Assembly (NCBI GenBank): GCA_965200155.1
Contig: CBDATR010000019.1
Location: 1 to 22,115 of the forward strand
Direction: 5' to 3'
DNA length: 22,115 nucleotides
DNA from: Nitrosopumilaceae archaeon
GTDB lineage: Archaea > Thermoproteota > Nitrososphaeria > Nitrososphaerales > Nitrosopumilaceae
Shown here piece by piece: positions 1 through 22,115 of the stretch. A program made the position numbers and the translations under genes. Position 1 is the first letter of the stretch; every line of letters begins with the position of its first letter. The notes beneath the pieces are model-generated. The model did not search any database and was not told the origin of the DNA. It was given only the letters and a program-made list of their open reading frames with translations.

Positions 1-422
1 AATTCGATCATCGTTTGTGCCGTTCCGCGAAGACGGTCCAGACTCTCAGAAGGTAACGCGTTTATTTCTTTCCAAACCGTTGCCATACCGCCTTGTGGGA
101 CAACGCCTTTATAAACCTTAGCCACATAAATCCTAATCATTGCCAATTCAATTTGCCCATAGGAGCTAGACCTACCTGAATTGATAATATTCGCGCAAAT
201 CTCGTCACATTTGCGTTGTGCCAATTGTTGCCGATTATCAGGTTCTTTCTCACTCGCGTAAGAATTGCGGATTGCCAGATTAAGGCCTTTCTCAAATATC
301 CACGCAATTGTGTCAGGTTCTAAATTGTCCAAATTGCAATTGACGACAATTTCACCAGAGGATTGCACAATTTCGAAATTGCCTACCTGAATATCAAAAG
401 TCGCCTTACGAATATCACTCAT
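1..422 (-). CDS. Hypothetical phage protein, 3'-truncated by the window edge (>=140 aa, MSDIRKATFDIQVGNFEIVQSSGEIVV...)
   Basis: Not in the ORF track because it has no stop in the window. I translated 140 open codons from the ATG at 422, which has GGAG 8 nt upstream and lies downstream of a leftward promoter. Confidence 0.8.
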   Translation of the reverse strand, partial: MSDIRKATFDIQVGNFEIVQSSGEIVVNCNLDNLEPDTIAWIFEKGLNLAIRNSYASEKEPDNRQQLAQRKCDEICANIINSGRSSSYGQIELAMIRIYVAKVYKGVVPQGGMATVWKEINALPSESLDRLRGTAQTMIE

Positions 423-471
423 GAAACTTTCTCCAATTGAGTTGTGTGCCGAAAAAATTCCGGATAACGCC

Positions 472-499
472 CAATTAGCACGGTTGATAGCGTTGTCAA
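472..499 (-). promoter_or_regulatory. Leftward sigma70-like promoter
   Basis: Minus strand reads TTGACA-16 nt-TAATTG, with TGn before the -10 and an A/T tract (AAAAAATTTTT) just upstream of the -35. It points at the 422 ORF. The -10 is non-consensus. Confidence 0.5.
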
Positions 500-711
500 C
501 AAAAATTTTTCAACCTCCACCCAGGGTAACAATGTCGCGCGATACCAGGGTGACAACCTCCAAAATCTAAATATACAGAGTTTTGAAAGATCCGGATCCC
601 ATTTAAATGTGACTGGACTCCCCTATCTCCACCGAGCGCGCCACCCAGGCCGCCAGCTTTCATCTCCAATTGGAGTGTGCCCCACACTTATCAAGGAGCT
701 TCGCCTTTTAA

Positions 712-970
712 GGCTGCTCCAGATATGCAGCTCCAGTTAGCGCTTCAATTTGCCTCCAATTCAAAATTTCGGCAATATGTCTAAAAGGGTTATCTCCAGT
801 CTAAATTCAAAAGTTCCAGTCTAAATTCAAAAGTTTAGAGTTCAAAAAAATATATATAAACTCTCTTCCAATCAATTCCAACTCCGAGATAACCCAATTG
901 GACATATTGCTGAAATTTGGACGTACAGGGAGACTTAAGAGCGCACTGCAGGTGCCCTTCTGGAGCAGCC
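712..970. repeat. 85-bp imperfect inverted repeat (arms 712-796 and 886-970) around an 89-bp AT-rich spacer; candidate replication origin
   Basis: Ungapped manual alignment of arm 1 to the reverse complement of arm 2 gives 64/85 identity. Blocks GGCTGCTCCAGA, AAATTTCrGCAATATGTC and GGGTTATCTC are all symmetric about nt 841. Confidence 0.9.
795..834 (+). repeat. Perfect 20-bp tandem direct repeat (TCCAGTCTAAATTCAAAAGT x2), iteron-like
   Basis: 795-814 equals 815-834; followed by AAAAAAATATATATAAA. Confidence 0.9.
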
Positions 971-998
971 ATCAATGGCTGCACTCGGTAAATATATC

Positions 999-1027
999 TT
1001 GACAACTCCCGTGTTTTAGTGTACTGT
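999..1027 (+). promoter_or_regulatory. Rightward sigma70-like early promoter
   Basis: TTGACA (999-1004), 17-bp spacer, TACTGT (1022-1027), upstream of the first rightward gene. Confidence 0.7.
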
Positions 1028-1098
1028 ACGGCAAGATTTTTTTATGACACAGCCTCTATTTCAAAAGTGGAGGCATCTACCAGGAAGGAAGTTTTACA

Positions 1099-1404
1099 AT
1101 GAACGCAGTGTATAAGTTGCACCACAGCTATAAGACCGAAGACGATCGACTCACCCGCGACATCAAGGCAGTCCGTCAAGACTTGCGGGACCTCCACGAG
1201 TTTGAATTGGAAGCGCAGGCAGAATTAAGGGAGTATTATACCAAAGAATTGGATGACCTGTACGAGCAACAATCCGAAGTGCGCGGTAAGTTGGACATGC
1301 TCACTATGCGAATCGAGGCTCATGAATCCAATAAGGCTGCCCGAGACCTGCGAGTCATGAATAGGATCGACAGGCTCGAGGAGCGCATGGACGGAGGATT
1401 CTGA
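1099..1404 (+). CDS. Hypothetical coiled-coil early protein (101 aa)
   Basis: AGGAAGG upstream; heptad-like, E/L/R-rich sequence. Confidence 0.8.
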   Translation: MNAVYKLHHSYKTEDDRLTRDIKAVRQDLRDLHEFELEAQAELREYYTKELDDLYEQQSEVRGKLDMLTMRIEAHESNKAARDLRVMNRIDRLEERMDGGF

Positions 1405-1425
1405 TCCCCGGCACACTGCACCCAG

Positions 1426-1455
1426 GCACCCAGCCCCACAAATTGGGCTGGGTGC
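1426..1455 (+). terminator. GC-rich intergenic hairpin (weak terminator or RNA processing/stability site)
   Basis: 11-bp perfect stem GCACCCAGCCC / GGGCTGGGTGC with an 8-nt loop; poor U-tail. Confidence 0.5.
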
Positions 1456-1480
1456 TCCATTTCAAGAAGGGAGACTTTTA

Positions 1481-1714
1481 ATGATCAACCAGACAATGCT
1501 GCCCGATGAATACATCTACAGGTTCACGGAAAAGTATCGCAGCTTCGATGCCGCCATCTATGCTCTCACCATAGTTTGGCAATACTCCACGGACACAGAT
1601 CGGGAGCACTATCGCTCGATAATGAATGACCTGCGCTCCAGGCAATCACGACTCTTCGATGAAGCTGCCAAAACCTCGGCTGCCTTGGAAGAGGCTAAGC
1701 GGTCTTCCATTTAA
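1481..1714 (+). CDS. Hypothetical protein (77 aa)
   Basis: GGGAG Shine-Dalgarno before the ATG; fits the gene tiling. Confidence 0.75.
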   Translation: MINQTMLPDEYIYRFTEKYRSFDAAIYALTIVWQYSTDTDREHYRSIMNDLRSRQSRLFDEAAKTSAALEEAKRSSI

Positions 1715-1721
1715 ACTGTGC

Positions 1722-1791
1722 GGGAACCCTCTCCATTTTACGGACAGGGTTCCCCCAGCCTCCACACCCCCAACCCACACTCCCACACCCC
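1722..1791. other. Intergenic hairpin (1722-1754) followed by a C-tract cluster (G-quadruplex motif on the - strand, 1767-1791)
   Basis: GGGAACCCT pairs with AGGGTTCCC. The minus strand reads GGGG-TGT-GGG-AGTGT-GGG-TT-GGGGG. Confidence 0.55.
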
Positions 1792-1823
1792 ACACATCTA
1801 CACTCTCCCAAGGAAACAACACT

Positions 1824-1985
1824 ATGTATATTCGTATCCCCGAGCCCATCCCTCTGCTGGATCCACTCTTCGACCAGGACAACTACGAGTACGAGCTCCA
1901 GGTCTATCTGGACTTGGCGGATCACCGGATGCCAGTCTCTCTTGAAGAGCGGGGACTGCCCATCTACATTGAGGAGCTTTATTAA
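1824..1985 (+). CDS. Small acidic hypothetical protein (53 aa, MYIRIPEPIPLLDP...)
   Basis: AGGA upstream of the ATG at 1824. The track's longer 1626 start overlaps the previous gene and runs through the C-rich tract. Confidence 0.6.
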   Translation: MYIRIPEPIPLLDPLFDQDNYEYELQVYLDLADHRMPVSLEERGLPIYIEELY

Positions 1986-2035
1986 TGTATCCCGACGCAG
2001 TACGCTGGCCTAAATCAAAACTTTCGGAGAATAAA

Positions 2036-2353
2036 ATGACCGAGCATACCACAGATCTCACCGAGCTGGCACACGAGCACATGCAGAGCATCCCGAAGGG
2101 AGCGGCGCACGCTGCCCATCTCGAGACACTGAGTTCACCTTGGCGGGAGTCTGACCTAAACATAGGCGCACTGCTCGATCGAATAAGCGACAGCATCGCT
2201 GATGTAGGTAGCGAGTTGGTTGCATTAACCGACGACATCTCGCATCTCGAAACGTCCAGGCTCCACATGGAAGAGAGGCTCGATGATCTCCGAGCAGAGT
2301 ATGATGAGCTCCTCAACAAACTCTCTTCCATAATAGATGTAACTAGCGAATAG
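2036..2353 (+). CDS. Hypothetical coiled-coil protein (105 aa; alternative start at 1985)
   Basis: GGAG Shine-Dalgarno before the ATG at 2036; C-terminal heptad pattern. Confidence 0.7.
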   Translation: MTEHTTDLTELAHEHMQSIPKGAAHAAHLETLSSPWRESDLNIGALLDRISDSIADVGSELVALTDDISHLETSRLHMEERLDDLRAEYDELLNKLSSIIDVTSE

Positions 2354-2354
2354 C

Positions 2355-2708
2355 ATGAGGCTGAGGCTTCACTGGCAGTGTGTGCACCTAGGTACATACA
2401 CTCTCGTAACTGAAGAGGAGGCTCAGGTGGTAGCACGCCTGAGCCTCTGCCTCGACGGTTGGCACACTCACATCTGGCCCAGCACCCTAACCAGGGCGGC
2501 GGGACTGGACACCCCAACGACACGACTGGACACAGACACGGCGGGACTGGACACAGACACGACACTGGACAGGGCAGAGCATCACATCTTTCAGAGAAAG
2601 GGAGCTGCCATTCAACACATAAAAGAGCGCGCGCGAAGCGCATACAGGCGCATCTCAATTAACGAGCACATTTCAACACGTGAATACATAGCAAGTATGG
2701 AAGGATAG
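2355..2708 (+). CDS. Hypothetical protein with an internal xxLDTxT repeat linker (117 aa)
   Basis: Starts 1 nt after the previous stop and tiles to the next gene. Confidence 0.6.
   Translation: MRLRLHWQCVHLGTYTLVTEEEAQVVARLSLCLDGWHTHIWPSTLTRAAGLDTPTTRLDTDTAGLDTDTTLDRAEHHIFQRKGAAIQHIKERARSAYRRISINEHISTREYIASMEG
2497..2571 (+). repeat. In-frame 21-nt degenerate tandem repeat (core ACTGGACA at 2504, 2525, 2546, 2564)
   Basis: Periods of 21, 21 and 18 nt, encoding AGLDTPT-TRLDTDT-AGLDTDT-TLD. Confidence 0.8.
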
Positions 2709-2713
2709 AGAGT

Positions 2714-3298
2714 ATGAGCAATGATCCTGCACAGAGCTGGCAACATGGCTGTCCGAACTGGCAACGCACAGACGCAGGTCTCTACAAGGCATGGTACGAT
2801 GGCTGCGTTGTCGTATTGATATACACTCCCGTCTACATGGAGGAGGGCCGCCAATGGCCTCAACTCGTAAACGCATGGGTGAAAGTCGAGGGTGCAACAA
2901 AGGCGAAGACTCGCATGCTCAATGGGTACACTAACAGTGTGTTCGACTGGGCAGATGAAGAGGTGGTGAGGCTGCGGGAAGCAGACCAGCTCTGCGCACC
3001 CCTCGACTGGCAGCCTCGCCCCGGTAAAGAATGGGAGCCCACCGACGGAGCAGCCCAGTGCACCTACCGAGACCGACACGCTGAACTGGAGTGGCAGCAT
3101 CCTGTGACAGAGGATGGCACACTGGACAAGACAGTGAGGTGGCTCACCCTCTTCTACGATGGAGCCTGTTACGACAGCCAGATAGTAGCGACGCGCGATG
3201 GTGTGTACTGTTGGGCTGAACAAAAGCTTCGCCTCATGCAGCACCCCCAACTCACGGATGAGAACGGTGACCTGCGCGTGGATACCTACGATGCCTAG
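2714..3298 (+). CDS. Hypothetical Trp-rich protein (194 aa)
   Basis: Purine-rich RBS (AAGGATAGAGAG); tiles with its neighbours. Confidence 0.75.
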   Translation: MSNDPAQSWQHGCPNWQRTDAGLYKAWYDGCVVVLIYTPVYMEEGRQWPQLVNAWVKVEGATKAKTRMLNGYTNSVFDWADEEVVRLREADQLCAPLDWQPRPGKEWEPTDGAAQCTYRDRHAELEWQHPVTEDGTLDKTVRWLTLFYDGACYDSQIVATRDGVYCWAEQKLRLMQHPQLTDENGDLRVDTYDA

Positions 3299-3653
3299 GT
3301 ATAGTAATAAGATAGAGTCTTTCGATGCAGTACGCGTCGTGCTCGACAATTTGTTGGCTAACGGGAAGGGCAGCGTTTACGCGCTGCCCACCCATGCCAA
3401 GGCTGTCGAGTGGCGTCGCCAGGCCTACTACTTCCGCACGCTCGCAACCAAGCAAGGCGAGACTCAATACAACAGGATGGTACTCAAACTGATAGGTGAT
3501 TGCGCTGTGATGTACACAGAGCGCGAGGTCGAGGGCGTGATGCTCGATGCCTCGGGTAATGAGGTTACGATTGTAGATAAGAGACTGGAACAAGACATCG
3601 CAGACATGATGGCTGAATGGGAAGGAGATATTATAGATGAAACTAACTCTTGA
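3291..3653 (+). CDS. Hypothetical protein (120 aa, MPRYSNKIESFDAVR...)
   Basis: The ATG at 3291 overlaps the end of the previous gene; preferred over the track's 3198 start. Confidence 0.7.
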   Translation: MPRYSNKIESFDAVRVVLDNLLANGKGSVYALPTHAKAVEWRRQAYYFRTLATKQGETQYNRMVLKLIGDCAVMYTEREVEGVMLDASGNEVTIVDKRLEQDIADMMAEWEGDIIDETNS

Positions 3654-5025
3654 ACAGCAAGTGATACTGGACGATGCACCCCAGCGTAATCTGTTGGTGT
3701 CAGCGAGAGCCGGCGCAGCCAAGAGCACCACGCTCCGCCACGTAGCCTCCATTGCAAGCGGCGGGAGCATGTTGCTTGCCTTTAACAGGAAGGTAGCCGA
3801 TGAGGCTAAGCGCACCTTTCCCAGCACCTGTCAGGTCTATACGCTGAACGGCATCGGCCATTACGCACTGGTGCGTGCAGGCTTCAGACCCAAGGTCAAG
3901 CGGGACAAGTGCTTCCAAATATTGAAGGCTCTCAATTACAAAGGGAAGGACTTCGCCGAAGTCCTGCGTGCTATCAACTTGTCGAAGCAGATGGGCTATG
4001 TGAATGGACTGGACATATCACGCATGTCTCGCACGCAATTCTATGACACACTGGACACACAACATTCAGTGGAAGCACGCGACATCATCGACGCTGCAAC
4101 AGTGATGTCATGGAAGCAGGCACAGGCAGGCACTATTGACTTCGATGATCAGATCCTAGTCCCGACACTCATGCGCTTAGCCTTCCCTCAAACCCCGCAC
4201 CTCCTCATCGACGAGGCCCAGGATCTCTCACTCATTAATTGTGCCATGGTTAAACTCATAGCTGGATTTGGCACTCGTGTCACCGCTGTCGGTGACGAGG
4301 CGCAGGCTATCTACGGTTTCCGGGGCGCTGACTCGGAGGCAATGGAGCGCCTCGCTGCCATGTTCAGCATGCACCGCCGCACTCTCACCACTACATTCAG
4401 ATGCTCGAAGGCTGTGGTAGAGGAGGCGAACTGGCGTACGCAAGACATGCGTCCTTGCTCGACAGCCTTGCCGGGCGCTGTCTATGATGCGGAGCGGCTG
4501 GACTTACAAAACATACCAGACGGCACTGCCTTCCTCTGTAGAAACAACGCACCTCTCTTGCGCACTGCCCTCTTCATGCTCAAGCAAGGGTATGCTCCCA
4601 ACCTACTGGGTAACGACATCCTGCAGAGTACAATCAAGGACATGCGCAAGGTCTTCCGACCAAGTATGAGTGAGAGTGAGAAGTTAGAAGCTGTGGACAA
4701 CTGGGAGGAGGCGAAGGCTAAGGTGTGGAAGAATCAGTCCGTCGTTCAGGACAGAGCAGATTGTATGCGCTTGTTCCTGCCCGGCAATGCCATCCAGAAA
4801 GCACAGGAGTTGATGAATGCGCCAGGTGGGCGCACCATTCTCAGTACGATACACAAGGCGAAGGGTGCTGAGTATCAGCACACGGTCCTCCTCGATCGTC
4901 ACCTGATTAAGACTGGCGAGATGCAGGAGGACAATGTCTTGTATGTTGGACAGACACGGTCGCGCGATACGCTAACCTATGTGAAGAGCGCCCGTGTATT
5001 TGACGCGCGGGCTACCGCCCGCTGA
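3637..5025 (+). CDS. UvrD/Rep-like superfamily 1 DNA helicase
   Basis: Motifs I ARAGAAKS, Ia LAFN, II LIDEAQD, III VGDEAQAIYGFRGAD, IV TFRCS, V STIHKAKGAE, VI LYVGQTR; GGAG RBS. Confidence 0.93.
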   Translation: MKLTLEQQVILDDAPQRNLLVSARAGAAKSTTLRHVASIASGGSMLLAFNRKVADEAKRTFPSTCQVYTLNGIGHYALVRAGFRPKVKRDKCFQILKALNYKGKDFAEVLRAINLSKQMGYVNGLDISRMSRTQFYDTLDTQHSVEARDIIDAATVMSWKQAQAGTIDFDDQILVPTLMRLAFPQTPHLLIDEAQDLSLINCAMVKLIAGFGTRVTAVGDEAQAIYGFRGADSEAMERLAAMFSMHRRTLTTTFRCSKAVVEEANWRTQDMRPCSTALPGAVYDAERLDLQNIPDGTAFLCRNNAPLLRTALFMLKQGYAPNLLGNDILQSTIKDMRKVFRPSMSESEKLEAVDNWEEAKAKVWKNQSVVQDRADCMRLFLPGNAIQKAQELMNAPGGRTILSTIHKAKGAEYQHTVLLDRHLIKTGEMQEDNVLYVGQTRSRDTLTYVKSARVFDARATAR

Positions 5026-5072
5026 CATGCCCACATATGGCAAATTAATTGTGCAGATACTAAAAATAAGAG

Positions 5073-5102
5073 TTGACATTACACCCCCCTTTGTGTTATG
5101 AT
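5073..5102 (+). promoter_or_regulatory. Strong sigma70-like promoter with extended -10
   Basis: TTGACA (5073-5078), 18-bp spacer ending in TGT, TATGAT (5097-5102); A-rich upstream element. Confidence 0.8.
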
Positions 5103-5157
5103 CGGTTTATTGAATAGGCAAGAGAGCCTGAACAACTACTGCCACAGGAGACTAGGC

Positions 5158-5586
5158 ATGAAGATTTCAATCAAGGGTATTGAGTTTGATGTAACCGAGC
5201 GCTATGCGGAAGGGCATGTATGCTCCGCCATCGAGGCCCAGGTCCTCAATCAGACTCGAGCAGAAAACATCGCCAACAATTTTCGGCCCACGGTAGCCGA
5301 AGCTCAAGCCGACGGTGACACCAGCCAGTTGGCCGGACAATTCGCAGCCATTGATTCAGCATACGAGTTCGGCACACGCCGGGCACGCGAGACTGATCCA
5401 GTTGCCAAGGCTGCCAAGGCGCTGGCACGCACTGCCCTCGAGAGTAAGCTCAATGAAGATGGCAAGACTGTTAAGCAGTACCGTGACACAGTCGGCAAGG
5501 ACGCGTTCAACGCTAAGATTGCTGAGATCGCAGCCATGCCGCAGATCCAGAAGCATGCTAAGACAGTCGCTTCACTGAGCCTCTAG
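5158..5586 (+). CDS. Hypothetical Ala/Lys-rich protein, possibly DNA-binding and highly expressed (142 aa, MKISIKGIEFDV...)
   Basis: AGGAG RBS before the ATG at 5158. The track's 5098 start lies inside the -10 box. Confidence 0.8.
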   Translation: MKISIKGIEFDVTERYAEGHVCSAIEAQVLNQTRAENIANNFRPTVAEAQADGDTSQLAGQFAAIDSAYEFGTRRARETDPVAKAAKALARTALESKLNEDGKTVKQYRDTVGKDAFNAKIAEIAAMPQIQKHAKTVASLSL

Positions 5587-5701
5587 TCTTACGGACGGGG
5601 CGGTTAATCCTCCCTTCGGTTGTGTGTCATATCCTCCTCACTGCCCCGTCCGACCCTCCCTTTCTCAACACAAGACTGCCCCGTCCGACACACAAGACTG
5701 C
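5585..5701 (+). ncRNA. Putative structured 3'-UTR/intergenic RNA element with duplicated pairing arms and CCUCC motifs
   Basis: 5592-5604 is complementary to both 5640-5652 and 5675-5687; 5620-5628 is complementary to 5687-5695. Function as an RNA is inferred. Confidence 0.45.
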
Positions 5702-5736
5702 GATCACCCTGTCCATAAAATGGAGAAGGTTACTCA

Positions 5737-6063
5737 ATGACTATAGAATTCCTAATCAAAGGTGCACACTTCCGAGGCAAGGACATCAAACAACTCGTTG
5801 AAGCCTTAGATATTGGTACGTTGCTGACTATAGAAAGAGAGCCTGACAACGAGCATGACGAGTACGCATGTAAGGTATTATATGAAGACATCCATGTGGG
5901 CTATGTTGAAAAAGACATGGCTCCCTCCGTCTCATTCTACGCTATGGATGAGCCTCTTGCAGCCAAGATCGTCGGGCGTGAGCACATCGGCAGGAACACT
6001 TACCCAGTAGCCACGCTCGCACATGCAGAGACTGGTGGCTGGGATGAGCGTAACGAAGTCTGA
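5737..6063 (+). CDS. Stand-alone HIRAN domain protein
   Basis: IKGAHFR ... LTIEREPDNEHDEYACKV ... HVGYV matches the HIRAN pattern (L.REP.N.yD..Ai.V...lGYv). Confidence 0.88.
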   Translation: MTIEFLIKGAHFRGKDIKQLVEALDIGTLLTIEREPDNEHDEYACKVLYEDIHVGYVEKDMAPSVSFYAMDEPLAAKIVGREHIGRNTYPVATLAHAETGGWDERNEV

Positions 6064-6241
6064 TCTACTCGAGGTACTATATGACGCAGTGCATGAGCCG
6101 CATGGCGTAGCGGTTTCATCTGACAACAATGTATCCCTCCTCGTGCGACTAGGTAGACTGGTCAAAGAGGAGGGACTCGCACTCCGGTTGTCAAAGATGG
6201 AGGATGAGATTTGGATCACCCACAAAGGCAAGGATAAGTAA
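6044..6241 (+). CDS. Hypothetical protein (65 aa, MSVTKSDLLEVLYDA...)
   Basis: The ATG at 6044 overlaps the end of the HIRAN gene and the ORF tiles to the next gene. Confidence 0.65.
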   Translation: MSVTKSDLLEVLYDAVHEPHGVAVSSDNNVSLLVRLGRLVKEEGLALRLSKMEDEIWITHKGKDK

Positions 6242-6243
6242 GG

Positions 6244-6429
6244 ATGGAGTATCAAAAGAGAAGTGTTAACTTTAGGAAGGGAGACCTCGAGGCTTTAGCA
6301 AACAGATACAAAGCTATGGGTGTCTCTTCAGGTATGGTCATTCGCCATCTGGTGAGCAAACATGTAGATGCAATGAACACTGACCCCTCAGTAATTGAGG
6401 AACTGAAAGAGGAGATTATACTTGAGTGA
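6244..6429 (+). CDS. Putative ribbon-helix-helix (CopG/Arc-like) DNA-binding protein
   Basis: KRSVNF beta-strand, helix DLEALANRYK, G-V-S turn, helix SGMVIRHLVSKHV. Confidence 0.6.
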   Translation: MEYQKRSVNFRKGDLEALANRYKAMGVSSGMVIRHLVSKHVDAMNTDPSVIEELKEEIILE

Positions 6430-6616
6430 CAATATCGCATTACTATTCGCCCGTGATCCACTCAGTCTCACCAACAGCGACATACAAACTATTATATCTG
6501 ACATACGCAGTCGACGCAAGCACATCAACAAGCCCACCAAGCCCAAACCCGCACCTACTCGACAAAGCAAACCCAAGAAGACCGCCCTACCTTTTGATAT
6601 AGACATTAAACTGTGA
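6422..6616 (+). CDS. Small basic hypothetical protein (64 aa)
   Basis: GAGGAG before a TTG start; overlaps both neighbours. Confidence 0.7.
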   Translation: MSDNIALLFARDPLSLTNSDIQTIISDIRSRRKHINKPTKPKPAPTRQSKPKKTALPFDIDIKL

Positions 6617-7515
6617 GCAAGACTGTGAATAGATACGACTACAAGATGTTTGATGATGATGGACGACAGACTATATGGAATGCATCATCAATCACTGCCC
6701 TTCAAAAATGCAAACGCTACTACTATTATACAATCCTGCAGGGCTGGAGATCCAAGACTGCGAGCGCCGACTTGGCCTTCGGTGGACTGTTCGCCTCATC
6801 CATCGAATACTTCTACAAGCATCGTGATCCAGACTACGAGTCAACACTGAACAACACTATCATGTTCGCCATGCGCAACAGCAAGTATTATAGCAAGCAG
6901 TTCCCCTCTGAAGAAGTGAAGACACGCAAGGCATTGATCACTGCGCTCGTCGAGTACTTCGATCAGTACTATGAGCTGGACGGTCCGAGTGTATGGCGCA
7001 CGGAACAATCTTTCCTCTTCGACACCAATAACCTCACCTTCTGTGGCCGCCTTGACCTCGTCCTCAAGCGAGACGACGAGCTCATCCTGCTCGACCAAAA
7101 GACCACCAAGTCGTCATTAAGTCCGATGTACTTCAAGACATGGACTCCCAACAACCAGATGAGCCTATACATGCTCGCTGCCTACATCGTCTTCAACAAG
7201 CCGGCGGCTCGCTTCCTCATCGATGCAGTGCAGGTGATGAAGAACGGGAGCGTGAAGATGATGCGCGGCGTGGTCTCACGAGGCAAGGACCAGCTAGACG
7301 AGTGGCTCAATGGCGTCACGCTCGAGATCGAGGCAGTCAAAGATAAGGATCCCCACAATGAAGCGGACTGGCCACAGAACCCGAGCGCATGTGGTTACTT
7401 CCAAGGCTGCGAGTTCCGTGAGGTGTGCAGCATATCACCAGCTATGCGCAAGGCCTACCTGACTGAGGCCTTGCCTCCATCACAGCAAACCTTCGTGAGA
7501 GAGGTGAGAGACTGA
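6613..7515 (+). CDS. PD-(D/E)XK exonuclease, RecB/Cas4-like with 4 Cys (Fe-S)
   Basis: N-terminal CKRYYY, GRLDLV, DQKTT, QMSLY, C-terminal C-x5-C-x5-C (CGYFQGCEFREVC). Confidence 0.88.
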   Translation: MSKTVNRYDYKMFDDDGRQTIWNASSITALQKCKRYYYYTILQGWRSKTASADLAFGGLFASSIEYFYKHRDPDYESTLNNTIMFAMRNSKYYSKQFPSEEVKTRKALITALVEYFDQYYELDGPSVWRTEQSFLFDTNNLTFCGRLDLVLKRDDELILLDQKTTKSSLSPMYFKTWTPNNQMSLYMLAAYIVFNKPAARFLIDAVQVMKNGSVKMMRGVVSRGKDQLDEWLNGVTLEIEAVKDKDPHNEADWPQNPSACGYFQGCEFREVCSISPAMRKAYLTEALPPSQQTFVREVRD

Positions 7516-8255
7516 TGGACAAGAATCATCTCCTCCTGCTAGGTGATACAGGCACCGGTAAGACTGGCAGTCTCATATCCCTCATACACGCAGGTTACAC
7601 CCTCCGTCTCCTAGACCTCGAAAATGGCTCAAAGATCCTCCGTAATTTTATAAAGGATGAGTGCCCCGAGCGAGCTGGGCAACTGATCATTGAGAGCATG
7701 GCCCCCAAGTTCAGCATTGGTGTGGGTGGGGCCAAACCTTTGAAGGGACAGCACACACTGACGCAGATTGGGATGACGCTGGAGAAGTGGCAGAAGGAAG
7801 CCGCGCCCGATGATGTGATAGTGGTGGACAGCCTGACTGCACTAGGCAGGGCGTGCCTGATCTGGGCGAAGGCACAGAACCCAGGCCTCAAGGACAACCG
7901 AGCGCATTACATGAATGCGCAGGAGGTGGTCGAGCCATTCATCGAGGTCCTCACACATAGCGAATTCCCCTGCCACTCAATAACAATAACACACATAGAC
8001 TACCGTGAAGTATCCGAGGATACGATACGAGGCTATGCATCCAGTGTAGGCAAAGCACTGGGTGATAAGATACCTCGACATTTCAACGAGGTATTTAGGT
8101 ATGACAAGCTAGGATCTGGTAGACAGGTGAAGCATGTCATTTCTACCATTAGTGACGCTGTTACTAATGTTAAGAATTCAGCCCCTAAAAGGCTGAAGCC
8201 TAGTTACCCAATCTCTACAGGATTGGTCGACATTTTCAACACACTTAAAGGATAA
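7515..8255 (+). CDS. AAA_24/Sak4-like P-loop ATPase (putative single-strand annealing recombinase)
   Basis: Walker A GDTGTGKT, LLDLENG, Walker B IVVDSLT; sits between a nuclease and an SSB-like gene. Confidence 0.8.
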   Translation: MDKNHLLLLGDTGTGKTGSLISLIHAGYTLRLLDLENGSKILRNFIKDECPERAGQLIIESMAPKFSIGVGGAKPLKGQHTLTQIGMTLEKWQKEAAPDDVIVVDSLTALGRACLIWAKAQNPGLKDNRAHYMNAQEVVEPFIEVLTHSEFPCHSITITHIDYREVSEDTIRGYASSVGKALGDKIPRHFNEVFRYDKLGSGRQVKHVISTISDAVTNVKNSAPKRLKPSYPISTGLVDIFNTLKG

Positions 8256-8261
8256 ACATAG

Positions 8262-8759
8262 ATGGTTGGTATACTAGAAAGACTCGAAGCAAAGAAAGCA
8301 GACATCAAGCGCCCTCCACATCCTCCAGCTGGACACTATAGGTTTGTCGTATCAAGAAAACACACTACACGAGAATCACGAGATGGCGCTTGGGCCTTCC
8401 TTGAAGTCCCTTGCAAGGCACTGGCAGCACAGGTCGATGTCGATGATAGGGAGCTGGACGACTACGGGGCGAGCGTTGAGACAATCAATGTGAGGCACAC
8501 CTTCATCTTCAATCAGTCTGATGATCCAGATGCGGAAAGGAGCAATCAGCAGACGAGCTTCCAGCTTCAGAACTTCATCAACCTCCTCGGCATCGAGGCA
8601 GAGGATGATGAGTCTTTGCTGTCACAGCTCGACAGGATCGAGGGCATGGAGTTCATAGGACAGTTGACGATTGAGCCTCGTAAGGATAACCCAGAGGCTA
8701 TGAATGTACGCATCAGCCGTACGCTTTCACTCGCACAGATGGGTGAGGATATTCGCTAG
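8262..8759 (+). CDS. Putative ssDNA-binding protein (DUF669-like)
   Basis: PPAGHYRFVV N-terminal motif, acidic composition, and position after the Sak4-like ATPase. Confidence 0.6.
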   Translation: MVGILERLEAKKADIKRPPHPPAGHYRFVVSRKHTTRESRDGAWAFLEVPCKALAAQVDVDDRELDDYGASVETINVRHTFIFNQSDDPDAERSNQQTSFQLQNFINLLGIEAEDDESLLSQLDRIEGMEFIGQLTIEPRKDNPEAMNVRISRTLSLAQMGEDIR

Positions 8760-8770
8760 CCATTCAACTA

Positions 8771-8802
8771 GGAGGGAGCTTCGGCTCCCTCCCTTTCTTC
8801 TT
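8771..8802 (+). terminator. Intrinsic terminator
   Basis: GGAGGGAGC-TTCG-GCTCCCTCC (9-bp stem, cUUCGg loop) followed by CTTTCTTCTT. Confidence 0.85.
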
Positions 8803-8821
8803 GCAGATGGAGTAACTAAGA

Positions 8822-10081
8822 GTGATACCAATTGAAGAGGTGAGAGTGCTGCCAGAAAGGCAGCGTTCTGATATGGGCGACATCGAGGAGCTGGCCAAAT
8901 CCATTGCTAATGCCGGCTTGATCAATCCTATCGTAGTCGATGAGAATAATGTATTGATAGCGGGGGAACGCAGGCTGCGTGCATGCAAAGCACTCGGTAT
9001 GGATATGATCGAGACCCGCCTCCTATCTAACTTGACGGAGATTGAGAAGGAACTGATTGAGCTCGAGGAGAACGCAAAGCGTAAGAACCTGACATGGCAA
9101 GAGCATACGGATGCTGTGTATCGGTACTGCGAGATGCGTCGCAACGAGGAACCCGGCATCAGTGTCGTCGAACTCGCCCTCGAACTGGGTGTGAGTAAGT
9201 CCAAGCTAAGTGAAGACCTCAACATAGCGCAGGCGGTGAAGGATGACAACAACATCGCGGGTCTGGATAAGCGTGGATCCGCACTCAAGGCCATGGCCAA
9301 GAATAAGATGCGGGATCAGCGTGAGGCTCTCAATGCACTCGACCTATCCAGCAGTCCTGCACCGACGCAGAGTAAGGAGGTGGTTCGTGGACCCTGTGAG
9401 CTCCTCAATGAGGATTTCCTCAAGTGGATACATACCTATGAAGGCCTGCCGTTTGACTTCATCCATTGCGATTTCCCCTACGGTATCGAAATCGACAAGT
9501 CAGGCGATCAACTATCATCCGAGCACCAGTCCCAATACAGTGATAGCTTCGACATATTCACGCGGCTCATCCTCGGTCTATCAGAGGCTCGGGACATGGG
9601 TATCATAGCCCCGAACTCGCACCTGATGTTCTGGTGTGCCACCAAATACTTACAAGAAACGCGTGTGCTGCTGCAGGACGCCGGGTTCACAGTCAAACAC
9701 ACACCCCTGATCTGGCACAAGTCAGATGGCAAGGGCGTGTCACCAAACCCATACTACGATGCGCGGCATGTGTATGAGACTGCGCTCATCGCCACGGTAG
9801 GTGACCGCCACATTAGGAGAGTAGTGGACGATGTATACGCTGGCCCTGTGTCTAATAAGTGGCATCGCAATGAGAAGCCTTTCTATGTACTGATGCACTT
9901 CTTCAACATGTTTGTTAAGCGTGGCGAGACTAGGATGCTCGACCCCACCTGCGGCAGTGCATCGTCCGTCAAGGCAGCGCGTATCAACCAGTCCAAGTAT
10001 GCTCTCGGTCTCGAGATTGACCCAGCCATCTACAAAGACGCACGCCTACATCTCGGCTCCATATTGGAAAGAGGTGAATAG
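8822..10081 (+). CDS. ParB/Srx N-terminal domain fused to a beta-class N6A/N4C DNA methyltransferase
   Basis: GLINPIVV and LIAGERRLRA (ParB boxes), an HTH-like segment, catalytic-type motif DFPYG, WHK, H..EKP, and SAM motif LDPTCGSAS. Confidence 0.85.
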   Translation: MIPIEEVRVLPERQRSDMGDIEELAKSIANAGLINPIVVDENNVLIAGERRLRACKALGMDMIETRLLSNLTEIEKELIELEENAKRKNLTWQEHTDAVYRYCEMRRNEEPGISVVELALELGVSKSKLSEDLNIAQAVKDDNNIAGLDKRGSALKAMAKNKMRDQREALNALDLSSSPAPTQSKEVVRGPCELLNEDFLKWIHTYEGLPFDFIHCDFPYGIEIDKSGDQLSSEHQSQYSDSFDIFTRLILGLSEARDMGIIAPNSHLMFWCATKYLQETRVLLQDAGFTVKHTPLIWHKSDGKGVSPNPYYDARHVYETALIATVGDRHIRRVVDDVYAGPVSNKWHRNEKPFYVLMHFFNMFVKRGETRMLDPTCGSASSVKAARINQSKYALGLEIDPAIYKDARLHLGSILERGE

Positions 10082-11082
10082 TGCTGGTGGTGGGGGAGGC
10101 GTGGGGTGAGCAGGAAGAACTGCAAGGCCTGCCTTTCGTAGGTCCCAGTGGCTGGCTCCTCAAACAGGTCATGCAAAAGGTAGGCATCGCTCCACAGGAT
10201 GTCAGCCACATGACCAATGTGTTTAACCTGCGGCCTGAACGCAACAACATCGAGAGCCTTTGCGCGAGTAAAGAGGAGGGCGTCAAAGGATACGGACCGC
10301 TGGCGCCCGGCAAATATGTGCGAGCAGAATATGAGCAGGAGCTGGCAAGGCTCAAAGAGGAACTGCACGCCTACAAATCAGATCTGGTGCTGGCACTAGG
10401 TAGCACAGCATTGTGGGCATTAACGGGGAATGCAGGCATAGCGAAGAGGCGAGGCTATCTCTTCGAGACGAAGGACGGACAGAAGTGCTTGGCGACCTGG
10501 CACCCTGCCATGGTCCTGCGCAACTACAAACTCATGCCCACCTTCATGATGGACCTAGCCAAAGCGCGGCAGGAGATGGGCAGCCCTCACATCCACAAGA
10601 CAACCAGTCAGCTGTTCGTCCCGTCGCCAGATGATAGGGGTATAGAAGAGCTAATGCTATACTATTTGGTGCGCATCGCACCGGCGCCGTATGTAGTGTG
10701 CGATATCGAGACCGAGGGTGGCACCATCACAGAAATAGGCTTCGCCATCTCATCCACAGAGGCAGTGTGCATCCCATTCTTTAGGCGCCCCAACGAATCA
10801 TACTGGCCCAACGCAGGGCTCGAGGCTGAAGCATGGAGGATGGTGAAGCAGGTGTGTGAGAGCAAGAGACTGGTCGGCCAAAACTTCGCCTATGATATGA
10901 AGTATTTGTGGCAGGCGATGGGCATTGCGTGCAACAACTGGGCACACGACACAATGCTGATGCACCACACCCTCGAGCCCGAGCTTGAGAAAGGCCTCGG
11001 CTATCTCGCGAGTATGTACACCAATCGCCCTGCGTGGAAGTTCATGCGACAAGAGAGCAAGACAGATAAGAAAGGAGACTGA
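10081..11082 (+). CDS. Family-4-like uracil-DNA glycosylase domain fused to the N-terminal part of a DnaQ-like 3'-5' exonuclease (N-terminal subunit of a split PolA)
   Basis: VVGEAWG..E...G.PFVGPSG, TNV, LALG..A, WHPA..LR (UDG); CDIETE (ExoI) and GQNFAYD (ExoII). Confidence 0.88.
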   Translation: MLVVGEAWGEQEELQGLPFVGPSGWLLKQVMQKVGIAPQDVSHMTNVFNLRPERNNIESLCASKEEGVKGYGPLAPGKYVRAEYEQELARLKEELHAYKSDLVLALGSTALWALTGNAGIAKRRGYLFETKDGQKCLATWHPAMVLRNYKLMPTFMMDLAKARQEMGSPHIHKTTSQLFVPSPDDRGIEELMLYYLVRIAPAPYVVCDIETEGGTITEIGFAISSTEAVCIPFFRRPNESYWPNAGLEAEAWRMVKQVCESKRLVGQNFAYDMKYLWQAMGIACNNWAHDTMLMHHTLEPELEKGLGYLASMYTNRPAWKFMRQESKTDKKGD

Positions 11083-11546
11083 TGATGACAGTGTTGAGTG
11101 ACAGATGCCTGACACCGTATCTGGAGGATCATATGATACGCCCCGCTTACTTGGAGAAGATGAAAGCCTACGGTAAGAGCTACGGGCTGTCAAGCGCAGG
11201 GTATGACATTCGCAATGGTGAAGATACTCCCATCAGTGCGGGTGGCTTTGCATTGCTGGTGTCATGGGAGCGCTTCGTGATGCCCAATAATCTGATCGCA
11301 TTCGTGCATGACAAGTCCACATGGGCACGCCTTGGTCTCGCCCTGCAGAACACAGTGATCGAGCCAGGTTGGGAAGGATGGCTCACCCTTGAGGCGACGA
11401 ATCATAGCGAGTTGGATGTGCTGGTACACGCTGGCGAACCCATAGCGCAGATCGTGTTCCATCAACTATCATCACCTCCTCTCAACACATACACCGGCAA
11501 GTATCAGATGCAAGGACGCAAGCCTCAAAAGGCTATCTTTGAATGA
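11082..11546 (+). CDS. dcd: dCTP deaminase (trimeric dUTPase fold)
   Basis: VLSD, SYGLSSAGYDIR, KSTWARLGL, IEPGWEGWLTLE, IAQIVF, Y.GKYQ.Q; AAGGAG RBS. Confidence 0.88.
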   Translation: MMTVLSDRCLTPYLEDHMIRPAYLEKMKAYGKSYGLSSAGYDIRNGEDTPISAGGFALLVSWERFVMPNNLIAFVHDKSTWARLGLALQNTVIEPGWEGWLTLEATNHSELDVLVHAGEPIAQIVFHQLSSPPLNTYTGKYQMQGRKPQKAIFE

Positions 11547-12982
11547 CCGTCTATGATTTAACGAGGGCTGTGCCACGCAACAAGGACGAGGTTGCGTGGT
11601 TCTACAACGGCATTGACTGTCTTGTCACCTACGAGCTCTTCACTGACTTGCATGAACAGATAGAGCGTGCCCCTAGTGAGGTTGGCTGGACCTACCGATT
11701 CGCGCTGCAAAAGCAGGTGCCTATCATGGAGATGGAACTGCGAGGTGTTCGCATGTCCCCCGCCCAGGTAGCCCGGCTATTGAAGCGGCTCACCGCAGAT
11801 CACGCCAACCTACTCAGTAAATATGAGATGCTATGCGACGGCGTCTTCAACCGAAGGTTTAATTATCGGAGTCCTAAGCAAGTAAAGGAACTGTTCTACG
11901 AATACTTGGCGCTGCCAACGGTGAAGAAGCGCAATACCAAGGGTGTGTGGGCTCCTTCCGTTGACCTCGAGGCCCTCGAGAAACTAAAGCAACACTACAC
12001 AGCCATTCCCTTCGCCATCCTCATAGCGGCGATGCGAGACATCTGGAAGCAGATCGGCTTCCTCAACAAGACAACGGGAGGCGATCGTCTCTATACAAGT
12101 TTCAATGTAGCCGGTACCAACACAGGCAGGCTCGCTAGTCGAGCTTCTGATTTTGGGTCGGGGACGAACCTGCAAAACGTTGATCGAAGGTTGCGCACAT
12201 GCTTTGTAGCTGACAAGGGCCATGTGTTGGTGAATGTGGATCTTGAACAGGCTGATAGTCGTAATGTAGGAGCTAAATGTTATGAACTCTTCGTGGAAGA
12301 ATACGGCAAAGATACTGCTGGTCGATATTTGGACGCTTGTGAAAGCAGTGATCTCCACAGCTCTGTTAGTTATCTTGTTTGGCCCGATGTTACTGATGTG
12401 CTGGACACCTATTATCGTAATGAATCTTATAGACAGACGGCAAAGCGACTGGGACACGCTACTAACTACTTTGCGTCTCCTGTATCATTGGGAAAGCGAG
12501 TCAGCATACCAACGCAGATTGTCAAGAACTTCCAAAGACTCTACTTCCAAAGCTTCCCCTGCATCAAGATGTGGCACCAGTGGGTCGCCACACAAATGAA
12601 CGATTACCCCGCTACACTCACCACCTTGTATGGCAGACGGCGAAGGTTCTGGGGACGCAGCAAAGAGGATGCGACGCTTCGTGAGATGCTAGCCTACGAA
12701 CCACAAAGCATGACAGGACATCAGATCGATGCAGCGCTGGAGGCAGTATGGCGTACCTACCCTAGCGTCCAACTGCTGGTGCAGGTACATGATAGCATCC
12801 TATTCCAACTACCAATCAAACACGAACATCTCATCCCCAAGATTAAACAGACCATGACCGACGCATATACTCTCGTATTGAAGGGTGACAGGGAATTCTA
12901 TGTTCCTGTCGAAGCTAAGACAGGAAGCAACTGGGGTGATTATGACGAAGAGCACAACCCAACCGGGCTCCAAAAAGTATGA
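11543..12982 (+). CDS. Family A DNA polymerase (ExoIII helix plus polymerase domain)
   Basis: YNGID, ME.RGV, FNYRSPKQV..L, TGRLAS, NLQNV, motif A DLEQADSR, motif B RQTAKRLGHATNY, motif C VHDS. Confidence 0.95.
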   Translation: MTVYDLTRAVPRNKDEVAWFYNGIDCLVTYELFTDLHEQIERAPSEVGWTYRFALQKQVPIMEMELRGVRMSPAQVARLLKRLTADHANLLSKYEMLCDGVFNRRFNYRSPKQVKELFYEYLALPTVKKRNTKGVWAPSVDLEALEKLKQHYTAIPFAILIAAMRDIWKQIGFLNKTTGGDRLYTSFNVAGTNTGRLASRASDFGSGTNLQNVDRRLRTCFVADKGHVLVNVDLEQADSRNVGAKCYELFVEEYGKDTAGRYLDACESSDLHSSVSYLVWPDVTDVLDTYYRNESYRQTAKRLGHATNYFASPVSLGKRVSIPTQIVKNFQRLYFQSFPCIKMWHQWVATQMNDYPATLTTLYGRRRRFWGRSKEDATLREMLAYEPQSMTGHQIDAALEAVWRTYPSVQLLVQVHDSILFQLPIKHEHLIPKIKQTMTDAYTLVLKGDREFYVPVEAKTGSNWGDYDEEHNPTGLQKV

Positions 12983-14153
12983 ACGGGACTTCGGGGACTG
13001 GGTTGATGCATTCATAGAAGCCACCAACCAGACCACTGCACCCCAGTGCTTCCGGCTATGGGGTGCCATCAGCTGCATCGCTGGAGTGCTGGAGCGCAAG
13101 GTCCATGTGCACACCCTCGGTTCAAACCTATACCCAAATCTCTATGTCATACTGTGTGCGAGACCTGGGGTGGGTAAGACAGAGGTGACGGACAGGGTGC
13201 GCCAAGCGTGGACTTCGGTCGATGGGCTGCACATAGCTTCGGCGAACATGTCCCGCGCATCTCTTACGGACAGCTTGCAGGACGCCAAAGTCGTGTCGGG
13301 CGCGTATGAATACAACGCGCTGCTCGCCTCGGTTAACGAGCTAGGTGTCCTGCTGCCATCCTACGACCTCGAGTTCATGTCTCATCTAACCGATTTGTAT
13401 GACTGCAAGGTGTACACTGAGAGGAAGCGCGGCGGTGGTCTGAAGATTAACATCCCAAATCCATACCTGAACATGCTATGCGGCACACAGCCCGGCTTCC
13501 TACACTCGCTGTTACCTGAAGTGGCATGGGAACAGGGCTTCATGTCCCGGTGCATACTCGTATACAGTGGTGAGAAGATCCAACAGGACTTGTTTACAGT
13601 CTCCAACCTAAACCTTGAACGGCTGTACAAAGATCTGAAGCTCATTAACAACATGTCAGGGAGATTTAAATGGGCTGATGATGCCAAGGATTACATCAAC
13701 AGGTGGCACCTGTCGGGAGGTGAGCCGCGCCCCTCTCATCCCAAGCTTAGTAACTACAACGAGCGTCGCACCGCGCATGTGCTGAAGCTGTGTCAGGTGG
13801 CTAGTGCTAGCCAAGGCGGTTCGATGCTGATCGAGGAAGCGCATGTGAAAAGGTCGGTGCGCTGGTTGACTGAGGCCGAGGCGAATATGGAGGACATCTT
13901 TAAGACGATGTCTTCAGGTGGTGACAGCGCCACCATTAGTGAAGCATTTCACTATCTGTGGACTACATTCGTACGCGAGGGTAAACGAGGCGTTGCTGCA
14001 TCCAGGCTAAATGCGTTCTTGATGGATAGGACTGATGCGTACAAAGTGAGACATGTCATTGAAATAATGGAGCGATCTGGTATGATTAAGACCACAGTTA
14101 TTGAGGGTAAGACAGCCTACATTCCACAAGCCAAGGGAGGTGAGAAGAGATGA
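12942..14153 (+). CDS. DUF3987-like P-loop ATPase, putative replicative helicase (start uncertain)
   Basis: W.AIS.IAG.L.RKV, YPNLYVIL, Walker A RPGVGKT, NELG, LTDLYD, R..G, NML.GTQP, GFMSR; no primase domain. Confidence 0.75.
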   Translation: MTKSTTQPGSKKYERDFGDWVDAFIEATNQTTAPQCFRLWGAISCIAGVLERKVHVHTLGSNLYPNLYVILCARPGVGKTEVTDRVRQAWTSVDGLHIASANMSRASLTDSLQDAKVVSGAYEYNALLASVNELGVLLPSYDLEFMSHLTDLYDCKVYTERKRGGGLKINIPNPYLNMLCGTQPGFLHSLLPEVAWEQGFMSRCILVYSGEKIQQDLFTVSNLNLERLYKDLKLINNMSGRFKWADDAKDYINRWHLSGGEPRPSHPKLSNYNERRTAHVLKLCQVASASQGGSMLIEEAHVKRSVRWLTEAEANMEDIFKTMSSGGDSATISEAFHYLWTTFVREGKRGVAASRLNAFLMDRTDAYKVRHVIEIMERSGMIKTTVIEGKTAYIPQAKGGEKR

Positions 14154-14578
14154 GATACATCTCTAATAATGTGCAGAATGGCTGGATGCTTAGACGCGGT
14201 CTGCGTGGCCGATGGTTGACTGTGTACCTGCACCACTACCCAGCAGGGTGCAGTGAGAAGACTGAGCGGATGCACAACCACCCATGGAAGTACAGCATTA
14301 GTCTGTTGTTGAAAGGAAGGATGACTGAACAAATCTTCAGTCGGACAAGACGCCGATTAGGCCCCAGCCTTAGGTTCTACACTCACGATACACATCATAG
14401 GGTTGTGTCTGGTTTAGGCTGGAGCCTATTTATCGGCATCGCGCGAATGCAGCATCGGAACCCTAGCTTCACATGCCGGGTGCCGGAAGGTTACGCGCAT
14501 TACACCGAGCTGACTCCTGAGGAAGTGGGATACAGGTTTGATGTAACCTCGTCCATAAAACGGACAGGGTTACGCTAG
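14150..14578 (+). CDS. Cupin-fold protein with a His cluster
   Basis: VYLHHY, MHNHPW...SLLLKG..TE, THHRV, WSLFI; ATGA overlap with the previous gene. Confidence 0.65.
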   Translation: MRYISNNVQNGWMLRRGLRGRWLTVYLHHYPAGCSEKTERMHNHPWKYSISLLLKGRMTEQIFSRTRRRLGPSLRFYTHDTHHRVVSGLGWSLFIGIARMQHRNPSFTCRVPEGYAHYTELTPEEVGYRFDVTSSIKRTGLR

Positions 14579-15021
14579 CGCTGCCACAATTCACATTCAG
14601 CCTGACGCCTCCTAACCAGTCCGGGCAGTTTCATACCACGGGCGTACACCCATCGCATTAATTGAGTAGGCGCCGCGTCGTATTCCTGACGGTTTACGAC
14701 GCGGCGTAGCGTTGAGACCTGTAAGTTACCACTGCCACAGTTGAAACAGAAGTCTATTAACGCTGCTTCTTGTCCCGCTGTCAAGGGCACATTGATGAGT
14801 CGTGCCACGGCACCCACTGCCGTCATCATATCATCCTCGAGCAAGCTATGTGCTGCATCTATACTAATCGACTGCCATTGAGCGAGGGGAATGTGAGTAT
14901 TACGTGAGAGCAGGTGCCCATACCCGATGGTAGGATACCCCACCGGATCCCTGTAGGGGTCCAAGCTTAACCCTTCAAACTCCTTGGCACATTCCGCAGC
15001 CAGCCGCAAGGCCTCGCTCAT
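14575..15021 (-). CDS. Endolysin, GH24 phage lysozyme
   Basis: FEG...PYRD..G.PTIGYGH (E-x8-D-x5-T), AL..F.FN.G, STL.R, RWVY, GLVRRR..E. Confidence 0.96.
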   Translation of the reverse strand: MSEALRLAAECAKEFEGLSLDPYRDPVGYPTIGYGHLLSRNTHIPLAQWQSISIDAAHSLLEDDMMTAVGAVARLINVPLTAGQEAALIDFCFNCGSGNLQVSTLRRVVNRQEYDAAPTQLMRWVYARGMKLPGLVRRRQAECELWQR

Positions 15022-15542
15022 TTTTCCATGACCCGGCGCCTCGTGCGATCGCCAAACCAGAACGCTACGATCAGCAGCATCAGCTCTTGGTCAAAGTCGG
15101 TGAACGCGAGCGGGTGTGACAAGGTAAGAACGAGGTCTTGTTTTTGCTCATAGATGAATAGCAGCGAGGCGAGCTTGACGCTGCCCCATACTCCGAAGAT
15201 GAAGTAGCTGACTGTTGGACGTACGGAGCTGATGAACCAGTCCAGCGCACTGAACATAATAAAAGCGATACTAAATATCCAACCATTAATCAGACCCTCG
15301 TTATGCTGTGCCGCATTCAGGATTTGTACACCGTAAGACTGATGGGGCTTGCGTGCAGCAATCTGACTTTGCAACGCCGCCTGCTCATGTATCAAATCCA
15401 TGCGCCAATCATGCTCTTGAGCAGCATGATTAAGGCGCAGCTTCATCATCTGTAATTCCTGCTTATGATCCACCCACCCCTTGCCCATACCTATAAGGTC
15501 GGGCAGGAAGGGAGCGAGGAAACCCAGGGCTGCGGCTATCAT
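15018..15542 (-). CDS. Putative holin (3-TM, GTA-holin-like)
   Basis: SVRP motif, hydrophobic segments, C-terminal FWFG.R and a basic tail; directly upstream of the endolysin. Confidence 0.7.
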   Translation of the reverse strand: MIAAALGFLAPFLPDLIGMGKGWVDHKQELQMMKLRLNHAAQEHDWRMDLIHEQAALQSQIAARKPHQSYGVQILNAAQHNEGLINGWIFSIAFIMFSALDWFISSVRPTVSYFIFGVWGSVKLASLLFIYEQKQDLVLTLSHPLAFTDFDQELMLLIVAFWFGDRTRRRVMEK

Positions 15543-15703
15543 GACATCACCAGACGGATGCTTTCATCCACAAGAATTCCTGTAGCAACGCCCATTATAA
15601 AGTAGAAAGCGGCGGCGGCCCAGATGCGAACCATAATCCCATGCGCCTTCCTATCTGTCTGCGCAGCTATCAAATCCCGGACAGGTTTGGGTGTCAAAAA
15701 CAT
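15539..15703 (-). CDS. Small membrane protein (54 aa, MFLTPKPVRDLIAAQTDRKAHGIMVRIWAAAAFYFIMGVATGILVDESIRLVMS)
   Basis: Below the track's size cut-off. TAATG overlap upstream, ATGA overlap downstream, GGGGAG RBS, one TM helix. Confidence 0.8.
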   Translation of the reverse strand: MFLTPKPVRDLIAAQTDRKAHGIMVRIWAAAAFYFIMGVATGILVDESIRLVMS

Positions 15704-16044
15704 TACTTACTTCTCCCCAACTCAGTAATCTTAGCATAGATATCGCTGGAGCGAGCGCCCCATTTCTCTTCCAATCTTCGTATCTCCGAATGCACATAGT
15801 TGCGCATGTCAGCATGTTGCTGTGTCGATTCAGCTCGCATGTGTTCGATGCGATCATACACCTTCTGCAACATCTCAACCGAGGCTTTGTCACTACTCTC
15901 AACGCTAGCGATACGTTTCTCTAGCGAGTCTACTCTTTCACGCAGACTCTTAGTAATGAAATTGATGATACGCTCGGAGGCGAAGATCAGTGCGCCTATA
16001 CCTATAACAATGGCGGCGATCTGGTTATGGGAACTATCTATCAT
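15703..16044 (-). CDS. Membrane-anchored coiled-coil protein (lysis accessory or holin-like)
   Basis: N-terminal TM IAAIVIGIGALIFA followed by a coiled coil; ATGA overlap upstream. Confidence 0.75.
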   Translation of the reverse strand: MIDSSHNQIAAIVIGIGALIFASERIINFITKSLRERVDSLEKRIASVESSDKASVEMLQKVYDRIEHMRAESTQQHADMRNYVHSEIRRLEEKWGARSSDIYAKITELGRSK

Positions 16045-16703
16045 CCTGAAGGTTCACTTTGAGTTTGTAGGGCGGCGGCCTTTGAATAGTCTCGGCAGGC
16101 CACAATCATACCGCCTATCGACTGCAGCTCTTGCCTGTTAGGATCGATATCGAGGTTGAAAGCTATGGAGGTAGCCAGGTCTTCGGGTCTGATACCACCA
16201 CGCCTCGCCACCACACCATTACTCCCGTCAATGGATTGATTGTCAGGGTGGAACACTGTGGCCTGCATCTCCGTGTTCACCTGTCCTGTGGCTAATGCGC
16301 GAAGCTTGTTGTTGGACTGGTTCATAACCAAGGTGCTCGAGGCGAAGTCAACAAAGTAAGTGGGCGATACGCCACCGAACGCTAGATATTTGAGACCATC
16401 GTTAGTAATAGCACCTTCGGCTGCGGCCCTATAAGCATCGCGCGCCTGAATAGTCCCATCACCAATGTCAATTCTCAAGCCAACACTAGTGATGTCTGAC
16501 ACCATATAAGCTACGGTGCACAGTGAATCTAGGTCTTGGGTGGGGAACATATCAGTACCATCAGGCATCTTGTCCTTTTCAAGTGCGGGGAATGCTACGG
16601 TTATAACACCACCTGAGCTTGCGTCAATCGTCTGCACTTGCGCCTTGTACCCGGGACGTGCTGCCACTGCCTTAACCCCAGCAACACTTTCAGTAAGTGA
16701 CAA
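16041..16703 (-). CDS. Probable C-terminal part of the tail fibre/spike-like protein (continues the upstream ORF after a +1 frameshift near 16734-16737)
   Basis: The TTG start lacks a properly spaced RBS, and the frame is open upstream across the stop of the 16720 ORF. Confidence 0.65.
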   Translation of the reverse strand: MSLTESVAGVKAVAARPGYKAQVQTIDASSGGVITVAFPALEKDKMPDGTDMFPTQDLDSLCTVAYMVSDITSVGLRIDIGDGTIQARDAYRAAAEGAITNDGLKYLAFGGVSPTYFVDFASSTLVMNQSNNKLRALATGQVNTEMQATVFHPDNQSIDGSNGVVARRGGIRPEDLATSIAFNLDIDPNRQELQSIGGMIVACRDYSKAAALQTQSEPSG

Positions 16704-16719
16704 ACCTGCACTAATACTA

Positions 16720-18636
16720 TTAACGCCGGTTAATTTTCTCCGTACCCGTAGCTGTGAATAATGCTATATGGGCATTGCTATCAGCGCAAGTGACTGTGAC
16801 CTGCGAAGTGGTACCGGTGCTATCAGCAACAACACCTGTCACTGGGAGATCATTGAGCGTGACAGCCGCAGTACCAGCGTTGATATTGCCAGTGAAAGAG
16901 GCACCCGCAACATTGCCATGCGCTGCCCCCACCTTAAACCACCACTGAGTGCCGTCCCACTCAATAGCAGGAGCGTATCTATATATAGTATTGGCTGGTA
17001 TCGATACATCCTCTTGCACTGCCCACTCAAGAGCTGTGTCAACTGATGCTATCTGCGCTGTATGGCTAGAGAAGGTATATGTGGATCCACTCAGGTTTAG
17101 TGGTATCACCAAGTTGCCGGTGCCCCATGTAATACCAGTATCAATCGCCACCGTAAACCTATTACCAGTCCTAGCAGCAGTATATACCCTCTTGGTGGTA
17201 CCATTTATGGTGACCAGTCTGCCAGCCACGAAGTATTCTGCGATCATATCTGCAGACCATGTAGAATTAGTTTCAAATACTACTTGGTCTATAGTGACCG
17301 CCGCCGATGGGATAGGACGCCTTGCGATAGGCTGGTTACCTGTAACCACACCATTATTCCAGGTGGGTCTGGGTACTGTCACTTCCGGGAAGTTAACCCA
17401 ATGCGCAACCATTGCGTGATAGAGCCGGGCGCTAGTCGTAATCGAGGTGTAGGCATCAACATCCGCCTTATCCTCTGTGATGGCTGGATCCACATCAAGC
17501 TCAACATCAACGCGCTCGTCGACAGTGAAGTTACCGTGAATCTTACCTATAGGAGCAGCAATCGAAAAGTCCTGTCCGGCAATAGCAGGAAGAGGGAAGT
17601 GTTTAAATGACCGCACTTCATATCGCGGAGTGACATCTATCATATCATAGGTCCTGATAGTCGTGCCCGCACCTGTAATGCCACCGGGTGGATGCGCTCC
17701 ACTCGTATTAATGTGGGACCGACCAGTGACGGCATACAGGGCGTCCATCGTTTCCGGCACGCTCAAAGACGTTATGTATGTGTCAGTCCTCGTATACCTA
17801 ATACCCGCAGGCACACCGTCACTATTAGTATCGAAGATAGCGCGTAACGCCTGCGTATTCTCAGTCTCACGATCATCCCAGTAGGAAAGCCTGACACCTT
17901 CAGCATTCCCATTCGAGTCGATAAACCGCCAACATATAGTATACCCCTCGTAGTAGTGCGGATTGCTAGACCCAAACACTATCTTCGTGTTATCAAAGTT
18001 GGCGCCTTTGTTCCAATTATAAACTGAGTTATTACCAGAATTGCCGCTGCCAATCCAACCATGCGCGGCAGTGTTACTCATATTGGCGACATCGAAACCG
18101 ACAAAGTCGAGCCTCGCTTGTCCCCAATTCAGGAACCCTGCCCCAACATTATCCACGACAACATCGCTGACTTGGGCAGGTACACCATCGATTTCCCATA
18201 CCGCAATACCACGGAACAGCGTCTTGTCCAGAATGGCGCCAGTCTTGGTATAGACGAATAGCCTCTGGCGCTCATCGCGATCCGCTATAACACAACGCTT
18301 GAGATGACGCACGCGAATGTTCTGCCTAGTAGTAGAGCCACTAGCTAGGTCCTCATTGATTATAGAAGAGTTTTCTAAATCAACATTCCTAGTATTGGAG
18401 TGATAAGTTAGCGGGTCACTCCCTCCTATAGCGTTTTCTAGTATGCGAACTTGAGACTCATTAATAATAAGACCAGCACTGCTGGCTGCCCGCAAGGCAC
18501 CGTCGTTCGATCGAATGATAACAGTCTCACCATCAATGGTACCATCAGCTGTGACCGTAGCATTGACATCAAGTATGCCATAGGTGGAATTGCGAGAGGC
18601 ACCGGAAGCGCTAGTAATGGCGCTGCTAATAGACAT
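16720..18636 (-). CDS. Tail fibre/tailspike-like virion protein (638 aa as written; about 864 aa if joined to 16041)
   Basis: AAGGAG RBS before the ATG at 18636; G/S/T/N/V-rich, beta-strand-like sequence; located between virion genes and lysis genes. Confidence 0.65.
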   Translation of the reverse strand: MSISSAITSASGASRNSTYGILDVNATVTADGTIDGETVIIRSNDGALRAASSAGLIINESQVRILENAIGGSDPLTYHSNTRNVDLENSSIINEDLASGSTTRQNIRVRHLKRCVIADRDERQRLFVYTKTGAILDKTLFRGIAVWEIDGVPAQVSDVVVDNVGAGFLNWGQARLDFVGFDVANMSNTAAHGWIGSGNSGNNSVYNWNKGANFDNTKIVFGSSNPHYYEGYTICWRFIDSNGNAEGVRLSYWDDRETENTQALRAIFDTNSDGVPAGIRYTRTDTYITSLSVPETMDALYAVTGRSHINTSGAHPPGGITGAGTTIRTYDMIDVTPRYEVRSFKHFPLPAIAGQDFSIAAPIGKIHGNFTVDERVDVELDVDPAITEDKADVDAYTSITTSARLYHAMVAHWVNFPEVTVPRPTWNNGVVTGNQPIARRPIPSAAVTIDQVVFETNSTWSADMIAEYFVAGRLVTINGTTKRVYTAARTGNRFTVAIDTGITWGTGNLVIPLNLSGSTYTFSSHTAQIASVDTALEWAVQEDVSIPANTIYRYAPAIEWDGTQWWFKVGAAHGNVAGASFTGNINAGTAAVTLNDLPVTGVVADSTGTTSQVTVTCADSNAHIALFTATGTEKINRR

Positions 18637-18647
18637 TATTAGACTCC

Positions 18648-18935
18648 TTAAGCGTAGGTTAGGGTAGCACGGTGGGGCCACGCTTCGGCCAGCGTGGTGT
18701 AGCTTGAATTGTCACTGGCGGTAGCGTCGGCACGCGTGGCATCGGCTCGCGCGATCCTTCTCACAAGCCAACCGCCGTTAACGTCTGCCCACCCTAGGTA
18801 GAAGTATTCTGCGGCTGCCTCATCTCTATCAGGCGTCGGCAGGAAGTCGCCACCAGCTACCACCACAGGCGCCGTACCTGTGCCTGTGCCTTTATTCTTA
18901 GACCCAACGGGGCTGTGGACAATCCCCAGCAACAT
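18648..18935 (-). CDS. Hypothetical virion-associated protein (95 aa)
   Basis: TGATG overlap and GGGAG RBS; in the late operon. Confidence 0.75.
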   Translation of the reverse strand: MLLGIVHSPVGSKNKGTGTGTAPVVVAGGDFLPTPDRDEAAAEYFYLGWADVNGGWLVRRIARADATRADATASDNSSYTTLAEAWPHRATLTYA

Positions 18936-19195
18936 CAGCTAATCTCCCAGTCGATAGTCTCGCCACTCTCAACAGCCGTACAGCGTAGCCTATACTGCCT
19001 TCCTTGACTACCACTAAAGATAACATCCTCGGCATCAGCAGTCCACCTACCATCCGGCACATTACGCCAACCACTGTTGATGTTGCGCTGCAATTGCACA
19101 GTACCAGTGCCACTAAAGTTTAGCGAGACATCTGCTCTCGTGTTGATGACAACAGTTGCACTCGTACCAGCCGCTGAAAAAGTTCCACTAGCCAT
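18935..19195 (-). CDS. Small beta-rich virion-associated protein (86 aa)
   Basis: TAATG overlap and GAGG RBS; GTVQLQR...W..V...YRL pattern. Confidence 0.78.
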   Translation of the reverse strand: MASGTFSAAGTSATVVINTRADVSLNFSGTGTVQLQRNINSGWRNVPDGRWTADAEDVIFSGSQGRQYRLRCTAVESGETIDWEIS

Positions 19196-20187
19196 TACTT
19201 GTATACCTCATCTTCCAGGGTGTTTAACACAGGGCGAATATAGGATACATTCGCAAACGGTGACAACCTCCGTATAGCCTTAAAGGTTGTTTGATTAGGT
19301 TCAGACGCTGTTCCAATTGCCTTCTGCAGGTCCTTCACAAAGCCAACCGAAGGACCACCCGCATCAATGATAGGATCATCAAATGGGCGATAACTCTTTG
19401 AGGTCGATTCGCCTGAGAACTGTACAAAATCCGCAACCCCGGGTATCTTAGATCCGATATTCAGTATTTCCTGCAACGGGCCAAGTAGACCACTGCGGTT
19501 GATAGACTCATCCATCCACTTATCATAGTCTGCATTCCGCATCCGGGCTGCTTGATCTTCTCCAGCAAGGATTGACCATGTATACCACGACGCGGCACCC
19601 AATGCAAGCGCCATTCCGCTACCTGCCAAAATATTTAGGTTGCCGTACTTCAGTTCCTGCGCACTATACAGTAGTGTCTTGGTAATGGAGGCGAATGCGA
19701 AGCTACGGAACTGAAAGACTAGCTTGCCAAACATAGTCTCGTCCATGATAGCGGGACGCTCGAAACCCGGTGTCACAATGGTGTCGTCTGTCATGCGCAC
19801 GATGGCTTGCCGAAACATTTGCGCAACCTGCGGGTCTTGCCAATCCTCGGTATTAGGCACAAGCACGCCTTTATAGTTGGATGCACCACCTGCTTGTATC
19901 TCAGCCCAGATCGCATTAGCCTCTTCCTCGCCAATATTAATATGGGCCAGGAATCGTTCAGCCGCAGCCCGATTACCCTTGCCAGTCTGCAGTACCTCGA
20001 TGTCATGTATGATGCGCTGCATCGTGATAGTGCCGACAGTCTGTTTCCAAAACGCATTCCAGAAATCAAACAGCGCTATCCTGCCCATGTTGTTGGTGCC
20101 AAACTGCAAAAGGCGTTCAGCTCTACCACCTACACCATAATCGTCAACAGTGTCTGACATAGCCTGCAGTCGCGCATGCGTCAACAA
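19195..20187 (-). CDS. C-terminal part of a large virion (internal/ejection-type) protein, joined to the upstream ORF by a -1 frameshift near 20223-20226
   Basis: The frame is open upstream of the TTG and reads AREARYAGAGLDLLTHARL; contains LVFQFRSFAFA. Confidence 0.7.
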   Translation of the reverse strand: MLTHARLQAMSDTVDDYGVGGRAERLLQFGTNNMGRIALFDFWNAFWKQTVGTITMQRIIHDIEVLQTGKGNRAAAERFLAHINIGEEEANAIWAEIQAGGASNYKGVLVPNTEDWQDPQVAQMFRQAIVRMTDDTIVTPGFERPAIMDETMFGKLVFQFRSFAFASITKTLLYSAQELKYGNLNILAGSGMALALGAASWYTWSILAGEDQAARMRNADYDKWMDESINRSGLLGPLQEILNIGSKIPGVADFVQFSGESTSKSYRPFDDPIIDAGGPSVGFVKDLQKAIGTASEPNQTTFKAIRRLSPFANVSYIRPVLNTLEDEVYK

Positions 20188-22115
20188 GTCCAGGCCTGCA
20201 CCGGCGTAGCGAGCTTCGCGAGCCCCGCCTCCAACGCCTTGAAGTTGGTAAACATGTGACGCAGGCCATCACGGTAAATAGATTCTACTCCCAGTCTCTT
20301 GACTAGGTTAGCAGGATCCGCAACTGAAGCGATCACGACGCCGCCCATCAACCTCAGCGTATTGAGATTGAGCAGCGCCTTGCCGGCACGCCAAGGTATA
20401 CTCTCCGGATCCTCAGGTATACCCCGCATGTCACGCGCACGCTCTACTACCTCGCGTATCTCCTTGACCCCGCGCGTGTACTCACGGTTGATACGAGCAA
20501 GTGCCTTTTCCGCTTCTTTCCCTTCAAGCTCCTCTTTTGCTTTAGCCCGCATGTCTTCGACTTCTTTATTCACGCGCTCAATAAACTCAGCTCCTTTACC
20601 TATAGGGTTGACGGAGCCGAATGTCCGATACACTTCAAAGTCTGCGCCCACCGTACGCGTGTAGATGCGCGCCAGATGATCAAGGTCTCGTTCCATAAAG
20701 TCAGCGTAACGATAGCCGTTAGACCATACCCTCAGCGGGTCGATGTTGAGGGTGCGATCCAATTCGGGGCCACGCTCCAACAACGTTGACACAAGCGGAA
20801 TGCGACCAACCTCTTTAAGGAACTTAGACGAGGTGACCTCGGCTTGTTTACGCGCTATCTTTCCTATATTAAACTCTGCCCCTGCAATATCCCCGCCTTC
20901 ATCCAGCAGCCCTTGCTTGACAAGACGAGCGTACACATTACCATAGTCGCGATCGATATCTTCTTGAATTTCAGCCTTCCTCTCCGCTACAAGTTCAGGA
21001 TCATATTTCTTCTTGTCCTCAATCAGCTCCATCAGACGTCTTTCACGCCGTCTCATAATAGCCGTCTTTGCATCGTTGAGGTCGAGAAGGCGTGTTTGCA
21101 ATGTATCCGCAAACTTACTCGTCAGCTCGTTACGCTTATGCGTTCTAAGCCTTACATCTCGCGCGAACTCATTAAGTGTCGTTAGTTCTTCCTTAAAATA
21201 TTTAATTTCTTTTAGCTTTTGCTCTATCTCCTCCTCAAGTTCTTTAATTCTAGCAACATTCTCCTGTTCTGGTTTACCTTTCTTATTCTTACGCTCGTGG
21301 CCTAAACGACTTCGGGCGGATCGCACTTGTTTTTTTAGTTGGACGACGTGTTTATCAACTATTTTATCCATATCCCAATCAATAAAATCAATAACCCTTT
21401 CAGATTGAAAAGCTTTGTTGAATCTAGTAGGATTTTCATCTAACCTATCAAGAAACTTCTGATAGGAAGGAAATATCTTAACTAAACGCTTAGCCTCAGC
21501 ATATACCTTCTTAATATCCTTGTCTAGTTGCGTCAAATCGGCTTCTTTTATCTCTTGAGGCCTCCTTACAATAACACGTGCCTCAAGTCCATAGCTAACT
21601 GGCCCTACCGTTTCTAGGGTCTCTACATTTTGCTCCATTAAAGAGGGACGAGTAGAAAGATGTAACGCCTTCGCCATCAGCCGATTAATCTCTCTAAACT
21701 GAACATCCTCAACGCGCGAGATTTCCTCGTTCTGTTTAAACATCCTCCGTTCAAGCGCAACCTTGCCCTTGCGTAGATTGGCGAGACGCTTCTTCATTAC
21801 ACGAACCTTCTTTTTAGCGTCGGGTCGATCCTTCATCACCTCAATATGCGTTGTCAACATCTCTTGCAGCTCATCAAACTCTTCTGGCGACGCCTCCAGA
21901 TCCTGAATAGCCTGCTGTCTCCCAGCCGTCCTTTCTTCGAGCTTATTCAACGCACTATTAACTCTACCGCCTATTACTTCTGCAAAGTACTCTGTTAACA
22001 CCTCTACAAACTCTTCATGCTTGCCAGTTACAATCTGGCGTCGCACCTTATGAGGCACATACTCATCGGGATTCATCCACTTTTCTGAGTCAGTAAACCC
22101 TAGCCGTTGCGCTTC
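20181..22115 (-). CDS. Large helical/coiled-coil virion protein, 5'-truncated by the window edge
   Basis: The frame stays open from 22115 (EAQRLGFTDSEKWMNPDEY...); extensive coiled coil. The apparent tail LAKLATPVQAWTC is out-of-frame sequence. Confidence 0.75.
   Translation of the reverse strand, partial: EAQRLGFTDSEKWMNPDEYVPHKVRRQIVTGKHEEFVEVLTEYFAEVIGGRVNSALNKLEERTAGRQQAIQDLEASPEEFDELQEMLTTHIEVMKDRPDAKKKVRVMKKRLANLRKGKVALERRMFKQNEEISRVEDVQFREINRLMAKALHLSTRPSLMEQNVETLETVGPVSYGLEARVIVRRPQEIKEADLTQLDKDIKKVYAEAKRLVKIFPSYQKFLDRLDENPTRFNKAFQSERVIDFIDWDMDKIVDKHVVQLKKQVRSARSRLGHERKNKKGKPEQENVARIKELEEEIEQKLKEIKYFKEELTTLNEFARDVRLRTHKRNELTSKFADTLQTRLLDLNDAKTAIMRRRERRLMELIEDKKKYDPELVAERKAEIQEDIDRDYGNVYARLVKQGLLDEGGDIAGAEFNIGKIARKQAEVTSSKFLKEVGRIPLVSTLLERGPELDRTLNIDPLRVWSNGYRYADFMERDLDHLARIYTRTVGADFEVYRTFGSVNPIGKGAEFIERVNKEVEDMRAKAKEELEGKEAEKALARINREYTRGVKEIREVVERARDMRGIPEDPESIPWRAGKALLNLNTLRLMGGVVIASVADPANLVKRLGVESIYRDGLRHMFTNFKALEAGLAKLATPVQAWTC

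Follow-up and report, generated by a model that had tools for sequence, protein, structure and literature searches.

Results

Organisation of the polymerase locus

In the window, meaning the whole 22,115-nucleotide stretch of DNA that was analysed, a phage DNA polymerase is divided within its proofreading site and encoded as two separate proteins, and a dCTP deaminase gene lies inside the cut. Polymerase chain 1 (the N gene; 333 aa, GTG start) occupies positions 10081..11082 of the forward strand, on which all features described below lie, and was assigned through Pfam, PHROG, hhalign and NCBIfam. It is followed by dcd (11082..11546, 154 aa; NCBIfam, Pfam and PHROG) and by polymerase chain 2 (pol; 11543..12982, 479 aa), identified through Pfam, hhalign and an AlphaFold2 model. 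The upstream gene of the module (8822..10081) combines a ParB-N domain with a DNA methylase in one protein (Pfam ParB_N, E 1.1e-09; N6_N4_Mtase, E 1.5e-04, a match below the family cut-off; PHROG ParB-like and methyltransferase families), and its TAG stop codon overlaps the GTG start of chain 1 in the sequence TAGTG. The downstream gene (12885..14153, start uncertain between GTG 12885 and ATG 12942) encodes a DUF3987 primase/helicase-type protein (Pfam DUF3987, E 1.1e-14; phrog_14296 DNA primase, E 6.8e-39), which likewise lies 3' of the polymerase in Caulobacter phage Kuura, a Vibrio phage and Microcystis phage Mel-JY34.

The N gene, dcd and pol each use a different reading frame and are joined by overlapping codons: the TGA of the N gene (11080-11082) overlaps the ATG of dcd (11082-11084) in TGATG, and the TGA of dcd (11544-11546) overlaps the ATG of pol (11543-11545) in ATGA. 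An SD-like AAGGAG (11072..11077) sits within the last codons of chain 1 (K-G-D), 4 nt before the dcd ATG; an SD-like core was present in the final 18 nt of the N gene at 52/82 loci, as against 14% of control windows from the same genes. Promoter-like and terminator-like sites in 8000-15200 did not exceed the shuffled expectation (6 vs 6.3 and 4 vs 5.3, respectively). The coordinates that an initial annotation had given for the ORFs, motifs and overlaps all hold on re-examination.

The gene in the break encodes an intact short-form dCTP deaminase, with 99.1 bits against the TIGR02274 equivalog (cut-off 92.8; NCBIfam), E 3.7e-20 against Pfam DCD and E 1.1e-42 against phrog_1663. Among solved structures, it matches the dCTP deaminases 3km3 and 4dhk (E ~1e-15) as well as 8y1w and 9ln0, which are 155-156 aa long. 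Among the surveyed loci, dcd occupies the break only in the window.

Exonuclease motifs are distributed over two chains

Chain 1 begins with a UDG-like domain of family-4 type (residues 2-151, nt 10084-10533; Pfam UDG, E 1.8e-16). Alignment of profile A3 to T. maritima UDG 1l9g/1vk2, together with alignment A1, places a variant motif A, G-E-A-W-G, at 10093..10107 and motif B, H141-P142-A143, at 10501-10509. The canonical motif A of family 4 UDGs is GE[AG]PG; the motif-B histidine is absent in 4/30 aligned N chains. ExoI and ExoII lie in the exonuclease core (residues 196-328, nt 10666-11064), which matches Pfam DNA_pol_A_exo1 at 27.3 bits (cut-off 23.6), and since this match covers only profile positions 14-141 of 173, the final part of the exonuclease profile is absent from chain 1. 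By hhalign, ExoI D208-I-E210 (10702..10710) corresponds to D355 and E357 of E. coli Pol I, and ExoII Q267-N-F-A-Y-D272 (10879..10896) to Q419-N-L-K-Y-D424. D208 and E210 are invariant in two alignments (49/49 and 30/30 N chains), and Q267, N268, Y271 and D272 in 49/49. The chain reads ...PAWKFMRQESKTDKKGD at its C-terminus, with a conserved tail of the form ...WKFMR...KKGD, and in 120/120 best homologues the C-terminus falls within 0-6 residues of the end of the profile match.

Chain 2 consists of the ExoIII helix (residues ~14-42) and, C-terminal to it, the thumb, palm and fingers. Its ExoIII motif, Y21-N-G-I-D25 (11603..11617), aligns with Y497...D501 of Pol I (hhalign), and Y21, N22 and D25 are invariant in 49/49 pol chains. 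The chain matches Pfam DNA_pol_A (E 5e-33, 115 bits) and residues 491-926 of Pol I (hhalign probability 99.8). In its AlphaFold2 model (pLDDT 91), residues 14-42 are predicted to form one helix and residues 1-13 to be disordered, and positions 10-477 superpose on 485-928 of Klenow 1kfs_A with Z 30.5 and rmsd 3.8 over 409 aligned residues (VIA-align). The polymerase motifs were located by hhalign: the invariant motif A aspartate D233 (12239..12241; Pol I D705), motif B R297...K301...H305...Y309 (12431..12469; Pol I R754, K758, F762 and Y766) and the invariant motif C H416-D417 (12788..12793; Pol I H881-D882). Within motif B, every aligned pol chain has R297, K301 and H305, and at least 90% have Y309; the position of Pol I F762 is an invariant histidine in the split pol chains.

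Placed on single-chain families, the two proteins adjoin: chain 1 covers positions 483-789 and chain 2 positions 806-1238 of phrog_17, and 318-440 and 454-887, respectively, of NCBIfam PRK05755. In a homologue from Vibrio phage PVS_29 that is contiguous across the cut, N residues 1-315 align with 16-336 and pol residues 20-215 with 365-565. In Pol I numbering, D355, E357 and D424 are thus on chain 1 and Y497 and D501 on chain 2 (hhalign); because the cut falls between ExoII and ExoIII, the exonuclease site is divided over two chains. Profiles and the Pol I alignment agree here with the initial description of a family A polymerase divided through its proofreading site. Judged on the aligned sequences, the conservation of the exonuclease residues in 49/49 sequences per half is beyond chance.

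The break in strains, reads and selection

A second contig of the same assembly (C30), 96% identical in DNA, has the same three genes of 333, 154 and 479 aa with identical junctions, and a DNA contig from run X1 spans both the N/dcd and the dcd/pol junction. Between the window and the C30 copy, dN/dS was 0.15 for N and 0.06 for dcd, values based on 17 and 6 differences respectively, and 0.04 for pol. Contigs from RNA libraries, which may contain DNA, run uninterrupted across N/dcd (X8, 11020-11272) and dcd/pol (X7, 11382-11649); the RNA evidence consists of these contigs. Splice-type joints were absent from four runs (two RNA-library and two other), and an Rfam search of the window returned no match, and no intron. 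Nor were split-intein halves found at the cut among the 120 best homologues and the fused relatives: since chain 1 ends 0-6 residues past the profile (120/120) and the fused relatives are colinear and carry nothing additional, a split intein, which would take up 100 + 35 residues, has no space. The comparative data support the break as a genuine and old gene fission.

Relatives share the cut around a variable slot

A survey of fused against split homologues, which the initial annotation had suggested, found the same cut point, order and orientation in 97/97 related loci showing both halves, with none fused; 18 fused forms, found by length, lie outside this group. The sources included a set of 82 (the window, locus L005 and 80 IMG/VR loci), in which the IMG/VR loci were the 80 top-ranking among 513 matches to a profile made from split forms. 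With such a profile, fused forms would come further down the list, and the count of zero fused therefore holds for the split clade, not for all UDG-PolAs. Both halves lay within the fetched stretch in 76/82 sources, again with none fused; in L016, 5,081 nt separate the N gene from the pol half downstream, and in the remaining 5 the contig ends within ~640 nt after it. Species genomes yielded both halves in 20/22 loci, none of them fused. The best 150 representatives at 50% identity were all 254-407 aa long (150th, E 7.6e-102). The same two-gene cut is present in one cultured Caulobacter phage and in uncultured relatives that form a very large group.

In a quick tree of 84 rows, for which every second of the best 120 rows was taken, 61 split rows fall on one side of a branch with SH-aLRT 84, which supports a probable single origin of the cut. 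Fused relatives keep the order methylase, polymerase, DUF3987.

The gap between the halves holds 0 to ~5.1 kb of variable genes; the halves abut directly or overlap in 18/76 loci, and other genes intervene in 58/76. An NDT-like gene occupies the slot at 28/82 loci and occurs nowhere else in those loci; other contents are MazG-type pyrophosphatases, HNH endonucleases (2/35 loci examined, L018 and L030) and unknown ORFs. The recurrence of NDT-like and MazG-type genes bears out the earlier suggestion that the break is a slot for nucleotide-metabolism genes.

The survey also turned up contiguous intein-like inserts of ~290 aa in the pol genes of six relatives, and a locus in a 4.7-Mb contig (L105) where both halves are fragmented by frame changes.

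Discussion

The two chains are likely to be one enzyme, with a proofreading site built from both, that originated in one ancient fission. As the carboxylates are divided over two chains and all are invariant, the simplest interpretation is a composite site that forms when the chains assemble. Of the heterodimer put forward in the initial annotation, the division and invariance of the carboxylates stand as observations, and from them we infer the assembly of the chains. The ancestor would have been a single-chain phage replicase with a UDG-like domain, a 3'-5' exonuclease and a family A polymerase, in which a single ancient cut separated the ExoII part of the exonuclease domain from the ExoIII helix, within the loop that connects them. 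Chain 1 would then supply the UDG-like domain together with the core of the exonuclease and its ExoI and ExoII carboxylates, while chain 2 would start with the ExoIII helix (Tyr, Asp) and continue into the polymerase. This helix most likely docks onto the chain 1 core, and the composite proofreading site would be active once the chains are assembled. The cut has turned into an intergenic junction where small genes are gained and lost. The N gene, dcd and pol are probably carried on one message and translationally coupled, as suggested by the overlapping stop and start codons and the ribosome-binding site in the last codons of chain 1; the case for strict coupling is less obvious where genes separate the two halves (58/76 loci, with a distance of up to 5.1 kb, reached in L016).

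It is unlikely that chain 2 is a proofreading-less polymerase working alone and chain 1 an independent protein, whether UDG-like, DNA-binding or the remnant of a nuclease, with merely structural Exo motifs. Most relatives do carry other genes between the halves, up to 5.1 kb, the loss of the motif-B histidine in 4/30 N chains implies that not every chain 1 activity is kept everywhere, and the published account of PolAs includes members with dead or absent exonucleases, APEX and CCPol (PMC10201439). However, four carboxylates and a tyrosine invariant in 49/49 are more than structural helices need, the order and orientation of the halves are constant at 97/97 loci, and the exonuclease domain is reportedly required for PolA stability (PMC10201439). 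A regulatory split, in which the proportion of the two chains varies in infection so as to switch proofreading and uracil handling, would make fidelity tunable by stoichiometry, an idea raised in the initial annotation; the design permits it, with ExoIII on the polymerase chain and ExoI/II on the other, and Czernecki et al. suggest differential regulation as possible for the T7-like split (PMC10201439). We regard it as distinctly improbable here and find no support for tunable fidelity: the TGATG/ATGA overlaps and the abutting or overlapping halves (18/76) point to fixed co-production, which the SD-like core in the N-gene tail (52/82) also favours, and promoter- and terminator-like sites across 8000-15200 stay within shuffled expectation.

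Restoration of one polypeptide, whether by RNA splicing of an intron containing dcd, by ribosomal bypass or frameshift, or by split-intein trans-splicing, has a very small probability. The dcd gene is intact, with its own SD and start and under purifying selection, the slot varies between 0 and 5.1 kb and its contents are unrelated, each of the three genes uses its own frame, the window lacks an Rfam intron match, and the joints are absent from two RNA-library and two other runs. These observations outweigh the fact that introns, inteins and homing endonucleases invade such genes, the ~290 aa intein-like inserts of six relatives, the HNH genes that L018 and L030 have in the slot, and the precedent of phage 'fractured genes' with split inteins (PMC2677866). 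An artefact of sequencing or assembly, or a gene recently broken into a pseudogene, is what the halves of L105, both in pieces through frame changes, would bring to mind; for the split itself this explanation is refuted, in line with the initial view that it was not a simple frameshift artefact, by the second strain copy with identical junctions, by contigs from other studies' runs, by a cut common to 97 loci and by invariant catalytic residues.

For the single composite enzyme favoured here, the closest published case is the split exo/pol PolA of the T7-like cyanophage S-SBP1 (Czernecki et al. 2023, NAR; PMC10201439), whose two chains superpose, as an AlphaFold2 complex, on a single-chain relative. 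As in the window, PolA has become two adjacent genes via fission, proofreading first and synthesis second, and the chains are expected to re-associate without covalent joining. In translation, however, the first S-SBP1 chain, gp15 (171 aa), holds ExoI FDLES, ExoII HNIIGYD and ExoIII YCIQD, so that its cut follows a complete exonuclease site. The window, unlike S-SBP1, has a UDG-like domain on the first chain. The S-SBP1 genes share a 40-nt overlap, leaving no room for other genes, in contrast to the variable slot of 0 to 5.1 kb in the split clade. Split PolAs are already known, and the cut between ExoII and ExoIII differs in position from the published one.

Single-chain UDG-PolAs are described for N4-like cluster #17, SPO1/SP-10/SP-15 and YerA41/phiLo (PMC10201439; PMC13697223); the SPO1-type precedent invoked in the initial annotation is in print (PMC10201439), and the word 'split' is absent from PMC13697223. 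Fused relatives found here include Microcystis phage Mel-JY34 and MW202489. Single-chain forms share with the window the order of family-4-type UDG, exonuclease and PolA, a methylase upstream and DUF3987 downstream, at 24-39% identity to chain 1, but are one polypeptide of ~780-870 aa rather than two, and UDG motif A is GEAPG in the eight fused forms examined but GEAWG in the split clade. Caulobacter phage Kuura (OQ067476) belongs to the same family, has the same cut and falls on the split side of the tree branch. Its order is Kuura_029 (369 aa, UDG + ExoI/II), two small ORFs, Kuura_026, a polymerase starting 22 residues before YNGLD, and DUF3987; it differs from the window in sequence (34% identity) and in a slot with two ORFs lacking family matches instead of dcd. 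Since the Kuura N chain is annotated as 'hypothetical protein' and the paper, in its accessible part, names just 'a DNA polymerase' (PMC9959647), the split appears to have passed unremarked there.

Essential enzymes cut in a critical region, with the pieces kept in place and order around a foreign gene, are also known from Aeromonas phage Aeh1 nrdA (mobE) and the T4-related PolB genes 43A/43B (PMC2988022). Their pieces reassemble into active enzyme, the split T4-type gp43 chains being reported to co-purify and be active and the split NrdA to be functional; these are other enzyme families with a homing endonuclease insert, whereas the insert of the window is dcd. Fractured genes with split inteins, mainly from phages, likewise keep both halves at their original locus in unchanged orientation, separated by a free-standing gene, according to Dassa et al. 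2009 (PMC2677866), but the cut in the window has no flanking intein halves, and protein splicing is therefore not expected. At the level of single residues, the position of Pol I F762 is His in the window lineage and, as given for the T7-like cluster in PMC10201439, Tyr in the latter.

Results

Two genes on either side of dcd encode the parts of a probable two-chain polymerase

The window is the entire contig C19, one of 51 contigs in the assembly, and represents a phage fragment. Its plus strand carries a replication module consisting of genes for a helicase, an exonuclease, a Sak4-like annealing protein, a ParB-methylase, the trio described here and a DUF3987 primase-type protein; the minus strand encodes an endolysin and internal virion proteins, and no tRNAs were found in the window. 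The trio is made up of an N-terminal chain (chain 1; 10081-11082, plus strand, 333 aa, GTG start), a dCTP deaminase gene, dcd (11082-11546, plus strand, 154 aa), and a polymerase chain (chain 2; 11543-12982, plus strand, 479 aa). The three genes lie in three different frames and are joined by TGATG (11080-11084) and ATGA (11543-11546) overlaps, and the stop of the ParB-methylase gene overlaps the start of chain 1 in the same manner (TAGTG). The latter gene, directly upstream at 8822-10081, fuses a ParB N-terminal domain to an N6/N4 DNA methylase (methylase match below the Pfam cut-off), and a small gene 3' of the primase gene (14150-14578) hits a cupin-like PHROG family labelled cysteine dioxygenase (E 8.4e-10). 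The sole blastn match of the window to the phage collection was ~100 nt long and fell within dcd.

Chain 1 combines a uracil-DNA glycosylase (UDG)-like domain with an exonuclease core. Residues 2-151 match the Pfam UDG superfamily model (60.9 bits against a cut-off of 24.3), the only such model to pass: the curated family 4 model, NCBIfam TIGR00758, scores 73.4 bits, below its cut-off of 125.3. Family 4 enzymes carry GE[AG]PG (motif A) and HP[SA] (motif B); those in the window read GEAWG and H141-P-A, and the motif B His is missing in 4 of 30 aligned relatives. The first 38 residues of the solved T. maritima UDG have no equivalent in chain 1. At motif A (window 10093-10107) the split clade has GEAWG, whereas fused, single-chain UDG-exo-PolA relatives keep GEAPG; an invariant P300-E301...K304 stretch is likewise present in split-clade chain 1 and absent from fused forms. 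Both features may be adaptations to a two-chain state.

Chain 2 belongs to the family A DNA polymerases, scoring 115 bits with Pfam PF00476 (cut-off 34.3). Family profiles of both chains were aligned by hhalign to the E. coli polA sequence, which served as the Pol I reference; the roles of the aligned residues in the exonuclease and polymerase sites are those given in the literature. Residues D233, R297, K301, Y309 and H416-D417 of chain 2 align with Pol I D705, R754, K758, Y766 and H881-D882, the motif A Asp, the motif B R/K/Y and the motif C HD. Across the aligned polymerase chains these residues do not vary, apart from Y309, which at least 90% of the chains retain. Modelled with AlphaFold2 (pLDDT 91), chain 2 has a Klenow-type fold, aligning with 1kfs_A residues ~485-928 (VIA-align; Z 30.5, rmsd 3.8, 409 aligned residues), and a Foldseek search of the model against the PDB returned nothing beyond what the sequence alignments gave. 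Within motif B, His305 (window 12455-12457), invariant in 49 of 49 polymerase chains, occupies the position of Pol I Phe762, the "B3" residue of dideoxynucleotide discrimination. Those fused relatives whose sequences were read likewise have His there. The consulted part of PMC10201439 mentions only Tyr, Phe and Leu at B3.

The proofreading motifs are divided between the two chains and invariant

Chain 1 matches the DEDDy 3'-5' exonuclease family (PF01612) at 27.3 bits against a cut-off of 23.6, covering profile positions 14-141 of 173 only. Its ExoI residues D208/E210 align with Pol I D355/E357 and its ExoII residues N268/D272 with N420/D424, the ExoII stretch Q267-N-F-A-Y-D272 corresponding to Q419-N-L-K-Y-D424. 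The ExoIII motif YxxxD resides on chain 2, where Y21/D25 align with Pol I Y497/D501. No single polypeptide holds all three motifs, as ExoII and ExoIII are separated by a stop codon, the 154 codons of dcd and another start codon; the coordinates and the mapping to Pol I thus confirm the observation of the initial annotation that a PolA is split through its proofreading site around an intact dcd.

The two chains match adjoining stretches of single-chain profiles (phrog_17 positions 483-789 and 806-1238; NCBIfam Pol I 318-440 and 454-887). In Vibrio phage VS-ABTNL-3 protein PVS_29, which is contiguous at this point, chain 1 residues 1-315 correspond to 16-336 and chain 2 residues 20-215 to 365-565. 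Because residues 1-13 of the chain 2 model are disordered, residues 14-42 form one long helix and the Klenow alignment starts from ~485, the cut is placed in the stretch before the ExoIII helix, which is, as modelled, the sole piece of the exonuclease domain remaining on the polymerase chain. Across 49 paired loci D208, E210, N268, Y271 and D272 of chain 1 and Y21, N22 and D25 of chain 2 are all invariant, so selection continues to act on the site in either chain.

The split is shared by a large clade of phages

A second contig of the same assembly, C30, is 96% identical to the window over 14.7 kb and carries the same genes of 333, 154 and 479 aa with identical junction sequences. Comparison of the two gave dN/dS values of 0.15, 0.06 and 0.04 for the N, dcd and polymerase genes, from 17, 6 and 86 differences, respectively. 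Both junctions are spanned by one DNA contig from sequencing run X1, and the first also by contigs from run X4. The split is old and not the product of a sequencing or assembly error. Identity between the window and C30 drops to 89-96% inside the polymerase domain (11700-12900), against 98-99% on either side, and dS is 0.27 for the polymerase gene against 0.05 for N and dcd; this lower identity together with the higher dS suggests a recombined patch.

Among 427 relatives of chain 1 retrieved by a word-indexed protein search, the best 120 are 251-378 aa long. An exhaustive profile search found 3,209 representatives at E <=1e-30, and the best 150 of these (the 150th at E 7.6e-102) are all 254-407 aa long, with the match reaching the C-terminus. 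We assembled a locus set of 82 sources, comprising the window, locus L005 and the best 80 of 513 viral relatives. Both halves were seen in 76 of the 82 and none was fused at this point; in the species genomes there were 22 matches, all in metagenome-assembled genomes of many phyla, with both halves present in 20 and again none fused, figures that describe this clade only, since the loci were found with profiles from split forms. L016 at first appeared to be an N chain without a polymerase, but its whole record has the polymerase half 5,081 nt downstream; the remaining five contigs stop shortly downstream of the N gene. A single related locus, L105:3893-7645, lies in a chromosome-sized contig (4.7 Mb, Actinomycetota), and its halves are broken by frame changes into 3 and 2 pieces, reflecting either a decaying prophage or long-read errors.

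Sixteen of 50,697 phage records match chain 1 at E <=1e-8. They include the cultured Caulobacter phage Kuura (OQ067476), which has this cut, and Vibrio phage VS-ABTNL-3, which has a second one; of the other 14, the two inspected, Microcystis phage Mel-JY34 and MW202489, encode single-chain enzymes with the same neighbour genes. A tree of the N region, for which alternate proteins of the best 120 were sampled, has 84 rows, of which 61 are split forms, 18 are fused forms and 5 have the second cut. The split rows all fall to one side of a branch supported at SH-aLRT 84, a topology consistent with a single fission origin of the split clade.

The break is occupied by a changing set of genes

Of 76 loci, 18 have a gap of less than 40 nt between the chain 1 stop and the chain 2 start-equivalent, mostly with ATGA-type overlaps, and the other 58 have one of 69-1,743 nt. 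In L016 the gap reaches 5.1 kb, and two large ORFs without a Pfam match (723 and 789 aa; L016:6204-10717) lie within it. We scanned 58 inserted ORFs from 35 loci, leaving out ORFs of <60 aa, the near-duplicates L046-L048, L054 and L081, and minus-strand ORFs except two of the longest (L006, L023). A nucleoside 2-deoxyribosyltransferase-like (NDT-like) gene (phrog_355; DUF1937, DUF7768, DUF4406) was found at 20 of the 35 loci, MazG-type or PRA-PH pyrophosphatases at four and an HNH endonuclease at two (L018, L030); most other ORFs had no family match. An NDT-like profile built from these ORFs and run against every ORF of >=60 aa in the 82 sources, both strands included, recovered 28 genes. Each of them sits between the halves, and the flanks (<=5 kb per side) contain no further copy. 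This count includes two genes flagged "other" solely because of an over-extended ORF start and two more that follow the N gene on contigs ending before the polymerase half.

The occupant in the window passes the NCBIfam TIGR02274 equivalog for dCTP deaminase (99.1 against 92.8 bits) and Pfam DCD (73 bits; cut-off 27), and matches solved dCTP deaminases, among them forms of 155-156 aa. Both monofunctional (dUTP-producing) and bifunctional dcd-dut (dUMP-producing) solved enzymes are matched, and dUTPase models give sub-threshold matches. In cultured phages the nearest relatives of this dcd, at 45-51% identity, are in roseobacter phages and others with ~75 kb genomes. A phmmer search with this dcd over 81 viral and 22 genome loci (plus strand only, E 1e-5) found no counterpart; dcd is one rare slot occupant, found in the window only among the loci surveyed. 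The earlier suggestion that the split point is a slot for nucleotide-metabolism genes is borne out by the NDT-like genes and MazG-type pyrophosphatases of the relatives.

Polymerase genes of this type are interrupted at other places as well. Six relatives have in-frame inserts of ~285-295 aa, at LGHG|(S/T)NY in four (after LGHG in L088:5399-7747, L097, L099 and L020) and at GTG|TNLQN in two (after FGTG in L107:5504-7993 and L061). These begin with Cys and end with ...TGN followed by Ser/Thr, as inteins do; no intein family in Pfam matched the ~290-aa inserts. A second, independent cut of UDG-PolA, directly behind the NLQN box and ahead of motif A, is found in L002:1909-5040 (Vibrio phage VS-ABTNL-3) and in proteins P0128, P0129, P0130 and P0137; in the Vibrio phage the gap holds a 184-aa ORF of no known family, and the N-region tree requires at least two origins for this cut. 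UDG-PolA-type polymerase genes are, judging by the intein-like inserts, the second cut and the HNH genes in two slots, frequent targets of mobile elements.

Possible translational signals in the cassette, and no excess of internal promoter-like or terminator-like sites

An AAGGAG sequence lies within the last chain 1 codons (K-K-G-D), 4 nt before the dcd start. In 52 of 82 loci the final 18 nt of the N gene contain a Shine-Dalgarno-like core, compared with 14% of control windows. This enrichment is suggestive only, because the conserved amino acids of the tail would on their own favour codons of this kind. Promoter-like or terminator-like sites inside the cassette did not exceed shuffled expectation, and a terminator-like site with a 9-bp stem lies at 8771-8792, ahead of the ParB-methylase gene. 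RNA-library contigs run colinearly through the N/dcd junction (run X8, 11020-11272) and the dcd/pol junction (run X7, 11382-11649). The contigs over this stretch are few and short (X7, n=14; X8, n=4), and the evidence is weak, since the records are contigs only and come from libraries that may hold DNA.

Discussion

Family A polymerases are the classic example of polymerisation and proofreading in one chain, and in the one published natural split that proofreading site stays intact. In the present case a very large, almost wholly uncultured phage clade, comprising at least 150 protein clusters at 50% identity, has the five proofreading residues divided over two proteins, all of them invariant. 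These sequences are best explained by a two-chain polymerase in which both chains contribute to one proofreading site and a gene slot marks the break, a reading that we judge highly probable. The enzyme is read as a two-chain complex with a composite site mainly because a dead exonuclease would not be expected to keep all of its Exo residues.

Several more familiar arrangements were weighed against this composite two-chain enzyme. The T7-like cyanophage S-SBP1 also has a PolA split into exonuclease and polymerase chains, but its exonuclease chain gp15 (MT424636) carries ExoI, ExoII and ExoIII, so that its cut, at the exo/pol domain boundary, spares the active site; with ExoIII on chain 2, the polymerase of the window is not of that type. 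A fractured gene rejoined through a split intein is at odds with chain 1 ending 0-6 residues past the profile in 120 of the 120 best homologues and with fused relatives being colinear across the cut. For a group I or II intron around dcd, Rfam at gathering thresholds gave no matches in the window, and no splice-type joints across the cassette were seen in the covered parts of four runs. The parts consulted of two earlier reports document insertion of an endonuclease gene as a route to genes-in-pieces (PMC2988022; PMC2677866), and by analogy the ExoII/ExoIII cut may have arisen in this way; as a description of the window itself it fails, since the cut there holds dcd and not an endonuclease gene, with HNH genes confined to two of the 35 loci surveyed. 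Whatever opened the break, the slot shows a fission point turning into a site of gene turnover.

A more elaborate proposal, which we regard as rather improbable, would make the cut a functional feature instead of a neutral scar, its slot being reserved for enzymes that adjust or sanitise the dNTP pool, such as dCTP deaminase in the window and an NDT-like protein or a MazG-type pyrophosphatase in relatives; these would be co-translated with the polymerase chains and perhaps dock to them; separately or additionally, chain 2 alone would act as a polymerase devoid of proofreading and the UDG-like domain, fidelity and uracil handling being set by the chain ratio. That fidelity is tunable by chain ratio, as also proposed in the initial annotation, is speculation. 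Either version would entail a natural DEDD exonuclease with an active site existing only at a protein-protein interface. If the two chains of the composite enzyme assemble as inferred, they would be nature's own experiment in assembling a metal-ion active site from the two sides of an interface, as well as a ready-made two-part PolA for enzyme engineering. The finding is directly testable because Caulobacter phage Kuura, with its N chain Kuura_029 and polymerase Kuura_026, is in culture.

Single-chain UDG-PolAs were described by Czernecki et al. (PMC10201439), who also report the split PolA of S-SBP1, and structures of the fused form were solved by Missoury et al. 2026 (PMC13697223), as far as the consulted parts of these reports go; the word "split" is absent from the latter. 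Passages of two other works (10.1101/325100; PMC10580990) mention split phage DNA polymerases in passing, and the portion seen of the Kuura paper (PMC9959647) names only "a DNA polymerase". Searches of the openly accessible literature turned up no account of a PolA severed between ExoII and ExoIII, although the supplements of PMC10201439 and PMC9959647 may list such genes. Current annotations label the N chain "hypothetical" or "uracil-DNA glycosylase", and the polymerase chain looks exonuclease-deficient; consequently, surveys that use PolA as a marker will misread phages of the split clade.

Three contigs of the assembly, namely the window (C19), C30 and C37, the last 95% identical over 5.1 kb, are strain variants of one phage, with a G+C content of 51% against 46.6% for the whole assembly. 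Given the endolysin and the bacterial-type ribosome-binding sites of this phage, it may have been mis-binned in the archaeal assembly.
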